DNA of 64,000 bases, taken from a bacterium. Lineage in GTDB: Bacteria; Patescibacteriota; Minisyncoccia; UBA6257; UBA9933. The position numbers were made by a program, and so were the translations under genes. The notes beneath the pieces were generated by a model. That model saw only the letters and a list, made by a program, of their open reading frames with translations, had not been told where the DNA came from and did not search any database. The stretch is from contig JAJYHZ010000001.1 in NCBI GenBank assembly GCA_021796335.1, forward strand, positions 80,360-144,359. The letters are read 5' to 3'. This document shows, in pieces, positions 1 through 64,000 of this stretch. Positions within the stretch are counted from its first letter, which is position 1. Each line of letters opens with the position of its first letter.

Positions 1-196
1 AACAGTGGCGATCGTAATTGCGATCAGCCGCTTGATCTGCAAAAAAAGTTGTTTGAATTTTTCCAAACGGCAATCCCGCTAAATACGCGGGATAAATATA
101 GCTTTTAAAATAAACAATAAAGGGGCGGAACAATCCGCCCCTATTTTATCCCTAAATTAATTTTTATCCCTTGAATTTTTCCTTGAATAAAAAAAT

Positions 197-212
197 CCCG
201 CCAATCGGCGGG
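197..212 (-). terminator. Rho-independent terminator hairpin (CCCGCC-AATC-GGCGGG) with T-run on minus strand
   Basis: perfect 6-bp GC stem directly downstream of minus-strand CDS 229..666; minus strand reads hairpin then ATTTTTTT. Confidence 0.6.
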
Positions 213-228
213 AACTTAAGAATAACCG

Positions 229-666
229 TTATCCTACGAGTATTTTCATTATTTGATTTTTATCGCTATTGATAAAACTCGAAGCGCAGCCGATAGAATA
301 CAGGCCATGGTTGTTCCGGATGGCAACTTCGCCTCCATAAGCTGCCACAATCTGGCCATAATGATATTCATATAATTTTTCTCTGCTGTAAGGTTGCCAA
401 TTCCCCTTTCGAATTTTCCCCCAGTCTCCTTTGTTGCACCTTCCCGACGAGCCAAAAGGGATTGCCTCCTCTGCTCGTTTTATTACCTCTATTTCATACA
501 AAGTAATTTGTCCTCTATAATCTGATTGTTTGTAAAAACTGTCGTAAAGAGGGCAAATTAAGAATATAAATCCGTTTTGCATTTTGTAAATTGCTCCTTC
601 TAGGCATTGTAAATAAGGGAATTGCGGCACTCTAAACTGAATTAAATCGCCGATTCCGTATTTCAT
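229..666 (-). CDS. hypothetical protein (145 aa)
   Basis: intact ORF with downstream terminator; no motif recognised. Confidence 0.45.
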   Translation of the reverse strand: MKYGIGDLIQFRVPQFPYLQCLEGAIYKMQNGFIFLICPLYDSFYKQSDYRGQITLYEIEVIKRAEEAIPFGSSGRCNKGDWGKIRKGNWQPYSREKLYEYHYGQIVAAYGGEVAIRNNHGLYSIGCASSFINSDKNQIMKILVG

Positions 667-905
667 TTTCCCTCCTTCTTATAAAATTTTATCGTTCTGT
701 ATGTAATTCAACAATTATTTAGCTCAAATTGTCAAGCATCGCGTTTTTTTAGGTATCATAAAGGCAAATCAAAATAATTTATGCGACTAAAAAAAGAGGC
801 TGTATTTATAAATTGAATTTGCCCGATAATTTTTACTTTTGACAATAAAAACTAATTAAGTTATTAATTAAACAGAAAATAAAAGAATAGAAAGGAGGGC
901 AAGAC

Positions 906-1184
906 ATGCTTAATTTTTACGAAGTGACAGTGTTTTGCTCTCATGCGAAGAGCAATACGGGTGGCAGAACGATTTTAAAAAACAATTTCCCGCGCGCCTG
1001 GTGGGAGATTAAAAAACATATTCAGGACCATAATCCGATTTTCAAAGCAGCCTCTGATTGCAATGGATGCTGCCAAGTCCGGGTAATCGTAAAAAATTTA
1101 TCCGGAGAAAGGGAAGAGGATTATGAAAAGAAATTAAAACAGTGGCTTATGCTAATGGGCTACTGTGACAAGTTCGCAAATTAA
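906..1184 (+). CDS. hypothetical small Cys-containing protein (92 aa)
   Basis: strong SD AAAGGAGGG 6 nt upstream of ATG; terminator hairpin follows at 1207..1225. Confidence 0.5.
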   Translation: MLNFYEVTVFCSHAKSNTGGRTILKNNFPRAWWEIKKHIQDHNPIFKAASDCNGCCQVRVIVKNLSGEREEDYEKKLKQWLMLMGYCDKFAN

Positions 1185-1206
1185 ATAATTAAATAAGTTC
1201 TTTATT

Positions 1207-1225
1207 GAGGGGAACGCAGCCCCTC
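1207..1225 (+). terminator. Rho-independent terminator (GAGGGG..CCCCTC + T8)
   Basis: GC stem followed by TTTTTTTT. Confidence 0.65.
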
Positions 1226-1317
1226 TTTTTTTATTTAACTTTACAAATATAAATTTATATGATAATTTATAGCCAGTTTGTTTTTAACAAGGAAGAAGAA
1301 GAGGAGGAAGAATAAAT

Positions 1318-1530
1318 ATGCTTGAAAAGCAGAGAGAAAAATCCGAGATTCCGCTGTATGCGGCGGAAATCGGTGGTATAGTCATCCGCAGAAAAGACGG
1401 CGCCTTTGTTTTTAAAAAACCGCCTCGCGGACTCGGTTTTAAGGCGGGCAACATCGTGCCGCCGGAGTGGGACATAGTACCGCTCAACGATCTCGCGCGC
1501 CGCGAGATGGAGCGGATACGACACCACTAA
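1318..1530 (+). CDS. hypothetical protein (70 aa) in a locally GC-rich segment
   Basis: SD GAGGAGGAAG upstream of ATG; coding region much more GC-rich than surroundings; preferred over the antisense ORF 1267..1617, which lacks an RBS. Confidence 0.4.
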   Translation: MLEKQREKSEIPLYAAEIGGIVIRRKDGAFVFKKPPRGLGFKAGNIVPPEWDIVPLNDLARREMERIRHH

Positions 1531-1726
1531 AAACAAAGGGGCTGGCAATCTTTGCGCCGGCTCCTTTTTGTCTCTTGTATTTTTTTTTAATTTCGAATAA
1601 AATTTTTTTTGTTTCAATAATTTAGCAAGTCGAAAAAATTTAAAGCTGAATACTAATCAAATCGGGTATTTCAAAATCGAATTGAAATTTATCCGATGCG
1701 AAAACTTAATAAGGCTGGGGGTAGAA

Positions 1727-2164
1727 ATGTCCAAAATTTCGGAGAATACGGATTTGCGAATAAAAAATCCGGTTACGAAAGAAAATAAGCAGTTTGAAAT
1801 TCCAAGGCCTGCAACTTGGGGGAAGCACCTTATAATAGATGCCTACGGAATCGACTACAAAAAATTAAAAAACTACCGCGGCATAAGAGCGCTGTTGAAA
1901 GGATTACCGGAGAAATTCAATATGCGGCCTCTTAGCGATGTGATAACAAAGAAAGTTAAGTCGGATTTCTATCCCGACTGGGGCATTTCCGGAATTATAA
2001 TGCTTTACGAAAGCCATATATCGCTTCATACTTGGCCCGAAGAAGGCTATGTGGCAATGGATCTTTATTCCTGTAAAGATTTTGACCACGAAGCCATAAT
2101 CGAATACGTAAAAAACTTCTGGGGATCAAAAAGAATGAAGGTTAAAATGGTAATCAGGGGTTAA
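1727..2164 (+). CDS. speH: S-adenosylmethionine decarboxylase proenzyme, pyruvoyl-dependent bacterial type (SpeH); alternative upstream start at 1682
   Basis: motif YESHISLHTWPEEGY matches the AdoMetDC self-cleavage (E-S) and active-site signature; GGGGG SD before ATG at 1727. Confidence 0.75.
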   Translation: MSKISENTDLRIKNPVTKENKQFEIPRPATWGKHLIIDAYGIDYKKLKNYRGIRALLKGLPEKFNMRPLSDVITKKVKSDFYPDWGISGIIMLYESHISLHTWPEEGYVAMDLYSCKDFDHEAIIEYVKNFWGSKRMKVKMVIRG

Positions 2165-2172
2165 TAAAAAAT

Positions 2173-2190
2173 AGGAACTAATTAGTTCCT
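2173..2190 (+). terminator. terminator hairpin AGGAACT-AATT-AGTTCCT + TTTTT
   Basis: perfect 7-bp stem plus T-run after speH. Confidence 0.6.
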
Positions 2191-2199
2191 ATTTTTGTG

Positions 2200-2271
2200 T
2201 GCCTCGGGAGGGAATTGAACCCCCGACGCCAGCCTCTTCAGGGCTGCGCTCTACCACTGAGCTACCGAGGC
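2200..2271 (-). tRNA. tRNA-Phe (anticodon GAA)
   Basis: reverse complement folds into a cloverleaf: acceptor GCCTCGG/CCGAGGC, D-arm GCTCAGTGGTAGAGC, anticodon loop CUGAAGA, T-loop TTCAATT; no CCA encoded. Confidence 0.9.
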
Positions 2272-2399
2272 GTTTTATTTACGATATAAAAATTATTATT
2301 GTTCAAGATATGACCTTCAATATGCTGCGCTCGTTCCGGGGCGACTTTTCAATAATATGCTATTACGGAGTCCGCCCGTAGAAAGCGAAGCTGTTTGCT

Positions 2400-2424
2400 T
2401 TCTACCCAATGAGCTACCGAGGTA
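2400..2424 (-). pseudogene. truncated tRNA-like fragment (5' half resembling tRNA-Phe: ACCTCGGTAGCTCATTGGGTAGA)
   Basis: about 24 nt nearly identical to the acceptor and D-arm of the adjacent tRNA-Phe; no matching 3' acceptor strand downstream, so it is not a complete tRNA. Confidence 0.4.
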
Positions 2425-2517
2425 ATATCAATAAATTTCAGTATATCTTAATTTTTAAAATAAGCAATTTTAAATTTACAAATCAATCTTTTTTTGTTAA
2501 GTTTTAAAAATAGAAAC

Positions 2518-2591
2518 GGTGGGCGTAGCTCAATTGGTAGAGCTCCAGTTTGTGGCACTGGAGGTTGCGGGTTCGAGCCCCGTCGCTCACC
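2518..2591 (+). tRNA. tRNA-His (anticodon GTG) with genomically encoded G-1
   Basis: acceptor GTGGGCG/CGCTCAC with extra 5' G opposite C73; anticodon loop TTGTGGC; T-loop TTCGAGC. Confidence 0.9.
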
Positions 2592-2654
2592 CATTTTCTG
2601 CCTTTGTTTTTATCCACATTTTCATTCGCGATTAACTTGCTATAATTAAAATAA

Positions 2655-3146
2655 ATGAATCTATTTGCAGGCAGTCAAACGGAACTTTTTTTAAGGCTTT
2701 TTGTCTCATTAATTTTAGGAGCGCTTATCGGCATTGAAAGAACCGTCGCTCATAAGTCGGCAGGCATCCGAACTTTCGGTTTGGTTAGTTTGGGCTCGGC
2801 GCTTTTTGTGGTGATATCCGAGATGATTAACGTTCGATACGCTGGCGTTATGTCCCCGGATCATTTGAGAATTCCTTCTCAAATCGTTGTCGGAATCGGT
2901 TTTCTTGGTGCCGGCTTGATAATTTTAAGCGAATCAAAATTAAAAGGGCTTACGACTGCCGCCGGACTTTGGGTTTGCGCGGGAATCGGTATGGCTATCG
3001 GATTGGGATTTTACGAGCTTGCGATTTTTTCCACGATTCTCGCTATATTTATTTTAGTGGGCCTCTGGTTTTTAGAGGAAAAGGTCAAAAAAATTTCTCC
3101 CAATCAGGAGAGCGATAAAAATGATTTTTCATCAAAATATAATTGA
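2655..3146 (+). CDS. mgtC: MgtC/SapB family membrane protein
   Basis: ALIGIERTVAHKSAGIRTFGLV motif and hydrophobic profile typical of the MgtC family. Confidence 0.7.
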   Translation: MNLFAGSQTELFLRLFVSLILGALIGIERTVAHKSAGIRTFGLVSLGSALFVVISEMINVRYAGVMSPDHLRIPSQIVVGIGFLGAGLIILSESKLKGLTTAAGLWVCAGIGMAIGLGFYELAIFSTILAIFILVGLWFLEEKVKKISPNQESDKNDFSSKYN

Positions 3147-3522
3147 ACTTGCCGGACAAAATGAAAACTTCAGGCAGGTTCTAAAAACCGGCCGGCATTC
3201 GCAGGTTGTTTTAATGAGTTTGCTGCCCGGAGAGGATATTGGCAATGAAGTTCATGAAACCGTTGACCAGATTTTGATTTTCGTCGAAGGGAACGGGACT
3301 GCGGAGTTTAACAGATCCGAATCCGATTTATCGGACACCGCTCCCGAACCTGTAGAACGGGTTGATTTTAAGGCGGGGGACTTGGTTTTTGTGGATGCCG
3401 GCACTTGGCATAATTTTACAAACACCGGTTCAAATCCGTTAAAACTTTATACAATATATTCTCCCGCAAATCATCCGGCTGACCGAATTCAAAAAAATAA
3501 ACCGGCTGTTGATGACGATTAA
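3121..3522 (+). CDS. cupin domain protein
   Basis: cupin-like motif (GDLVFVDAGTWHNFTNTGSNPLKLYTIYSP); overlaps the previous gene by 26 nt. Confidence 0.55.
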   Translation: MIFHQNIIELAGQNENFRQVLKTGRHSQVVLMSLLPGEDIGNEVHETVDQILIFVEGNGTAEFNRSESDLSDTAPEPVERVDFKAGDLVFVDAGTWHNFTNTGSNPLKLYTIYSPANHPADRIQKNKPAVDDD

Positions 3523-3578
3523 AGGCCGAATCGTTTATGTAATCTTTCGCTAATCATTAGTCGTTAATAACTATTCCA

Positions 3579-3776
3579 ATGACTTTATCTGTAATCGAAC
3601 TTGTGATCCTGATTTGCGGCACTCTTTTCGCTTGGTATAACTGGATTCTGGTTTTACAGAAAAAATGCACCACCTGTTCCATTGAAGTGCATGAAAATCC
3701 GTTTTTATCCAAATGTTTTTGGGGCGCCTTGTTCTTCACCGCCGCATTAATGGTTCAAATCATAGCAATGTACTGA
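3579..3776 (+). CDS. hypothetical small membrane protein
   Basis: hydrophobic 65-aa ORF. Confidence 0.3.
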   Translation: MTLSVIELVILICGTLFAWYNWILVLQKKCTTCSIEVHENPFLSKCFWGALFFTAALMVQIIAMY

Positions 3777-3785
3777 TCTAAGAGC

Positions 3786-4256
3786 ATGAATATTTCTACT
3801 CATACGCTGGTCAATCTGGCGGTTTCTTATGGTGTGGCAAAAGCCGGACACATTAATTTTAATTTTACCGATCTGATCATGCTTTTATCCACTCAACTGA
3901 TTGATATCGATCACCTGTTCTTCTCCATGACGCTTAATGCCAAAAGAAATCCGTTTAAAACCCACTTTTTTCACAAGCACTGGAAACTTATGTCGCTGTT
4001 GGCGGTTATATGTTTATTTACCCGGATCTTTTTGTTTTTCGGAATCGGCCTGATTATTCATTTCATTTTGGATTATCTGTATATTAAAATTTATAAATTG
4101 GAAAATACTATAGACGAATCGGCTGTTGAAATAATAAATAAGCCTTCGTTTTGTTTTCAGAATAAAATTTTATATAATAAAAAAGTCATACCAAGATTTG
4201 TGCTTGTGGCGGATTATAATATAAGGATTTTATCAATAATCCGAATAAAAAATTAA
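3786..4256 (+). CDS. hypothetical membrane protein
   Basis: 156-aa ORF with multiple hydrophobic segments. Confidence 0.35.
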   Translation: MNISTHTLVNLAVSYGVAKAGHINFNFTDLIMLLSTQLIDIDHLFFSMTLNAKRNPFKTHFFHKHWKLMSLLAVICLFTRIFLFFGIGLIIHFILDYLYIKIYKLENTIDESAVEIINKPSFCFQNKILYNKKVIPRFVLVADYNIRILSIIRIKN

Positions 4257-4315
4257 TAACCAGGAACTGATTGATGTTTATTAATGGGAATAATTAATAA
4301 AATAAGAGCAGCTCT

Positions 4316-6745
4316 GTGATCAATATGGAAAAACAATTTACAAAAATTTTTAAAGAGGTCGGAATCGAGGATGTTGCCGAAGTCGGCGGGAAAAATGCTT
4401 CGCTCGGCGAAATGATTCAGGATTTGATTCCGAAAGGAGTCAATGTTCCGGACGGATTTATCGTCACTGCCACTGCATATCGTTATTTTCTGAAAAAAAC
4501 CGGCCTGGATGAATTCATAAAGAAAACATTGACCGGTTTGAATACGAGAAATTTGGCAGATCTGGCAAGTCGCGCCAGGCTGGTACGCGAAAAAATAAAA
4601 AATGCCGAATTTCCTGAAGATCTAAAAAAAGAAATTATCAAAGGGTATAGAGAACTTGAGAAACGATACGGTAAAAACGCGGATGTTGCCGTCCGCTCGT
4701 CCGCGACGGCCGAAGATTTGCCGGGTGCGTCTTTTGCCGGTGAACATGAAACTTATCTAAATATCAGGGGAACCGACCAGTTGATCGAGGCCGTACGCGC
4801 CGATATGGCTTCTCTTTTCACGGATCGCGCCATTTCCTATCGCGTTGACAAAAAATTCGATCATTTGAAAGTTGCGCTTTCCGTCGGCATCCAGAAAATG
4901 GTCCGTTCTGATTTGGGATGTTCGGGTGTTATGTTTACCGTCGATACGGAGTCAGGATTTAAAGATGTTGTCCTTATAAACGGCGCCTGGGGATTGGGTG
5001 AAATGATTGTTCAGGGAGAAGTTACTCCCGATGAATTTTTGATCTTTAAACCCAATCTGAATAATTCAAAATTTCGACCGATTATCGATAAGAAACTTGG
5101 AAATAAAAACCGCAAAATGATCTATTCCGACCATACCACTCTCGGAATAAAAACAACTAAAATCATAAATACCACTCCTAAAGAAAAAGAGTCTTGGGTT
5201 CTGACCGATCAGGAAATTTTGAAACTGGCAGAGTGGGGGAAAATTATCGAAGAGCATTACTCCAAGAAAAATGGTAAATGGACTCCTATGGATACCGAAT
5301 GGGCTAAAGACGGCAAAACCGGTCAACTTTTCATAGTTCAGGCCAGACCGGAAACCGTCCAGGCCCAAAGGGATTTTTCGAAAATTAAAGAATATAATTT
5401 GCAGGAAAAAGGAAAAGAAATTACCAAGGGAACTTCCGTTGGTAACAAAATTGCTTCCGGAAAAGCGCATATTATATTTGATATCAAGCATCTAAAAGAT
5501 TTTAAGCCGGGCGAGATTTTGGTTAGTACAATGACCGATCCTAATTTTGAACCGGTTATGAAAATCGCTTCAGCCATTGTTACGGATAAAGGTGGAAGAA
5601 CGTCTCATGCCGCCATTGTTTCCCGCGAACTGGGAATTCCTTGTATCGTAGGAACTGAAAATGCCACTAAAAAAATTAAAACCGGACAAACGATTACGGT
5701 TGATGCCAGTGGCACCGAAGGAACTGTTTATGAAGGGACTCTTAAATTTAAAATTATCGAACACGACATTAAAAAACTTCCCAAGCCGAAAACAAAAATA
5801 ATGATGAATATAGCCACACCGGATACCGCTTTCGAAAAATCGTTTTTACCCAACAGCGGAGTCGGCTTGGCACGCGAGGAATTTATTATAGCTTCAAACA
5901 TCGGCATTCATCCGAAAGCTTTGATTGATTACAAAAAATTAAGAAAAGAAAATCCCGGCGGTAAGTTAATCGGCGAAATAAACAAGCGATCAGCCGGCTA
6001 TCAGGACAAAATCCAGTTTTATGTCGACAAGCTTTCTTACGGGATTGCCAAAATCGGCGCCGCTTTTTATCCGAATCCGATTATCGTCAGATTTTCTGAT
6101 TTTAAGACAAACGAATACCGCACCTTAATCGGAGGTGATTTATACGAGCCGCATGAAGAAAATCCAATGATCGGCTGGCGCGGGGCGTCCAGATATTATC
6201 ATCCAGATTTTGCCGATGCATTTGTTTTGGAACTGAAAGCTATCAGAAAAGTCCGCGAAGAAATCGGTTTGAACAATGTCGAAGTTATGATTCCGTTCTG
6301 TCGCACGGTTGAAGAAGGAAAGAAAGTGATTGAAATAATGAAAAAGAACGGCTTGGATAGAAAATCCGGAATTAAAATCAATGTTATGTGCGAAATTCCG
6401 GCTAATGTCATTCTGGCGGATAAATTCCTTGATATTTTCGACGGTATGAGCATCGGCTCGAATGATTTGACCCAATTGACAGTCGGCATTGACCGCGATG
6501 GCAATGATAAAATCAAAAAAATCACCAATGAAAAAGACGAATCCGTTAAAACCTTGATTTCCGAAGTAATCAAAAAATGCAAAGCTCGCGGCAAATATAT
6601 CGGTATCTGCGGCCAGGCTCCGAGCGATTATCCGGATTTTGCCCAATTTTTAGTTGAGCAAGGGATAGAAAGCATATCTTTAAATCCCGATACCGTCATA
6701 AAAACCACCTTGGCGGTTGTTGAACAAGAGAGGAAATTAAAATGA
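4316..6745 (+). CDS. ppsA: phosphoenolpyruvate synthase (pyruvate, water dikinase)
   Basis: 809 aa; ATP-grasp N-domain, PEP-utilising mobile domain with phospho-His motif GGRTSHAAIVSRELGIPCIVG, C-terminal TIM-barrel motif NVMCEIP. Confidence 0.85.
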   Translation: MINMEKQFTKIFKEVGIEDVAEVGGKNASLGEMIQDLIPKGVNVPDGFIVTATAYRYFLKKTGLDEFIKKTLTGLNTRNLADLASRARLVREKIKNAEFPEDLKKEIIKGYRELEKRYGKNADVAVRSSATAEDLPGASFAGEHETYLNIRGTDQLIEAVRADMASLFTDRAISYRVDKKFDHLKVALSVGIQKMVRSDLGCSGVMFTVDTESGFKDVVLINGAWGLGEMIVQGEVTPDEFLIFKPNLNNSKFRPIIDKKLGNKNRKMIYSDHTTLGIKTTKIINTTPKEKESWVLTDQEILKLAEWGKIIEEHYSKKNGKWTPMDTEWAKDGKTGQLFIVQARPETVQAQRDFSKIKEYNLQEKGKEITKGTSVGNKIASGKAHIIFDIKHLKDFKPGEILVSTMTDPNFEPVMKIASAIVTDKGGRTSHAAIVSRELGIPCIVGTENATKKIKTGQTITVDASGTEGTVYEGTLKFKIIEHDIKKLPKPKTKIMMNIATPDTAFEKSFLPNSGVGLAREEFIIASNIGIHPKALIDYKKLRKENPGGKLIGEINKRSAGYQDKIQFYVDKLSYGIAKIGAAFYPNPIIVRFSDFKTNEYRTLIGGDLYEPHEENPMIGWRGASRYYHPDFADAFVLELKAIRKVREEIGLNNVEVMIPFCRTVEEGKKVIEIMKKNGLDRKSGIKINVMCEIPANVILADKFLDIFDGMSIGSNDLTQLTVGIDRDGNDKIKKITNEKDESVKTLISEVIKKCKARGKYIGICGQAPSDYPDFAQFLVEQGIESISLNPDTVIKTTLAVVEQERKLK

Positions 6746-7389
6746 TTACGAGGATTTATATTTTCGGCGACAGCATTACTCACGGCGCGTGGGATGAGGA
6801 AATGGGCGGGTGGGCCGATCGTCTGAAAGTTTTCTTAAACAATAAATGGTCCGAAACCAATGAATATGAAGTCTATAATTTAGGAGTCGATAATAATACA
6901 GCCGAAGATCTCTTGGACAGGTTTGAATTTGAAGTTTATCAGCGCGCAACCGATTCGATCGAAGAAATCAAAAATATTTTTATTTTTGCCATCGGCATAA
7001 ATGATTCCGCTTACTTCAAAGAAAATGATTCAAATCGCATCTCTCTGGATCAGTTTCAAGAAAATATCCAATATCTGACTGCGCTTGCCAAAAAATATTC
7101 AGAAAATATTATATTCATTGGCCTTACTCCTGTAATCGAAGAAAAAGTTTCTAAGTCCTATGCCGATGATAGTATTAATTATAAGAATAAATTTATTGGG
7201 AAATATAATAATACTGTTAGATCCGTATGCGAAAAAGATAATTTGATTTTCATCGACATCTTGAAAGAATTCCAAAAATCTGATTATAAATCCTTATTGG
7301 ACGAAGATGGCCTTCACCCGAATAGTTTGGGCCATAAAAAAATAACGGAAATCGTCCAAAAAATTCTGACCCAAAACGAATTTATTTAA
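6742..7389 (+). CDS. SGNH/GDSL family hydrolase
   Basis: N-terminal IYIFGDSITHGAWD (GDS(L) block); ATGA overlap with ppsA stop. Confidence 0.65.
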   Translation: MITRIYIFGDSITHGAWDEEMGGWADRLKVFLNNKWSETNEYEVYNLGVDNNTAEDLLDRFEFEVYQRATDSIEEIKNIFIFAIGINDSAYFKENDSNRISLDQFQENIQYLTALAKKYSENIIFIGLTPVIEEKVSKSYADDSINYKNKFIGKYNNTVRSVCEKDNLIFIDILKEFQKSDYKSLLDEDGLHPNSLGHKKITEIVQKILTQNEFI

Positions 7390-7395
7390 AGCCGC

Positions 7396-7971
7396 TTGGG
7401 TAACATTTCACCACTTGAATCGTATTTATTCATGAACAATCCGGCAGATAAGGACAAATTTAATAATCTTGCCCGGCAAATGAAATCCGGGGACGACAAA
7501 GCGGCTGGGGAAATTTTCAATTATTTCAGCCCCATATTGTATCGGTTTTTCTTATCCAGAACTTTAAATAAGCAGGTATCAGAAGATCTAACTCAGGAAG
7601 TTTTTTTAAAACTTGTCTCAAAAATAGACTTATACGATGAAGGCCTAGGTAATTTTTCCGGCTGGTTATGGCAAATAGCCCGAAATTCCTTGACTGATTA
7701 TTTCCGCAGCAAAAAAGAAACGGCTTTTTCCGATTTGCCCGATCTTGAAAATATTTTTAGCCATAAAGATTCCACGGAAAAGAACATGAAAATCAAAGAT
7801 ATTATGGCTTTAACTGAAAATTTTAATGATGATGACCGGGAAATTTTTTCCTTATACTATGTTTCCGATCTATCCTATAGAGACATAGGTAAGATTACAG
7901 GAAAGACCGAAGGATCATTGCGAATCTTGATTCATCGGATGATTAAAAAAATAAAAAAAGAAATAAATTAA
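7396..7971 (+). CDS. RNA polymerase sigma-70 family (ECF-type) sigma factor
   Basis: region 2 (QEVFLKLVSKIDLYDE...WLWQIARNSLTDYFR) and region 4 HTH (LSYRDIGKITGKTEGSLRILIHRMIKKI). Confidence 0.7.
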   Translation: MGNISPLESYLFMNNPADKDKFNNLARQMKSGDDKAAGEIFNYFSPILYRFFLSRTLNKQVSEDLTQEVFLKLVSKIDLYDEGLGNFSGWLWQIARNSLTDYFRSKKETAFSDLPDLENIFSHKDSTEKNMKIKDIMALTENFNDDDREIFSLYYVSDLSYRDIGKITGKTEGSLRILIHRMIKKIKKEIN

Positions 7972-8090
7972 TCGCGTGCACGACTTTTTTAAGAAGAATC
8001 ATGCGGAAATATCGACGAAATAAATCAAAGCGTGTCTGGAAATTTAAAATCCATAAATAATTTTAAGTCTTCAGAGAAGTTATATTCGGA

Positions 8091-8816
8091 ATGAATAAAT
8101 TCTCCGAAAAATTCCATATCTTTAAAATAAAACGCCTTTTGAGGGGAATTTTTAATCCGGATAAGAAATTCATCGAAAAAAGCCGGGCGATCTTCCTGAA
8201 AGCTTTTAAAGAAAAACCGGCCTATGTAACAAATTCGCCTGTCGCTCGTAATTATTATAAATTTAAAATTGCATTTGTTTCCGTTTTGGTATTGCTATTG
8301 CTGGCCGTGACTTCTTTTGTTTATGCGGATGTTAAGAATGTCGGACCGAACCATCCCCTATATCCGCTCAAGCGTCTCTCCGAAGGAATTCAACTGGAGT
8401 TGGCTTCAAGTAAAAATAAGGCGCAGTTGAACGACATTTTTGCCAAGCGCAGATTGGAAGAAGTCAAAGAGTTAAAAGAAAATTCCGGCCAGAATCAGAA
8501 AAATGAAAATGAAATCATGAAATTAAAAAATGATTTTGTAAATGAAGTAGAAAATGAGGAAAAAATAACAAAAAACAGCCAGAATAAAATTCTGGACCTT
8601 TGCGAGATGAGCAAGGAAATAGACGGAAGCCATCCAAGCGCCCAGTGGGTCGGTTTTCAGAAACATTGCCAAAATATTAAAAATAAAATAAATAATAAAA
8701 AAGAAAATAATGGCAACAGCAGTAAGAACGGCGATAATGAGAATGGTGGCAATTATAACAGAACAAAATCGGCACATACAGTTCCAATGAATCATTTCAG
8801 GGATGCCGGCGATTAA
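8091..8816 (+). CDS. membrane protein, putative anti-sigma factor partner
   Basis: single TM helix (IAFVSVLVLLLLAVTSFVYA) and position immediately downstream of the ECF sigma gene; Asn/Lys-rich C-terminus. Confidence 0.4.
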   Translation: MNKFSEKFHIFKIKRLLRGIFNPDKKFIEKSRAIFLKAFKEKPAYVTNSPVARNYYKFKIAFVSVLVLLLLAVTSFVYADVKNVGPNHPLYPLKRLSEGIQLELASSKNKAQLNDIFAKRRLEEVKELKENSGQNQKNENEIMKLKNDFVNEVENEEKITKNSQNKILDLCEMSKEIDGSHPSAQWVGFQKHCQNIKNKINNKKENNGNSSKNGDNENGGNYNRTKSAHTVPMNHFRDAGD

Positions 8817-8846
8817 TTTCTATTAATCGCCATATCGCTAATATGC

Positions 8847-8879
8847 AAGCCCGGATTAGACCCTAGTCCGGGCTTGCAT
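8847..8879 (+). terminator. strong hairpin GCAAGCCCGGA..TCCGGGCTTGC
   Basis: 11-bp perfect stem after the 8091..8816 gene. Confidence 0.6.
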
Positions 8880-9251
8880 GTTCTAATTTACCTTTTTTTA
8901 ATTTATTAGCTTTTTTGTTGTAGAAAATCTTGAATTACGAAACTATACTTTATATCATTCCGAATCTGCCTGATTTGCCTATCGACAGGCAGGCTTGCTT
9001 GTTCCATATTAAAATTTATTTTGTGCGGGATTTTAACCTGCTTACTGATAGGTAGACGCTGAAAGCGTCAACGTTTTATTTCATTATTCAGAATGATATG
9101 AAAATGATATAAATAAGGAGTTCCGTAATTTAAAGTGGATAACCAATCAAATTTTGAGCGATCGCAAAATATTTAATTGTATTTTCTTCTTTATATTAAC
9201 TGAATTAGTATAAAACTTCTTTTATTTATAAAAATACGATACTCTAAAATT

Positions 9252-10364
9252 ATGAGAATATTAGCAATCGAAACAAGCTGCGATGAAACAGCAATTGCGT
9301 TGGTTGAAGCAAAAGGCGGCATTAATCCGCCAACCGGCAGACCGCAATTTAAAATTTTGAAAAACTTGGTCGCTTCCCAGATAAAAATCCACCGGCCGTT
9401 TGGCGGCGTTGTTCCCACTATTGCAAAGCGCGAACATCTTAAAAATTTGCCGATTTTATTGAAGAAGCTGACAACTAAAAGCCAACAGCCAAAAATTGAT
9501 TTATTAGCAGTTACGGTTGGTCCCGGTCTTGAACCTGCTCTGTGGACCGGAATTAATTTCGCCGAAGATTTGCATAAACAGTTTAAAGCCATAAGCCGCA
9601 AGCCGTCAGCCATTCTCGGGGTCAGTCATCTTGACGGTCACCTCTACAGCTTTTTGTTGCAACAAAAAGCTGCAATTTCCAATTATTTCCCGGCCATTGC
9701 ATTAATTGTTTCCGGCGGACACACAACACTTATCAAAATGGATTCGCTCACAAAAATTAAATTATTGGGCGAAACTGTTGATGATGCGGCCGGTGAAGCC
9801 TTCGACAAAGTTGCGCGTTTACTGGATCTGCCTTATCCGGGTGGCCCGGAAATTGAAAAACTGGCCAAAGAGGGGAATCCTAACGCGGTTAACTTCCCCC
9901 GTCCGATGTTGAATCAGAAAAATTACAATTTTAGCTTTTCCGGCCTAAAGACGGCGGTTTTGTATTATTTGCGTGGTCATCAAAGTGAACTGAAAAATAA
10001 CAATTATGAGCTGAAAACTGATGTCGCAGCATCATTTCAGCGAGCCGCTTTTGATGTTTTGATTAAAAAGACTTTGCGTGCCGCCCGGGAATATAAAGCA
10101 AAATCTATTTTCATTTCCGGAGGAGTGGCGGCTAATAAAGCCTTGGCAAAAGAATTTAAAAAAGAAATTCGTGATATGCGACAAGTAGCGCGCAATAAGA
10201 ATCATGTAAAAAATAAATCTCATATCTCGTGGCCCATAATTCCCATATTGCTTATTACTAAATACCCGACCGACAATGCAGCCATGATCGCCGCCGCCGC
10301 TTATATCAATTACCTGCGCAAAAAGAAATATCCGCTAAAAGCCAACGGAAATCTTAATATTTAA
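9252..10364 (+). CDS. tsaD: tRNA N6-adenosine threonylcarbamoyltransferase TsaD (Kae1/Gcp family)
   Basis: MRILAIETSCDETAIALV N-terminus, metal-binding His motifs (GVSHLDGHL, SGGHTTL), C-terminal TDNAAMIA; about 20-aa insertion before the C-terminal motif. Confidence 0.85.
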   Translation: MRILAIETSCDETAIALVEAKGGINPPTGRPQFKILKNLVASQIKIHRPFGGVVPTIAKREHLKNLPILLKKLTTKSQQPKIDLLAVTVGPGLEPALWTGINFAEDLHKQFKAISRKPSAILGVSHLDGHLYSFLLQQKAAISNYFPAIALIVSGGHTTLIKMDSLTKIKLLGETVDDAAGEAFDKVARLLDLPYPGGPEIEKLAKEGNPNAVNFPRPMLNQKNYNFSFSGLKTAVLYYLRGHQSELKNNNYELKTDVAASFQRAAFDVLIKKTLRAAREYKAKSIFISGGVAANKALAKEFKKEIRDMRQVARNKNHVKNKSHISWPIIPILLITKYPTDNAAMIAAAAYINYLRKKKYPLKANGNLNI

Positions 10365-10574
10365 GATATGTGTATTTTTCGTTTGCCAATTGAAGAATTT
10401 AAAATTATAAATATAAATCTAAACCCACGCCTTAATATTTTAAAAATTATCTAATTTTTGCGCTTCTCCATAAAGAAGCATTATTATCCGCATTTTTTCG
10501 ATCATTTTTATCCCATCCATCCTGGGTTATCTTAGATTTGCTTTATTTAACAATTCGAAATACGCTTAATAAAA

Positions 10575-11657
10575 ATGTTTTCTCGGTTTTTCCAAAAATT
10601 TGATTGGTGGTTGAATCTATCCATTTTATTTTTATTCGCAGCGAGTTTAATTAGTCTGCTAAGCGCGCAGCCGCAGCTTTTTTGGAAGCAAATCATCTGG
10701 ATTATTTTAGGTTACGCTCTGGCATATTCGATAATCGCTTTCGATTGGCGGTCTTTTATTAATTATAAGGGCGTCATTCTGGGTATTTACGGATTATCTA
10801 ATTTTCTTTTGATTGTTACTTTGGTTGTCGCGCCTAACATTAACGGGCATCGCAGCTGGATTCCGATCGGCCCTTTTCAATTTCAGGCGTCGGTTTTTGC
10901 CGCACTTGCCCTGATAATCGTACTGGCGAATTTTTTCAAAAAAAAACACGCCAGTATCGCACGAATTTCCAGCTTAGCCCAATCTTTTGTTTATTTTCTA
11001 ATACCCGCCGGATTGATTCTATTGGAGAAAGATATGGGATCGACTTTGCTGCTATTTTTGATTTGGTTTGGATTCGTTCTGGTATCCGGAATTCCATGGA
11101 AAAAATTGCTTATTTTGTTTTTAATATTCGCGGTCGTGGGAACGGGAATGTGGTTTTATTTCCTTAAAGATTATCAAAAACAAAGAGTTATTGGCTTATT
11201 TTCCCCGAATAAGGACGTTTTGGGGATTAATTATAATGTTGCTCAAGCCAAAATCGCGATAGGGTCTGCCGGAGTTTTCGGGAAGGGATTCAGGCAAGGA
11301 ACTCAGGTCCAATTGGGATTTTTGCCCGAAGCTCAGACGGATTTTATTTTTTCCGCAATTATAGAAGAGTGGGGTCTGTTGGCCGGTTTCCTTATGATAG
11401 TCGCCCTCACCTCTATTATCGTACGAATCGTTTATATAGGTATGGAAGAAAGAAATAATTTTAATCGGTTCATTTGCCTGGGAACCGCCATTTTCTTTTG
11501 TGCCAGTTTTATTTTTAATACTGGATCGAACACCGGTCTGATGCCGGTTATCGGAGTGCCGTTTCCGTTTTTAAGCTATGGCGGATCGCACTTATTTATA
11601 GAGATGATGCTGGTTGGGATGGTTCAATCCGTTAAATATCGAAAAACATATGTTTGA
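10575..11657 (+). CDS. SEDS family peptidoglycan polymerase (RodA/FtsW)
   Basis: 10-TM profile and conserved loop GSAGVFGKGFRQGTQVQLGFLPEAQTDFIFSAIIEEWG. Confidence 0.8.
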   Translation: MFSRFFQKFDWWLNLSILFLFAASLISLLSAQPQLFWKQIIWIILGYALAYSIIAFDWRSFINYKGVILGIYGLSNFLLIVTLVVAPNINGHRSWIPIGPFQFQASVFAALALIIVLANFFKKKHASIARISSLAQSFVYFLIPAGLILLEKDMGSTLLLFLIWFGFVLVSGIPWKKLLILFLIFAVVGTGMWFYFLKDYQKQRVIGLFSPNKDVLGINYNVAQAKIAIGSAGVFGKGFRQGTQVQLGFLPEAQTDFIFSAIIEEWGLLAGFLMIVALTSIIVRIVYIGMEERNNFNRFICLGTAIFFCASFIFNTGSNTGLMPVIGVPFPFLSYGGSHLFIEMMLVGMVQSVKYRKTYV

Positions 11658-12639
11658 TCTTTCAAAGAAAAAGGCGGTTGTCGTTATACTATCGGGGATA
11701 GTTTTGGCCGGCCTAATTTATTTTATCTACGAATTAAGGCCGGTTTACGGGATTTCAAAAACGGAATTTAAAATAGCCCAAGGCATGGGCATCCGGGAAA
11801 TTGCTGCCAATCTTTATTCACAGAATTTGATTCACTCAAAAACGGCGTTTGAAATTTACGGCATCTTAACGGCCAAAAGCCGGTCTCTCAAACCAGGCGA
11901 ATATATTCTAAACGGGTCGATATCGGCTTCCGATTTGATTAAAATTTTTTCCGGCGGTCCCGAAGAAATCTCTGTAATCATTAGACCGGGAATGACCTTA
12001 AAGGAAATCGATAATTTACTCTATTCTGACGGAATTATTCCTGAAAACGGACTGGAAAATTATAATCTAACAAATCTGAAAACCGAGTTTTCGTTCCTGG
12101 AAAATAATAATTTAGAAGGATTTTTGTTTCCGGATACATATAAATTTTTTCCGGCTTCCGATCCGGGCGATATTTTAAAAAAGCTTCTCAAAAATTTTCA
12201 GCAAAAAGCTTATCCGGATTTATCGCAATCAAAAAATCCTTATCAAACTTTGATTTTGGCTTCAATTTTGGAAAAGGAAATTATTGACCCGAATGAACAA
12301 AAAATAGCTGCCGGAATTCTTGAAAAAAGACTGAAAATAAATATGCCACTTCAGGTTGATTCGTCCGTTATTTACGCCGTTTGTCGGGGGAAATATTCGA
12401 ATTGTCCGCCTCTTTCCTCGTCCGACTATCAAACTAATTCGCCTTTTAACACTTATAAATTTAAAGGATTGCCGCCGGCGCCGATTTCCAATCCTGGCCT
12501 TCAGGCCATAATCGCCGCCGCCAATCCGCAAAAATCCGATTATCTGTATTATCTTTCCGATCCCAAAACTAAAAAAACAATTTTCAGCCGCACCCTTGAA
12601 GAACAAAACAAAAACCGCGTGAATTACTTAAATTTGTAA
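11650..12639 (+). CDS. mltG: endolytic murein transglycosylase MltG (YceG family); ORF track extends to 11614
   Basis: N-terminal TM helix then YceG-like domain with GLPPAPISNPG motif; ATG at 11650 overlaps the SEDS stop by 8 nt. Confidence 0.75.
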   Translation: MFDLSKKKAVVVILSGIVLAGLIYFIYELRPVYGISKTEFKIAQGMGIREIAANLYSQNLIHSKTAFEIYGILTAKSRSLKPGEYILNGSISASDLIKIFSGGPEEISVIIRPGMTLKEIDNLLYSDGIIPENGLENYNLTNLKTEFSFLENNNLEGFLFPDTYKFFPASDPGDILKKLLKNFQQKAYPDLSQSKNPYQTLILASILEKEIIDPNEQKIAAGILEKRLKINMPLQVDSSVIYAVCRGKYSNCPPLSSSDYQTNSPFNTYKFKGLPPAPISNPGLQAIIAAANPQKSDYLYYLSDPKTKKTIFSRTLEEQNKNRVNYLNL

Positions 12640-12668
12640 ATTTTTTGCCACTTTAATAAAATATAAAA

Positions 12669-13034
12669 ATGATCAAACGACTTCATTCAAATCTATTTTT
12701 GGTAAGTAATTTGAAAAACACGGCTGAATTCTATGAGAAATTGGGATTTTCTATTCAAAAAACATCAGATGCTGTCCGTATTAAAATAGGCGATTTTACC
12801 TTGGCTTTTATGGATGAAAAACAAGCCACAATCACAAACGAATCAGGTGCGAGTTTAAAAGGCTTGGGAATTTATACATATATTGAAGTTGATGATGCGG
12901 ATAAATACTATGAATTTACTAAAAATAAGAATATTCATTCCACTGAACCGAAAACTTGGCCTTGGGGAAAACGAGAATTTGTAATCAAAGACCCTGATGG
13001 ATATAAATTGGTTTTCTATTCGTCCATAAAATAA
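12669..13034 (+). CDS. VOC/glyoxalase-bleomycin resistance family protein
   Basis: 121-aa two-beta-alpha-beta-beta-beta fold signature (KLGFS...GIYTYIEVDDADKYY...REFVIKDPDGYKLVF). Confidence 0.55.
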   Translation: MIKRLHSNLFLVSNLKNTAEFYEKLGFSIQKTSDAVRIKIGDFTLAFMDEKQATITNESGASLKGLGIYTYIEVDDADKYYEFTKNKNIHSTEPKTWPWGKREFVIKDPDGYKLVFYSSIK

Positions 13035-13174
13035 AACGATCGTTATATTGGTTGTAGGCTGTTGTGGCTCGTGATATTATTATTAAAATAATTAAGAGGA
13101 GGTAAAATATGAAATGAGAGATGTAACACTTTGTTTAATATATGATTTAGATAAAGAAGAAATTAATTCTTGCC

Positions 13175-13513
13175 ATGAAAAAACGCGGTTTTGGTGCCGG
13201 TTGGTATAATGGTTATGGTGGAAAACCTGAGCCGGGCGAAACCATAATTCAGACCGCAATTCGTGAATTTAATCAGGAAAGTGGGTCTTTAACTTGGCCA
13301 GATGCTTTGGAAAAAATTGCGGAAATAAAATTTACTTTCATTGACAATCCCGACTGGGATCAGTGCGTGCACGTTTATAAAGTTCTTTGCCACGAAGGTG
13401 AACCGGAGGAAACAGAAGAAATGACATCGGAAAAATTTAAATTTTCCGAAATCCCTTGGGATAGAATGTGGCCGGCGGATCGTCACTGGATTCCCATGGT
13501 GCTCAAAGGTTAA
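13175..13513 (+). CDS. NUDIX hydrolase (3' portion; N-terminal beta-strands are encoded in another frame starting at 13114)
   Basis: Nudix box GGKPEPGETIIQTAIREFNQESG; frame-1 ORF 13114.. encodes MRDVTLCLIYDLDK, which would complete the fold. See findings. Confidence 0.55.
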   Translation: MKKRGFGAGWYNGYGGKPEPGETIIQTAIREFNQESGSLTWPDALEKIAEIKFTFIDNPDWDQCVHVYKVLCHEGEPEETEEMTSEKFKFSEIPWDRMWPADRHWIPMVLKG

Positions 13514-13706
13514 AAGGTTAAAGGTTGGGTGCATTTTAAAGGAAAGGGAGAATTGGAATCATATCACTTTGATCCTATTGAGAATTTTTAATGCGACTAA
13601 GCGAGGAGTAAAATGCAAAAAAATTTTATTTTTTCATTTTGGATGAGCAATGCCGGATAAAGAGTTTCTTTGACTCTTTAAGGAGCCGATTTCCCGACCC
13701 TTTTTT

Positions 13707-13742
13707 AATCGTATATCTTGACGATCGTCAAGATATACGATT
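13707..13742. repeat. 36-bp perfect palindrome AATCGTATATCTTGACGATCGTCAAGATATACGATT (copy 1)
   Basis: exact inverted repeat; identical copy with identical short flanks at 50642..50677. Confidence 0.9.
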
Positions 13743-13799
13743 ATTCCGAATAGTGTAATGTTTTGTTGAAAATAAAAAAATGATTTATAATTCATCACA

Positions 13800-15323
13800 A
13801 TGATCACGATCCAAAACCTTTTCGATCCGTCTAATTACTTTTTTAATATTTATGCGGTTTTCAGTTTTGTAACTGCATTGGTAGTTATTTCTTTTGGATT
13901 CTGGATTCTTTATCATAACCCTAAAGGGGAAAAAAATAGAGCATTTTTTGGGGTGACTTTTTTTCCTTTTATTTGGCAGATTTTTGAAGCTATAACTTAT
14001 TCATCCAGGAATCCCGACATTGCCTTTTTTTGGTATAAAAATTTTGCTTATACCGGCGTATTTTACATTTCTGCGGCGGTTTTCTTTTTCAGCACGGTTT
14101 GGTCGGAAAAAATATATCGAAAATCAAAAAAAATAGTCTATTTTTTTTATGGCTTTTTAACAGTGCTTGCGCTTATTAATATTTTTGACGAACATTCGGT
14201 CTTCTCCGGAGTAAGATGGCATTTTTACGGATATTATGTCGTATTTACGCCTTTGGGTATTGTATTTTTGGGGTTATGGTTTATTCCTTTAATTTGGGCT
14301 TTTTATAATTTATACGAGTCATTCAAAGAAGCCGAATCTTCTCTTGTCAAAAATCAAATCAAATTGTTAAACATAGGCCTTTTAATAGCCTATCTTGGAG
14401 TAGTTGATTATCTTCCCGCTATTATACATCAAGAGATATATACGGGAGTCGGTTATACAACAATTATTATTTTGGTATTTATGTGGGGGTACACCATTAT
14501 CCACTATCGGGTTATGGAGATAGAAACAGTAATCCATAAAACCATTTTATGGATAATAAGTTCCGTTGTCATAGTCATCCCTTTATTTTTTATAATATAC
14601 TTTTCTTTCGGTTACTTGAAAAATCTTACTGCCGGAATCGTTGCGTTAATAAGCTTGGTATTGTTTTATGTTTTTAGATGGTATAACGACACTCTTCAGC
14701 CCCGCATTAACCATTTCTTCAGAAGAAGATCATATGATTATTATGAAAATCTTGTCAGTGTGATAGAAGAAATCTCCACAAGTTTGGATTTGGAAGAAGT
14801 TCTCTATAATCTGTCAGATAGTATTTTTAAGGCTTTTTATCCCCAGTATTCCAATATTTATCTTAATACGGAAAACGGTTTCGTTTCGCATTCTGGCAAT
14901 CTTGAAAACGTAATTATTCCATATGGTACTTCCTTGTATAATTTTTTCGACGAAAGCAAAAAAGCTGTCGATATAAACGAGCTAGAAAGTCTCTCTAATC
15001 CAAATTTGAAACAAGAAATTCTGACCCTTGCAAAAAATAATAACATAGTTCTTTTTATTCCCTTTGTCCTGAAAGGAAAAGTCATCGGCCTTTTGGCTTT
15101 GGGCAAAAAATCTAATTTGAATCCATATACCATGAAAGATATGGAATTGCTCGAACAGCTGGGGATTCAGGCAAGTATTCCTCTCTATAACGCCGTTCAT
15201 CATGAAGAATTGGATAAAGCGGTTATGCTTCGGGAACAAAAACTGAAGGAACAGCTGAGAACTATTTTGGCCGACAAATCCCGGCCCCTTGACGATAAAC
15301 TAGATGAGTTTGATAGATTATAA
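13800..15323 (+). CDS. polytopic membrane protein with cytoplasmic C-terminal domain (7TM-receptor-like sensor, GAF-like tail)
   Basis: about 12 hydrophobic helices over 300 aa then a soluble about 200-aa domain; no kinase or GGDEF output recognised. Confidence 0.4.
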   Translation: MITIQNLFDPSNYFFNIYAVFSFVTALVVISFGFWILYHNPKGEKNRAFFGVTFFPFIWQIFEAITYSSRNPDIAFFWYKNFAYTGVFYISAAVFFFSTVWSEKIYRKSKKIVYFFYGFLTVLALINIFDEHSVFSGVRWHFYGYYVVFTPLGIVFLGLWFIPLIWAFYNLYESFKEAESSLVKNQIKLLNIGLLIAYLGVVDYLPAIIHQEIYTGVGYTTIIILVFMWGYTIIHYRVMEIETVIHKTILWIISSVVIVIPLFFIIYFSFGYLKNLTAGIVALISLVLFYVFRWYNDTLQPRINHFFRRRSYDYYENLVSVIEEISTSLDLEEVLYNLSDSIFKAFYPQYSNIYLNTENGFVSHSGNLENVIIPYGTSLYNFFDESKKAVDINELESLSNPNLKQEILTLAKNNNIVLFIPFVLKGKVIGLLALGKKSNLNPYTMKDMELLEQLGIQASIPLYNAVHHEELDKAVMLREQKLKEQLRTILADKSRPLDDKLDEFDRL

Positions 15324-15395
15324 ATTCAATCGCCCGAATCACTCGAAATTTTATATAAATTCAATCAAATTTCCGAAGGTTATCCACAAAACCTC

Positions 15396-15423
15396 TTGAC
15401 AATAATTTTAGGGGCGCTATTAT
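15396..15423 (+). promoter_or_regulatory. sigma70-like promoter TTGACA-16-TATTAT upstream of rpoB
   Basis: consensus -35 hexamer and near-consensus -10 with 16-nt spacer, about 250 nt upstream of rpoB. Confidence 0.5.
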
Positions 15424-15671
15424 TAAAAAATAACAAATGGAATAATCCAGCCAATAAAAAGCCGTAAAAAACTCGGAAGAGTTGTTTTTTTCTCGTCTAA
15501 ATCCACTCGCAAATAATTTTTCATTCCATTTTAAATAATTATTAAGTTACGCGGCCGCAAACTTTAAGTCGATTTTAAAACTAAATTAATAAACTTTATT
15601 GGTGTTGGTTAGCATACGCTACTCTTAGTCCTCTGACGACTAAAGACTAACGACTAATTAACTATTTCGTC

Positions 15672-18600
15672 ATGAATAAAAAATTGCCAGTCAAAGTGTT
15701 TTCATCTCATCCCGGAGCTTTTATTCAGCAGCCGTTTTTGGCAAAAATTCAGCAAGACTCATGGGATTGGTTTGTTAAAAAAGGCCTTCGGGAACTGTTT
15801 GATGAGATTTCTCCTATCAAGGATTATACCGGTAATGAAATTGAACTTTACTTTTCGGATTATTATTTTGATGAGCCTCGCTATGACGAAGAAACTTCAA
15901 GGTTAAAGGGTTTGACGTATGAAGCGCCTTTACGCGTAAAGGTAAAACTGGTTAACCATAAAAGCGGCGAAACAAAAGAACAGGAAGTCTACTTGGGCGA
16001 TTTCCCGATTATGACCAGCCGTTACACGTTTATTTTAAACGGCGTGGAAAGGGTAATGGTTTCCCAGCTTATCCGATCAAGCGGCGTTTACTTCACGTCC
16101 AATATTTCCCGTGGCCGGCAATATTTCGGTGCTAAAATTATTCCGAATCGCGGAAGCTGGCTTGAATTCGAAACCGAACAAGATGGCAATATCATCGTAA
16201 AAATCGACCGCCACAGGAAAACCCCGGTCACCGATCTTTTAAGAATTTTTAAAAAAGACGGTCATGCGCTTGATACGAATGAAAAAATTTTAAAAGAATT
16301 CACTTCTATTGATAATGGACAAATAAAATTTATCGAAGCCACCTTAAAGAAAGACTCCGCCAAGACTCCTTTGGAGTCGTATTTGGAAATTTATAAAAGA
16401 TTACGGCCCGGCGATTTAGCAACGCCTGAAAACGCCCAGAGTTTGATTGACTCCATGTTCAAAAGAGCCGATCGCTACAGCTTATCTCGCGTCGGACGGT
16501 TTAAAATAAATCAAAGGCTTGATTTGGAAAAAAAGAAGGAGCCGACTCTGTTGGATTTGGAAGATCTAATCGCGATAGTCAGAGAAATTATCCGTTTGAA
16601 CAATACGCCAAACGCCATGCCGGATGACATTGATCATTTGGGAAATCGCCGCATTCGCGCGGTCGGAGAACTGCTGCAAAGTAGGCTTTACGTTGGCTTC
16701 GCCCGAATGAGAAGGAATATTCAAGATAAAATCTCGACAACAGAATCGGAAATTTTGTCTCCGATGCAGCTAATCAACGGACGCCCGCTGGTTGCGATTA
16801 TGAGGGAATTTTTAAGCTCGTCTCAACTTTCCCAATTTATGGATCAAACCAACCCATTGGCTGAAACCGAACATAAAAGAAGGTTATCGCTTCTTGGGCC
16901 GGGCGGACTTACCCGTGAACATGCTGGTTTTGAAGTTCGCGATGTTCATCCTTCCCATTACGGAAGAATTTGTCCCGTAGAAACTCCGGAGGGGCAGGGA
17001 ATTGGCTTGGTTAATCACTTGTCGAATTACGCGCGGATTAACGAGCTTGGGTTCATGGAAACTCCGTATGCCCGGGTTAATAAAGGAAAAGTCGATTCCA
17101 AAGATGTCATTTGGATGAACGCCATTGAAGAAGAAAAATATAAAATCGCGCACGGCGGGTTAAGACTTGATGACCAACTGCATATTGTTGATAAAATTGT
17201 CGAAGCGCGCGTCAAAGGAGAACCAAGGACGATTTCGAAAGACGAAGTTGAATTTATCGATATTGCCCATAATCAGTTGGTTAGCACCGCCACTTCGCTT
17301 ATTCCGTTCTTGGAGCACGATGCCGTTAACCGCGCTCTTATGGGATCAAACATGCAAAGGCAGGCCGTTCCAACTCTTAAACCGCAAGTTCCTTTGGTTG
17401 GAACCGGCATTGAAGAAAAAATCGCTCAAGATTCCTTGCGTGTCGTAATCGCAGCCGGCGACGGCGAAATTGCCGAAGCCGATGCCAATCATATTGTATT
17501 TAAATCGAAGAGCGGCGAAACAAAAGAGCACAATCTTTATAAATTCCAAAGATCGAATCAATACTCCTGTATTTCACAAAAAATTCTGGTTAAAAAGGGA
17601 GATAAGATTAAAAAAGGAGACATTTTAGTCGATGGCCCTTCCACCGATAACGGCGCTTTGGCTCTTGGTCAAAACTTGCTTGTCGCTTTTATGTCCTGGG
17701 AAGGAGGAAATTTCGAAGATGCCATTATCCTTTCCGAAAGAGTCGTTAGAAACGACATTTTCTCGTCCATTCATATAAAGGATTTTTATGCGGATGTTCG
17801 CGATACCAAACTTGGACCCGAAATGACCACTAATGATATTCCCAATGTTTCCGAAGAAAAATTAAGAAATCTTGATGAAGAAGGCATTATTCGCGTCGGC
17901 GCCGAGGTAAAAGCGGGCGATATTCTGGTTGGTAAAGTTTCTCCAAAGGGCGAGACTGAACTGACTGCCGAAGAAAAATTGCTTCGCGCGATTTTCGAAG
18001 AAAAAGCCCGCGACGTTAAAGATACTTCGCTTGTTTTGCCGCACGGTGAAGAGGGCAGAATCATCGGAGTAAAAATATTCTCGCGCGACCACGGCGATAA
18101 ACTTGAACCTGGCGTTATTAAAAGAATTCAGATCGAAGTCGCCCAGATTAAAAAAGTTCAGGCCGGCGACAAATTAGCCGGACGGCACGGAAATAAAGGT
18201 GTTATTTCCCAGATTAGGCCGGTTGAGGATATGCCGTTTCTTGAAGACGGAACTCCGGTTGATATAATTCTTAATCCGCTGGGTGTAACATCCCGTATTA
18301 ATCTGGGACAGATTTTGGAAACTCACTTAGGACTGGCCGCCCGCAAACTCGGTTATCGTGCGGTTACTCCGGTTTTCGTCGGGGCCACCGAAGAAACAAT
18401 TAAAGAAGAATTAAAAAAAGCCGGTTATCCGGAAAACGGAAAACTTGATCTTTACGACGGCCGAACCGGCATGAAATTTCCTCAACCAATTACGGTTGGA
18501 ATCATTTACATGATGAAACTTGTTCACTTGGTTGAAGATAAAATCCATATGCGCGCAACCGGACCATACTCCTTGATTACCCAGCAGCCGCTGGGCGGTA

Positions 18601-18914
18601 AGGCGCAATTCGGAGGGCAGAGATTCGGAGAAATGGAAGTATGGGCTCTTGAAGGTTATGGCGCGGCTTATACTTTGCAGGAAATGCTGACTATCAAATC
18701 CGATGACGTTTTCGGCCGCGCTGCGACATTTGAAGATATTATCCGCGGCGAAAAAATAAAAAATCCGAATATCCCGTCTGCCTTCAATGTTTTAGTTAAT
18801 GAAATTAAAGCCATGGCGCTTGATGTTGAGGTCAACCAAAAGGAAGAGCCCAGAGAAAAACCGGCAGAAAAAATTAAAAGGGACGAAGTAGAAGAAATAA
18901 AAACTAATCGCTAA
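15672..18914 (+). CDS. rpoB: DNA-directed RNA polymerase subunit beta
   Basis: 1080 aa; conserved blocks such as GDKLAGRHGNKGVIS and NIGQILETHLG-like region. Confidence 0.95.
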   Translation: MNKKLPVKVFSSHPGAFIQQPFLAKIQQDSWDWFVKKGLRELFDEISPIKDYTGNEIELYFSDYYFDEPRYDEETSRLKGLTYEAPLRVKVKLVNHKSGETKEQEVYLGDFPIMTSRYTFILNGVERVMVSQLIRSSGVYFTSNISRGRQYFGAKIIPNRGSWLEFETEQDGNIIVKIDRHRKTPVTDLLRIFKKDGHALDTNEKILKEFTSIDNGQIKFIEATLKKDSAKTPLESYLEIYKRLRPGDLATPENAQSLIDSMFKRADRYSLSRVGRFKINQRLDLEKKKEPTLLDLEDLIAIVREIIRLNNTPNAMPDDIDHLGNRRIRAVGELLQSRLYVGFARMRRNIQDKISTTESEILSPMQLINGRPLVAIMREFLSSSQLSQFMDQTNPLAETEHKRRLSLLGPGGLTREHAGFEVRDVHPSHYGRICPVETPEGQGIGLVNHLSNYARINELGFMETPYARVNKGKVDSKDVIWMNAIEEEKYKIAHGGLRLDDQLHIVDKIVEARVKGEPRTISKDEVEFIDIAHNQLVSTATSLIPFLEHDAVNRALMGSNMQRQAVPTLKPQVPLVGTGIEEKIAQDSLRVVIAAGDGEIAEADANHIVFKSKSGETKEHNLYKFQRSNQYSCISQKILVKKGDKIKKGDILVDGPSTDNGALALGQNLLVAFMSWEGGNFEDAIILSERVVRNDIFSSIHIKDFYADVRDTKLGPEMTTNDIPNVSEEKLRNLDEEGIIRVGAEVKAGDILVGKVSPKGETELTAEEKLLRAIFEEKARDVKDTSLVLPHGEEGRIIGVKIFSRDHGDKLEPGVIKRIQIEVAQIKKVQAGDKLAGRHGNKGVISQIRPVEDMPFLEDGTPVDIILNPLGVTSRINLGQILETHLGLAARKLGYRAVTPVFVGATEETIKEELKKAGYPENGKLDLYDGRTGMKFPQPITVGIIYMMKLVHLVEDKIHMRATGPYSLITQQPLGGKAQFGGQRFGEMEVWALEGYGAAYTLQEMLTIKSDDVFGRAATFEDIIRGEKIKNPNIPSAFNVLVNEIKAMALDVEVNQKEEPREKPAEKIKRDEVEEIKTNR

Positions 18915-18921
18915 TCGCTAA

Positions 18922-21900
18922 TTGCTAAATTATTGTATGGATCTTAAATCAATAAAATTAAAAGTTGCATCGCCGGAAGAAATTCTGTCCTGGTCTCATG
19001 GAGAGGTTATCAAGCCAGAAACAATCAATTACAGGACTCAAAGGCCAGAAAAAGACGGATTATTTTCCGAACGAATTTTCGGGCCGACCAAAGACTTTGA
19101 ATGCTACTGCGGAAAATACAGAAGGGTTCGATACAAGGGTTTGGTTTGCGATCGTTGTGGAGTCGAAGTCACTCACTCCAGTGTTCGCCGTGAAAGAATG
19201 GGCCATATCAAACTGGCCGCCCCGGTTACTCACATTTGGTATTTAAAAGTTGTCCCCTCGAGAATTTCCCTATTTTTAGATATTCCGGTTCAGAAGCTTG
19301 AAAAAGTGGTTTATTACGCCGCTTACGTTGTTACTAATGTAAATGAAGAAGCCAGGAAAAGAGTTTTAAAAGAGCTGGACGAAGAATATAAAACCAAGAA
19401 AAAAGAAATCGGCGATGAAAAAGCTAAGATAAAAGAGCTTGATTCCCGGATGCATGAAATTAAAACTCTTTTAACTTCCTTAAAGGAAAATCAAATTTTG
19501 GGCGAAAGTGAATATTTCAGCCTCTCCCGCCGATTCGGCGACGTTTTTGAGGCTTCAAGCGGTGCCGAATCCGTCAAAAAGCTTTTGGAAAAAATCGATC
19601 TTAAGAAACTTTATGAATTAACTCAAAAAGAGCTGGAAGAAGTAGCTGATGAAACTAAAAAGCGAAAATTATTGCATCGCTTAAGGCTTTGCAGTTCGTT
19701 TATTAAAAATAAAATGCGTCCGGAATGGATGGTATTAGATGTTCTTCCGGTTTTGCCGCCCGAACTTCGCCCGATGGTTCCGTTAGATGGTGGGCGATAT
19801 GCCACATCCGATTTAAATGACTTATACAGAAGAGTAATCAACAGAAATAATCGGTTGAAAAAATTAATTGAATTAAGAGCTCCTGAAATCATCGTCAAAA
19901 ACGAAAAAAGAATGCTTCAGGAAGCGGTTGACGCTTTGATTGACAATTCATCCCGCGGAGCGGGAGCGGTTCAGCTTTCTTCACAAAAGAGGCCGCTTCG
20001 TTCATTGGCCGATGTATTAAAAGGAAAACAAGGACGATTTCGACAAAATCTTTTAGGTAAGCGCGTCGATTATTCCGGCCGATCCGTTATCGTTGTTGGT
20101 CCCGAACTTCAGCTCAATCAATGCGGTTTGCCGAAAAAAATGGCCTTGGAATTATTTAAGCCGTTTGTTATTAGTCGGATAATTCAGGATGGACTTGCTC
20201 ATACTATAAAAAATGCGACCCGTTTGATAGAACAAGCTCCTGCCGAAGTGTGGGCTATTCTGGAAGAAGTTATTCAGGACAAGAAAGTTCTTTTGAATCG
20301 CGCTCCGACTTTGCATCGGCTCGGTATTCAAGCATTTAGGCCGATTCTAATAGAAGAGTTGGCGATTAAGATTCCGCCGATGGTCTGTTCCGCTTTCAAT
20401 GCGGACTTTGATGGCGATCAAATGGCGGTTCACGTTCCGCTTTCCGAAGAAGCTCAAAACGAAGCGGAAGAACTTATGCTTTCCAGTCGCAATATCTTAA
20501 AACCGGCAGACGGCAATCCTATTGCGGTTCCGACGCAGGACATCGTTTTAGGCGCTTATTTCCTGACTAAGATTATCGACGATGCTAAAGGGGCCGGCAA
20601 AGCATATTCTTCAATCGATGAAGCGATGCTTGCTCATGCCTGGGAATTTGTCGATGTCAATGCTCCGATTAAAATAAAGTTGGAAAATCAGAAAGAATTA
20701 GTTGAAACCAGTATCGGCAGATTGATTTTTAATCAAGTTCTTCCAGATGAAATCGGTTTTGTGAATGATGTCATGAACAAAAAAAATCTGCAGAAACTGG
20801 TTGCCAGGATAATTTCCGAATTCGGAACGAATAATACCTGGAAAATTCTCGACGCCATTAAAACATTGGGATTCAGATATTCTACCATCTCAGGTATCAG
20901 TTTCAGCATGGGCGATTTGGTCTTGCCGAAAGAGAAGAAAGAAATCGTTGCCGAAGCCGAAAAAGAAATTGCGACAATCGAACAGCAGTTTGAAGAGGGT
21001 TTATTGACTGATGCGGAGCGAAGACAAAAGGTAATTCTTGTTTGGGAAAAAACAAAAGAAAACATCGCAAAATTCGTCCCAGGCGCCTTGAAAACAACGG
21101 GCAAGTTTAATTCTGCTTTGGATATCATCGAATCGGGAGCACGCGGTTCCTGGACTCAGGCCGTTCAGATTTTGGGCATGAAGGGTTTGGTGCAGAACCC
21201 TCGCGGCGAGACCATCGAAATTCCGGTCAAGTCTTCTTATAAAGAAGGCATGAGTGTTTTGGAATTCTTTATCGATACTCATAGCGCTAGAAAAGGTCTG
21301 ACCGATACCGCTCTAAAAACCGCGTCCGCCGGCTATTTAACTAGAAGATTGGTTGATGTCGCTCAAGACATTATTATCCGCGAAGACGACTGCCATACAA
21401 CCGAAGGGATTGAAGTTTACCGTGCTGACGGCGACGAATACGGCTATCAATTCGCCACTAGAATTTACAGTCGTACCGCTGCCGAAGATGTTAAAGCTGG
21501 CAATAAAATTTTGGCGAGAGCCGGAGAATTGATTGACAAAGAAAGCGCTGAAGCAATCGGTAAAGAACCAAAAATTGACATGATTAAAGTCCGTTCGCCG
21601 TTGCGTTGCAAAACCTTATACGGAGTCTGCTCGAAATGTTATGGCCTTGATTTGGGACGGGGCAATTTAATCAAAACTGGCGAAGCTGTTGGCGTTGTCG
21701 CTGCCCAGTCTATAGGCGAACCGGGAACTCAGCTCACTCTGAGAACCTTCCATCAGGGCGGTATTGCTGGCGTCGATATCACGCACGGTTTGCCGCGTGT
21801 TGAAGAAATATTCGAAACCCGGACCCCGAAGGGTAAGGCGATTTTAGCCGAAGATGACGGAGTTATTGAAGACATCGAAGAAAAAGATAACTTGAAAATC

Positions 21901-22530
21901 ATTAAGCTCAAAGTCCAAAAAAACAAGAAAGCTAAAATAATTGAGTATATTATTTCGCGCAGCATCAGGATTTTCGTAAAAATTAACGATAAAGTTTCCA
22001 AGGGAGATCAGCTTTGCGAGGGAAGTCTCGACCTTTACGAATTATTCGAATACCGCGGCAAAGAAGCTGTTGAAAGATATGCGATTAATGAAATTCAAAA
22101 AATTTACGTTCCGGAAGGAAATACAATTAACGACAAACATATTGAAATTATAGTAAGGCAGATGTTTTCCAGGGTTATCGTTAAAGATGCGGGGGATACC
22201 GAATTTGTCGTCGGAGAAGTTCTTGAAAAATCAAAATTCCTTGAAGTAAACCGCCGGATTAAATCTCAAGGCAAGAGACCGGCAAAAGCGAAACAGCTTT
22301 TGGTAGGAATTACCCGTGCTTCTCTTTCGACGGAAAGCTTCTTGTCGTCGGCGTCTTTCCAGGAAACCAATCGTGTTTTGGTCAGTGCGGCTACCGAAGG
22401 GAAAGAAGATCAACTTCGCGGACTCAAAGAAAACGTTATTATCGGCAAATTGATTCCTGCCGGAACCGGCTATGGCGAATCAAGATATGTCGATATTAAG
22501 GGAGAAGATACTGATGAATCCGGCGAGTAA
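18922..22530 (+). CDS. rpoC: DNA-directed RNA polymerase subunit beta'
   Basis: 1202 aa; zinc motif [23 protein letters not shown], catalytic [12 protein letters not shown], downstream of rpoB. Confidence 0.95.
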
Positions 22531-22646
22531 ATGATATTAAATCGGTTCTTTGGCGGATTTTTGAACAGAAGACTTAATTACCGGATGATTCGAAAATCTA
22601 TCGCAGGGTTGACTCAGTATTAAATTTTTAGTAAAAATAAAACACG

Positions 22647-23084
22647 ATGGATAAGGAAAAAAACGAAAAAAATTACGAAATAGGATATTTAGCTAGAAAC
22701 GAACACGACGCCGCCGAAATTAAAAATCTTTTAAGCGGTTATAAGGCTGTTATTCTTCAAGATGAGCCTGCCAAGAAAATAAAATTGGCCTATCCCATTA
22801 AAAAAGAATTATACGCCCATTTCGGTTTTATTTGGTTTTCGATGGATGCTGCGATGGTCAACGAATTCAGCAAGCAATTAAAACTGAATTCCAAGATTTT
22901 GCGGTTTATCGTCATTAATTTGACCAAAGAAATGCAGATTGATAGGTCTACGGAAAAGAAAAATGGAAGGCCGATCACGGGCAAGCCGAAAATAAAATCC
23001 GCGGAATCGCCTAAAAAACAGGGCAATTTCGAATTGATTAATAACGAATTATTGGAGAAAAAATTGGAAGAAATCCTAAAATAA
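22647..23084 (+). CDS. rpsF: 30S ribosomal protein S6 (with C-terminal extension)
   Basis: S6-like N-terminal 100 aa and conserved rpsF-ssb-rpsR gene order. Confidence 0.65.
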   Translation: MDKEKNEKNYEIGYLARNEHDAAEIKNLLSGYKAVILQDEPAKKIKLAYPIKKELYAHFGFIWFSMDAAMVNEFSKQLKLNSKILRFIVINLTKEMQIDRSTEKKNGRPITGKPKIKSAESPKKQGNFELINNELLEKKLEEILK

Positions 23085-23166
23085 TCCCAATCTGCTAATT
23101 TTATCCGAATGATACGAATTCTGATTTGTAGCTTCGGATACTATTCATTGATTTGGATTATATAAT

Positions 23167-23619
23167 ATGAATCTAAACAAAGTGTTTATTTTAGGAAGAG
23201 TTACGGCGGATCCCCAGGTGAGAAGCACGCCGACGGGGCAGCAAGTGGCCAATTTCAGTATTGCGACTAATCGTGTTTGGAATGATCGCAGCGGATCCCG
23301 TCAGGAAGAAACCGAATATCACAACGTCGTTGTTTGGGGGAGACAGGCTGAAATTGCATCTCAATTTTTGTCAAAAGGTAGTCTTATTCTAGTTGAAGGA
23401 AGATTAAAAACAAGATCATGGGAAAATCAGCAGGGGCAAAAGCAAAAAACCACCGAAATAATTTGCGAGAGACTGCAGCTGGGACCGCGCTCCGCTTCCG
23501 CGGGATTTGCGAAAGACAAACAGCCGATCGATCAGACCGGCATTTCCCCAAAAGAAGAAGCTCTTCCGGAAATAAATATTGATGACGAAGAAATTAAACC
23601 GGAAGATTTGCCTTTTTAA
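23167..23619 (+). CDS. ssb: single-stranded DNA-binding protein
   Basis: OB-fold motifs (FILGRVTADPQVRST...HNVVVWGRQAE...LVEGRL) and acidic C-terminal tail ending DLPF. Confidence 0.9.
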   Translation: MNLNKVFILGRVTADPQVRSTPTGQQVANFSIATNRVWNDRSGSRQEETEYHNVVVWGRQAEIASQFLSKGSLILVEGRLKTRSWENQQGQKQKTTEIICERLQLGPRSASAGFAKDKQPIDQTGISPKEEALPEINIDDEEIKPEDLPF

Positions 23620-23624
23620 AAATC

Positions 23625-23716
23625 AGAATTTAGAATATAGAATTTAGAATATAGGGATTAATTATATTAATTTATTTCTCCTAAATCCTAAATCCTAAAT
23701 CCTAAATCCTAAACAA
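23625..23716. repeat. short tandem repeats: (GAATTTAGAATATA)x2 then (CCTAAAT)x4 in the ssb-rpsR intergenic region
   Basis: direct reading of sequence. Confidence 0.85.
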
Positions 23717-23917
23717 ATGCAGCAATGTTTTTTCTGTTCCCAAAATTTAAAATATATCGACTATAAAGATGTTGACTTATTGAAGCGCTTCGTATCCTCT
23801 CAGGGCAAAATTATTGATCCCAGACATACAAGCACCTGTTCAAAGCATCAAAGAATGCTCGCAACCGCCGTTAAACGGTCCCGCATTATGGGCCTCCTTC
23901 CATTTGTCAGAAAATAA
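23717..23917 (+). CDS. rpsR: 30S ribosomal protein S18
   Basis: [34 protein letters not shown] signature. Confidence 0.9.
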
Positions 23918-23972
23918 AAACGCAATCCAAATCTACGATTTTATATTCGGAACATTCGGATAAATTAGTAGA

Positions 23973-24887
23973 TTGGGATTATTTAAGTTGACTTTATATA
24001 CCCAAAAAGATTCTAATATCCGAAAAACCTGGTTCTTGGTTTCAATTTTTTTGATTGTCGTAATCGGAATCGGCTGGCTATTTGCTCAAATCTATAATAG
24101 CCCGGGCATTTTATATTTTGCCGTTATTTTCAGCATAATAATGAATTTTATTTCATATTGGTATTCCGACAAGATTGTTTTGAAATTGAATCGCGCAATT
24201 CCGCTTGAGAAAAAAGACAATCCCGACTTATATAATATCGTTGAAAACTTATCCATAACCGCCGGTTTGCCGACGCCGAAAATTTATTTAGTCCAAGAAG
24301 CTCAGCCGAACGCGTTTGCCACCGGTCGTGACCCGAAACATGCGGTTGTAGCCGTTACATCCGGTTTATTGCAAAGATTAAATAAAACCGAACTTGAGGG
24401 CGTACTCAGCCATGAACTTTCTCATATAGGTAATCGCGATATTTTATTGTCCAGCGTTATCGTGGTTTTAGTAGGCTTTATCGCCATCCTTTCCGATATA
24501 TTTCTGCGCTCGACTTTCTGGGGCGGACTCGGGAGGCGGGATGATCGCAACAATACCGGCGGACTTTTTATTTTAATCGGTCTAGTTTTAGCGATTTTAG
24601 CTCCAATTGCGGCAACTCTAATCCAACTGGCGATTTCTAGAAAAAGGGAGTTCTTAGCGGACGCTTCCGGAGCTCTTTTAACGCGTTATCCAGAAGGTCT
24701 TATAAGCGCTTTAGAAAAAATTTCTGCAGCCGATATTCCGATGTCCGTTGCTAACAACAGCACCAGTCATCTGTGGCTTGATAATCCTTTTAAGGGGCAG
24801 AAAAAAGCTTCCTGGATTTCTAAATTATTCATGACTCATCCGCCTATAGAGGATCGCATAAAAGCTCTGGAAGGATTAAAAGTGTAA
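23973..24887 (+). CDS. htpX: M48 family zinc metalloprotease HtpX (TTG start per ORF track)
   Basis: HELSH zinc motif (SHELSHIGNRD), four TM segments, C-terminal MTHPPIEDRI. Confidence 0.8.
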   Translation: MGLFKLTLYTQKDSNIRKTWFLVSIFLIVVIGIGWLFAQIYNSPGILYFAVIFSIIMNFISYWYSDKIVLKLNRAIPLEKKDNPDLYNIVENLSITAGLPTPKIYLVQEAQPNAFATGRDPKHAVVAVTSGLLQRLNKTELEGVLSHELSHIGNRDILLSSVIVVLVGFIAILSDIFLRSTFWGGLGRRDDRNNTGGLFILIGLVLAILAPIAATLIQLAISRKREFLADASGALLTRYPEGLISALEKISAADIPMSVANNSTSHLWLDNPFKGQKKASWISKLFMTHPPIEDRIKALEGLKV

Positions 24888-24906
24888 AAATTTCCACTAA
24901 TAAAAA

Positions 24907-24926
24907 CCTTGCATATAGTTGCAAGG
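24907..24926 (+). terminator. terminator hairpin CCTTGCA-TATAGT-TGCAAGG
   Basis: 7-bp stem followed by TTTGT after htpX. Confidence 0.5.
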
Positions 24927-24964
24927 TTTGTCAATTTTATGTATGATTGTTCCAATAAATTTTT

Positions 24965-25597
24965 ATGAAAAGCCAATCGGAATCACATAATTTGAAAATG
25001 GAAATCATAAGATTGCGGAAATTATTATCCGAACAAGAAAAAGAAATCGTCGCTTTGCGTCTTATCGCCGATTATGATTTTTTAACCGGTCTTTATAATC
25101 GTCAGGGATTTGTGAGAGAAGCTGAAAAATTCTTAAATTCTCTTAAAACTGCGCATAGGATCAGGCGCAAACACGGCGTTTTCAATAATATTTCTTTTAT
25201 TTTCATAGACTTGGATGATTTGAAAACTGTCAATGATTTGTACGGCCATAAATACGGCGACCAGATGATTAAAATGTCCGCCGAAGTTTTTAAAAGCAAC
25301 TTAAGAGACCTGGACGTAATCGGCCGTTGGGGCGGCGACGAATTTATAATCGCTTTGATTGACGCCGAAGAAGAAGACGCCGTTAAAATCGCCAGAAAAA
25401 TCCAGTCAAAATTATCTGAAATACGCATCAAATCAATCAAACAAAAAATTACCGCTAGTTTCGGAATTATTTCGGTTAAAAGCAAATATAGGAAAGATAT
25501 TTACAACCTCTATGAATTAATTGAAAAAGCCGACATGGCCATGTATGTTGCCAAAAAAGAAAATAAAAAGAATTGCGTTACTTCCTTTAATCAATAA
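24965..25597 (+). CDS. GGDEF domain diguanylate cyclase with N-terminal coiled coil
   Basis: RWGGDEFIIAL active-site motif; DLDDLKTVNDLYGH upstream block. Confidence 0.8.
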   Translation: MKSQSESHNLKMEIIRLRKLLSEQEKEIVALRLIADYDFLTGLYNRQGFVREAEKFLNSLKTAHRIRRKHGVFNNISFIFIDLDDLKTVNDLYGHKYGDQMIKMSAEVFKSNLRDLDVIGRWGGDEFIIALIDAEEEDAVKIARKIQSKLSEIRIKSIKQKITASFGIISVKSKYRKDIYNLYELIEKADMAMYVAKKENKKNCVTSFNQ

Positions 25598-25604
25598 ATA
25601 AAAT

Positions 25605-25784
25605 ATGGAACAAATATTTAAAGAAAAACCAGATGGAATAGAAAAAGAATTTGAAGAAATCGCTAAAGAAAAAGTCATGAATGATCCGCTTTACGATGAT
25701 TTGACGCAAGAGCAAAAAGAACAATTGATTCAAGGTGAATTGGCAAAAATAAAAGAACTCCGGAAGAAGACAAAGGATAATTAA
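25605..25784 (+). CDS. small charged helical protein (59 aa), not in ORF track (below cutoff)
   Basis: ATG 8 nt after the GGDEF stop; Lys/Glu-rich helical sequence MEQIFKEKPDGIEKEF...; the opposite-strand ORF 25587..25790 is poly-Phe low complexity and less plausible. Confidence 0.4.
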   Translation: MEQIFKEKPDGIEKEFEEIAKEKVMNDPLYDDLTQEQKEQLIQGELAKIKELRKKTKDN

Positions 25785-25874
25785 ACCCATTAAAGAATAA
25801 TAGCTCCCCGGGGGGCTTCACCCCTCCTTTTCATTGCAAATAAGCCCCTTCTAAATTAGAATAAAATTGCATTT

Positions 25875-25964
25875 GGAGGCGTCGCATAGTGGCCGAGTGC
25901 GCTCGCTTGGAAAGCGGGTAAGGGGTAAAACCCTTCGTGAGTTCGAATCTCACCGCCTCCGCCA
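25875..25964 (+). tRNA. tRNA-Ser (anticodon GGA), CCA encoded
   Basis: acceptor GGAGGCG/CGCCTCC, anticodon loop TTGGAAA, long variable arm, T-loop TTCGAAT, 3' GCCA. Confidence 0.9.
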
Positions 25965-27461
25965 AGTTTTACATTCAGCGAAATTGAAAGATGTTGCCTC
26001 GGCGCAAAGCGCCTCGGCATGGTATTTTTCCGCAATTTTGAAGGCATTTTTGAAATCCAAAACCAAAGTGCGGTCGGCAATGCGGAAGTTCGAACCAATC
26101 TTTTTGAGAAAATCCCGAATCCTTTCGGGATTTTCTTGTTGAGCGTATTTTTCGGCTTGGTTGGCATCTTTTAGAAAGGCAATGGCAAGTTCGAACCGAT
26201 TATTGCTCTTGCGCCCAAAAGCGGTAATTTTTTCTTCCAAATTTTTTTTGGCGAGAATGAGCTTGTGCTTTTTAGCGGTATATTCCGCTTGCGACAAGTT
26301 GCCGTCCAGTTGTAAATCAAGCAAGCGATCAAGTTTTGTTTCTATTTCTACAAGCTCATTTCTCGCTTTTTGGGCGAAAGAGCTTTCCGCTTGGGCAATT
26401 TTCATTTTTTCGTTTTCAAAATAGTTGATTGAAGCGTTTGCCCAAGCGGAAGACAAAGAAACTTTTTTGATTTCCTCTTTTATTTGAGAAGTGATGGCGT
26501 CCTCTCTCACATATCTCTGCGAACAAGGATTCTTCCGTTTGGTACACCGCAAGTAGTTATGACCTTTTTGCGTTTCGGTGGTAATGAAACAACCACATTC
26601 TCCACAACGGAAAAATCCTCTAAAAATGTATGGTTTGAGTTTTGGCGATTTCGGTTTGCTCTTGTTCGCCATTACTTCTTGAACGGAATCAAAAAGTTTC
26701 TTTGTGATAATCGGTTCATGCTTTCCGTCATACAATTCGCCGTTATATTCAATCATTCCGTAATAGATTTTATTCTTGAGCATATACTGATAATTTGAGA
26801 CGGAAAGCATTTTGCCTTTCTTGCCAACCAAGCCCAAGGAATTGATAATCTTTCGGATTTGAGCGAGGGGGTATTCGCCAGTCGCATACATTTCAAAAGC
26901 CCGCTTGATATACTTTGCTTTTTCCTTATCAACAATAATTTTTCTTTGGTTTTTATCGTTCACATAACCCAGTGGCGCCCAAGCGGGCCATATTCCATTT
27001 CGCAATTTCTGGCGAATACCCCTCTTTATATTTTCCGAAAGATTATCCACATAATATTTTGATTGCCCAAAAGCGATAGACAACATAAATTTTCCTTGCG
27101 GTGTCGGATCAAACCAAAAAGTAGGAAATTTTAGCGTGGTTATTTTTCCAGTATCCACCAAGTAAATTATTCTCCCGCCGTCTATGGAATTGCGAGCCAA
27201 TCTATCGGGGTGCCACGCTAAAATTCCCTCGGCTTCATTTTTCTCTATGCTTGCCACCATTTCGTTAAAAATCTCTCGCCCCGGCTCTTTGGCGGTTTTA
27301 CTTTCCACAAATTCACGGACGATATTTAGTCCCTCTTTTTTGGCATATTCCCGCAACTCAAACATTTGTGCCTCAATACTCAAAACCTGCCTTTCGGGTT
27401 CGTCCGTGGATTTGCGGGCATAGAGAAAAATCTTTTTGGTTTGTAAATTTATATTATCCAT
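25950..27461 (-). CDS. large serine recombinase (resolvase/invertase catalytic domain + recombinase domain + zinc ribbon)
   Basis: N-terminal YARKSTDE...QVLSIEAQ catalytic-Ser region, central recombinase domain, CGECGCF...LRCTKRK zinc ribbon; 503 aa; last 5 codons overlap tRNA-Ser. Confidence 0.85.
   Translation of the reverse strand: MDNINLQTKKIFLYARKSTDEPERQVLSIEAQMFELREYAKKEGLNIVREFVESKTAKEPGREIFNEMVASIEKNEAEGILAWHPDRLARNSIDGGRIIYLVDTGKITTLKFPTFWFDPTPQGKFMLSIAFGQSKYYVDNLSENIKRGIRQKLRNGIWPAWAPLGYVNDKNQRKIIVDKEKAKYIKRAFEMYATGEYPLAQIRKIINSLGLVGKKGKMLSVSNYQYMLKNKIYYGMIEYNGELYDGKHEPIITKKLFDSVQEVMANKSKPKSPKLKPYIFRGFFRCGECGCFITTETQKGHNYLRCTKRKNPCSQRYVREDAITSQIKEEIKKVSLSSAWANASINYFENEKMKIAQAESSFAQKARNELVEIETKLDRLLDLQLDGNLSQAEYTAKKHKLILAKKNLEEKITAFGRKSNNRFELAIAFLKDANQAEKYAQQENPERIRDFLKKIGSNFRIADRTLVLDFKNAFKIAEKYHAEALCAEATSFNFAECKTWRRR
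25962..26091 (+). repeat. R1 copy A (130 bp), abutting the tRNA-Ser 3' end; encodes the recombinase C-terminal about 43 aa
   Basis: 100% identical to the reverse complement of 27577..27706. Confidence 0.9.
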
Positions 27462-27576
27462 ATTGTTTTGAAATTAGTTTTTGGGCAATCAAAGAAAAAT
27501 ACGCTCAACCTTTCGCCAAGGGCGAAAGAAAAAAGATTGGTTCTGAAAACTTCGTTTTCTCTGCACTGTCGTGCAG

Positions 27577-27706
27577 GAACTTCCGCATTGCCGACCGCAC
27601 TTTGGTTTTGGATTTCAAAAATGCCTTCAAAATTGCGGAAAAATACCATGCCGAGGCGCTTTGCGCCGAGGCAACATCTTTCAATTTCGCTGAATGTAAA
27701 ACTTGG
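27577..27706 (-). repeat. R1 copy B (inverted, 130 bp), contiguous with inverted R2
   Basis: exact reverse complement of 25962..26091; read on + strand it re-encodes ...FRIADRTLVLDFKNAFKIAEKYHAEALCAEATSFNFAECKTWR, continuing into R2 as CFLDEVRTFFEQNSE*. Confidence 0.9.
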
Positions 27707-27865
27707 CGGTGTTTTTTGGACGAAGTTCGAACATTTTTTGAGCAAAACTCCGAATGATTGCGCGCTTCGCGCGCAAAACCGAAACGCTCGGGCGGGTAAA
27801 AAGGAAGGGGGTTGGGGGGAAGGAATTTTTGCCCGCCCTCGCTTTCCGCCGCCGCCGAATTTCGT
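27703..27865 (-). repeat. R2 copy (inverted, 163 bp, GC-rich) carrying a dyad-symmetric site GGGCGGGCAAAAA..(poly-C/mirror)..TTTTTACCCGCCC
   Basis: exact reverse complement of 29843..30005. Confidence 0.9.
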
Positions 27866-27975
27866 ATTTTGCTTTGCAAAATGCGCCGCCAAAATTGGAG
27901 TTGTGTTTGCCCCGCCCGCCCGTGCGCACACAACATTTTTTCTCCCTTTGTTTTGCTTGCTAAACATCATTTTAT

Positions 27976-28026
27976 TTGGTAGTATAAAAATACAGATAAT
28001 AACCTTGTATACTACAATACTACCAA
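27976..28026 (+). promoter_or_regulatory. candidate promoter/operator for the XRE gene: 10-bp inverted repeat TTGGTAGTAT-N31-ATACTACCAA overlapping TTGCTA-17-TAGTAT
   Basis: read from sequence just upstream of ATG 28039. Confidence 0.4.
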
Positions 28027-28038
28027 AACTTTATTTAT

Positions 28039-28245
28039 ATGACAAGTGGAAAAACAATAAGTGAAAATATAAAAAGATTACGCAATAAACTTGGTCTAAC
28101 GCAAGACGATTTAGCCAAGAAAGCGGATATTAAATACACTACGCTTATGAAGGTCGAAAGTGGAACAGTTAATAAGCCGAGCGTTCAAACTATGGCGAAT
28201 ATCGCCAAAGCGTTGGGCGTTTCGATTGAGGATTTAATAAAATAA
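28039..28245 (+). CDS. XRE-family (Cro/C1-type) helix-turn-helix transcriptional regulator
   Basis: IKRLRNKLGLTQDDLAKKADIKYTTLMKVESG HTH_3 signature; 68 aa. Confidence 0.85.
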   Translation: MTSGKTISENIKRLRNKLGLTQDDLAKKADIKYTTLMKVESGTVNKPSVQTMANIAKALGVSIEDLIK

Positions 28246-28249
28246 AACT

Positions 28250-28660
28250 ATGGAAAACGAAACAAACAATAAGGCACACGATTTTATTAAAGGAGAAGTT
28301 TTGAAAATGGAGCGCAATTCATTTTTCGTGCGCATGATTGCTGCCGCTTTAGCTTATGCGGGTATAAGCTATTGGCTTAATGCAATTCGTGCCGATGCAT
28401 CTTTGTGGTTTGTTTGGGTTTTGATCATTATTCAATTTGCCCTGTATTTTTCTATTTTTATTATGGGTTATAGGCGTGCAATAGTTTCAGGATTCAACAA
28501 AAATTTGAGTTTAATAGTTTTTATAGCTCTTGCCATTCTTGGAAGAGTAAATGATTGGGAATTGGCGGTTATTCCTCTAACAGTTATCATAATGCTAATT
28601 ATTTCGGCAAAAGCTAAAAATGTTTCTGATAACAGCAAACATTTATTACCACAAAAATAA
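28250..28660 (+). CDS. hypothetical 4-TM membrane protein (136 aa)
   Basis: starts 5 nt after the XRE stop; four hydrophobic helices. Confidence 0.5.
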   Translation: MENETNNKAHDFIKGEVLKMERNSFFVRMIAAALAYAGISYWLNAIRADASLWFVWVLIIIQFALYFSIFIMGYRRAIVSGFNKNLSLIVFIALAILGRVNDWELAVIPLTVIIMLIISAKAKNVSDNSKHLLPQK

Positions 28661-28671
28661 TTTTAAAAAAT

Positions 28672-29382
28672 ATGGGAATTTTTAATTGGTTGTCTAGCAA
28701 TAAAACACAATCCACTAATAAGGACAAAATTACCGCCAAGCAAGTTTTAGATTTTTCTAAAACTTACGAGGAATTAAAACCATATTTTGCTCTCTTTGTG
28801 CATTTCTTTAAATCTATATTGGATAGTGAAAATGAAATTGAGCAGGCGGTAAAAGAAATTCAGTCCAAAACACAGCAAAATCTAAAAGAAGACCAGTTAT
28901 TCAAGGAGTTATGGATTTTACGCTATGTTTGTTTGCATATATGGTTTTTCGATCTCAAACCACCAAAAAATAAAACAGAATTATCCGATGAACTTTTGGT
29001 TATCAATAGCGCGCTTAAAAGTGTTTTGAAAGAAAAGAATAAATTAGATTATTTACCTTGGCTTAAAAATGGTCTGCCTGAATTTGCTGACGGTGAATTA
29101 AACTTTAATAGTCTGAAAAATTTTAGAAAAAATTTTTCAGACAAACTGACAGATAAAATCCCGCATATTGCGTTTGATTGCACAGAGGGGCGATTGGGCG
29201 GAGAATTACACGATTTTGTTATTGAGTTGGTCATGACAACAATTCAAGAAGATCAAAAAGTTTTCAGTATGAGCGATAATAAGACACTAACAGAGGAAGA
29301 AACAAAAAATATCAAAAATGTAATTGCAGAAATGAGCGACGCTAGACATAAAGCGGCGGAAGATTTTATAAATTCTCTATGA
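28672..29382 (+). CDS. hypothetical protein (236 aa), no recognisable domain
   Basis: intact ORF co-oriented in the cargo cassette. Confidence 0.5.
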   Translation: MGIFNWLSSNKTQSTNKDKITAKQVLDFSKTYEELKPYFALFVHFFKSILDSENEIEQAVKEIQSKTQQNLKEDQLFKELWILRYVCLHIWFFDLKPPKNKTELSDELLVINSALKSVLKEKNKLDYLPWLKNGLPEFADGELNFNSLKNFRKNFSDKLTDKIPHIAFDCTEGRLGGELHDFVIELVMTTIQEDQKVFSMSDNKTLTEEETKNIKNVIAEMSDARHKAAEDFINSL

Positions 29383-29816
29383 ATGATTATTTTCAAATCA
29401 TTTTTTCTGCTCTAACTTTACTCGGTGTCGGCGGCATTGTCGGCGGGTATATAACGTTTTTGCTTGATAAAAAGAAAGAGTTGGAATTTAAGCAATTAGA
29501 GCAGAAAGAAAAAAGATATAAATCCTGCCTTTTATACATGGATGTTTATTTTGAGCCGAAAAATATCAAATATCTTTCAAGTCGCCAACCAGATATTGAT
29601 AACGCCCAAGATGTCATAGAATATTTAAAAGCTGAATATCACGAAATGTTGCTTTATGCTTCAAAGGATGTAATTTTATCAGTAAAGGCATTTATCAATG
29701 ATCCGACCAGAGAAAATTTTTTGAAGACTGTTTTGAACATGAGGCAGGATTTATGGGTTAAGAAAAATGATTTAGAATTAGATAGTATTCGGATTGATTT
29801 TAAAAGAAAGAATTAA
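29379..29816 (+). CDS. hypothetical protein with N-terminal TM anchor (145 aa)
   Basis: ATGA overlap with the upstream gene; perfect 9-bp hairpin terminator GTGCCAGTT-TTC-AACTGGCAC follows at 29826..29848. Confidence 0.5.
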   Translation: MNDYFQIIFSALTLLGVGGIVGGYITFLLDKKKELEFKQLEQKEKRYKSCLLYMDVYFEPKNIKYLSSRQPDIDNAQDVIEYLKAEYHEMLLYASKDVILSVKAFINDPTRENFLKTVLNMRQDLWVKKNDLELDSIRIDFKRKN

Positions 29817-29842
29817 AGGCGGCGTGCCAGTTTTCAACTGGC

Positions 29843-30005
29843 ACGAAATTCGGCGGCGGCGGAAAGCGAGGGCGGGCAAAAATTCCTTCCCCCCAACCCC
29901 CTTCCTTTTTACCCGCCCGAGCGTTTCGGTTTTGCGCGCGAAGCGCGCAATCATTCGGAGTTTTGCTCAAAAAATGTTCGAACTTCGTCCAAAAAACACC
30001 GCCAA
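29843..30005 (+). repeat. R2 copy (+ orientation, 163 bp) ending in core-like CACCGCCAA
   Basis: exact inverted match to 27703..27865. Confidence 0.9.
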
Positions 30006-30107
30006 TAGTTTTGGAAAATGAGCAAGTAAAAGTCCTTATTTTACGGCACATTTTAAAAACGAAATTTACAAAAACCACTGAACCCCGAAGGGATTCGAAC
30101 TGAGACT

Positions 30108-30506
30108 ATGAACGACGAAATTCAAAAGATAATAAAGAAGAGCACTTTTAGAGTTGAAGAAGGCAGATTTGTGTATGCTCAAGTTTTAAATGCTCCGAGC
30201 GTAGACAAACACTTCATGGTAAGTAAAGATGCCGATGAAGTCACCGTAGTTACAAAAGAAGAGAATCTGCCAGAATTAGATATCAAAGAACGCAATAAAG
30301 ATTTTTATCGCTTGATTGCGCTAAATGTATCAATACCGTTCTACTCTGTTGGATTCCTAGCAACCATCAGCCAAGCAATAGCTGAACAAGGCATGAATAT
30401 TCTCATCGTATCTACCTATTCGAAGGATTATATTATGGTTAAGGATGATAAGTTGGAAAAAGCAAAGTCGGTCTTGATGGGACTCGGTTTTAAAGAAATC
30501 GGTTAG
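30108..30506 (+). CDS. ACT domain-containing protein
   Basis: C-terminal beta-alpha-beta-beta-alpha-beta-like segment GFLATISQAIAEQGMNILIVSTYSKDYIMV typical of ACT regulatory domains. Confidence 0.45.
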   Translation: MNDEIQKIIKKSTFRVEEGRFVYAQVLNAPSVDKHFMVSKDADEVTVVTKEENLPELDIKERNKDFYRLIALNVSIPFYSVGFLATISQAIAEQGMNILIVSTYSKDYIMVKDDKLEKAKSVLMGLGFKEIG

Positions 30507-30627
30507 TTTGATATAGCGGATTACAACGGATTATAGCGGTAATTAGCAAATCTTTTGAGCAAATTTTGGAATATCAAAATAAGCAGGATTTTCTTTGTAG
30601 ATTCTTCGCAAGTTCCGTATAATTTTA

Positions 30628-31020
30628 TCAACACGATAGAATGAAAACGCCCGTACTGGTTCTAACTTCGGGACATCGCCTCCGCCAATTTTTACTTTTT
30701 GTGAAATCGTAAGGAATTGCCTCGGCGCAAAGCGCCTCGGCATGATATTTTTCCGCAATTTTGAAGGCATTTTTGAAATCCAAAACCAAAGTGCGGTTGG
30801 TAATGCGGAAGTTTGAAAAACACCGCAGAATGAGATTTTGAGCGTACACACGCTTAATTTCTTTTTTATCTATCACGTTTTCCACAAGTTCTAACCTCCT
30901 GTGAATATGATTTATTTCTTTTGATATTTTTCCCATCACTAAAATTAACTTTTCAAGCAAGCACTGAATATTTTGTTTTGAAACGTAAATGGCTGTATAA
31001 TAAAAACAAATGTATAGCAA
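30628..31020 (-). pseudogene. remnant ORF containing a recombinase C-terminal fragment (RTLVLDFKNAFKIAEKYHAEALCAEA)
   Basis: 130-aa ORF whose middle matches the last about 40 aa of the serine recombinase; no catalytic domain. Confidence 0.5.
30676..30820 (+). repeat. diverged third R1 copy preceded by the 12-nt tRNA-Ser 3' duplicate CGCCTCCGCCAA (attR-like or remnant)
   Basis: about 98-bp near-identical core (30716..30813) to R1, with 2 mismatches; tRNA-proximal 40 bp diverged. Confidence 0.8.
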
Positions 31021-31032
31021 AAATTAATTAAT

Positions 31033-32037
31033 ATGAGAAAAGCAATTATTATTATTATAATTGTGATAGTTGTTGCTCTAATATTTATTATAGTTAAACA
31101 GAATTCCAGAATTAATTCACAAATTTCCAACTCCGCATCCACTGCAGCGAACAATGTTTCTTCGTCGACAAATAACATTCCTTCATCTTCTGTGGGTAAA
31201 ACCGAAGAAAAAACTCTAAACTTCCAGGGATTGGAAAGATATTACCTTATCCATTTTCCTTCCGGATTTGATCCAAACAAAACTTATCCCTTGGTTTTAT
31301 CCCTTCATGGCGGCGGCGGTAATCCGGCGGAATTTGAAACAAAAATGGGCTTCGACGCTTTAGCTGATCAGAGCGGCTATATTGTAGTTTATCCGGCTGG
31401 AACTGGCAGAACAAAATTACTGACATGGAATCCGGAAACCCATATTCAGGTTTATGCGTCCGAACATAACATTGACGATGTCGGTTTTATTAAAACATTG
31501 GTTCAACAGTTGGAAAAAGGCCAAAAAATAAATACTAATAGGATCTACATCGTGGGATATTCCAATGGCGCCATGATGACTCAGAGGATAGCTTCCACGT
31601 ATCCGGATATTTTTGCCGCAGCCGTTTCCGTGGCCGGAACAATCGGAGGTAGAGCAAACGTCAATGCGCCACTAAAAACTATCCAAAAACCGGCAGACCC
31701 GTTCTCATTTATGGAAATTCACGGCATGCAGGATAAAACAGTCAATTATTACGGCGGGCAGACTTCGCCCAGCATATTTTTCAACCAGTCAAACCGGATT
31801 GATCTTTCGGTAGCCGACACAATCAAGTTTTGGACCGATGCCGACGGATGCGCATCTGCCGCTCCGATTGTGACAAAAACTTCGGATTATACAAAAGATT
31901 TTTACGATAAATGCAAAAACGGGACAAACGTCACTCTCTATTCATTGAAAAATGCTACACACGATTCCATTTGGTCCGATCCGGCCGATATCTCGCAGAT
32001 CATCTGGAATTTTCTGAATAATCATATTCGTGGTTAA
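31033..32037 (+). CDS. secreted/membrane-anchored alpha/beta hydrolase (esterase, PHB-depolymerase-like family)
   Basis: N-terminal TM, HGGGG oxyanion region, GYSNGA nucleophile elbow. Confidence 0.6.
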   Translation: MRKAIIIIIIVIVVALIFIIVKQNSRINSQISNSASTAANNVSSSTNNIPSSSVGKTEEKTLNFQGLERYYLIHFPSGFDPNKTYPLVLSLHGGGGNPAEFETKMGFDALADQSGYIVVYPAGTGRTKLLTWNPETHIQVYASEHNIDDVGFIKTLVQQLEKGQKINTNRIYIVGYSNGAMMTQRIASTYPDIFAAAVSVAGTIGGRANVNAPLKTIQKPADPFSFMEIHGMQDKTVNYYGGQTSPSIFFNQSNRIDLSVADTIKFWTDADGCASAAPIVTKTSDYTKDFYDKCKNGTNVTLYSLKNATHDSIWSDPADISQIIWNFLNNHIRG

Positions 32038-32048
32038 ATCATTAAAAA

Positions 32049-32405
32049 ATGAAAAAAATTAAAAACCTGAACGAATATCAAAAACTGGCGAAAACGACTG
32101 CTAAAAAGTTTAAAAATAGAGATCTTGAAATTATGACATGGGGATTGGGAATTACGGGAGAAGCTGGGGATATTGCCGGGTGTATTAAAAAAACTATTGC
32201 CCACAACAATGATCAGACAGCCGGTATAAGGGAAAATGTCGGTGACACTCTTTGGTATGCGGCAATGATATGTAATTATTATAACTGGGATTTCGATGAT
32301 ATTTTGAAAGAAAATATTCAAAAACTTAGACAAAGACATCCCAGAGGATTTACCATCAAAACTGCCCGTCGGAAGGGGACAAGAATAGATTGGAACGAAA
32401 AATGA
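32049..32405 (+). CDS. MazG-like nucleotide pyrophosphohydrolase
   Basis: EAGDIAGCIKK...VGDTLWYAAMICNYYNWDFDDIL pattern of the MazG/HisE-like all-alpha NTP-PPase family. Confidence 0.55.
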   Translation: MKKIKNLNEYQKLAKTTAKKFKNRDLEIMTWGLGITGEAGDIAGCIKKTIAHNNDQTAGIRENVGDTLWYAAMICNYYNWDFDDILKENIQKLRQRHPRGFTIKTARRKGTRIDWNEK

Positions 32406-32438
32406 AATTTGTTATTCCCATTAAATTAAATAGAAAAC

Positions 32439-32879
32439 ATGGAAAACAACATTGAAAATGAATCATATAAAAAACTTAAAAAATTAATTGAATTAGCCGT
32501 ATTAAATACCGGTGAAAGTTGGGATGCTATTGATGAAGAATTGCCGCAATGCGCCAATGATGAATCATTTTTAAATTGGGCAAGATTAAATTTAAATAAT
32601 GAAAATTCCGGATTACGTGATCTATCCGCCACCGTTTTGGAAAAATCAAATTGCAACCTGGTTGACGAGAATATTAAAAATCTTGAAGTATTAATGAACG
32701 AAGACGACGAAAATCCCTATCCTAGCTTCAGGGCTGCCTGCGCTCTGGCATCACGATATCCCGATAAGAGAATAAAAGCGATTGACAATGAAATCCTTGC
32801 CAGGTTAAATGAATTTATTTCCGATACCAGCGTCGGCGATATTGCCAAAAAATACATAAATAAAATTAAACCCAAGTGA
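32439..32879 (+). CDS. hypothetical protein (146 aa)
   Basis: intact ORF, acidic, no motif. Confidence 0.4.
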   Translation: MENNIENESYKKLKKLIELAVLNTGESWDAIDEELPQCANDESFLNWARLNLNNENSGLRDLSATVLEKSNCNLVDENIKNLEVLMNEDDENPYPSFRAACALASRYPDKRIKAIDNEILARLNEFISDTSVGDIAKKYINKIKPK

Positions 32880-32937
32880 AATTTTTCTGGAAAAATCATA
32901 AATTGTAAAAAGGATACCCATTTGGTATCCTTTTCAA

Positions 32938-33711
32938 ATGTCATCCAAAACCCAGATAAAAAGCATTACTTTTTTATTTGTTTTATGGCTTATTATGGCC
33001 GCTTTGGGATTATTCCAATATAAATTCATTTCTCAATCATTCGTATCCCTTCTTGCGAGAATTCTGATATTCGTTACCTCGGGATTTTATCTTTTGATAT
33101 CTTATATCGGCAGAAAAAATATTTGGATTGCAATTTTTGCCTTGATTCTCATTATTTTTAATCCGTTTTATTCTATAATGGTCTTTAATCCGCTTGCCTT
33201 AAAAATTGCGTACATCCTGATTGCCTTAATTTCCGCGGGATTTATAATAGGCTATTACAACTCTTATCACAAGGGAGTTTTATTTGAGGAGTTCGTCGCC
33301 GAACGTTTTCCGGACGGCATCTGGACTATAGTTGACAGGACAAAAGATTCTACCAAAAAACTCGGCCGCAGGGTTGAGTCAGACCAGAATCCCGATTTTA
33401 TATTCCGGCACAATACGGCGGACAAAAAAATCGCGGTTGAATGCAAGTTTCGTTCTTATTTTTATAAAAACGGAATTGAAATTTTAAAAAATCAATTGGA
33501 AAATTATAAAAATTTTTCACAAAAAGAAAACATTCCCGTGCTTATTGCTGTTGGAATCGGGAATAGTCCCAAAAGTCCGAACAGATTTTTTATTATTCCC
33601 CTAGAGAAAGCCGAAAATTTGCTTGATCCGGTTTCCGGAGCAATCCCTAAATCAAAATTAAAAGAATTTGAAATCGATTCAAAGAAAGAATTCGTGAAAC
33701 CGGAAATTTAG
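32938..33711 (+). CDS. membrane-anchored PD-(D/E)xK nuclease-like protein
   Basis: four N-terminal TM helices then a soluble domain with PDFIF...(10)...AVECKFR, a canonical PD-x(n)-ExK arrangement. Confidence 0.45.
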   Translation: MSSKTQIKSITFLFVLWLIMAALGLFQYKFISQSFVSLLARILIFVTSGFYLLISYIGRKNIWIAIFALILIIFNPFYSIMVFNPLALKIAYILIALISAGFIIGYYNSYHKGVLFEEFVAERFPDGIWTIVDRTKDSTKKLGRRVESDQNPDFIFRHNTADKKIAVECKFRSYFYKNGIEILKNQLENYKNFSQKENIPVLIAVGIGNSPKSPNRFFIIPLEKAENLLDPVSGAIPKSKLKEFEIDSKKEFVKPEI

Positions 33712-33780
33712 TTTAGGGAAAATCGGTATCAGTAAAATCCTTAATTTTATTAATTGTATTAGATAATACTCTAATTAAAT

Positions 33781-33960
33781 TTAACTGGAGATGATTTAAA
33801 ATAAAAAGCCGCATAGCGGCTTTATAAATGGAAGTCTTAGCTCTCTCCATCGGAGAGAGCCGGGGATTACTTCCACTCTAACCGGAAAGATTCCTGTACC
33901 CCGTAGGGAATCTCTCCAAACATAAAAATTCAAGGTGCTGTTACTGTAATTTTATCAAGC
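33781..33960 (+). promoter_or_regulatory. hairpin-rich leader upstream of pheS (possible cis-regulatory RNA)
   Basis: consecutive perfect stems: GCCGC-ATA-GCGGC, GGAAGT..(GCTCTCTC-CATCG-GAGAGAGC)..ACTTCC, GATTCC-N12-GGAATC. Confidence 0.3.
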
Positions 33961-33989
33961 GCAATTAAATTATCAAGAACTGAAAAATT

Positions 33990-35171
33990 TTGCGATTATT
34001 CGGAAATTATGATAAATTATTCACTAATATGCCTCAGAATATTATTGTAAATAAAGACGAAGAAATCCGCCTGAAAAAAGAACTTGAAAAACGGAATGAT
34101 TTCGAAGCCTTAAGGATTAAAAGGTATTTAAATATGCCCGATTTGTCGCGAACTGAAGATAGTCCCATCCATGAGATCGTTCAACGAATAATCGCTCATC
34201 CCTATTTCAATGGCCTGGATATTATTCAGACTCCGGAAATCGTTCCGGCCAATATTAGTTTCGATTTATTTGATTTTCCCGCTGATCATCCGGCTCGCAG
34301 CAAATCCGACACCTATTACATTGATGATAAAAATATCTTGCGCACCCACACAACCGTAATGTGGTATTATTACTTGCGGGAAAATGACATCAAGAATCGC
34401 GTCGCGAACAATCAGCCTGTCGGCTGTTTCAGTTTCGGCAAGGTCTACCGCAAAGATGAAATTGATCGGCGCCACATGAACGTTTTTCATCAAATTGACG
34501 GATGGTATCTTTCTCCGAAGCCGCTGAAAACCATAACCCAGAAAGATTTGGAAGATGCGCTTGGAAATATTGCGTCTGCGGTATTCGGTCCGAACGTTAA
34601 ATATCGCCTCAATAATGATACGTTTCCGTACACAGATCCTTCTCTTGAAATGGAAGTCGAAATCGGCGGAAGATGGGTCGAAGTTGTCGGTTGTGGAGTT
34701 GTTAAAGGCAGCGTTTTGGAAAAACTCGGCGTGGATTCCAAAAATTACACCGGCTGGGCGTTCGGTTTCGGGCTGGAAAGATTGGCTATTAGCAGTATGG
34801 ATTTGCCCGATATCAGATTACTGTGGTCAGAAGATCCGCGCGTTACCAAACAGCTTAAACTCGGAAAGAAATTTGTTGAAGTCAGCAAATATCCGCCGAT
34901 TACTCGCGATATTTCTTTTGTCGTTGATAGTGATTTCATACCGAACGATTATTTTGATTTAATCCGCGAAATCGGAGGAAATTTGGTTGAGCAGGTAGAG
35001 CTTTTAGATAAATATGAAAATAAGGAAAAGTTTGGCCCTGGAAAAATAAGTTATACCTACAGAATTGTCTACAGAAGTCCAGAACGAACCCTTAAGTCGG
35101 AAGAAGTGGATCCGCTGCAGGAAAATTTATATAAGCAAACGGGGAAAGTTTACAACGCGCAAATCAGGTAA
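33990..35171 (+). CDS. pheS: phenylalanine--tRNA ligase, monomeric type: PheS catalytic core fused to a C-terminal FDX-ACB anticodon-binding domain
   Basis: class II motifs (FRPSYFPFTEPS-like, GWAFGFGLERL) plus C-terminal RDISFVVDSDF...GKISYTYRIVYRSPERTLKSEEV resembling the PheT/mitochondrial FDX-ACB domain; no pheT follows. Confidence 0.8.
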   Translation: MRLFGNYDKLFTNMPQNIIVNKDEEIRLKKELEKRNDFEALRIKRYLNMPDLSRTEDSPIHEIVQRIIAHPYFNGLDIIQTPEIVPANISFDLFDFPADHPARSKSDTYYIDDKNILRTHTTVMWYYYLRENDIKNRVANNQPVGCFSFGKVYRKDEIDRRHMNVFHQIDGWYLSPKPLKTITQKDLEDALGNIASAVFGPNVKYRLNNDTFPYTDPSLEMEVEIGGRWVEVVGCGVVKGSVLEKLGVDSKNYTGWAFGFGLERLAISSMDLPDIRLLWSEDPRVTKQLKLGKKFVEVSKYPPITRDISFVVDSDFIPNDYFDLIREIGGNLVEQVELLDKYENKEKFGPGKISYTYRIVYRSPERTLKSEEVDPLQENLYKQTGKVYNAQIR

Positions 35172-35282
35172 ATAATCGTCCCAAGTTGATTATCAGGGAA
35201 AAAATAATTCGGAACGCGGCAATTTACATTTAAATTTAAAGAATTCAAATTTAAATGTAAAAACTGTTGTTCTATTATCAGG

Positions 35283-35648
35283 ATGTCTGAAGAATCATTA
35301 GGCCCAATTTCGGATACAAATTCCAATCAGGAAAAAGAAGATGCGCTTGAAGAAGTTTTGAAAGGCGTGAATACCGGTCTAGCGCAGGCAAAAACAAAGC
35401 TTGTCGATTTGAAAGCCATTCTGCTCAATCTTTTGGAATCGAACCTTTTCGCTTCGGAAGCCACTTATTACGAAAATTACGGGGAAGCCATTGAAAATAT
35501 TGAAAAAAATATCGAAAGAACGGAAAAAATTATAAGCGATATGGAAACCGTAAAATCGAAACTGGAGGTATCTGTAGAAGAATTGAAAAAGCTTAATGGA
35601 GAGATGGTTAATCTTCTCGATCAGTATAAATCCGGACAAGCGCGATGA
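35283..35648 (+). CDS. hypothetical coiled-coil protein (121 aa)
   Basis: intact ORF. Confidence 0.4.
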   Translation: MSEESLGPISDTNSNQEKEDALEEVLKGVNTGLAQAKTKLVDLKAILLNLLESNLFASEATYYENYGEAIENIEKNIERTEKIISDMETVKSKLEVSVEELKKLNGEMVNLLDQYKSGQAR

Positions 35649-36106
35649 TAAACACTCCGCATCTTTTGGCCGGAGCCGCTATTGGCTCCGAAATTCATAA
35701 TCCCTGGATTGTCGCAATTGCAGCCATAATTTCTCATTTTATTTTAGATTCAGTTCCTCATGCCGAATATAACATAGATGGAGTTAAAGACGGTAAAATA
35801 GACAAGCGGTTTATAAAAGATTTTGTCAAAATTTTACTTGATTTATTTTTCGGGTTGACTTTAATAGTGTTGTTTGCGTACAAATCTCCTTATTTCAATT
35901 ATATTATTGAGGGCGCTTTATTCGGAATTTTTCCCGATTTTTTGCTTTTTATCACCTATATTTTCCCGCTGAAATTATTGAAAACTATCGCCGAATTCCA
36001 TTACAAAATTCACTGGTTTTTGGGGAAAAAGATTTCAGGAAATATTTTGGTAATGAGTCAGGTGATTTTCTCTGCTGTATTTATATTGCTTTTAATCGAA
36101 CATTAA
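35645..36106 (+). CDS. hypothetical membrane protein (153 aa)
   Basis: ATGA overlap; 4-5 hydrophobic helices. Confidence 0.4.
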   Translation: MINTPHLLAGAAIGSEIHNPWIVAIAAIISHFILDSVPHAEYNIDGVKDGKIDKRFIKDFVKILLDLFFGLTLIVLFAYKSPYFNYIIEGALFGIFPDFLLFITYIFPLKLLKTIAEFHYKIHWFLGKKISGNILVMSQVIFSAVFILLLIEH

Positions 36107-37149
36107 GGATGAAAGAAAAATGCCACGGCAATTATTATATAAGCCGTCAAAAGTTGGGCTCCTTCCAGCCAATTGCTTTCGCCGTCTTCTACAATCAAAT
36201 TGGCGATCATAACCGAAAGGACAATCGCTATAAGCTCAAACGGGTTGAATATAAGGCTCATCTGATTTCTAAAAAACAAACTTACCAAAACCAATATCGG
36301 AGCGATTAAAATCGCGATTTGGGTCGCCGACCCTATTGAAATTTGCAGGGCCAAGTCCATCCTGTTTTTAACTGCCATTGTTATCGCTGAGACATGCTCT
36401 GCGGCATTTCCGATTATCGCCACAAAAATAACACCGATAAAAAGCTCGGTCCATCCCAGATTTTTAACTACCGGTTCGATTGATCCCACTAGGATTTCGC
36501 TCATCCAGGCGACAGCTATAGTTGAAGCCAAGAGAATAATAATGCTTTTAGTTTTACTCCACTTAACTTCCGTTTTGCCAACTTCTTCAACATATAAATG
36601 TTTGTGAGTCTTCAGTGAAAACAAAATATTTCCGATATAAATTATTATCAATAAAATCGAGACCACGATACTTAATTCTTCAATAATTCTGCTTCCCGCA
36701 GTCGGCGCAGTTTGCAGAAAAATCGCTGGAATTACTAATGCGATGACAGTTAAAAGCAATGTGGATGCGCTTGCCATCGCGGCTGTTCTATTAAATTCCT
36801 GCTTTTTAAACTTTATGCCGCCCACAAACATTGCCGTTCCCAAAACCAAAAGAAGGTTCCCAATAATGGATCCGGTGATGGATGCTTTTACAACCTGAAT
36901 CAGTCCTGCTCTTATAGCAAAAATACTGATAATCAATTCCGTGGCATTTCCGAATGTCGCGCTCAAAAGTCCGCCAAAAGCCGGACCGCTATATGTGGCT
37001 AGTTCATCGGTTGCTTCGCCGATATATTTAGCCAGAGGAACGATAGAGAGAGCCGATATAAAAAATATTAAAAGAGGGGAAAGGTGCAAATAATTTGCGA
37101 TTAATGCCGCTGGAATAAAAATCAAAAATCCGGAAAATAATTTATCCAT
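36103..37149 (-). CDS. Ca2+/H+ antiporter (CaCA family, ChaA/Cax-like)
   Basis: two alpha-repeat motifs GNATELIISIFA and GNAAEHVSAITMA; 11 TM. Confidence 0.75.
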   Translation of the reverse strand: MDKLFSGFLIFIPAALIANYLHLSPLLIFFISALSIVPLAKYIGEATDELATYSGPAFGGLLSATFGNATELIISIFAIRAGLIQVVKASITGSIIGNLLLVLGTAMFVGGIKFKKQEFNRTAAMASASTLLLTVIALVIPAIFLQTAPTAGSRIIEELSIVVSILLIIIYIGNILFSLKTHKHLYVEEVGKTEVKWSKTKSIIILLASTIAVAWMSEILVGSIEPVVKNLGWTELFIGVIFVAIIGNAAEHVSAITMAVKNRMDLALQISIGSATQIAILIAPILVLVSLFFRNQMSLIFNPFELIAIVLSVMIANLIVEDGESNWLEGAQLLTAYIIIAVAFFFHP

Positions 37150-37168
37150 TGCTGTAATTCTGGTTGGC

Positions 37169-37576
37169 TTAATATAATTTTACTTTTCCCTCATTATCCA
37201 ATATTAATAATTCGGTTTCAATTGAAAGTTGTGGAAAACTTTTTTGAATAATTTCTTTAGCTTTTGCAAGTTCGTTTCCATGAAACTTAATTTCTTCTTT
37301 GGATGAACCGAATTCCTTACTGCCGCCATAAGCTCCGCAATCAATATGATTTGTTAGAATAATTTTTTGTGAATTGTGTAATTTCATTGAAATTCTGATA
37401 TTTTCCAAAAGTGCGGTTCGGTCTTCTTCTTCCAGCGGAGAGGTTAAATTTTTACTTGATCCGGCAATTTCAATCAAATCAAAATCGCCGTATTTATCGC
37501 GTAAAAGAGGAAGCGCTTGCGGCCAAAATCGGTAATCAATGCACGACAAAACGATTGACAAATCATTTTTCCCCAT
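37169..37576 (-). CDS. miniature beta-carbonic anhydrase-like protein (135 aa)
   Basis: CIDYR and HIDCGAYGG resemble the beta-CA zinc-ligand motifs CxDxR / HxxCG, but the protein is about 65 aa shorter than typical beta-CAs. Confidence 0.4.
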   Translation of the reverse strand: MGKNDLSIVLSCIDYRFWPQALPLLRDKYGDFDLIEIAGSSKNLTSPLEEEDRTALLENIRISMKLHNSQKIILTNHIDCGAYGGSKEFGSSKEEIKFHGNELAKAKEIIQKSFPQLSIETELLILDNEGKVKLY

Positions 37577-37620
37577 TGAAAAATCTTAACAAAAAATGCT
37601 AATATTTTAAATAATTTAAG

Positions 37621-37692
37621 GGCCGCGTAGCCAAGTGGTAAGGCGAGAGTCTGCAAAACTCTTATGCGTGAGTTCAATTCTCACCGCGGCCT
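37621..37692 (+). tRNA. tRNA-Cys (anticodon GCA)
   Basis: acceptor GGCCGCG/CGCGGCC, anticodon loop CTGCAAA, T-loop TTCAATT. Confidence 0.85.
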
Positions 37693-37739
37693 CAAAACTA
37701 ACTGACTAATGATTAACTAATCGGTTATTTGAATACTAT

Positions 37740-37825
37740 GCCCGGGTGGTGAAATGGTATACACGAAGGACTTAAAATCCTTTGCTCGAAAGGGCGTGTG
37801 GGTTCGAGTCCCACCCCGGGCACCA
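37740..37825 (+). tRNA. tRNA-Leu (anticodon TAA), long variable arm, CCA encoded
   Basis: acceptor GCCCGGG/CCCGGGC, anticodon loop CTTAAAA, T-loop TTCGAGT. Confidence 0.85.
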
Positions 37826-37934
37826 CAATCAAACTTTCAGGAATTTTCCCGACCGATTCGGCCGCGCGAAGCGCGCCGTCAGTCCCGCTCGAAAAAGGTT
37901 CGGATTTTATCAAACAAACATACTGTTCACTGTT

Positions 37935-38537
37935 ATGAAATATGAATTTATAGCCGTAGATATTCAAAATGAATTTGCTGCTAAGGGCGGAAAGTTTTAT
38001 TCTCCTAAACCCTCAATTGTATTTCTTAATAAAACTTTATTCCCATTTTTCAAAAAGCACACTATTAAAATAAACGAGATAATTTCTGATTATCGTCAAC
38101 CAAGGCCTGGCGATGGCGGTGATGGTTGTTATCCGGGTGAATGGGGTTATCAGTCCTTAATTCCCGATAATTTAAGGAAATCGCTTTGGATTAAATGTAT
38201 GAACTCGCCGATTTGGATCAGAAAATATATCGGAATCAAAAGTAAAAAACCGGGTCTGCCATATCCTGATTCAAATGCATTTGGGAAGTGGATAGAAAAG
38301 AACATCGGAAAACCAAATGAAATAATCCCGGTTATTTTTGGATTAACCATTGATTGTTGTGTTTTATCAGTTATTCAAGAATTTAAATGGAGAGGTTTTA
38401 AGTCAATAATAATAAAAGAAGCTATTGATCATGCGAGTGGTAAAGAAAAGGATAAAAATGCAGTCTTAAATAAAACCGCAATAAATTGGTGGGCAAAGGT
38501 AATGAAATGGAATGAATTTATTAAAACCATAAAATAA
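37935..38537 (+). CDS. isochorismatase-family hydrolase (cysteine hydrolase); ORF-track start 37782 overlaps the tRNA and is rejected
   Basis: N-terminal IAVDIQNEF (D-x-Q-N-x-F) and GLTIDCCV catalytic Cys context. Confidence 0.55.
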   Translation: MKYEFIAVDIQNEFAAKGGKFYSPKPSIVFLNKTLFPFFKKHTIKINEIISDYRQPRPGDGGDGCYPGEWGYQSLIPDNLRKSLWIKCMNSPIWIRKYIGIKSKKPGLPYPDSNAFGKWIEKNIGKPNEIIPVIFGLTIDCCVLSVIQEFKWRGFKSIIIKEAIDHASGKEKDKNAVLNKTAINWWAKVMKWNEFIKTIK

Positions 38538-38545
38538 AAAAAGAG

Positions 38546-38896
38546 CTACCTAGCTCTTTTTTTATTTTTCTTCTTGCTTTCAATGAGTAATTTTTCAATT
38601 TTCCCGGCTTCTTCTGGACCGTAATCAATTTCAAATCTTATTTGGGGCAAAGTATTTATGCGAATTTTTTTCATTAATAAATACTGAATTTGATTTCGAT
38701 TTTTACCCAAGTATTTTAAAATGTCTGGAGCTTTTTCCGAAGGAATCAGGCTGAATTTCACTTTTGCGGTTTTATATTCTTTGTCGGACTCAACTCCGGT
38801 AATTGTCACCAACGCGTCAAACTCAAATTCTTTTAGTAGTATTTTTGAAAGTTCTTCTCGTATCAAACTTTCTAAACGTTCTTTTTTGTATGCCAT
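38546..38896 (-). CDS. rbfA: ribosome-binding factor A
   Basis: KH-like RbfA sequence (ERLESLIREELSKIL...VTITGVE...KTAKVKFSL) directly downstream of infB. Confidence 0.85.
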   Translation of the reverse strand: MAYKKERLESLIREELSKILLKEFEFDALVTITGVESDKEYKTAKVKFSLIPSEKAPDILKYLGKNRNQIQYLLMKKIRINTLPQIRFEIDYGPEEAGKIEKLLIESKKKNKKRAR

Positions 38897-38952
38897 ATTT
38901 GTTTACTATCACGCATGATAGTACGCTAAATTTAAATTTGGGTTTTTTGAAT

Positions 38953-40407
38953 TTATCTGTAGTACAAAAGATGATCGCCGATTTCGATTACATTTCCGGA
39001 TTCAACTAATATTCCGCATTCATTCGGAGAATTTACCTGCAAAACTTCTTGTTTGCCTTGTCTGAGATTCGCTATTCTCGCTGATCCGATTCCTTCTCCG
39101 TCCCTGATTATTTTTATGGGAATATTTACTTTTATAAAGCCGTTTAAAACTTTTCCGCCTATTAGTTGGGTTTTGCCTTTATGACTGAATTTCGCCAAAA
39201 TTTCCACTTCGCCCAACGGCGCCGGTTTTTCAATGGCTTTCATTTCATCTTCAATGGATTTAACTAATTCGTAAATTATTTTACTTGTGATGATTTTAAT
39301 GTCCTGGGATTTTGCCAAATTTTCCGCTGCTTTATTAGGCTTGTTATTAAATCCGATTATAATTGCTCCATTTGTTGCTGCCCCTTTTACGTCTCCGTCA
39401 GTTATTTCTCCGACTGATTCTGATAAGATATTTATTCTGACTGCTTCTTGCGGGAGGTTTTTAATGATGCTGACCATAGCTTCCAATGACCCGCTGACAT
39501 CAGCCTTCATAATAAGATTTAAAGACGGTCTTTTGTCTGCCGGCTCGATTCCAGTCATTTTTCTGATCCGGGTTTGTTCTTTGGTTTGCGCAATAATCGG
39601 TTCGATATCTCCGGAAGTGAATTCTTCGCCAATCTCCGGTAAAGTGTCAAAACCTAAAATCAAAGCAGGGGATGAAGGAATAAGTTGATTTACCCGTTCT
39701 CCCGCGAAATTTTCTAGCACTTTTACTTTTCCGCAGGCATGCGGGGTTGAAATATATTTTCCGGATTTCAAAATCCCGTCCTTTAATATCCCGATTGCGG
39801 TTATTCCTCTTCTGCTGTCCAATTTCGCCTCTATTATTATTCCTTTCGCGTCCGCTTGCGTATCGTAAGTTAGATTTTCCAAATCAGCCGCCAAAATTAT
39901 TAAATCCAGCAGCTCGTTTACGCCGTTTCCTTGCTTGGCGGAAATTTGCTGCCAGCTTATATTGCCTCCGAACCCCTCAAGATAAACTTCATTTTGCATT
40001 AAATCGTTTTTTGTTTTTTCAACATCCGCATTGGGTTTGTCGACTTTGTTGATTGCAACAATAAAAGGAGTTTTTGTTTCCTTTAAAATCTGGATTGATT
40101 CTTTTGTCTGCGGCTGTACGCCGTCATCTGCTGCAACGATTAAAATCGCTAAATCTGCAACCTGAGCTCCGCGCGCGCGCATTTTTGAAAACGCTTCATG
40201 TCCGGGAGTATCTATAAAGGTAATTATTTTCCCGTTGTGAAAAATTTCATAAGCTCCGATTGACTGGGTGATTCCTCCTGCTTCGCGAGCCGCCACATTT
40301 GTTTTTTTAATGTAATCCAAAAGAGTGGTCTTTCCATGGTCAACATGGCCCATCACAACTACAACAGGCGAACGCGGTAACAATTTTTTTTCTTGTGTTT
40401 CTGCCAT
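38953..40407 (-). CDS. infB: translation initiation factor IF-2, minimal form (484 aa) lacking the N-terminal domains
   Basis: G-domain begins at residue 17 (VVVMGHVDHGKTTLLD), NKVD G4 motif, C-terminal beta-barrels. Confidence 0.9.
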   Translation of the reverse strand: MAETQEKKLLPRSPVVVVMGHVDHGKTTLLDYIKKTNVAAREAGGITQSIGAYEIFHNGKIITFIDTPGHEAFSKMRARGAQVADLAILIVAADDGVQPQTKESIQILKETKTPFIVAINKVDKPNADVEKTKNDLMQNEVYLEGFGGNISWQQISAKQGNGVNELLDLIILAADLENLTYDTQADAKGIIIEAKLDSRRGITAIGILKDGILKSGKYISTPHACGKVKVLENFAGERVNQLIPSSPALILGFDTLPEIGEEFTSGDIEPIIAQTKEQTRIRKMTGIEPADKRPSLNLIMKADVSGSLEAMVSIIKNLPQEAVRINILSESVGEITDGDVKGAATNGAIIIGFNNKPNKAAENLAKSQDIKIITSKIIYELVKSIEDEMKAIEKPAPLGEVEILAKFSHKGKTQLIGGKVLNGFIKVNIPIKIIRDGEGIGSARIANLRQGKQEVLQVNSPNECGILVESGNVIEIGDHLLYYR

Positions 40408-40510
40408 AAGATAAGTAAATTAAATGCCCAAAGTTGTACTTTGGACTTCGATATTATAAACTTAGCAAAGAAATTAAAAATAATCAATCATTTTTTGTAA
40501 AGGAGGAAAG

Positions 40511-40714
40511 TTGAAAAAGAAATACGAAAATATAATTTATACTGACGGGACGAAAGGGAAAATTCGTTTAAGCGACGGGTTTGATGTAAAAAATCCCACA
40601 TATCCGTGGTTTTGTAAGATATGCGGAAAAGAATATCCGGAGGTTGAAGTATGTTGCGGCCAAATAACAGTGACCGCAGCGCCTCCGTATATCAGCATGG
40701 AATATATGTGGTAA
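40511..40714 (+). CDS. zinc-ribbon small protein (67 aa, TTG start)
   Basis: AGGAGG SD; CKICGK...CCGQ cysteine pairs. Confidence 0.4.
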   Translation: MKKKYENIIYTDGTKGKIRLSDGFDVKNPTYPWFCKICGKEYPEVEVCCGQITVTAAPPYISMEYMW

Positions 40715-40737
40715 TTAAGACGCAAAGGAGGGAGATT

Positions 40738-40875
40738 ATGGAAAGCGGAGAAGAGGATGGTATTGTCATTGAAGGAGAAGAAATATCGGGTGACGAATTT
40801 CAGGATAATGATTTTCTCCTGAAAAAACCTTTAACAACGCCAATAATTCCGCCGCCTGGCTGTGTTTTTATTTAA
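40738..40875 (+). CDS. small acidic protein (45 aa)
   Basis: strong SD AAAGGAGGGAG before ATG; terminator hairpin follows. Confidence 0.4.
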   Translation: MESGEEDGIVIEGEEISGDEFQDNDFLLKKPLTTPIIPPPGCVFI

Positions 40876-40889
40876 GAAATTAATTTAAT

Positions 40890-40908
40890 GGGAGCCTTAT
40901 AGGCTCCC
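40890..40908 (+). terminator. terminator GGGAGCC-TTAT-AGGCTCCC
   Basis: 8-bp perfect stem plus T-rich tail. Confidence 0.6.
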
Positions 40909-40926
40909 ATTCTTTTCTCCCAAATT

Positions 40927-41436
40927 CTAATTACCAATTACTGCTAATTGTTTTATAAACCTCTTCGCCATTACAATATCGTAATCAGGTCTTGAAAGCA
41001 GTTCTAATTTATGTTCAACAACTCCCTTTAAAATAGAATTTAATTCCGGATTGTCAGCCGCATGAATTATATTTCCGTTCCCCGTGTAAATCGCCAAATG
41101 GCCGATATAGATTTTTCTTCCCGGAAATAATTTATGATGATAATGTCCTTTTGTTCCTTCAAAAAATAAAATATCTCCGGGCTGAATTTGATCAGCAGGA
41201 ATTTCTTCTCCTAATTCCGAAGCTGCTTGCAAGATAGAAGAGCGGGGAATTTCGATTCCGATTTGTTTAAATAAATATTGCGAGAAAGAAGAGCAGTCAA
41301 AACCATCCGGTTTTTCGCCGTTGTCTGCTTGGTTGTAGGCTCCATATTTATATGGGGTGCCAATAAAACTTCGTGCAATTTCAACTAATCTTTTAACTTT
41401 TTCTTCTTTATTTGTAATTTGGGTTCCTTGTAGCAT
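40927..41436 (-). CDS. NlpC/P60 family cell-wall peptidase
   Basis: catalytic Cys context GFDCSSFSQYLF and downstream His (IYIGHLAIYTG). Confidence 0.7.
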   Translation of the reverse strand: MLQGTQITNKEEKVKRLVEIARSFIGTPYKYGAYNQADNGEKPDGFDCSSFSQYLFKQIGIEIPRSSILQAASELGEEIPADQIQPGDILFFEGTKGHYHHKLFPGRKIYIGHLAIYTGNGNIIHAADNPELNSILKGVVEHKLELLSRPDYDIVMAKRFIKQLAVIGN

Positions 41437-42130
41437 GGAAACTTTGATTATTAGAATTTGGAAATTCCTGGATAAAATTTAGAGCATTTTCATTTTTTAA
41501 TTCTTCTAAAACCTCTTTTAGAATTTTGTGGACCCGTTTTATGTAAATTTTATCATAATTTCCGGTTTGGCGCGGATTAACTGATTTATTATTTAAATAA
41601 TAACCGCAACCGTCAATGTCAAAACTTTGCCCCTTTGAATGCGAACTTCCTTCCAAAGCAAGCTTGCCCCGGCTGATTAGATCCTTCTGATATTCCCTGC
41701 TTATTAAAAGGTTGGTAATCGCCAATTTGATTTCTTCAGGCAGATTTTCAGCGCGCATTTTTTCTCTCCATCTTTGGCCGACTTTCTTTAATAATAAGGC
41801 TGTTTCTTTCGGCAAATACGGCTGCCACTCCGTAAACTCGTCGCTTTCCAGCCTCATTATTAATTTTAAATTTTCATCGGAATTGATTTCAACTAAATTA
41901 CCGTTATTTATATCCGAAATAATTTGATTTAAATTTTCATAAGCAGGCGAATTAACCCACCAATTTTTTTCATTTTCAACATCACTCTTTATTGAATTAA
42001 AATCCTGCTCCTTAGCTTTTTTGTTCGAAGTAAAAAGCAAATCCTTCAAAAGATTTTTATCTTCTTCGTTTGAAAGGGAAATTAGAGTGCCTTCCAGAAA
42101 TTTCTTTTTAATTTCATCGCTTTTATTCAT
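41408..42130 (-). CDS. hypothetical protein (240 aa)
   Basis: intact ORF overlapping the NlpC/P60 gene by 29 nt (likely co-transcribed). Confidence 0.4.
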   Translation of the reverse strand: MNKSDEIKKKFLEGTLISLSNEEDKNLLKDLLFTSNKKAKEQDFNSIKSDVENEKNWWVNSPAYENLNQIISDINNGNLVEINSDENLKLIMRLESDEFTEWQPYLPKETALLLKKVGQRWREKMRAENLPEEIKLAITNLLISREYQKDLISRGKLALEGSSHSKGQSFDIDGCGYYLNNKSVNPRQTGNYDKIYIKRVHKILKEVLEELKNENALNFIQEFPNSNNQSFHATRNPNYK

Positions 42131-42222
42131 TAATGTGATTGTATTTCATTTCTTTATTTAAAATCAAACCGAATTAGAAAGTTAAGGGTTTACAAAAAGC
42201 AGATATTTGTTTACTATAAGTA

Positions 42223-42296
<74 letters not shown>

Positions 42297-42310
42297 CATT
42301 TTTTTAAATA

Positions 42311-42332
42311 AAATCCGCGCGCATGCGGATTT
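42311..42332. terminator. hairpin AAATCCGC-GCGCAT-GCGGATTT between the two CAT tRNAs
   Basis: 8-bp stem flanked by T-runs on both strands. Confidence 0.5.
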
Positions 42333-42380
42333 TATTTTCTTGAAAATTATTTAATTTTTAAGCTATACTTTTTCAAACGC

Positions 42381-42452
42381 GTCGGCGTAGCTCAGTGGTA
42401 GAGCGAGGGACTCATAAACCCTAGGCCGGAGGTCCGATTCCTCCCGCCGACA
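42381..42452 (+). tRNA. second tRNA with CAT anticodon (elongator Met or Ile2/lysidine type)
   Basis: acceptor GTCGGCG/CGCCGAC, anticodon loop CTCATAA, unusual T-loop TCCGATT. Confidence 0.75.
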
Positions 42453-42507
42453 CACTTGTTATAAAAACTGCCCCACCGAAATGGCAGGGCAGAAGAAATA
42501 TTTGAGA

Positions 42508-43002
42508 TTAGTGGTCCCAAACGGGAATTGCCTTTTCAAACAGTTTGAATAAGTCTCTCGCATATTTCGAGAGATTATCTGAATTCAGATCGTAATCTCC
42601 CTTGAGATAACGATCTAGGATTTTGAGATCAAAAGCCGCGCTCTTAAGATACTTTGATGCAAGGGGGTGGAAATTCCCTTCGGAAAGAAGGCAAAGGGTA
42701 TGCAGGGTTAGCCCGTAGTCTTCCAAACGCCAAACAGGGCCAGCCAGAGACATTAAGGCATAGTGTATAACCTTAGTCTTATTGGGTTCCGGCGTTTCTT
42801 CCTCTTCAATAACAGTAGCAAGAGTATCGCCTAGAACTCTGATTGGGTAATCACGCTCGGAATTAAACGAATTAAGTATTTTATCATTTTCCGCCTTGAC
42901 AGCTTCGCGGAAAAAAATATTATCTATCATAACTCCGATTACCGGCCAATTTGAATAAAGCATAAATAAAACTTCTCCCGGTTCATAAGGTTTTCTTTTC
43001 AA
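42508..43002 (-). CDS. hypothetical protein (164 aa)
   Basis: intact ORF. Confidence 0.4.
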   Translation of the reverse strand: MKRKPYEPGEVLFMLYSNWPVIGVMIDNIFFREAVKAENDKILNSFNSERDYPIRVLGDTLATVIEEEETPEPNKTKVIHYALMSLAGPVWRLEDYGLTLHTLCLLSEGNFHPLASKYLKSAAFDLKILDRYLKGDYDLNSDNLSKYARDLFKLFEKAIPVWDH

Positions 43003-43118
43003 TTCTCACCTCCAAGGTATATTTTAAATATAATGCTCTGAGTCTATTTAAATATCAATTTTTGAATTAGTCAATGGATTGAAAATTCAGAAAAAATAAC
43101 CTAAACTATTCAGTAATC

Positions 43119-44360
43119 ATGCGCCAATCACAATTATTTACAAAAACAAAAAGAGAAGCTCCAAAAGACGAAGAATCAATTAATGCGCAACTTCTTATTC
43201 GCGCTGGTTATGTTGATAAGTTAATGGCAGGTGTTTACACTTTTTTGCCTCTTGGTTTCCGCGTTTTAAAAAAAATTGAAAAAATAATTCGCGAAGAAAT
43301 GGAAAATTTGGGTGGTCAAGAAATTTTAATGCCAGCCCTTCAATCAAAGTCAAACTGGGAAACAACCGGCCGATGGGATGCTTTAGATTCTTTAATTAAA
43401 TTCACAACCTTTTACACTAAAAATGAATATGCTCTTGGTCCAACTCATGAAGAAATAGTTTCTCCCTTAATGAAAAAATTTATTCTTTCTTATAAAGATT
43501 TGCCGACCGCAGTTTTCCAAATACAGGACAAATTTAGAGACGAAAAGCGAGCTAAATCCGGACTTTTGCGTGGCCGCGAATTTATTATGAAAGATTTGTA
43601 TTCTTTCCATAAAAATTCTGAAGATTTAGATAGATATTACGAAAAATCAAAAAAAGTTTATGCAAATATTTTTAAAAAAGTGGGATTGGGCAAAATTACT
43701 TTTTTAACATTTGCTTCTGGCGGAACATTTTCAAAATATTCCCATGAATTTCAGACATTAACTCTAGCCGGAGAAGATATTATTTACATTTGCGAAAAAT
43801 GCAATGTTGCAATTAATAAAGAAATTATTAACGAACAAAACTCCTGTCCTCAATGCGGTGCAAAAGATTTAAAAGAAGAAAAAGCAGTTGAAGTCGGAAA
43901 CATTTTTAAGCTCAACACTAAATATTCCAAACCATTTAATTTGGTTTATAAAGACGAAAAAGGAACCGAACAAGATGTGATTATGGGTTGTTATGGAATT
44001 GGGTTAAGTCGTTTAATGGGAGCGATCGTTGAAGCTCTTCATGACGAAAGAGGAATTATTTGGCCTGGATCAGTTGCTCCATTTAAAGTTCATTTGCTTA
44101 GCTTGAAATCGCAAAATTCGAAAGTTAAGGTATTTGCTGAAAAAATTTACAAAGATTTACAGAAAGAAGGAATTGAGGTACTATTTGATGATCGAGATGA
44201 AGTCACTATTGGCGAGAAATTTGCAGATAGCGATTTGATTGGAATTCCATATAGAGCGGTTATAAGCGATAAAACAGGAACTAAAATTGAACTTAAAAAA
44301 CGTAGCGAAAGCAAAACGAAGTTAATAACTGGAAAAGACTTGATTAAATTCTTAAAATAA
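43119..44360 (+). CDS. proS: proline--tRNA ligase, short form without editing (INS) domain
   Basis: N-terminus MRQSQLFTKTKREAPKDEESINAQLLIRAGYVDKLMAGVYTFLPLGFRVL closely parallels bacterial ProRS; class II motifs; 413 aa. Confidence 0.8.
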   Translation: MRQSQLFTKTKREAPKDEESINAQLLIRAGYVDKLMAGVYTFLPLGFRVLKKIEKIIREEMENLGGQEILMPALQSKSNWETTGRWDALDSLIKFTTFYTKNEYALGPTHEEIVSPLMKKFILSYKDLPTAVFQIQDKFRDEKRAKSGLLRGREFIMKDLYSFHKNSEDLDRYYEKSKKVYANIFKKVGLGKITFLTFASGGTFSKYSHEFQTLTLAGEDIIYICEKCNVAINKEIINEQNSCPQCGAKDLKEEKAVEVGNIFKLNTKYSKPFNLVYKDEKGTEQDVIMGCYGIGLSRLMGAIVEALHDERGIIWPGSVAPFKVHLLSLKSQNSKVKVFAEKIYKDLQKEGIEVLFDDRDEVTIGEKFADSDLIGIPYRAVISDKTGTKIELKKRSESKTKLITGKDLIKFLK

Positions 44361-44405
44361 AGTTAAGTTGAGCTTATTAACTCAACTAAAATTTAAGTTG
44401 CTAAA

Positions 44406-45443
44406 ATGTTAAATTATTTCAAAAAAGATATTGGAATTGATTTAGGCACTGCCAACTCTCTTCTATATATAAAGGAAAGGGGGATTGTCATCAGCGAACC
44501 TTCCATTGCGGCTATTAATAATAAAACCGGCCAGATCGTTGCCATCGGCGAAGATGCCAAAAAAATGCTTGGCCGCACTCCCGCACACATTTCCGTAATC
44601 AAGCCGCTGGTAAACGGAGTTATTTCCGATTTTGAAATGACTCAAGAAATGCTGCGTCATTTTTTGAAAAAAATTAACGACAATAAATTTTTTAACTATT
44701 ATCGCGCGGTTGTCGGCGTTCCTCCGAACCTTACCGAAGTTGAAAGAAAATCTGTCGAAGATGCCGTTATTAATGCCGGAGCTGCTAAGGCGTTTTTAGT
44801 GGAAGAGCCCGTTGCCGCCGCATTGGGCGCCCGTCTCCCCATTAGTGAGGCGATTGCCACCATGGTTGTCGATATCGGAGGAGGTACAACAGATATAGCC
44901 ATTATTTCCATGAACGGATCGGTTATCAGCAAAAGCTTGAAGGTTGCCGGCGATAAATTTAACGATGACATTGTCCGTTTCATTCGCGACGAATTCAAAT
45001 TATTAATCGGCGAGCCCACTGCCGAAGAATTGAAAAAAGCGGTCGGGTCGGCTATTCCTTTGGAAGAAAGATTAGAATTGCCTATTCGCGGCCGCGACAT
45101 GGGAACCGGTTTGCCTAGGGAAATTATTGTAAAAAACACCCAGATTCGCGCAGCTATTAGCAGATCATTGCGCTTGATCGTGGATGCAATTAAAGAAGTT
45201 ATCGAAAAAACTCCGCCTGAACTGGTCGGAGATATTTACAGGCGCGGAATTTATATTTGCGGAGGAGGGAGCTTGTTGCGAGGAATTGACCAATTAGTTG
45301 AAAAAGAAGTTCTAGTCCCGGTTAATGTTATTGAAGAGCCGCTGACTGCCGTTGTTCGCGGCACCGGGGTTATTGCCGAAGATATTGAAAATTATTCTCA
45401 GCTTTTTGCCACATCTCTTAAGCCGCTTGATATTAGCATTTGA
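44406..45443 (+). CDS. mreB: rod shape-determining protein MreB
   Basis: actin-fold phosphate motifs IGIDLGTANS and DIGGGTTDIA. Confidence 0.9.
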   Translation: MLNYFKKDIGIDLGTANSLLYIKERGIVISEPSIAAINNKTGQIVAIGEDAKKMLGRTPAHISVIKPLVNGVISDFEMTQEMLRHFLKKINDNKFFNYYRAVVGVPPNLTEVERKSVEDAVINAGAAKAFLVEEPVAAALGARLPISEAIATMVVDIGGGTTDIAIISMNGSVISKSLKVAGDKFNDDIVRFIRDEFKLLIGEPTAEELKKAVGSAIPLEERLELPIRGRDMGTGLPREIIVKNTQIRAAISRSLRLIVDAIKEVIEKTPPELVGDIYRRGIYICGGGSLLRGIDQLVEKEVLVPVNVIEEPLTAVVRGTGVIAEDIENYSQLFATSLKPLDISI

Positions 45444-45517
45444 ATCAGCTAATATCGAATGGCTTATGACTTATGGCAAATTCGCTTTTTTATTGGCTAT
45501 TTGCGGTTAGTTAAATT

Positions 45518-46195
45518 ATGAAAAAATCCTGGTTGGCAATCTTATTAGTCATTGTCTCCGTAATTATTATTTTTGGAACCACCTTTTTCTTTGATAAGAA
45601 TATTTTTGCCGCTCCGCTTAACATTATTCGAAATTATTCGCAGTCAGATCTTCTTCAGGAAAACGCCGACCTTAAAATGGAAAATGAAAACTTAAAAGCG
45701 CAAATTCAAAAAAATCAAGTTTTTTGCGCTTCGGAAAATAACCAAAATTCTAGCGCTATAATTGCACGGGTATATTCTACTTATCCGTTTAATTTTAAAA
45801 ATACTGTAACGATTAATAAAGGAAGCAAACAGGGAATAAATAAAGGAATGATTGCATACTGGGGCGACAATATTTTAATAGGTCAGGTTACGGATGTTTA
45901 TGATGATTATTCAGTCATTAAAACCGTTTTCGATCCAAATTGGCAACTGCCCGTAAAAATCGGCAATGATAAGATTAATGGATTATTCAAAGGAGGCAAT
46001 ACGCCTAAAATTACTTTAATTGAAAAACCGATTAATTCCGGAGATCCTGTTTTTACGGCTTCCAGCGATTTTCCGCTTGATTTGAAAATAGGGGAAATTC
46101 AAAATATAAAACAATCCGCCGGAGGCGTATTTGAAGAAGCGACTATAAAAACCCCTTATAACTTTAATGAGATTGAGGATATTTTTGTAAAATAA
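45518..46195 (+). CDS. mreC: rod shape-determining protein MreC
   Basis: N-terminal TM, coiled coil, C-terminal beta-domain; immediately after mreB. Confidence 0.6.
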   Translation: MKKSWLAILLVIVSVIIIFGTTFFFDKNIFAAPLNIIRNYSQSDLLQENADLKMENENLKAQIQKNQVFCASENNQNSSAIIARVYSTYPFNFKNTVTINKGSKQGINKGMIAYWGDNILIGQVTDVYDDYSVIKTVFDPNWQLPVKIGNDKINGLFKGGNTPKITLIEKPINSGDPVFTASSDFPLDLKIGEIQNIKQSAGGVFEEATIKTPYNFNEIEDIFVK

Positions 46196-46199
46196 AAAT

Positions 46200-46232
46200 C
46201 CGGCACTCCATCTGAAACAGACAAAGTGCCGG
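46200..46232. terminator. bidirectional terminator CCGGCACT...AGTGCCGG
   Basis: 8-bp stem between convergent genes mreC (+) and 46233..46736 (-). Confidence 0.55.
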
Positions 46233-46736
46233 TTAAAAAATTTCGTACCTCGCACGAATTTCCTCCGCCTCCTTTGGAGTGATATAGGAATTTTGAGCAT
46301 CGCCGTTTGAACCAACTTTTATTAGATGCGGTTCATACGGGAGTTTAACACTCATGAAAATTGCTTTGCCGCGAATTTTCTGATCGGTAAGTAAATCAGA
46401 AAAATAATCATCAAGAAATCTCTCGATTTTTTCCGCTTCTCCCCAAAACGGAAAATGCAGGGCAAGCAGGACATCATTTTGATGGATCGAATTAAGTAGA
46501 ATTGAGAGGACTATTTTTTGATTCTTATGGACTAATGCCGCGGGAGAAAATCGAGATGATCTTATAAATCTTTCTGTATCCACTCTCTTTAAAATAGGAT
46601 TTATCTGGCTGACTACTCTTTTTCGGATGTCTTGGTAAAGCTGTTGACTGACCTGAATTAATCCGCTTCCTTGTGATGGGAGTAGATATTGTTGATTATC
46701 GTCTCTTAAATTTATTCTTCGTTCTACTATAAACAA
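46233..46736 (-). CDS. hypothetical protein (167 aa)
   Basis: intact ORF. Confidence 0.4.
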   Translation of the reverse strand: MFIVERRINLRDDNQQYLLPSQGSGLIQVSQQLYQDIRKRVVSQINPILKRVDTERFIRSSRFSPAALVHKNQKIVLSILLNSIHQNDVLLALHFPFWGEAEKIERFLDDYFSDLLTDQKIRGKAIFMSVKLPYEPHLIKVGSNGDAQNSYITPKEAEEIRARYEIF

Positions 46737-46872
46737 TTCGTGCCACCTCCTTTCTGCTTTTTGTTTAATAGGTAAACTGCTACTTTATTAATAAAGTAAT
46801 CGCGTACAGCTGTCAAAGAAGATTTTGGGATAACATGTTGATAAAATAGCTTATTTCCAGGAGTTTTTAGGC

Positions 46873-46900
46873 TTGACAAATATATTCATATAATTATACT
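46873..46900 (+). promoter_or_regulatory. rRNA operon promoter TTGACA-16-TATACT
   Basis: consensus -35 and good -10 about 290 nt upstream of the 23S 5' end; no 16S gene between it and the 23S. Confidence 0.5.
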
Positions 46901-47189
46901 TAATCCTATGATAACTGTTGTAAAACGGAAGCGCGGATAAATCGGCAAATTTCGTGTTGGCCGGTTGTCCGCCACGAGGCGGATTTTTGTTTCTAAAAGA
47001 AACAACCCCGAGTAAAATCAAAGGGTTAATCCAAAATCAAAAACTGAAACGATAGTATTGACAGAATCATTGAAAATTTAATATTTATTCCATGCATAAC
47101 ATAAAATGTATGTGTGGAAGTCAACAATCATAACAAAATACAAATAAGAATTTTGTTTTCTGGGTAAAATAATCCCAAAAGAGGATTTC

Positions 47190-50365
<3,176 letters not shown>

Positions 50366-50467
50366 AAAATTTTCTTTTGGGTCTTTTACCCGGAAAGCAA
50401 AATTCTTATTTGTTTAGGTTTATCCAATACATAATTTATTATGCTGTTGGATTAAAATTTTCGTTTA

Positions 50468-50582
50468 CCGGTGTTTAACTCGGGTGTGGCCCACTGCTTC
50501 CCATTTCGAACAGAATAGTGAAAGCGCTTGAGCCTCATGATACTAACTGCTTCGGCGGTTGGGAAAGTAGGGTACGCCGGTA
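50468..50582 (+). rRNA. 5S ribosomal RNA
   Basis: CCCATTTCGAACAGAATAGTGAAA...GGGAAAGTAGG 5S-like blocks, about 115 nt, about 100 nt after the 23S. Confidence 0.8.
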
Positions 50583-50641
50583 TGCGAAAGTTTTAATCTG
50601 ATGCAAAAATCCTCAAACGGGAATTTTGTATTTTTGTTTTT

Positions 50642-50677
50642 AATCGTATATCTTGACGATCGTCAAGATATACGATT
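50642..50677. repeat. 36-bp perfect palindrome (copy 2), 60 nt after the 5S
   Basis: identical to 13707..13742 including 4-5 nt of flank on each side. Confidence 0.9.
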
Positions 50678-50980
50678 ATTTAATTAATCTATAAACCCCA
50701 GGTGTAACCGGGGCGTGCCATATAATTGATTTCAATCTCCATAATAATACTTTATGCTGCGAACAAATTTATATAATTTAGATAAAATAATTCATTAATT
50801 ATCACAGAATAGCCGGCGATAAAGCCGGCAAAAACAATGCCATCGGACGGTCAGTCTGATGGCCGTTTACTTTAACAAGGAAAAAACCAAGAGAAATATA
50901 AATCCTGTTGTTAACGGGACTTTTTTAATTTAGAAATATTTTTTATACTTATATAAATTTGCAATTTTCAATCTGCAATC

Positions 50981-52042
50981 TTGCAATTAAAAATCATGGA
51001 AAAAAGAAAAATAAAGCAAATTATTTTTGGAATCGTCTTTATAATTACTATTATTTTGATTATTGCCGGAATATACTTTTTACTGTTCCGTTCCGGTCCA
51101 AGCTGCTTTAATAATTATCAGGATCAGGGCGAAACCGGCATAGATTGCGGCGGTCCCTGCGCTCCGTGCGAAATTAAAAATGCACAATCTCTGGAGGCAA
51201 CTCAAATCGGCCAGTTGTCGGGCGGACCAGATAAAACTGTTTTGGTTTTCCAGATAACAAACCCAAATAATTTGGTTGGTGTCGGCGATTTTACTTATAC
51301 TTTGGATATTTATGACAAATCAAATAATAGTAAAATAAACTCAACCTTCGATCATTCTTTTATCTATCCGAGTGAAGTAAAGTATCTGATTAAAGTTGTT
51401 GATATCGATTCAAGCAAGATCGGAAAAGTTAATATTAATTTTGAAAACTTGAATTGGCAGCTTGCGGGCGATTTTAAAGAACCAGATGTTGTTTCTAAAA
51501 ATTTCCAGACCGATATTTACAATTCTCAGGAAAATACAATTCCATCCGCCGACTTTACCCGTGATTTGTTTATTGGCATAAAAGGAAGCGATGTTACTGA
51601 TCTTCAGGCCTATTTAAAAAAACAGGGATTTTACAATGGCAGTACATCAACTTCATTCACTTACGCCTTAAAATCCGCATTAATTAAATACCAAAAAGCT
51701 AAATCGCTTAAGCCTGCCAATGGTTATTTTGGGGGAGTCACCAGAAATTATATGAATACACAAATTGATTCAGTGCGAAACTCTATTTCCAGTACTGCCG
51801 ATATCTATCCAATTACAATTAGCGGCGTTGCAAAAAATAACGATGTCGTTTCAGCTTCAAAATCAATTGTTAGCGGCTTGATTTTCAGCGATTCCGGAAC
51901 CTTGATTGGCGCTTCCCAAACCGAACTGGATAATATTAATCCCGCAGAAGAAATTTCATTTAAATTAGTTTTTCCGAATACGATTAATATTCAGGCAGTT
52001 AATCAAAATCTTACCAAAGTTTACATAGATTCAATCCGCTGA
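50981..52042 (+). CDS. secreted protein with peptidoglycan-binding domain
   Basis: N-terminal TM/signal anchor; DLQAYLKKQGFYNGSTSTSFTYALKSALIKYQKAKSLKPANGYFG matches the PG_binding_1 pattern. Confidence 0.5.
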   Translation: MQLKIMEKRKIKQIIFGIVFIITIILIIAGIYFLLFRSGPSCFNNYQDQGETGIDCGGPCAPCEIKNAQSLEATQIGQLSGGPDKTVLVFQITNPNNLVGVGDFTYTLDIYDKSNNSKINSTFDHSFIYPSEVKYLIKVVDIDSSKIGKVNINFENLNWQLAGDFKEPDVVSKNFQTDIYNSQENTIPSADFTRDLFIGIKGSDVTDLQAYLKKQGFYNGSTSTSFTYALKSALIKYQKAKSLKPANGYFGGVTRNYMNTQIDSVRNSISSTADIYPITISGVAKNNDVVSASKSIVSGLIFSDSGTLIGASQTELDNINPAEEISFKLVFPNTINIQAVNQNLTKVYIDSIR

Positions 52043-52112
52043 TTGACTTTTATTCGACAAATAATTATTCTCTTAAAAGCACAAATTTCTATTTTGCAAG
52101 GAGGAGAAATTA

Positions 52113-52454
52113 ATGCTGTTCGATCCGTTTGAAATTCCTCAAAGGATGTATGATCTTCTGAAGAAGGGATTGGGGATAGAAACTCCGGCTGGAAATATGG
52201 ATTATATCGATCCTGGTAAAACAGATGGGGCAAAGGGAATTTTACTTTTGTCGGGCATTGGAATAAATATGCCCGAAATAAGGATATGTGAAATCGAGGA
52301 TCTTAAAACCATAGACTACTCGATTCGCATAACTGTGATAAAAGGGCGCATAAATTTTTATAAAATAAAAAATACGCCCCTATCCATCGCAGTGGAAGAG
52401 GTTTTTAATGGTCTTATTCAATCAACAATGGGGAAACCCGAAAGAATAAAATAG
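52113..52454 (+). CDS. hypothetical protein (113 aa)
   Basis: SD AAGGAGGAG before ATG. Confidence 0.45.
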   Translation: MLFDPFEIPQRMYDLLKKGLGIETPAGNMDYIDPGKTDGAKGILLLSGIGINMPEIRICEIEDLKTIDYSIRITVIKGRINFYKIKNTPLSIAVEEVFNGLIQSTMGKPERIK

Positions 52455-52588
52455 TTTTTCTGAAGTATTTCCGGGGCCATTCAGGCCCCTTTTATTTGCC
52501 CTAAAAGATTTTTCTGTTATATTGTATTTATTCTTAATAATTTTCTGGATTACAAACTCTAATTTCCTAATCACCAATAACTATTTTT

Positions 52589-54769
52589 ATGAATGATATT
52601 TTTAACGGACCCTATGACCCCAAGTCCGTTGAAGAAAAAATTTATAAGCAATGGGAAGAATCCGGCTATTTTAATCCGGATAATTTACCGACTAAAAAAT
52701 CTGCTAAGCCGTTCACAATAATTATGCCTCCGCCGAATGCTAATGGCTCTCTTCATCTTGGCCACGTTATTCCGATTACCTTGGAAGATATAATGATTCG
52801 CTATAAAAGAATGAAAGGGTTTAAAACTTTGTGGCTTCCAGGTGCTGACCACGCGGGTTTTGAAACTCAGGTTGTCTACGAAAAAAAATTGGAAAAAGAA
52901 GGACGAAGCAGATTTAAAATTCACCCTGAGCAGCTTTGGCAGGAAATTTGGGATTTCACTCAACACAATAAGAAAACAATGGAAAATCAAGTACGCCGGC
53001 TTGGCGCTTCCTGTGATTGGTCAAGGGAAAAATTTACGCTTGATCCCGATATTATTTCCAAAACGCAAGATACTTTTATTCAAATGCACAAAGACGGCTT
53101 GATTTATCGCGGCGAGCGCTTGGTAAATTGGTGCACAAAGCATCAAACCGGACTTTCAGATTTAGAAGTTAATTATGAAACAAGAAAGGATCCGTTGTAT
53201 TATATAAAATATGGGCCATTTACATTAGCTACGGTAAGACCGGAAACAAAGTTCGGCGATACCGCATTAGCTGTTAACTCGAAAGATAAAAGATATAAAA
53301 AATATATTGGGAAAGAATTTGAGGTAGAAAGCATTATTGGAAAGACAAAAATAAAAGTTATTGGAGATGATGCTATCGACCCTAAATTTGGAACTGGTGT
53401 AGTTAAGGTTACTCCTGCTCATGATCAAACAGATTTCGAAATTTGGCAAAGACATAAGGATGAAATTCCCGGTCCGAGGGAAATCATAAATAAGTTTGGT
53501 AAAATGGATTTAATAAGGCACTTTCCCGACAGCGACGAAGCGAAAAAATATGAAGGTCTGAAAATTAATGAGGCAAGGAAATTGATTGTGGAAGACATGC
53601 AAAAAAGAGGTTTAATCGAAAAAATTGATAATACTTATGAGCATGAAGTTGGTGTTTGTTATAAATGCGGGACCATAATAGAACCGCGATTAATGGCGCA
53701 ATGGTTTGTGAAAATGAAACCATTGGCAAGACCGGCTATAGACATTGTCAAAAAAAACAAAATCAAATTTATTCCGGTCAGATTAAAAAAAATCTATTTT
53801 CACTGGCTTAAAAATATTCGAGACTGGAATATTTCCCGTCAAATTGTTTGGGGCATTCAAATTCCCGCCTGGCAATGCCAGGAATGCGGCGAATGGATAA
53901 TTTTGAAAGAAAAACCTTTAAAATGCTCAAAATGTAAAACGTCTAAAATCGAAAGAGATCCCGAAGTATTCGATACATGGTTTTCTTCTGGTCAATGGCC
54001 ATTTTTAACTCTTGGATATCCGAATGAAAAGGATTACAAAAATTTTTATCCAACCAGCGTAATGGAAACTGCGGCGGATATTTTGCCATTTTGGGTTATG
54101 AGAATGATAGTTATCGGATTATACCGCACAAAAAAAATCCCATTTAGACATGTTTATTTCAATGGCTTAATTCGTGATAAGAAGGGGCAAAAAATGTCTA
54201 AATCAAAAGGAAATGTTGTAAATCCTTTAGATATTATCGAATTATATGGAACAGACGCTTTGCGAATGAGTGTGATAATAGGCAATACTCCCGGCAACGA
54301 TTTGAATTTTTTCGAAGATAAAGTCAGGGGATACAGAAACTTCGCCAATAAAATCTGGCAGGCCAGCCGCTTTGTTTTAATGAACGCAGAGACTTTTAAA
54401 TATTCCACGAGTTTGTCGAAGAAAATAAAAATGACTGCTTCCGATAGAAAGAGATTAAAGGAGCTAGAATCTCTAAAGAAAAAAGTTACAAAACAAATGG
54501 ATACATTTAAATTCCATTTGGCTGCCGAAGAACTTTACCATTATTTTTGGCACACTTTTGCGGATAAAATAATTGAAGAAAATAAAAATCGCTTAAAAGA
54601 AGAAACAATGAAGAGTGCAGAAGATCGCACAGCTGCTCAATATTTGCTTTTACAAATTTTAACTGAATCAATTAAATTACTTCATCCATTTATGCCTTTT
54701 ATTACAGAAGAAATTTATCAGAATCTGCCGACTAAAGGAATGGAATTTCTGATGGTTAACAAATGGTAA
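52589..54769 (+). CDS. valS: valine--tRNA ligase, short form (726 aa)
   Basis: HIGH region PPPNANGSLHLGH (ValRS-type PPPN), KMSKSKGN, DTWFSSGQWPF. Confidence 0.7.
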   Translation: MNDIFNGPYDPKSVEEKIYKQWEESGYFNPDNLPTKKSAKPFTIIMPPPNANGSLHLGHVIPITLEDIMIRYKRMKGFKTLWLPGADHAGFETQVVYEKKLEKEGRSRFKIHPEQLWQEIWDFTQHNKKTMENQVRRLGASCDWSREKFTLDPDIISKTQDTFIQMHKDGLIYRGERLVNWCTKHQTGLSDLEVNYETRKDPLYYIKYGPFTLATVRPETKFGDTALAVNSKDKRYKKYIGKEFEVESIIGKTKIKVIGDDAIDPKFGTGVVKVTPAHDQTDFEIWQRHKDEIPGPREIINKFGKMDLIRHFPDSDEAKKYEGLKINEARKLIVEDMQKRGLIEKIDNTYEHEVGVCYKCGTIIEPRLMAQWFVKMKPLARPAIDIVKKNKIKFIPVRLKKIYFHWLKNIRDWNISRQIVWGIQIPAWQCQECGEWIILKEKPLKCSKCKTSKIERDPEVFDTWFSSGQWPFLTLGYPNEKDYKNFYPTSVMETAADILPFWVMRMIVIGLYRTKKIPFRHVYFNGLIRDKKGQKMSKSKGNVVNPLDIIELYGTDALRMSVIIGNTPGNDLNFFEDKVRGYRNFANKIWQASRFVLMNAETFKYSTSLSKKIKMTASDRKRLKELESLKKKVTKQMDTFKFHLAAEELYHYFWHTFADKIIEENKNRLKEETMKSAEDRTAAQYLLLQILTESIKLLHPFMPFITEEIYQNLPTKGMEFLMVNKW

Positions 54770-54856
54770 TAAAAATTGATTTATTTTTGGAAATTGCCAA
54801 GATATAAATTGCAGGTTATAATTATATAAATATCTTACTTTTTAAAGGAGGATGAG

Positions 54857-55003
54857 GTGTTGATTGATTATTCTTTTTTCGCAGTTATTTTAAATTTATA
54901 TAATTGGGAATTATGGAGCTGGAATCATTTAGCGCTTATGAGCGCTGCAATTATTGCGGTTGCAGTACTGATAACAATTATAATGTTTTTCATTAAATCT
55001 TAA
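54857..55003 (+). CDS. small hydrophobic protein (48 aa, GTG start), not in ORF track
   Basis: SD AAAGGAGGATGAGG 4 nt before GTG; single TM-like segment; terminator hairpin CCCCGTATTTACGGGG follows. Confidence 0.35.
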   Translation: MLIDYSFFAVILNLYNWELWSWNHLALMSAAIIAVAVLITIIMFFIKS

Positions 55004-55069
55004 TTTATCTCCAACCCCGTATTTACGGGGATTTCTTTTTAAACGAAACAATATATTATATTTTATAAT

Positions 55070-55750
55070 ATGCAGGCCATAATTTTAGCCGCGGGCAAAG
55101 GAATAAGAATGCGGCCTTTAACTAAAAATGTTCCGAAACCGATGCTAAAAATTGATAATCGGCCTATTTTAGAACATACGATTAACGCCCTTCCCGAAGA
55201 AATCAATGAAATTATCATTGTTATAGGATATCTGGGCAATAAAATTAAAAATTATTTTGGTAAAAAATATAAAAACAGGAGAATTAAATATGTTGTCCAA
55301 AAAGATTTGAATGGCAGCGGTGAGGCGCTCTGGTGCGCCAAAAAATATTTAAAGGGAAAATTTCTGATTTTAGCAGCGGATGATTTGTATTATAAAAACG
55401 ATTTACGAAAATTAATTAAATATAATCTGGCGATCCTGGCCCACAGAGCGAAAAATGCCAGTCGGTTCGGAGTCTTAAAAGTTGATAAAAATAGAAACTT
55501 AAGGAGTTTTGAGGAAAAGCCTCAGGGGGTTAAAAATAAACTAGTAAATACGGGTGTGTATATGATGGACAAAAGAATTTTTAATTATGATTTAATAAAA
55601 GTGAGAGAAGAATTTCTTCTTCCGCAAACCATTTTTGAAATGTCAAAAGATTTTCCAATAAAAATAGTAAAAGCCGAAAAATGGTTTCCCATTGGCTATC
55701 CGGAAGATCTAAAAAGGGCTGATAAAATTATAGGCAAATTCAGAAACTGA
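55070..55750 (+). CDS. sugar-phosphate nucleotidyltransferase
   Basis: N-terminal ILAAGKGIRMRPLT (GxGxR) nucleotidyltransferase signature. Confidence 0.7.
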   Translation: MQAIILAAGKGIRMRPLTKNVPKPMLKIDNRPILEHTINALPEEINEIIIVIGYLGNKIKNYFGKKYKNRRIKYVVQKDLNGSGEALWCAKKYLKGKFLILAADDLYYKNDLRKLIKYNLAILAHRAKNASRFGVLKVDKNRNLRSFEEKPQGVKNKLVNTGVYMMDKRIFNYDLIKVREEFLLPQTIFEMSKDFPIKIVKAEKWFPIGYPEDLKRADKIIGKFRN

Positions 55751-55904
55751 TTTTTTGCGAAAAAATTATTAAACAATTATAATTTTACTATTGGGTTATA
55801 TTGTGTCATCCTGAATTTGTGCACTCTATAATGACACGCCAAGCGTGACTATTGCTGAGTTTTAGGATTTAAAGATTCCGAAATGAATTCTGAATGAAAA
55901 AGCT

Positions 55905-56627
55905 ATGAAAAAAATTATTTCATTTAACTGGAAAATGATGCCCTTGACGCAGAAAGAGGCGAATGATTTATTATCTGTTATCAGTACTGATAACAGTGTT
56001 ATAATATTCCCGCCTTTTGTTTATTTATCAGAAATTGCCGGCCTTAAAGATAAGACCAAAATTAAATTAGGCGCACAGGATGTCTTTTATAAAAATAAAG
56101 GCGCCTATACGGGGGAAATTTCTCCTAAAATACTGAAGAATCTAGGAGTCGATTATGTAATTATCGGCCATTCAGAAAGGCGGAGATACTTCGGTGAAAC
56201 GGACGAAATAATAAATAAAAAAATAAGAGCCGCGCTAAAAAATAAATTAAAAGTTATTTTATGTGTGGGTGAGGATTTATCAATCCGTAAAAAAGGCCAG
56301 AAGGCAGTTGAACAATTTATTGGTAATCAATTAAAAGATGATTTAAAGAATGTTCCTCGTAACTCCGCGCTAATCGCGGCCTATGAGCCAATCTGGGCAA
56401 TCGGAACAGGGCATAATGATACGCCAGCTGATGCAGTTAAAATTTCGAGATTTATTAAACAGCTAATAACCAAAAACTATAAACTAAAAACTATGGTTTT
56501 ATATGGCGGTTCCGTCGATGGTAAAAATATTATAAAATTTATAAATCATCCGGAGATTGACGGCGCTTTGATCGGCCACGCCAGCGTGGATAAAAAAGAA
56601 GTTAAAAAAATAATATCTCAAATCTAA
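55905..56627 (+). CDS. tpiA: triosephosphate isomerase
   Basis: IIGHSERR and AYEPIWAIGTG catalytic motifs. Confidence 0.9.
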   Translation: MKKIISFNWKMMPLTQKEANDLLSVISTDNSVIIFPPFVYLSEIAGLKDKTKIKLGAQDVFYKNKGAYTGEISPKILKNLGVDYVIIGHSERRRYFGETDEIINKKIRAALKNKLKVILCVGEDLSIRKKGQKAVEQFIGNQLKDDLKNVPRNSALIAAYEPIWAIGTGHNDTPADAVKISRFIKQLITKNYKLKTMVLYGGSVDGKNIIKFINHPEIDGALIGHASVDKKEVKKIISQI

Positions 56628-56653
56628 TTACTAATTACTAATAACTTTTTTCT

Positions 56654-57208
56654 ATGAATTCATTCGACATCTCCGTTTTTAATTTTTTTTATCAGTTTAC
56701 AAGTACAAAAATCATTGGTTATCTAAGTATTTTTTTTGCCGAGTATTTTCCGTTTATAATCGGCTTTATTTTAATAATTCTTATAATTAAAACGAAAGAT
56801 TGGCGTCAGAGGTTTTATTTTTTTTCATTTACGGCGCTTTCGGCTCTTCTGGGAAGGGGAATTATCGCCGAAACAATCAGAACCTTTTATGATAGGTTGC
56901 GGCCATTTGTGGTTCTGCACCTTACTCCATTGATAAATGTGCCGCCTACCGAGCCGTCTTTCCCTTCGGGTCATGCCACGTTTTATTTCGCTCTGGTTTT
57001 GCCGGCATTCTATATCAGTAAAAAATGGGGATGGATATTTTTAATTTCCGCAATTTTTATAAGCATTGCCAGAATTGCGGTAGGAGTGCATTGGCCGACC
57101 GATATTTTGGCCGGTGCCGCAATCGGATATTTAAGTTCTTTGTTTATTAAACGCATTTTACCTGAAACCAAAAAAAATAGCCCCATCACATCCGGCGACG
57201 GGGCATAA
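56654..57208 (+). CDS. PAP2 family phosphatase (undecaprenyl-diphosphatase-like)
   Basis: KxxxxxxRP / PSGH / SRxxxxxHxxxD motifs (RLRPF, SFPSGHAT, ARIAVGVHWPTD). Confidence 0.75.
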   Translation: MNSFDISVFNFFYQFTSTKIIGYLSIFFAEYFPFIIGFILIILIIKTKDWRQRFYFFSFTALSALLGRGIIAETIRTFYDRLRPFVVLHLTPLINVPPTEPSFPSGHATFYFALVLPAFYISKKWGWIFLISAIFISIARIAVGVHWPTDILAGAAIGYLSSLFIKRILPETKKNSPITSGDGA

Positions 57209-57238
57209 GCGATTTTCCCCCTTCTCATTTATCCCTCC

Positions 57239-57490
57239 TTACGCGGCAGCCTTTTTCTGGTGTTTTCTGATAATTTCCGCAATTCGATCTTTTGCAACGT
57301 TCCGTGCCGTCATTCTTTCATAGACTTCTTCCAGAAGTCCCCGTATTTCGGCGCGATCCGTTGCGGACAGGGACAGTCGTTTTAGGTCCAGAATTTCTAA
57401 AAGCTGCTTTTCAGAGTCGGAGGAAGGAGGAGAAGCTTCTTTTTTCCACAGTGCATAAAGGAAATCCGATAAAGCCGATTCCTTTATCAT
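57239..57490 (-). CDS. hypothetical protein (83 aa)
   Basis: intact ORF. Confidence 0.35.
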   Translation of the reverse strand: MIKESALSDFLYALWKKEASPPSSDSEKQLLEILDLKRLSLSATDRAEIRGLLEEVYERMTARNVAKDRIAEIIRKHQKKAAA

Positions 57491-57600
57491 ATAATCTACC
57501 CCCTTTCTTTTACATATTTGAGATTAAATCCTGCTAACATAAATTATATCAGGTTTTTTAAAATTTGCCAGTCATATTTAATTTGGTAAAATTAATGTAA

Positions 57601-57879
57601 ATGACAGCCTTGAAAGATAAAATCAAACAGGACGGATCGGAAATAAGAAAAGAGCTTAGAAGCAAAACCCTGGGATATATCGGAACGGCCCTTGGTCTAG
57701 TCGCGGGTTTGGCCTGGAATCAAGCCGTCCAATCTTTTATTCAGAAATATTTTCCGATGGATAAACATGGCGTTTTGGCGCAATTTGTCTATGCCATAGG
57801 AGTTACCTTTATTATTGTAATCGTGCTCTATCTTTTAACCAAATTTTTAACCCAAAAAGGAGATGAGAATCAAGACTAA
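57601..57879 (+). CDS. hypothetical small membrane protein (92 aa)
   Basis: two hydrophobic helices. Confidence 0.4.
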   Translation: MTALKDKIKQDGSEIRKELRSKTLGYIGTALGLVAGLAWNQAVQSFIQKYFPMDKHGVLAQFVYAIGVTFIIVIVLYLLTKFLTQKGDENQD

Positions 57880-57887
57880 AATAAACA

Positions 57888-58109
57888 ATGCGCATTTACG
57901 TAAAAGTCAAAACAAATTCAAAAAAGGAAACAATTGAAAAAATTGATGATTCAACTTTTACTGTTCGCGTCAAAGAGCCGCCGTTTGAGGGAAAAGCCAA
58001 TAGGGCGATTATAAAATTAATCGCTGAATATTTCGGCGTGCCGCAATCAAGGGTTTCAATAATAATCGGTCATACTTCCGGTAATAAAATAATTGAGATT
58101 GGCGATTAA
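57888..58109 (+). CDS. DUF167 (YggU/UPF0235) family protein
   Basis: MRIYVKVKTNSKKETIEK...FEGKANRAIIKLIAEYFGV pattern. Confidence 0.6.
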   Translation: MRIYVKVKTNSKKETIEKIDDSTFTVRVKEPPFEGKANRAIIKLIAEYFGVPQSRVSIIIGHTSGNKIIEIGD

Positions 58110-58882
58110 ACGAACTTAAGCCAGCGGAAAACCGAAGAAAGGACGAATATCAAAGCTCCGGATAAAATAAACAGCGGTCCGGGAGTTAGATTAAGCGTAT
58201 AAGAAAGATAAGTCCCGGAAATTGCGGAAATAACTCCGAAAACAACGCTCCAAACCATAAATTCGGACAAGCTTTTTGATACGTTTTTCGCCGAAGCAGC
58301 CGGGATTATCACAAGCGCTCCCATGAGCAATGCTCCCACAAACCTGATTCCTATGGCGACAGCAACCGCAAAAATAAATAAATAAACGAAATCCAATTTT
58401 TTGTTGTCAATGCCGACGGAATGCGAAAGCTCGTCCGAAACCATATTCAAGGCAAGTTTTTTATAAATAATCAAAATCGCAACAAGTAGAATTAATGAAA
58501 AAATAATCGAAATAATCGACTGTGAAATTGTAATAGTCGAAATATCTCCGAACATTGCTTCTAATAAATCCTGCTGAGGAATCAAAAGCACTCCCAGTGC
58601 CAGGCTCGACGTGAAAAAAATCCCAACCAAGGCGTCAATCGGAACCCTGGTTCTGTATTTCAAAAACCAAATTCCCGTTATCGCCATAAAGAGAAAAATA
58701 AAAGCTCCGATAAAAGGATCAAAGTGCAATAAAATTCCGATCGCCAAACCGGGCAATGCCACATGTGAAAGGGCGTCGCCGACCAAAGACATTCTTTTTA
58801 GCACGACAAAGCTACCTAGCAGGCTCGCGCTGATTGAAACAAATATTGCGGTTATTAGTACTAGCAAAAAATGTGTTTCCAT
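58106..58882 (-). CDS. metal (Zn/Mn) ABC transporter permease
   Basis: ABC-3 family topology and conserved DALSHVALPG region. Confidence 0.7.
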   Translation of the reverse strand: METHFLLVLITAIFVSISASLLGSFVVLKRMSLVGDALSHVALPGLAIGILLHFDPFIGAFIFLFMAITGIWFLKYRTRVPIDALVGIFFTSSLALGVLLIPQQDLLEAMFGDISTITISQSIISIIFSLILLVAILIIYKKLALNMVSDELSHSVGIDNKKLDFVYLFIFAVAVAIGIRFVGALLMGALVIIPAASAKNVSKSLSEFMVWSVVFGVISAISGTYLSYTLNLTPGPLFILSGALIFVLSSVFRWLKFV

Positions 58883-58943
58883 TTCGAATTTGAATTTAAT
58901 ATTTAAGATTTAGGGAACTTACTCTAATTTTATATCTTATATT

Positions 58944-59633
58944 CTACTGGTGTTCATGACGATAAAATTTCTTTGGCTCTCCGTAAAGATTGTGCAGCGT
59001 TTCGTCGTTTAAAATTTCTTCCGGTTTTCCCATACAGATATTCTGATGGTTCAGGCACATGACTTTGCTCGCATATTGGTAAATAACGTTCAATTCGTGG
59101 GAAATTAAAATGACGGTTATTTTTAATTTTTCCTGCAAATGGGCGAGAACTTTATAAATTGATTCCTGTCCGTAAATGTCGACGTTCGCTGTCGGTTCGT
59201 CGAATAATAAAATATCCGGATCGCCCAAAAGCGTCCAGCCGATCAAAAGCCTTTGCCTCTGGCCGAGAGAAACTTCTCCCAGGCCCATTTTCAATATTTT
59301 TTTATCGAGTTGGATGAATTTCAGAATTTCATCGATTTTTTGATTCGTTATCGTTTTTGGCTGCAGCTTTAAAAATTCTTCAACAGTCAGAGGAATGTGC
59401 TTTTCCACCTCGAGTCTTTGCGGCGCATATCCGATTCGCATATTGGGAGCCCAATGGATTTCGCCATTATAAGGCAATAGCCCTAAAAGCGCCTTAAATA
59501 ATGTCGTTTTGCCGGCGCCGTTTGGGCCGATTATGGCTAAAACCTCCCCTTGTTCGACATTGAAACTGACATCCTGAATGATGGAATCATTGTCGATTTT
59601 TACATTTAAGTTTTTTACCTCAAGAACGTTCAT
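58944..59633 (-). CDS. metal ABC transporter ATP-binding protein
   Basis: Walker A GPNGAGKTTL, signature-like VSLGQRQRL, Walker B LLFDEPT. Confidence 0.8.
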   Translation of the reverse strand: MNVLEVKNLNVKIDNDSIIQDVSFNVEQGEVLAIIGPNGAGKTTLFKALLGLLPYNGEIHWAPNMRIGYAPQRLEVEKHIPLTVEEFLKLQPKTITNQKIDEILKFIQLDKKILKMGLGEVSLGQRQRLLIGWTLLGDPDILLFDEPTANVDIYGQESIYKVLAHLQEKLKITVILISHELNVIYQYASKVMCLNHQNICMGKPEEILNDETLHNLYGEPKKFYRHEHQ

Positions 59634-59716
59634 TTGGAAGAATTATAAATTATTTTTAAAAACAAATAAAATAAGTAAGTTTTAAATTTATTTTCAACTG
59701 ATATATAATAAACACT

Positions 59717-60754
59717 ATGGAATATTCATTACTTGCTATACTTGCAATAATTTTAATTGTTTTAATTGCCGGAATAATCTGGATTCGCAATTCCGTGAAA
59801 TCGAAAGAAGATTCGCAATCAATGTTTTTGCTTCAAAACCAAATTAATGAGTTGTCGCGGGTTTTAGATACGAAAATGGGGGAGTCTACGGAATTTTTAA
59901 TGCATCAATCTGCTGAAAGCCGGAAAATCATCCAGGAGGTCACGGAAAAACTGGTTCGGCTGGATGAAACCAATAAACAAGTGGTTAACTTCGCCGATCA
60001 GCTTAAAAATCTTCAGGATATTTTAAAAAATCCGAAACAACGCGGAATTTTGGGTGAATATTATCTGGAAACCGTTTTAAAAAATGTTTTACCTCCTAAA
60101 AGTTTTCAGATGCAGTATCCGTTTAAAAATGGTGAGATTGTAGACGCTGCTGTTTTTGTCGGCGGCAAAGTCATTCCGGTTGATTCCAAATTCAGTCTGG
60201 AAAATTATAATCGCTTACTGGAAATCCGCGACGATCAAGAAAGAAAAAAAATTGAAGATTCGCTTCGCAATGATTTAAAGAACCGTATTGATGAAACCTC
60301 TAAATATATCCGTCCGGATGAAGACACGGTTGAGTTTGCTTTCATGTTTATTCCATCCGAAGCGCTTTATTATGATTTATTGATCAATAAAGTCGGTTCA
60401 ATTTCCAGTCGCGATTTGATTGAATACGCCACTCGCGACAAAAAGGTTATCATTGTTTCTCCGACATCTTTCTTGGCCTATCTTCAAACAGTTCTGCAAG
60501 GATTAAAAGCGATGCAGATTGAAGAATCCGCTAAAGAAATCAGAAAGCGGGTGGAAGATTTAGGAAAGCACCTTTTGAACTTTGATGCTTATATGAAAAA
60601 ATTGGGAACCCATTTAGGCACCACCGTAAATATGTACAATAGCGCCTCCAAAGAGCTTGGAAAAATCGATAAAGATGTCTTAAAAATCAGCGGAGATGCC
60701 GCTGGGATAGAACCAATATCAATCGATAAACCGCAAGAAGATTTATTTGACTAA
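59717..60754 (+). CDS. rmuC: DNA recombination protein RmuC
   Basis: N-terminal TM, long coiled coil, conserved C-terminal RmuC domain (FMFIPSEALYYDLL...PTSFLAYLQTV). Confidence 0.6.
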   Translation: MEYSLLAILAIILIVLIAGIIWIRNSVKSKEDSQSMFLLQNQINELSRVLDTKMGESTEFLMHQSAESRKIIQEVTEKLVRLDETNKQVVNFADQLKNLQDILKNPKQRGILGEYYLETVLKNVLPPKSFQMQYPFKNGEIVDAAVFVGGKVIPVDSKFSLENYNRLLEIRDDQERKKIEDSLRNDLKNRIDETSKYIRPDEDTVEFAFMFIPSEALYYDLLINKVGSISSRDLIEYATRDKKVIIVSPTSFLAYLQTVLQGLKAMQIEESAKEIRKRVEDLGKHLLNFDAYMKKLGTHLGTTVNMYNSASKELGKIDKDVLKISGDAAGIEPISIDKPQEDLFD

Positions 60755-60819
60755 ATCTCTTATAATTGGTATATTTTAGGCAGAATAATTATAATTCTAT
60801 ATAAAGGGGGAAATTAAAA

Positions 60820-61110
60820 ATGGGGTGTCGAATAATCCAGGTTGCTGTTCCTGACACAGATCGCTTTACTCTCAGACTTCCAAAAGGTTCAAAGATTTTG
60901 ACTCTGCAGAAGAATAAAAAGAATGAACCGAGGTTATTTATTCTTCGGTCTGAAGGGACCGTATCGATTGAAGAAAGGAATTTTATTCTGGTCCCAACGG
61001 GGAGTTTCATAAATGAAATGGCCGAGGAGCTAAAATACGTTGGCACTTTTCTGTCAGAGGGCGGCAGGTTTAACGGCCCATTCTTTTATCATATTTTTGA
61101 AATAAAGTAA
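60820..61110 (+). CDS. hypothetical protein (96 aa)
   Basis: SD AAAGGGGGAAA before ATG. Confidence 0.4.
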   Translation: MGCRIIQVAVPDTDRFTLRLPKGSKILTLQKNKKNEPRLFILRSEGTVSIEERNFILVPTGSFINEMAEELKYVGTFLSEGGRFNGPFFYHIFEIK

Positions 61111-61269
61111 TGGCTAAAATAAAATGGGCGAGCCTAAAAAACGAGGCTTCCGACAGCAAGGCCGGCCGCTAGCGCTGCGGCACAGGGGTGGGTAAAACCG
61201 CCCCTTTTTATTATTGACAAAATAAACAAAAGTACTTAACATTTCATACAGCTTTTAACTATTTAAGAA

Positions 61270-61641
61270 ATGGAGGAATTTAGAGGAGTGAGTAAACAAA
61301 TTACAGTGGCAGGAAATTTTGATAACGGCGGTGACGTAACGTTCGAAATAACGTCAGCGTGCTTGACTTGTCCGGCATTCTTAATTTGCCATGAAGACAA
61401 GAAGGGGGCGGCCATAAAAAGCAATGGTGAAAAGGGGATGGTCGACAAAAACAGTTTTAACATTGTTGTCCGAATCCTTTTTGAACTGTTGATAAACGCC
61501 CTTGTGAATTATCATATCATGGCCGATTTTATGGCTGCGGTGCTTCCCGAGTTAAAATCGATGCGCCAGGAATTAATGCGGAGTTTTGAACTCAATGCAA
61601 CGGTCAGCCGCAGGCAGTACCGCATTCTTAAAACGCTCTGA
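61270..61641 (+). CDS. hypothetical protein (123 aa)
   Basis: promoter-like TTGACA-17-TAACAT upstream; terminator GCCGCTC-GTAC-GAGCGGC + T-run downstream. Confidence 0.4.
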   Translation: MEEFRGVSKQITVAGNFDNGGDVTFEITSACLTCPAFLICHEDKKGAAIKSNGEKGMVDKNSFNIVVRILFELLINALVNYHIMADFMAAVLPELKSMRQELMRSFELNATVSRRQYRILKTL

Positions 61642-61657
61642 TAATTTCCTCTTAATG

Positions 61658-61686
61658 GGCCGCTCGTACGAGCGGCCTTTTCTTTT
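61658..61686 (+). terminator. terminator hairpin GGCCGCTCGTACGAGCGGCC + TTTTCTTTTT
   Basis: palindromic GC stem and T-run. Confidence 0.65.
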
Positions 61687-61850
61687 TATTGACGAAAATA
61701 TCCATTCTTGCTAATTTTAAATTATTATTCTCAAGGTCAGCACACTTGAACCGTTAATACTAATATACAAATGCATATTAATGAAACAAATAATATGAAT
61801 TCGTTGCCATTCGTATCATTAATAAAATTAGTAGATTATTATTATTTATT

Positions 61851-62138
61851 ATGCAAATAAAACCATTATCAAATCGGGTTTTTATTGAACCGGTGGAAGA
61901 AGAAAAAACCACTAAATCGGGAATTTTAATTCCTGAAACAGCCGAAAACAAGCCGGTAAAAGGAAAAGTGTTCGCAATCGGAAACGGCAAGCTGAACGAA
62001 AAAAGCGAACGAATCCCCATGTCCGTGAAAGTTGGCGATATTGTTTTATTTAAAAAATACGGACCGGATGAAATTGAAATCGAAGGTAAAAAATATCTTG
62101 TCGGCGATGAAGAAGATATACTTGCCATTCTTGAATAA
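61851..62138 (+). CDS. groES: co-chaperonin GroES
   Basis: MQIKPLSNRVFIEPVEEEKTTKSGILIP mobile-loop region; precedes groEL. Confidence 0.9.
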   Translation: MQIKPLSNRVFIEPVEEEKTTKSGILIPETAENKPVKGKVFAIGNGKLNEKSERIPMSVKVGDIVLFKKYGPDEIEIEGKKYLVGDEEDILAILE

Positions 62139-63917
<1,779 letters not shown>

Positions 63918-64000
63918 CCTACAAATGCCACTCCCAAACATGGGCTTGGGAAAATTTTTGCTTTATTCGTATGTTTATGCGATCACATAAATACACAATA

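Follow-up and report, generated by a model that had tools for sequence, protein, structure and literature searches.

What is the origin of the third copy of a recombinase-derived module that lies downstream of a tRNA-Ser gene in the 64,000-nucleotide stretch of Patescibacteriota DNA analysed here, which we refer to as the window? The tRNA gene carries a resident element with a large serine recombinase (LSR) gene, and the third copy, R3, lies beyond the right end of that element, preceded by 12 nucleotides that are identical to the end of the tRNA. A sequence-only reading had proposed that an older element integrated at the same tRNA and then decayed. The sequence features noted in that reading are all present, and its interpretation holds in part. 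We conclude, with a probability of about 0.7, that R3 is a stub left by an older LSR element of the b type, namely its P' arm, within an accretion array at tRNA-Ser. The features on which the argument draws are as follows.

25875..25964, plus strand: tRNA-Ser(GGA), found by ARAGORN and as Rfam tRNA (52 bits)
25950..27461, minus strand: LSR gene, 503 aa, with the Pfam domains Resolvase, Recombinase and Zn_ribbon_recom
25966..26091, no strand assigned: R1, the P'a arm, right half of junction A (tRNA·P'a, attL-like)
27577..27865, minus strand: internal inverted attP-like site, intact, made up of the reverse complement of P'a (27577..27702), the core TTGGCGG (27703..27709) and the reverse complement of P (27710..27865)
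27866..29842, plus strand: cargo of the resident element E_a, with an HTH_3 gene (28039..28245) and three ORFs without a family (28250..28660, 28672..29382 and 29379..29816)
29843..30005, plus strand: right-end P arm of E_a with its core (29999..30005), left half of junction C (P·Q', attR-like)
30006..30107, plus strand: Q' arm, the conserved left end (about 100 nt) of a cassette, reaching to the ATG of the ACT gene and recurring in other contigs
30108..30506, plus strand: ACT-domain gene (Pfam ACT_7), the only cargo gene of the cassette
30543..30688, plus strand: P* arm, right end of the cassette including the core at 30682..30688, conserved in metagenome contigs
30689..30814, no strand assigned: R3, read as the P'b arm left by an older element of the b type; it forms the right half of junction D (P*·P'b)
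30816..30826, plus strand: P stub, the terminal 11 nt of a right-end P arm, AAAAACACCGC, which stops at the presumed crossover GC
30838..30867, plus strand: terminator-like hairpin and T-run in the old flank (fold -14.3 kcal/mol, z = -4.8)
30628..31020, minus strand: chimeric ORF of 130 aa, recombinase-derived only at residues ~61-121 (P'b and core region)
31033..32037, plus strand: PHB-depolymerase-like host esterase gene, the first host gene past the array, with synteny continuing in two further contigs (L143 and L144)

The core CCGCCAA shared by the junctions lies at the 3' end of the tRNA gene (25959..25965), with GC at 25961..25962 as the presumed crossover dinucleotide. All three LSR domains (PF00239, PF07508 and PF13408) exceed their cut-offs, and the final four codons of the LSR gene fall within the tRNA-Ser gene. 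The 126 nt directly after the core, R1, code on the minus strand for the LSR C-terminus. The conserved centre of this module is found in three copies in the window: R1 at the tRNA, R2 inverted at 27577..27709, and R3 in direct orientation at 30689..30814. R1 is 100% identical to the inverted 27577..27709, and R2 overlaps a second perfect inverted repeat (27703..27865 versus 29843..30005) by exactly 7 nt, TTGGCGG. The resident element, E_a, extends over 25966..30005, and its cargo is bounded by the 163-nt perfect inverted P arms; one contig, L005, starts exactly at 29843, the left edge of the right-end P arm. CCGCCAA is common to the junctions tRNA·P'a, internal P·P'a and P·Q', whose arms are pairwise 100% identical; this is the relationship of attL and attR as hybrids of attP and attB. 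We read the layout of E_a from these identities as the pattern attL, internal inverted attP, attR.

Relatives of the LSR number more than 538 in species-representative genomes, many of them at 90-97% protein identity, and their record titles name Paceibacteria, Gracilibacteria, Saccharibacteria, Moranbacteria, Magasanikbacteria and others. We surveyed 80 loci encoding such relatives, taken from the genomes that hold them, and found a recurring layout: a tRNA-Ser gene of any isoacceptor, then P', the LSR gene, an inverted P'·P, a cargo of 1.6-7.3 kb and a P arm, beyond which the flank is unrelated. This layout is present in 27 of the 30 loci with both P' copies; the two copies are identical (126/126) in 15 loci, and the P arms match mostly at 160/160. 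Junctions of the tRNA·P' type seen at A occur 47 times in other loci, and P·P' junctions as at the internal site were found in 29 other places. At 24 other attR junctions identity is lost directly past ...CACCGC, which would place the crossover at or within CCGC. GTTCGAAx and the central GC are always 12 nt apart in tRNA half-sites and always 17 nt apart in P half-sites (56 of each kind); the T-loop motif GTTCGAAT accordingly lies 12 nt from the central GC at the tRNA of the window, as at all 56 tRNA-side junctions. The b-type element appears to be a member of this family of small LSR-driven integrative elements, which target tRNA-Ser 3' ends in Patescibacteria. An invertible phase-variation switch was also considered, R1/R2 and the P arms being perfect inverted repeats, and was not adopted: a flip would alter no junction, and 27 of 30 loci stand in one orientation. 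A check on viral origin, with the P' anchor searched against IMG/VR, gave no match.

R3 was compared with these arms. A repeat search aligned 25951..26094 with 30674..30817 at 90% identity. Over the module itself R3 differs from R1 by 14 mismatches in 126 nt (112/126, 89%). Ten of these fall within the initial 28 nt; the 98 nt that follow have four, at module positions 57, 110, 113 and 126. The sequence-only reading had described about 100 bp that match R1 with two mismatches, next to a tRNA-proximal 40 bp that had diverged. The match is real, at three to four mismatches, but decay is the wrong description of the proximal part. Across the family the first 30 nt of P' fall into discrete alleles, a, b, c and d, of which allele a (GTTTTACATTCAGCGAAATTGAAAGATGTT) is carried by R1 and R2 and allele b (TTTTCACTTTTTGTGAAATCGTAAGAAACA) by most loci. 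R3 starts with TTTTTACTTTTTGTGAAATCGTAAGGAATT, a b-type sequence, and over its whole length it is closer to the P' arms of intact elements elsewhere (119/126 in L018 and 118/126 in L016, L019, L022 and L028; 94-95%) than to R1. The supposedly diverged 40 bp are therefore allelic, a normal b-type sequence present in intact elements, which argues strongly against a local duplication of R1. The inner boundary of R3 matches that of R1 and R2 to within 4 nt.

To the left of R3, the sequence CGCCTCCGCCAA has exactly two sites in the window, 25954..25965 at the tRNA-Ser 3' end and 30677..30688, where 0.02 chance matches are expected; the second is identical to the resident tRNA end at 12/12 positions and at 14/16 when extended. 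The 31 nt before R3 (GGTTCTAACTTCGGGACATCGCCTCCGCCAA) have the P-type spacing of 17 nt and match 28/31 with a site in another locus (L031) that holds the same relative position, beyond the attR of its element. A degenerate pattern for this arm, P*, has matches in 48 metagenome contigs; conservation reaches about 140 nt further left of the 31-nt tip, and all 56 P* sites have the 17-nt spacing. On the minus strand, reading away from the core, P* (30543..30686) encodes the conserved peptide GGGDVPKLEP...KFAQKIC*; this opposite-strand peptide of 47-57 aa, GGGDVPKFEPKKWLKFKDIDKSIRELR..., is recognisable in 45 of the 48 contigs. No conserved start codon for the peptide was found in P*, in Q' or in the tail of a second LSR family. 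In L116, P* abuts the C-terminus of an LSR of that second family (54% identical), which makes it a P-type arm belonging to related elements. At the position where the P* tip of the window has T, most P* arms have A, and the tips in L122 and L103 do not match the local tRNA. No tRNA is called at 30600..30688 by ARAGORN or by Rfam, and over 25500..31500 the tRNA-Ser gene is the sole Rfam match. The 12-nt duplication of the tRNA end that had been noticed at 30677..30688 is thus real as an identity, but the sequence is best read as the tip of a P* arm and not as a tRNA fragment: its spacing is of the P type, it shows no tRNA structure, and P* tips do not match the local tRNA everywhere. The exact 12/12 identity between this tip and the tRNA is left unaccounted for by the P* reading and counts against our preferred explanation.

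To the right of R3, AAAAACACCGC has three sites in the window, 30816..30826, 27706..27716 (minus strand) and 29992..30002 (plus strand), against 0.02 expected. The proposal that the sequence after the R1 match resembles the end of R2 next to the core, as in a permuted attP, is borne out here, AAAAACACCGC being a true P-arm tip. The right end of the stub is placed by the 11-nt match and its context, and the old flank would on this model consist of AGAATGAG, then the hairpin, then the esterase gene. The hairpin at 30838..30867 may be the original terminator of the tRNA.

The 130-aa ORF that overlaps R3 had been taken for a recombinase C-terminal remnant. It does contain RTLVLDFKNAFKIAEKYHAEALCAEA, it has no Pfam domain, and the recombinase frame is open throughout the module; the remnant is nevertheless confined to the 126-nt module. 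Residues 1-68 score 26 against the LSR where shuffled sequences score 25-29, and the corresponding DNA score was reached by 26 of 500 shuffles. Among 1.84 billion representatives the ORF has 71 matches, all but three of which start at residue 54 or later (at least 54); the three weak exceptions start at residues 29, 41 and 47. A candidate extension of the recombinase homology beyond R3, the shared TTGAGCGTA or 'YAQ', was rejected: it is the stem of the terminator-like hairpin, with scores at shuffle level. Homology to the recombinase in 30628..31020 does not continue past the shared module, as it would in a pseudogene, and outside residues ~61-121 the ORF is translated intergenic DNA, its residues 1-60 covering the terminator-like hairpin and the region upstream of the esterase gene.

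Between junctions C and D lies a 683-nt interval (30006..30688) that has no recombinase and is closed by P*. Its Q' arm follows P*·core in seven contigs (L106, L107, L121, L122, L129, L131 and L133) and comes directly after tRNA-Ser in L100 and L102. Units with P* as their right end and, as their left end, either Q' or P*', a short palindromic partner, measure 658-1499 nt and hold one forward gene each, with unrelated cargoes: MPG glycosylase, a PRK-like kinase, GrpB (twice), S8 peptidase, AraC/GyrI, HIT and ACT. They are found in tandem and also directly at tRNA-Ser genes without a nearby recombinase; in L122, tRNA-Ser(GGA)·P*' is followed by two units. In other genomes, ACT homologues at about 80% identity stand in the chromosome as ordinary genes, with neither Q' nor P* beside them. 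Because the Q' and P* ends are conserved elsewhere, and ACT genes of this similarity occur without them, 30006..30688 behaves as a recombinase-less one-gene cassette.

From left to right, the array thus consists of tRNA-Ser(GGA), E_a, the ACT cassette, the stub of the older element (E_b), the old flank with the hairpin, and the esterase gene. Its four junctions, tRNA·P'a, P·Q', P*·P'b and P-stub·flank, each join a left half-site (tRNA, P or P*) to a right half-site (P', Q' or flank) at the core CCGC, and A, C, D and the P stub share a direct orientation, as in a tandem array. Three successive insertions at the tRNA-proximal CCGC would yield exactly this order. E_b, with an attP of P·P'b, would have entered the tRNA and produced tRNA·P'b and P·flank. 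A circular ACT cassette (P*·Q') would then have recombined with tRNA·P'b to give tRNA·Q' and P*·P'b, the latter being site D. The entry of E_a (attP of P·P'a) into tRNA·Q' would next have created site A, tRNA·P'a, together with site C, P·Q'. Finally, all of E_b between the inner end of P'b and the last 11 nt of the right arm would have been lost by deletion. What we observe directly are the sequence identities, the types of arm, the counts of junctions and the half-site spacings; from these we infer where the crossover lies, in which order the events took place, that the cassette was mobilised in trans, and that a deletion followed. The idea of successive integrations at one tRNA with loss of the older copy is upheld to the extent that the array has the expected order and the oldest copy is mostly gone, while its proximal 40 bp are allelic and not a product of decay.

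Comparable arrays were found in four other contigs (L116, L122, L100 and L103). L116 is a tandem array in which P* joined to the second-LSR C-terminus (P*·P'') is followed by P2·P'a of an element of the first family; L103 has tRNA·P*', an island and then P*·P'a-stub. A solo P'b stub of 85 nt stands beside tRNA-Ser in L045. L100 contains the intermediate that the model predicts, tRNA-Ser(GGA)·Q', on a tRNA whose acceptor end is the same as in the window; this contig comes from another organism and is an analogue only. For the host itself no empty attB, with the tRNA joined directly to a flank, was found: an exact pattern scan of JGI metagenome contigs for the tRNA 3' end joined to the start of Q' (CGCCTCCGCCAATAGTTTTGGAAAA) gave 0 matches. 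Exact-protein look-ups with the GGDEF, ACT and esterase neighbours led to no contigs but those of the same population, in which the array is complete or broken at repeats, and none of the recovered contigs represents an excised circle or an alternative junction. The ACT homologues (~80%) and an esterase homologue (57%) lie in unrelated contexts and do not confirm the ancestral flank of the tRNA. Four contigs of the same population (L002, L004, L005 and L145) break at cores or arms, which fits either repeats or heterogeneity of the population.

Other explanations of R3 were weighed against the stub of a b-type element. Site D could be an old attL, consisting of a genuinely duplicated or displaced tRNA-Ser 3' fragment followed by a decaying recombinase pseudogene (30628..31020). 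The identity of CGCCTCCGCCAA to the resident tRNA end (12/12, or 14/16 extended) and the intact recombinase frame through the module would both fit, and true stubs of the form tRNA|P' do exist, as in L045. We consider this improbable nonetheless, since P* agrees with 28 of the 31 nt to the left of the core, with P-type spacing, some 140 nt of conserved P* sequence lie upstream, neither program detects a tRNA, P* tips elsewhere are unlike the local tRNA, and the N-terminal 60 aa of the ORF have no LSR similarity, nor any homologue beyond the weak matches. A simple duplication of R1 upstream of the esterase gene, or gene conversion from R1, would dispense with a second element altogether. The likeness to the resident element is indeed limited to a block of about 140 nt, and the sequence-only reading had itself named a similarity confined to about 100 bp as grounds for preferring such a duplication; formally that is what is seen. 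The allele difference and the foreign arms on both sides nevertheless exclude it for practical purposes, and we regard it as very improbable: the ten differences in the first 28 nt of R3 are common to b-type elements elsewhere, and the neighbours of R3, foreign P* sequence on one side and the tip of a P arm on the other, are ordered as element ends would be.

A misjoin through the shared 100-nt repeat would make the array an artefact of assembly. Metagenome assemblies can misjoin at such repeats, many contigs end at them, and L001 is visibly chimeric, being joined through the element to a GC-rich organism. We give this explanation hardly any credence, because identical sequence over 29843..31060 was recovered in independent assemblies of other samples (L005, L006, L090 and L091). 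L006, a 4.5-kb contig from another sample, runs unbroken from the cargo through P·Q', ACT and P*·P'b to the esterase gene. L090 and L091, which belong to a further series of samples, have the identical sequence from C to D, and the repeat is shorter than the k of 141 given in contig names (k141_). A different kind of alternative accepts the origin of R3 as a b-type stub, with which it is compatible, and differs over present function: site D (P*·core·P'b), having attP geometry, would still be usable and would have been kept for excising the ACT cassette (C x D, giving a P*·Q' circle and P·P'b) or E_a and the cassette as one unit (A x D). In its favour, neither the half-sites nor the core show damage, the 126-nt module has 94-95% identity to functional copies and an open recombinase frame, all four junctions are direct, and the resident LSR gene is intact. 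Contigs of the population often break at cores or arms, which fits repeats equally. The products expected of such reactions, P*·Q' with ACT, P·P'b and tRNA·P'b, were recovered from no sample, however, and the high identity may merely reflect a recent event, so that we find continued use of the site doubtful, if quite conceivable.

For R3 as the stub of an older b-type element it is a difficulty that LSRs such as the phiC31 and Bxb1 integrases are not known to integrate at attL-like sites. The insertions proposed for the cassette and for E_a would therefore require relaxed specificity or an argument from attL x attR geometry. Judged by the spacing of the left half-sites, tRNA·P' would be attL-like, tRNA·Q' and tRNA·P*' attB-like and P*·P' attP-like, and cassette circles (P*·Q' or P*·P*') would have attR geometry, with a P-type left half and a B-type right half. 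In P*', GTTTGAAC lies 11 nt past the GC, near the 12 nt of the tRNA type; a GAAA motif shared by Q' and P' lies about 6 nt nearer the core in Q', under a motif definition that is not robust, and the right-half geometry of Q' versus P' is accordingly tentative and weakly supported. From this geometry we put forward, as a speculation that we hold at less than even odds, a cassette capture system based on serine recombinases at tRNA-Ser genes in Patescibacteria. Cassettes would insert into the resident attL by an attL x attR reaction, regenerating an attB-like tRNA·Q' and leaving an attP-like P*·P'; the next LSR element would dock at the regenerated site. Site D with R3 would then be an attP-like by-product, and the locus a self-renewing docking site and not a passive graveyard. 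If true, this excision-type reaction would explain how a strict serine integrase can build arrays.

The event proposed here is of a known kind, successive insertions at one site that leave remnants, as in SCC islands and tycheposons. In staphylococci, SCC and SCCmec islands are inserted at the 3' end of rlmH by the LSRs CcrAB or CcrC and form tandem arrays with repeated attachment sequences, which include recombinase-less members (pseudo-SCC) and degraded remnants. The locus in the window resembles them in having LSR elements repeatedly at one site, in tandem, with recombinase-less members and remnants. It differs in that the family targets tRNA-Ser and not rlmH, measures 4-8 kb and uses a single LSR whose 3' end forms an att arm; an internal inverted attP, one-gene cassettes with ends of ~100 nt and ~150 nt, and hosts among the Patescibacteria set it further apart. 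As for phage serine integrases (phiC31, Bxb1, A118/LI and TP901-1), the domain set and the short core are those of the LSR system in the window. The attP/attB rule reportedly described by Rutherford and Van Duyne in 2013 puts the outer motif 5 bp further from the crossover in P half-sites, and the 17 versus 12 nt of this family match that offset. Unlike those phages, the element in the window is no phage; its recombinase gene crosses the att site, a second, inverted attP lies inside, and the apparent use of hybrid sites would be at odds with the strict attP x attB rule if no excision-type reaction is involved.

Tandem mobilisation alongside SCCmec is the subject of PMC11470126. Among the tycheposons of Prochlorococcus, incoming elements push older ones deeper and leave fragmented integrases and partial tRNAs, and a minority carry LSRs (bioRxiv 10.1101/2020.12.28.424599). 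Tycheposons mostly use tyrosine recombinases and leave true partial tRNAs, whereas in the window the tRNA-like piece is an element arm, the junctions are hybrids of arms, and there are no replication genes. The cassettes recall integrons in being single-gene modules of unrelated function with conserved ends, gathered beside a recombinase; in contrast to integrons, with their IntI tyrosine recombinase and attI/attC sites, the only recombinase here is an LSR, the ends are Q' and P* with a CCGC core and no attC hairpin, the genes have an upstream Q' region and are not promoterless, and the array stands at a tRNA gene. A literature search returned no description of such elements in Patescibacteria. 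New are the host group, an att arm that lies within the recombinase gene, an inverted attP conserved inside the element, hybrid arms that a second family has in common with this one, and the one-gene cassettes; the logic of the cassettes and hybrid sites may be new as well.

Taken alone, the stub is ordinary, remnants of older insertions at tRNA genes being commonplace. It exposes an LSR family that retains 90-97% protein identity over many Patescibacteria lineages and swaps arms at a four-base core, at a site where a population of one-gene cassettes is lodged as well. Provided that the recombinase makes the hybrid junctions as proposed, they would explain how accessory genes are acquired and shuffled in these reduced genomes and would offer a route by which serine integrases build arrays despite their strict site rules. 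They would also provide natural, orthogonal sets of att half-sites of known spacing for genome engineering.

Relatives of the large serine recombinase (LSR) carried by the current element beside tRNA-Ser(GGA) number more than 538 in species-representative genomes. Across the compared loci L010-L089, the protein is 90–97% identical among genomes labelled as many Patescibacteria classes, and relatives in Elusimicrobia share about 60% identity with it. Since the open reading frame reads antisense into whatever tRNA hosts the insertion (giving tails such as ...WRRxRDSNPR), the called length of the protein ranges between 501 and 580 aa. The features considered here lie at the following window coordinates.

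25959..30005, element stretch with the internal, inverted attP
26060..26095 (-), half-site-like sequence in the recombinase 3' coding region
27561..27576, hairpin at the inner edge of the internal P' arm
30006..30688, one-gene cassette with an ACT gene
30543..30686 (-), putative peptide frame in the P* arm
30838..30867 (+), terminator-like hairpin

One-gene cassettes of the kind seen in the window occur in tandem arrays at tRNA-Ser genes (L100, L106, L121, L122, L131, L133, L097 and L128), often with no recombinase in view. Their ends are conserved, with a Q' or P*' arm on the left and a P* arm on the right, and their cargo includes MPG glycosylase, PRK-like kinase, GrpB, S8 peptidase, AraC/GyrI, HIT and ACT genes. 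In locus L031 (1..3700, minus-strand view), the DNA past the element's attR consists of a degenerate tRNA-Ser 3' fragment, a 2.4-kb island and a P* arm. The island likewise lacks a recombinase and has the same arm type at its border, and its cargo, a 229-aa open reading frame and a 508-aa LexA-like/DNA methyltransferase fusion, is restriction-modification-like.

The P* arm, which occurs in the window and in 48 contigs (L095-L142), also codes for a conserved putative peptide of 47–57 aa (GGGDVPKFEPKKW...), with tails of two classes, ...HPEWFETPKPKSDKGKNEVDYSI or ...ENPAYFDVPAFAQKVY. Its frame, which is shifted by +1 from that of the recombinase, begins precisely at the recombination core and lacks a start codon of its own. 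Across the P*·P' junction at 30688/30689, the peptide frame is joined in frame with an alternative P' frame, which contains ATG codons.

Further along, 11 nt past the short right-arm leftover of a presumed older element (30816..30826), lies a strong terminator-like hairpin followed by a T-run. This hairpin may originally have served as the terminator of tRNA-Ser, a gene that is today 4.9 kb away.

Within the recombinase gene, in the codons of IGSNFRIADRT, GGTTCGAACTTCCGCATTGCCGACCGC resembles a P/P*-type half-site with a CCGC core after it. It may represent a secondary site, or else the sequence from which the arms evolved.

In a metagenome contig (L001, ERZ27233565 k141_1385758, 10980..13904), the window's tRNA-Ser and P' are followed by the recombinase segment in flipped orientation. 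After that come another tRNA, different from the first and represented by its 3' end, and GC-rich DNA that carries comF-like and pilM-like genes. This contig represents either a chimeric assembly, formed via an element common to two organisms in the sample, or an inversion of the segment. In L048 and L017, the tRNA likewise lies on the upstream side of the recombinase.

Where the internal P' copy ends on its inner side, each element compared (the window, L016, L018, L019 and L022) has a short hairpin. Its stem sequence varies while pairing is retained (CTGCAC..GTGCAG, GCCGTGC..GCACGGGC, CTGTGC..GCACAG and GCAGAGC..GCTCTGGC). The differences resemble compensatory changes and point to a stem-loop with a function, located upstream of the recombinase gene.

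In every family element (the window and loci L010-L064), a copy of the element's attP (P'·core·P), intact and inverted, separates the cargo from the recombinase gene. Because this inverted copy is kept between them, each is bracketed by perfect inverted repeats, of 126–133 nt around the recombinase gene and about 160 nt around the cargo. After excision, the resulting circle would hold two unique segments set apart by two inverted attP sites, a predicted layout similar to that of the yeast 2-micron plasmid.

Follow-up and report, generated by a model that had tools for sequence, protein, structure and literature searches.

PheRS is an (αβ)2 heterotetramer with a dedicated editing site, the organellar monomer being the sole accepted exception, and of the three PheRS types that are recognised the monomer is known only from mitochondria (PMC3275996). 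The locus analyzed here raises the question of whether a bacterial cell can rely on an enzyme of the latter type: in a 64-kb stretch of bacterial DNA (hereafter, the window), one reading frame encodes both a PheS-like catalytic core and a C-terminal ferredoxin-fold anticodon-binding (FDX-ACB) domain. An earlier note on this DNA took the product for a monomeric, mitochondrial-type PheRS that would replace the (αβ)2 enzyme.

The window (GC content ~38%) contains bacterial 23S and 5S rRNA genes, ORFs of rpoB and rpoC size (1080 and 1202 aa, assigned to RpoB/RpoC from size and position alone) and seven tRNA genes. Every ORF of at least 500 aa is accounted for by something other than pheT or a second pheS; besides RpoB/RpoC, Pfam identified PPDK, a GAF/7TM protein, a serine recombinase, a class I aaRS and GroEL. 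The named homologs of the PheRS, among the matches listed, all come from Patescibacteria MAGs. One of the tRNA genes encodes the presumed substrate, which has G1-C72, A73 and a standard cloverleaf, with no encoded CCA:

2199..2271, − strand, tRNA-Phe (GAA), presumed substrate (ARAGORN and Rfam)

Gene structure, domain architecture and family assignment

The ORF of 393 aa that starts at a TTG (33990..35171, + strand) is present as described earlier (ORF listing of the window), but the protein is probably 380 aa long and most likely starts at the ATG at 34029. This start is preferred because ~120 close homologs are annotated as proteins of 378-380 aa that begin with 'MPQNI...'; the tblastn alignments of relatives also start at position 34029, and the CDS read from there matches P0001 (380 aa) at 100% identity. 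The features of the gene are as follows:

33990..34028, + strand, 13-codon N-terminal extension from the TTG, probably untranslated (missing from annotated homologs)
34029..35171, + strand, single-chain PheRS CDS, 380 aa plus stop codon (homolog-supported start)
34146..34853, + strand, class IIc catalytic core (PF01409), including motifs 1-3 and the Phe pocket (Pfam, motif table, invariant columns)
34884..35168, + strand, C-terminal FDX-ACB domain, B8-type of PheT (Pfam, alignment, model)

A Pfam search of the 393-aa ORF detected PF01409 (tRNA-synt_2d; residues 53-288, E = 5.3e-56) and PF03147 (FDX-ACB; residues 299-393, E = 2.8e-23), both far over the gathering score, so that the fusion of a PheS core with an FDX-ACB domain in one chain, as originally proposed, holds. 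PF02912, the coiled-coil domain at the N-terminus of bacterial PheS, had no Pfam match in the window PheRS. All PheRS ATP-site and phenylalanine-pocket motifs are retained in the motif comparison: DHPARS, LRTHTT, RxDxxDxxHxxxFHQxDG, FPYTDPS and GWAFGFGLERLA agree with E. coli PheS and with the organellar enzymes. The core residues (in the 380-aa numbering, DHPAR; R141, D143, H149, FHQ153-155 and D157; F199-P200-Y201-T202; W243-A244-F245-G246...ER251) occupy columns that are invariant in an alignment of 46 CPR and organellar sequences. Judging by these motifs and by the tRNA-Phe(GAA) gene of the window, the protein is very probably a functional Phe-tRNA-Phe ligase.

Profile scores place the protein close to, and just under, the family of mitochondrial enzymes. 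Against TIGR00469 (pheS_mito), it scores 240.3 bits (cutoff 258.35), as compared to 234.3 bits for the family member P0027, which is likewise under the cutoff, and 264.3 bits for P0121, a 50%-identity cluster representative of the family that passes it; thus, the single-chain CPR family straddles the cutoff. The nominal top NCBIfam match is SrmL (NF051887), the model of which aligns over residues 72-383 with 251.5 bits, under its cutoff of 300, whereas the true SrmL members P0196, P0217 and P0235 reach 359-387 bits. Like the window protein, SrmL combines a PheS-like core and an FDX-ACB-like C-terminus in one chain, but it differs in the substrate-site motifs, with GNPGRS, HPYTxxG and GLALGMG against DHPARS, FPYTDPS and GWAFGFG in the window protein. 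The sub-cutoff score and these PheRS-form motifs rule out the assignment to the 'SrmL mystery ligase' family. Assignment to canonical PheS was rejected as well, given that TIGR00468 scored 167 bits without reaching its cutoff of 237.45, PF02912 is missing and there is no pheT in the window.

In a sequence search of the PDB, the best matches were human mitochondrial PheRS chains (3cmq; E = 1.5e-57, with the alignment extending through residue 381); bacterial PheS reached only 1e-36, and PheT was matched by the last ~100 residues alone. An AlphaFold2 model of the window PheRS, for which the input alignment comprised 46 sequences, had a pLDDT of 92.3 and a pTM of 0.88, and its FDX-ACB domain takes a beta-alpha-beta-beta-alpha fold (pLDDT >90). 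In Foldseek comparisons, the model aligned over the whole chain with closed human mitochondrial PheRS (3cmq/5mgh; TM 0.78, rmsd ~3 Å, ~388 columns), less closely with the open, tRNA-bound mitochondrial enzyme (3tup; TM 0.59) and over the core only with canonical PheS chains (TM ~0.54); greater proximity to the closed than to the open form would be expected if the anticodon-binding domain is mobile. The best PDB match and the whole-chain superposition bear out the mitochondrial-type kinship that had been suggested from the sequence.

Like the organellar enzymes (human FARS2, yeast Msf1; TIGR00469; 3cmq, 3tup), the window protein consists of a short N-terminal region, a class IIc core and a C-terminal FDX-ACB domain; both lack the coiled-coil N-domain and the B1-B7 modules of the beta subunit and, consequently, the editing site. 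The two are 35-48% identical and agree in the ATP and Phe residues and in those of motifs 1-3. Unlike organellar PheRS, the window protein is bacterial and chromosomal, has no targeting presequence and lacks the insertion that breaks organellar alignments into two stretches. It further differs in the helical N-terminal motif 'RxDFEAxRIxRYLxMPDLSR', which is found also in the other bacterial single-chain forms, in the FPY motif in place of organellar FPF, and in that its relatives pair with a mini-protein homologous to the B2 module of PheT (see below). With the canonical (αβ)2 enzyme, the window protein shares a homologous catalytic core (32% identity to E. coli PheS) and an FDX-ACB domain homologous to B8 of PheT (TIGR00472 positions 693-798), whereas the N-terminal coiled-coil, B1, B3/B4 (editing), B5 and B6/B7 are all missing, and B8 is joined to the alpha chain, with no pheT adjacent.

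Distribution, conservation and phylogeny

At E ≤ 1e-10, the window PheRS has homologs in >7,000 90%-identity clusters, the best 120 of which are 75-82% identical to it and all belong to Patescibacteria. A pattern scan with one genome per species found a relative in at least 424 GTDB species; all of these belong to the Patescibacteria, the majority to the Paceibacteria, and they include Doudna-, Nomura-, Zambryski-, Yanofsky- and Brennerbacteria and Minisyncoccia/Parcubacteria. Thus, the description of this enzyme in the earlier note as rare in bacteria holds only outside the CPR.

When 1.84 billion 50%-identity representatives were searched exhaustively, the Paceibacteria family formed essentially one full-length cluster, and the next relatives were 35-48% identical and of three kinds. 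These are eukaryotic organellar PheRS (Schizosaccharomyces Msf1, oomycetes, stramenopiles and plants), a handful of further single-chain proteins from bacteria, one of them in an Oligoflexia MAG, and two proteins (P0124 and P0129) with W at an otherwise invariant G, which appear to be Gracilibacteria or Absconditabacteria genes, with UGA=Gly (code 25), translated with the wrong table. The 'core-only' representative P0251, tried as a seed for canonical CPR PheS, turned out to be an organellar PheRS of eukaryotic origin in truncated form; P0269, P0234, P0211 and P0239, tried as canonical CPR PheS/PheT seeds, were discarded as truncated organellar enzymes of the same kind.

A bootstrapped neighbor-joining tree was built from 237 core columns and rooted with E. 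coli PheS; being a distance tree with a single outgroup, it is indicative only. In this tree, the Paceibacteria, Oligoflexia-type and code-25-type proteins form a bacterial clade with 100% support, SrmL is the sister group of this clade with 67% bootstrap, and the organellar enzymes form a separate, poorly resolved group. The phylogenetic comparison with mitochondrial PheRS that the earlier note proposed yields, at the resolution of this rough tree, a bacterial single-chain clade separate from the organellar group. The comparison with spirochaetes that was proposed along with it was misplaced, spirochaete PheRS being an archaeal-type heterotetramer rather than a monomer.

Among relatives, the single-chain PheRS is 67–82% identical, far above neighbouring housekeeping genes: in the same genome pairs, PheRS shows 68-77% identity, compared to 48% for IF-2, 49% for RbfA, 45% for FtsW and 39% for MreB. 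Either strong constraint or a recent lateral spread of the gene could account for this excess. Viral carriage was considered as a vehicle of such transfer, but no close relative was found on viral contigs in IMG/VR, and the phages collection contained only distant matches.

Genomic neighbourhood and the B2 mini-protein

Directly upstream of the PheRS gene, about a third of the relatives encode a protein homologous to the B2 OB-fold of PheT (E. coli PheT ~40-150, 31-43% identity in tblastn) or carry it as a fusion. By ORF analysis, a separate B2 gene of ~140 aa lies upstream on the PheRS strand in 28 of the 84 related loci, with 11-222 nt between the end of the B2 ORF and the start of the PheRS match (665 nt in L026), and B2 is fused in frame to PheRS in two loci (L063 and L064); P0015, P0029 and P0039 (504-506 aa) are B2-PheRS fusions as well. 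The upstream gene is present in all 11 nearest relatives of the window protein, and adjacent B2 is lacking in 55 of the 85 sequences (the window and the 84 loci). The pairing or fusion with B2 in many relatives had been missed by the earlier note.

A search for B2 homologs returned 800 matches, the best 120 of which are stand-alone proteins of 128-173 aa with PF01588 only and include no full PheT. Many of these B2 genes lie on the same contigs as a single-chain PheRS (contigs of 181160, 811108, 135517 and 48960 bp were recovered in both searches), and the NCBI locus tags of B2 and PheRS can be adjacent (NTX98_00445/00440, Q8N81_04585/04590). In the window organism, no B2 homolog was found within the 64 kb, and none of the best 120 of the 800 B2 matches is on a contig with the stated length of the source contig (420,705 bp) or of ~64 kb. 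In the relatives, B2 is likely to strengthen tRNA binding non-specifically, whether in trans or as a fused domain.

Where relatives have B2, the window has a spacer of 317 nt with a terminator-like hairpin followed by two strong hairpins:

33805..33823, strand unassigned, terminator-like GC hairpin closing the upstream transcription unit (terminator scan)
33829..33918, strand unassigned, two strong hairpins, possible 5' leader or small RNA (MFE −39.7 kcal/mol)

The terminator-like hairpin ends the upstream unit, and therefore PheRS would not be co-transcribed with the upstream 257-aa gene. The two strong hairpins have MFE z-scores of −4.4 on the + strand and −4.05 on the − strand and are found in same-organism loci only, without conservation in relatives; an Rfam search for riboswitches, T-boxes and sRNAs gave no match at threshold, and with neither a match nor conservation, the hairpins were rejected as a known element of these kinds. 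The product of the gene downstream of PheRS (35283..35648, 121 aa) matches no family significantly. In a relative, the single-chain PheRS is surrounded by gyrB, greA and AspRS/LysRS-type and SerRS genes.

Replacement of the canonical enzyme and alternative readings

A tblastn search of the 64-kb window with E. coli PheT and PheS matched the PheRS gene alone, so that neither pheT nor a second pheS was found there; as noted earlier, no pheT adjoins the gene. Across the window and the 84 related loci (1.36 Mb in total), tblastn likewise detected neither a full-length pheT nor another pheS, and every locus had one copy of the single-chain gene. However, this absence from the flanks is weak evidence because none of 80 related loci has an ortholog of either of the two other aaRS genes of the window, which leaves the flank test for pheST with almost no power. 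Some Paceibacteria do keep the canonical genes: the MAG PMX_810_sub encodes adjacent canonical pheT and pheS, its pheT containing the B3/4, CLM, B5 and FDX-ACB domains, and has exactly one PF01409 and one PF03147 domain and no single-chain PheRS (PMC10936435, PMC9600506). A Gracilibacteria proteome table lists 'pheT' proteins, but this label is ambiguous since B2-only proteins receive it too; the supplements of PMC7137472, PMC12281837, PMC12239599 and PMC11188291 contained no PheRS entries. The replacement of the (αβ)2 enzyme, as suggested in the earlier note, is favoured by the lack of pheST in the window, the single copy in every locus, the housekeeping neighbours in a relative, the conservation far above the genomic background, the lack of a single-chain copy in PMX_810_sub, the only whole-genome table read, and the reduced size of such genomes; it is tempered by the 64 kb of sequence read and by the Paceibacteria that retain pheST. 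On balance, the single-chain protein is probably the sole PheRS of the organism.

Three other readings were weighed against this one. The cell might have canonical pheS/pheT elsewhere in the genome, the single-chain protein being a second PheRS or a tRNA-synthetase-like ligase. The SrmL family speaks for such an accessory paralog, as the nominal top NCBIfam match (251.5 bits), as the sister of the bacterial single-chain clade (67% bootstrap) and through the NCBI name 'SrmL mystery ligase', which implies another role for this sister family; yet the match is under the cutoff that true members clear, the motifs that set SrmL apart have their PheRS forms in the window protein, and P0121 passes the pheS_mito equivalog cutoff. 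The single-chain fold alone is no proof of a housekeeping role, given the relative in the Oligoflexia MAG, an organism that presumably has a normal PheRS, and a canonical pheST of the kind seen in some Paceibacteria could lie beyond the 64 kb of the window. Nonetheless, the only genome table with canonical pheST shows no single-chain copy next to it. CPR genomes are ~1 Mb or less in size, and in genomes so reduced one would hardly expect a redundant synthetase of 380 aa whose conservation exceeds that of IF-2. We therefore regard a paralog as unlikely. More improbable still is a two-component housekeeping enzyme, in which a B2 'mini-beta' encoded elsewhere in the genome would aid tRNA binding. 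The upstream B2 gene that occurs in 28 of 84 loci and in all of the 11 nearest relatives, the in-frame fusions (L063, L064, P0015, P0029 and P0039) and the shared contigs and adjacent locus tags all speak for it, but B2 is missing from the window and, among the best 120 of 800 matches, from the source contig, 55 of 85 sequences do without an adjacent copy, and B2 is dispensable for aminoacylation by E. coli PheRS, at least as Roy & Ibba 2006 is cited in PMC5370408.

The third reading concerns the amino acid itself. Two changes typical of the CPR, FPF to FPY and FHQxEG to FHQxDG, affect the phenylalanine pocket, and both are conserved across the CPR family, which, together with the lack of an editing domain, would be compatible with a specificity shifted to Tyr, m-Tyr or another aromatic amino acid. 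However, Tyr is native at this position in human cytosolic PheRS α ('NPYTEPS' in 3l4g_A), and Asp in place of Glu of FHQxEG occurs in several organellar-type members (motif table), so that these changes are no argument for new chemistry. The size of the pocket is set by Thr251 and Ala294 of E. coli PheS (PMC3275996), and the window PheRS carries Thr and Ala at the equivalent positions; the chain also retains its anticodon-binding domain, and the window encodes a normal tRNA-Phe(GAA). On these comparative grounds, a change of specificity caused by FPY or Asp was rejected, and a shift to another amino acid is hardly credible.

Under the preferred reading, the housekeeping PheRS of the cell would be one polypeptide of mitochondrial type. 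By analogy with characterised enzymes, the class IIc module would activate Phe with ATP and then transfer it to A76 of tRNA-Phe, the C-terminal FDX-ACB domain would read the GAA anticodon, and the anticodon-binding domain would swing from the closed to the open state to dock the tRNA, as in the human mitochondrial enzyme. The architecture, the fold, the conserved motifs, the distribution and the association with B2 are direct observations; we infer that the protein is specific for Phe, monomeric and devoid of editing, and that pheST is absent from the rest of the genome. With no B3/B4 editing site of a beta subunit, mischarged Tyr-tRNA-Phe would not be proofread in cis, and mitochondrial PheRS likewise has no clearance of Tyr-tRNA-Phe in cis (PMC3275996). 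In Paceibacteria, the single-chain form would most likely have displaced pheS/pheT; in many relatives, the 140-aa B2 OB-fold tRNA-binding protein, encoded upstream or fused, would be the only other piece of PheT left, and the window organism would have lost even B2.

As a kind of enzyme, the single-chain organellar-type PheRS is already known, whereas its likely housekeeping role in a large bacterial radiation and the B2 mini-partner seem to be undescribed: the literature searched contained no paper tying monomeric or mitochondrial-type PheRS to the CPR and nothing on 'SrmL' or 'mystery ligase'. A wider scenario can be put forward only tentatively, and we consider it possible rather than probable. 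Paceibacteria, and apparently the code-25 Gracilibacteria/Absconditabacteria, would use an editing-less single-chain PheRS that displaced pheST, perhaps laterally, as suggested by the conservation of PheRS far above the genomic background, with the B2 'mini-beta' often kept; the clade that they form with SrmL and the Oligoflexia forms would comprise the missing bacterial kin, possibly the donor, of mitochondrial/plastid PheRS. If so, the alpha-B8 fusion either predates eukaryotes or arose outside them. Should a large bacterial radiation depend on the single-chain, editing-less form, the organellar architecture is no eukaryotic peculiarity, CPR bacteria would have to tolerate or otherwise handle mischarging with Tyr and m-Tyr, and bacterial relatives would offer a test of where mitochondrial PheRS came from. 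The interest would rise should a genome-wide anti-correlation with pheT and the link to the origin of organellar PheRS hold.

There would be practical consequences as well. The pheT gene belongs to the GTDB bac120 marker set and would then be systematically missing, and B2-only proteins are mislabelled as 'beta chain', with effects on completeness estimates and annotation. In the current databases, NCBI calls the single-chain PheRS proteins of the CPR 'hypothetical protein', and JGI names the B2 mini-proteins 'PheRS beta chain'.

B2 genes and the spacer upstream of PheRS

About one third of the relatives of the single-chain PheRS have a stand-alone gene of ~140 aa for the PheT-B2 domain (PF01588), either paired or fused with the PheRS gene. 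In the related loci L005-L028 and others, the B2 gene lies directly upstream of the PheRS match. Among the closest relatives, it fills the slot that in the window is held by two hairpins, which share the PheRS-upstream spacer with a terminator-like hairpin.

B2 genes in related loci and hairpins in the window spacer
L028, 9465..9896: B2 gene, directly upstream of the PheRS match
L086, 9610..10038: B2 gene, directly upstream of the PheRS match
L063/L064, 9587..11131: B2-PheRS fusion
Window, 33805..33823: terminator-like hairpin
Window, 33829..33918, both strands scored: two hairpins, very stable; z about −4.4 (+ strand) and −4.05 (− strand)

The two hairpins matched no Rfam family and have no second copy within the 64-kb window; they were seen only in contigs of the same organism. 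JGI labels the stand-alone B2 'mini-beta' protein 'PheRS beta chain', and with this name a genome could be taken to encode a canonical beta subunit.

Conservation of PheRS and outlying homologs

In genome pairs within Paceibacteria (the window vs. L021, L057, L070 and other related loci), PheRS identity is 68-77%, whereas IF-2, RbfA, FtsW and MreB reach just 39-49% in the same pairs. This difference in sequence identity suggests that the PheRS gene is under unusual constraint or has recently spread laterally among Paceibacteria.

Two single-chain relatives, the database proteins P0124 and P0129, show Trp at otherwise invariant Gly positions (e.g. SWWKVYR and IWVERIAM). Judging from these residues, both look like genes of Gracilibacteria or Absconditabacteria with UGA=Gly (code 25) that were translated with code 4, in which case the database sequences would be mistranslated.

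A 635-kb uncultured megaphage (LR745206.1) encodes, at 613857..614882, a protein with 28.6% identity to the single-chain PheRS; the alignment covers 89% of the latter and extends over the FDX-ACB region. This may be a phage-borne single-chain PheRS-like gene. In two proteins of the nematode Globodera rostochiensis (P0146 and P0298, 872-873 aa), a class II AlaRS core (PF01411) precedes a complete organellar-type PheRS (PF01409 + PF03147); this arrangement is either genuine or the product of two merged gene models.

Recombinase and rRNA genes in the window

Other features of the window
25875..25964: tRNA-Ser(GGA)
25950..27461 (−): large serine recombinase, 503 aa, with Resolvase, Recombinase and Zn-ribbon domains
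47183..50269: 23S rRNA
50467..50582: 5S rRNA, after the 23S rRNA gene

The recombinase gene adjoins the tRNA-Ser(GGA) gene and overlaps its 3' end, suggesting an integrated mobile element beside this tRNA gene. With no 16S rRNA gene upstream of the 23S rRNA gene, the rRNA genes seem not to be linked. At 3,087 nt, the 23S rRNA match exceeds the 2,925-position model by ~160 nt, and hence an insertion is possible.
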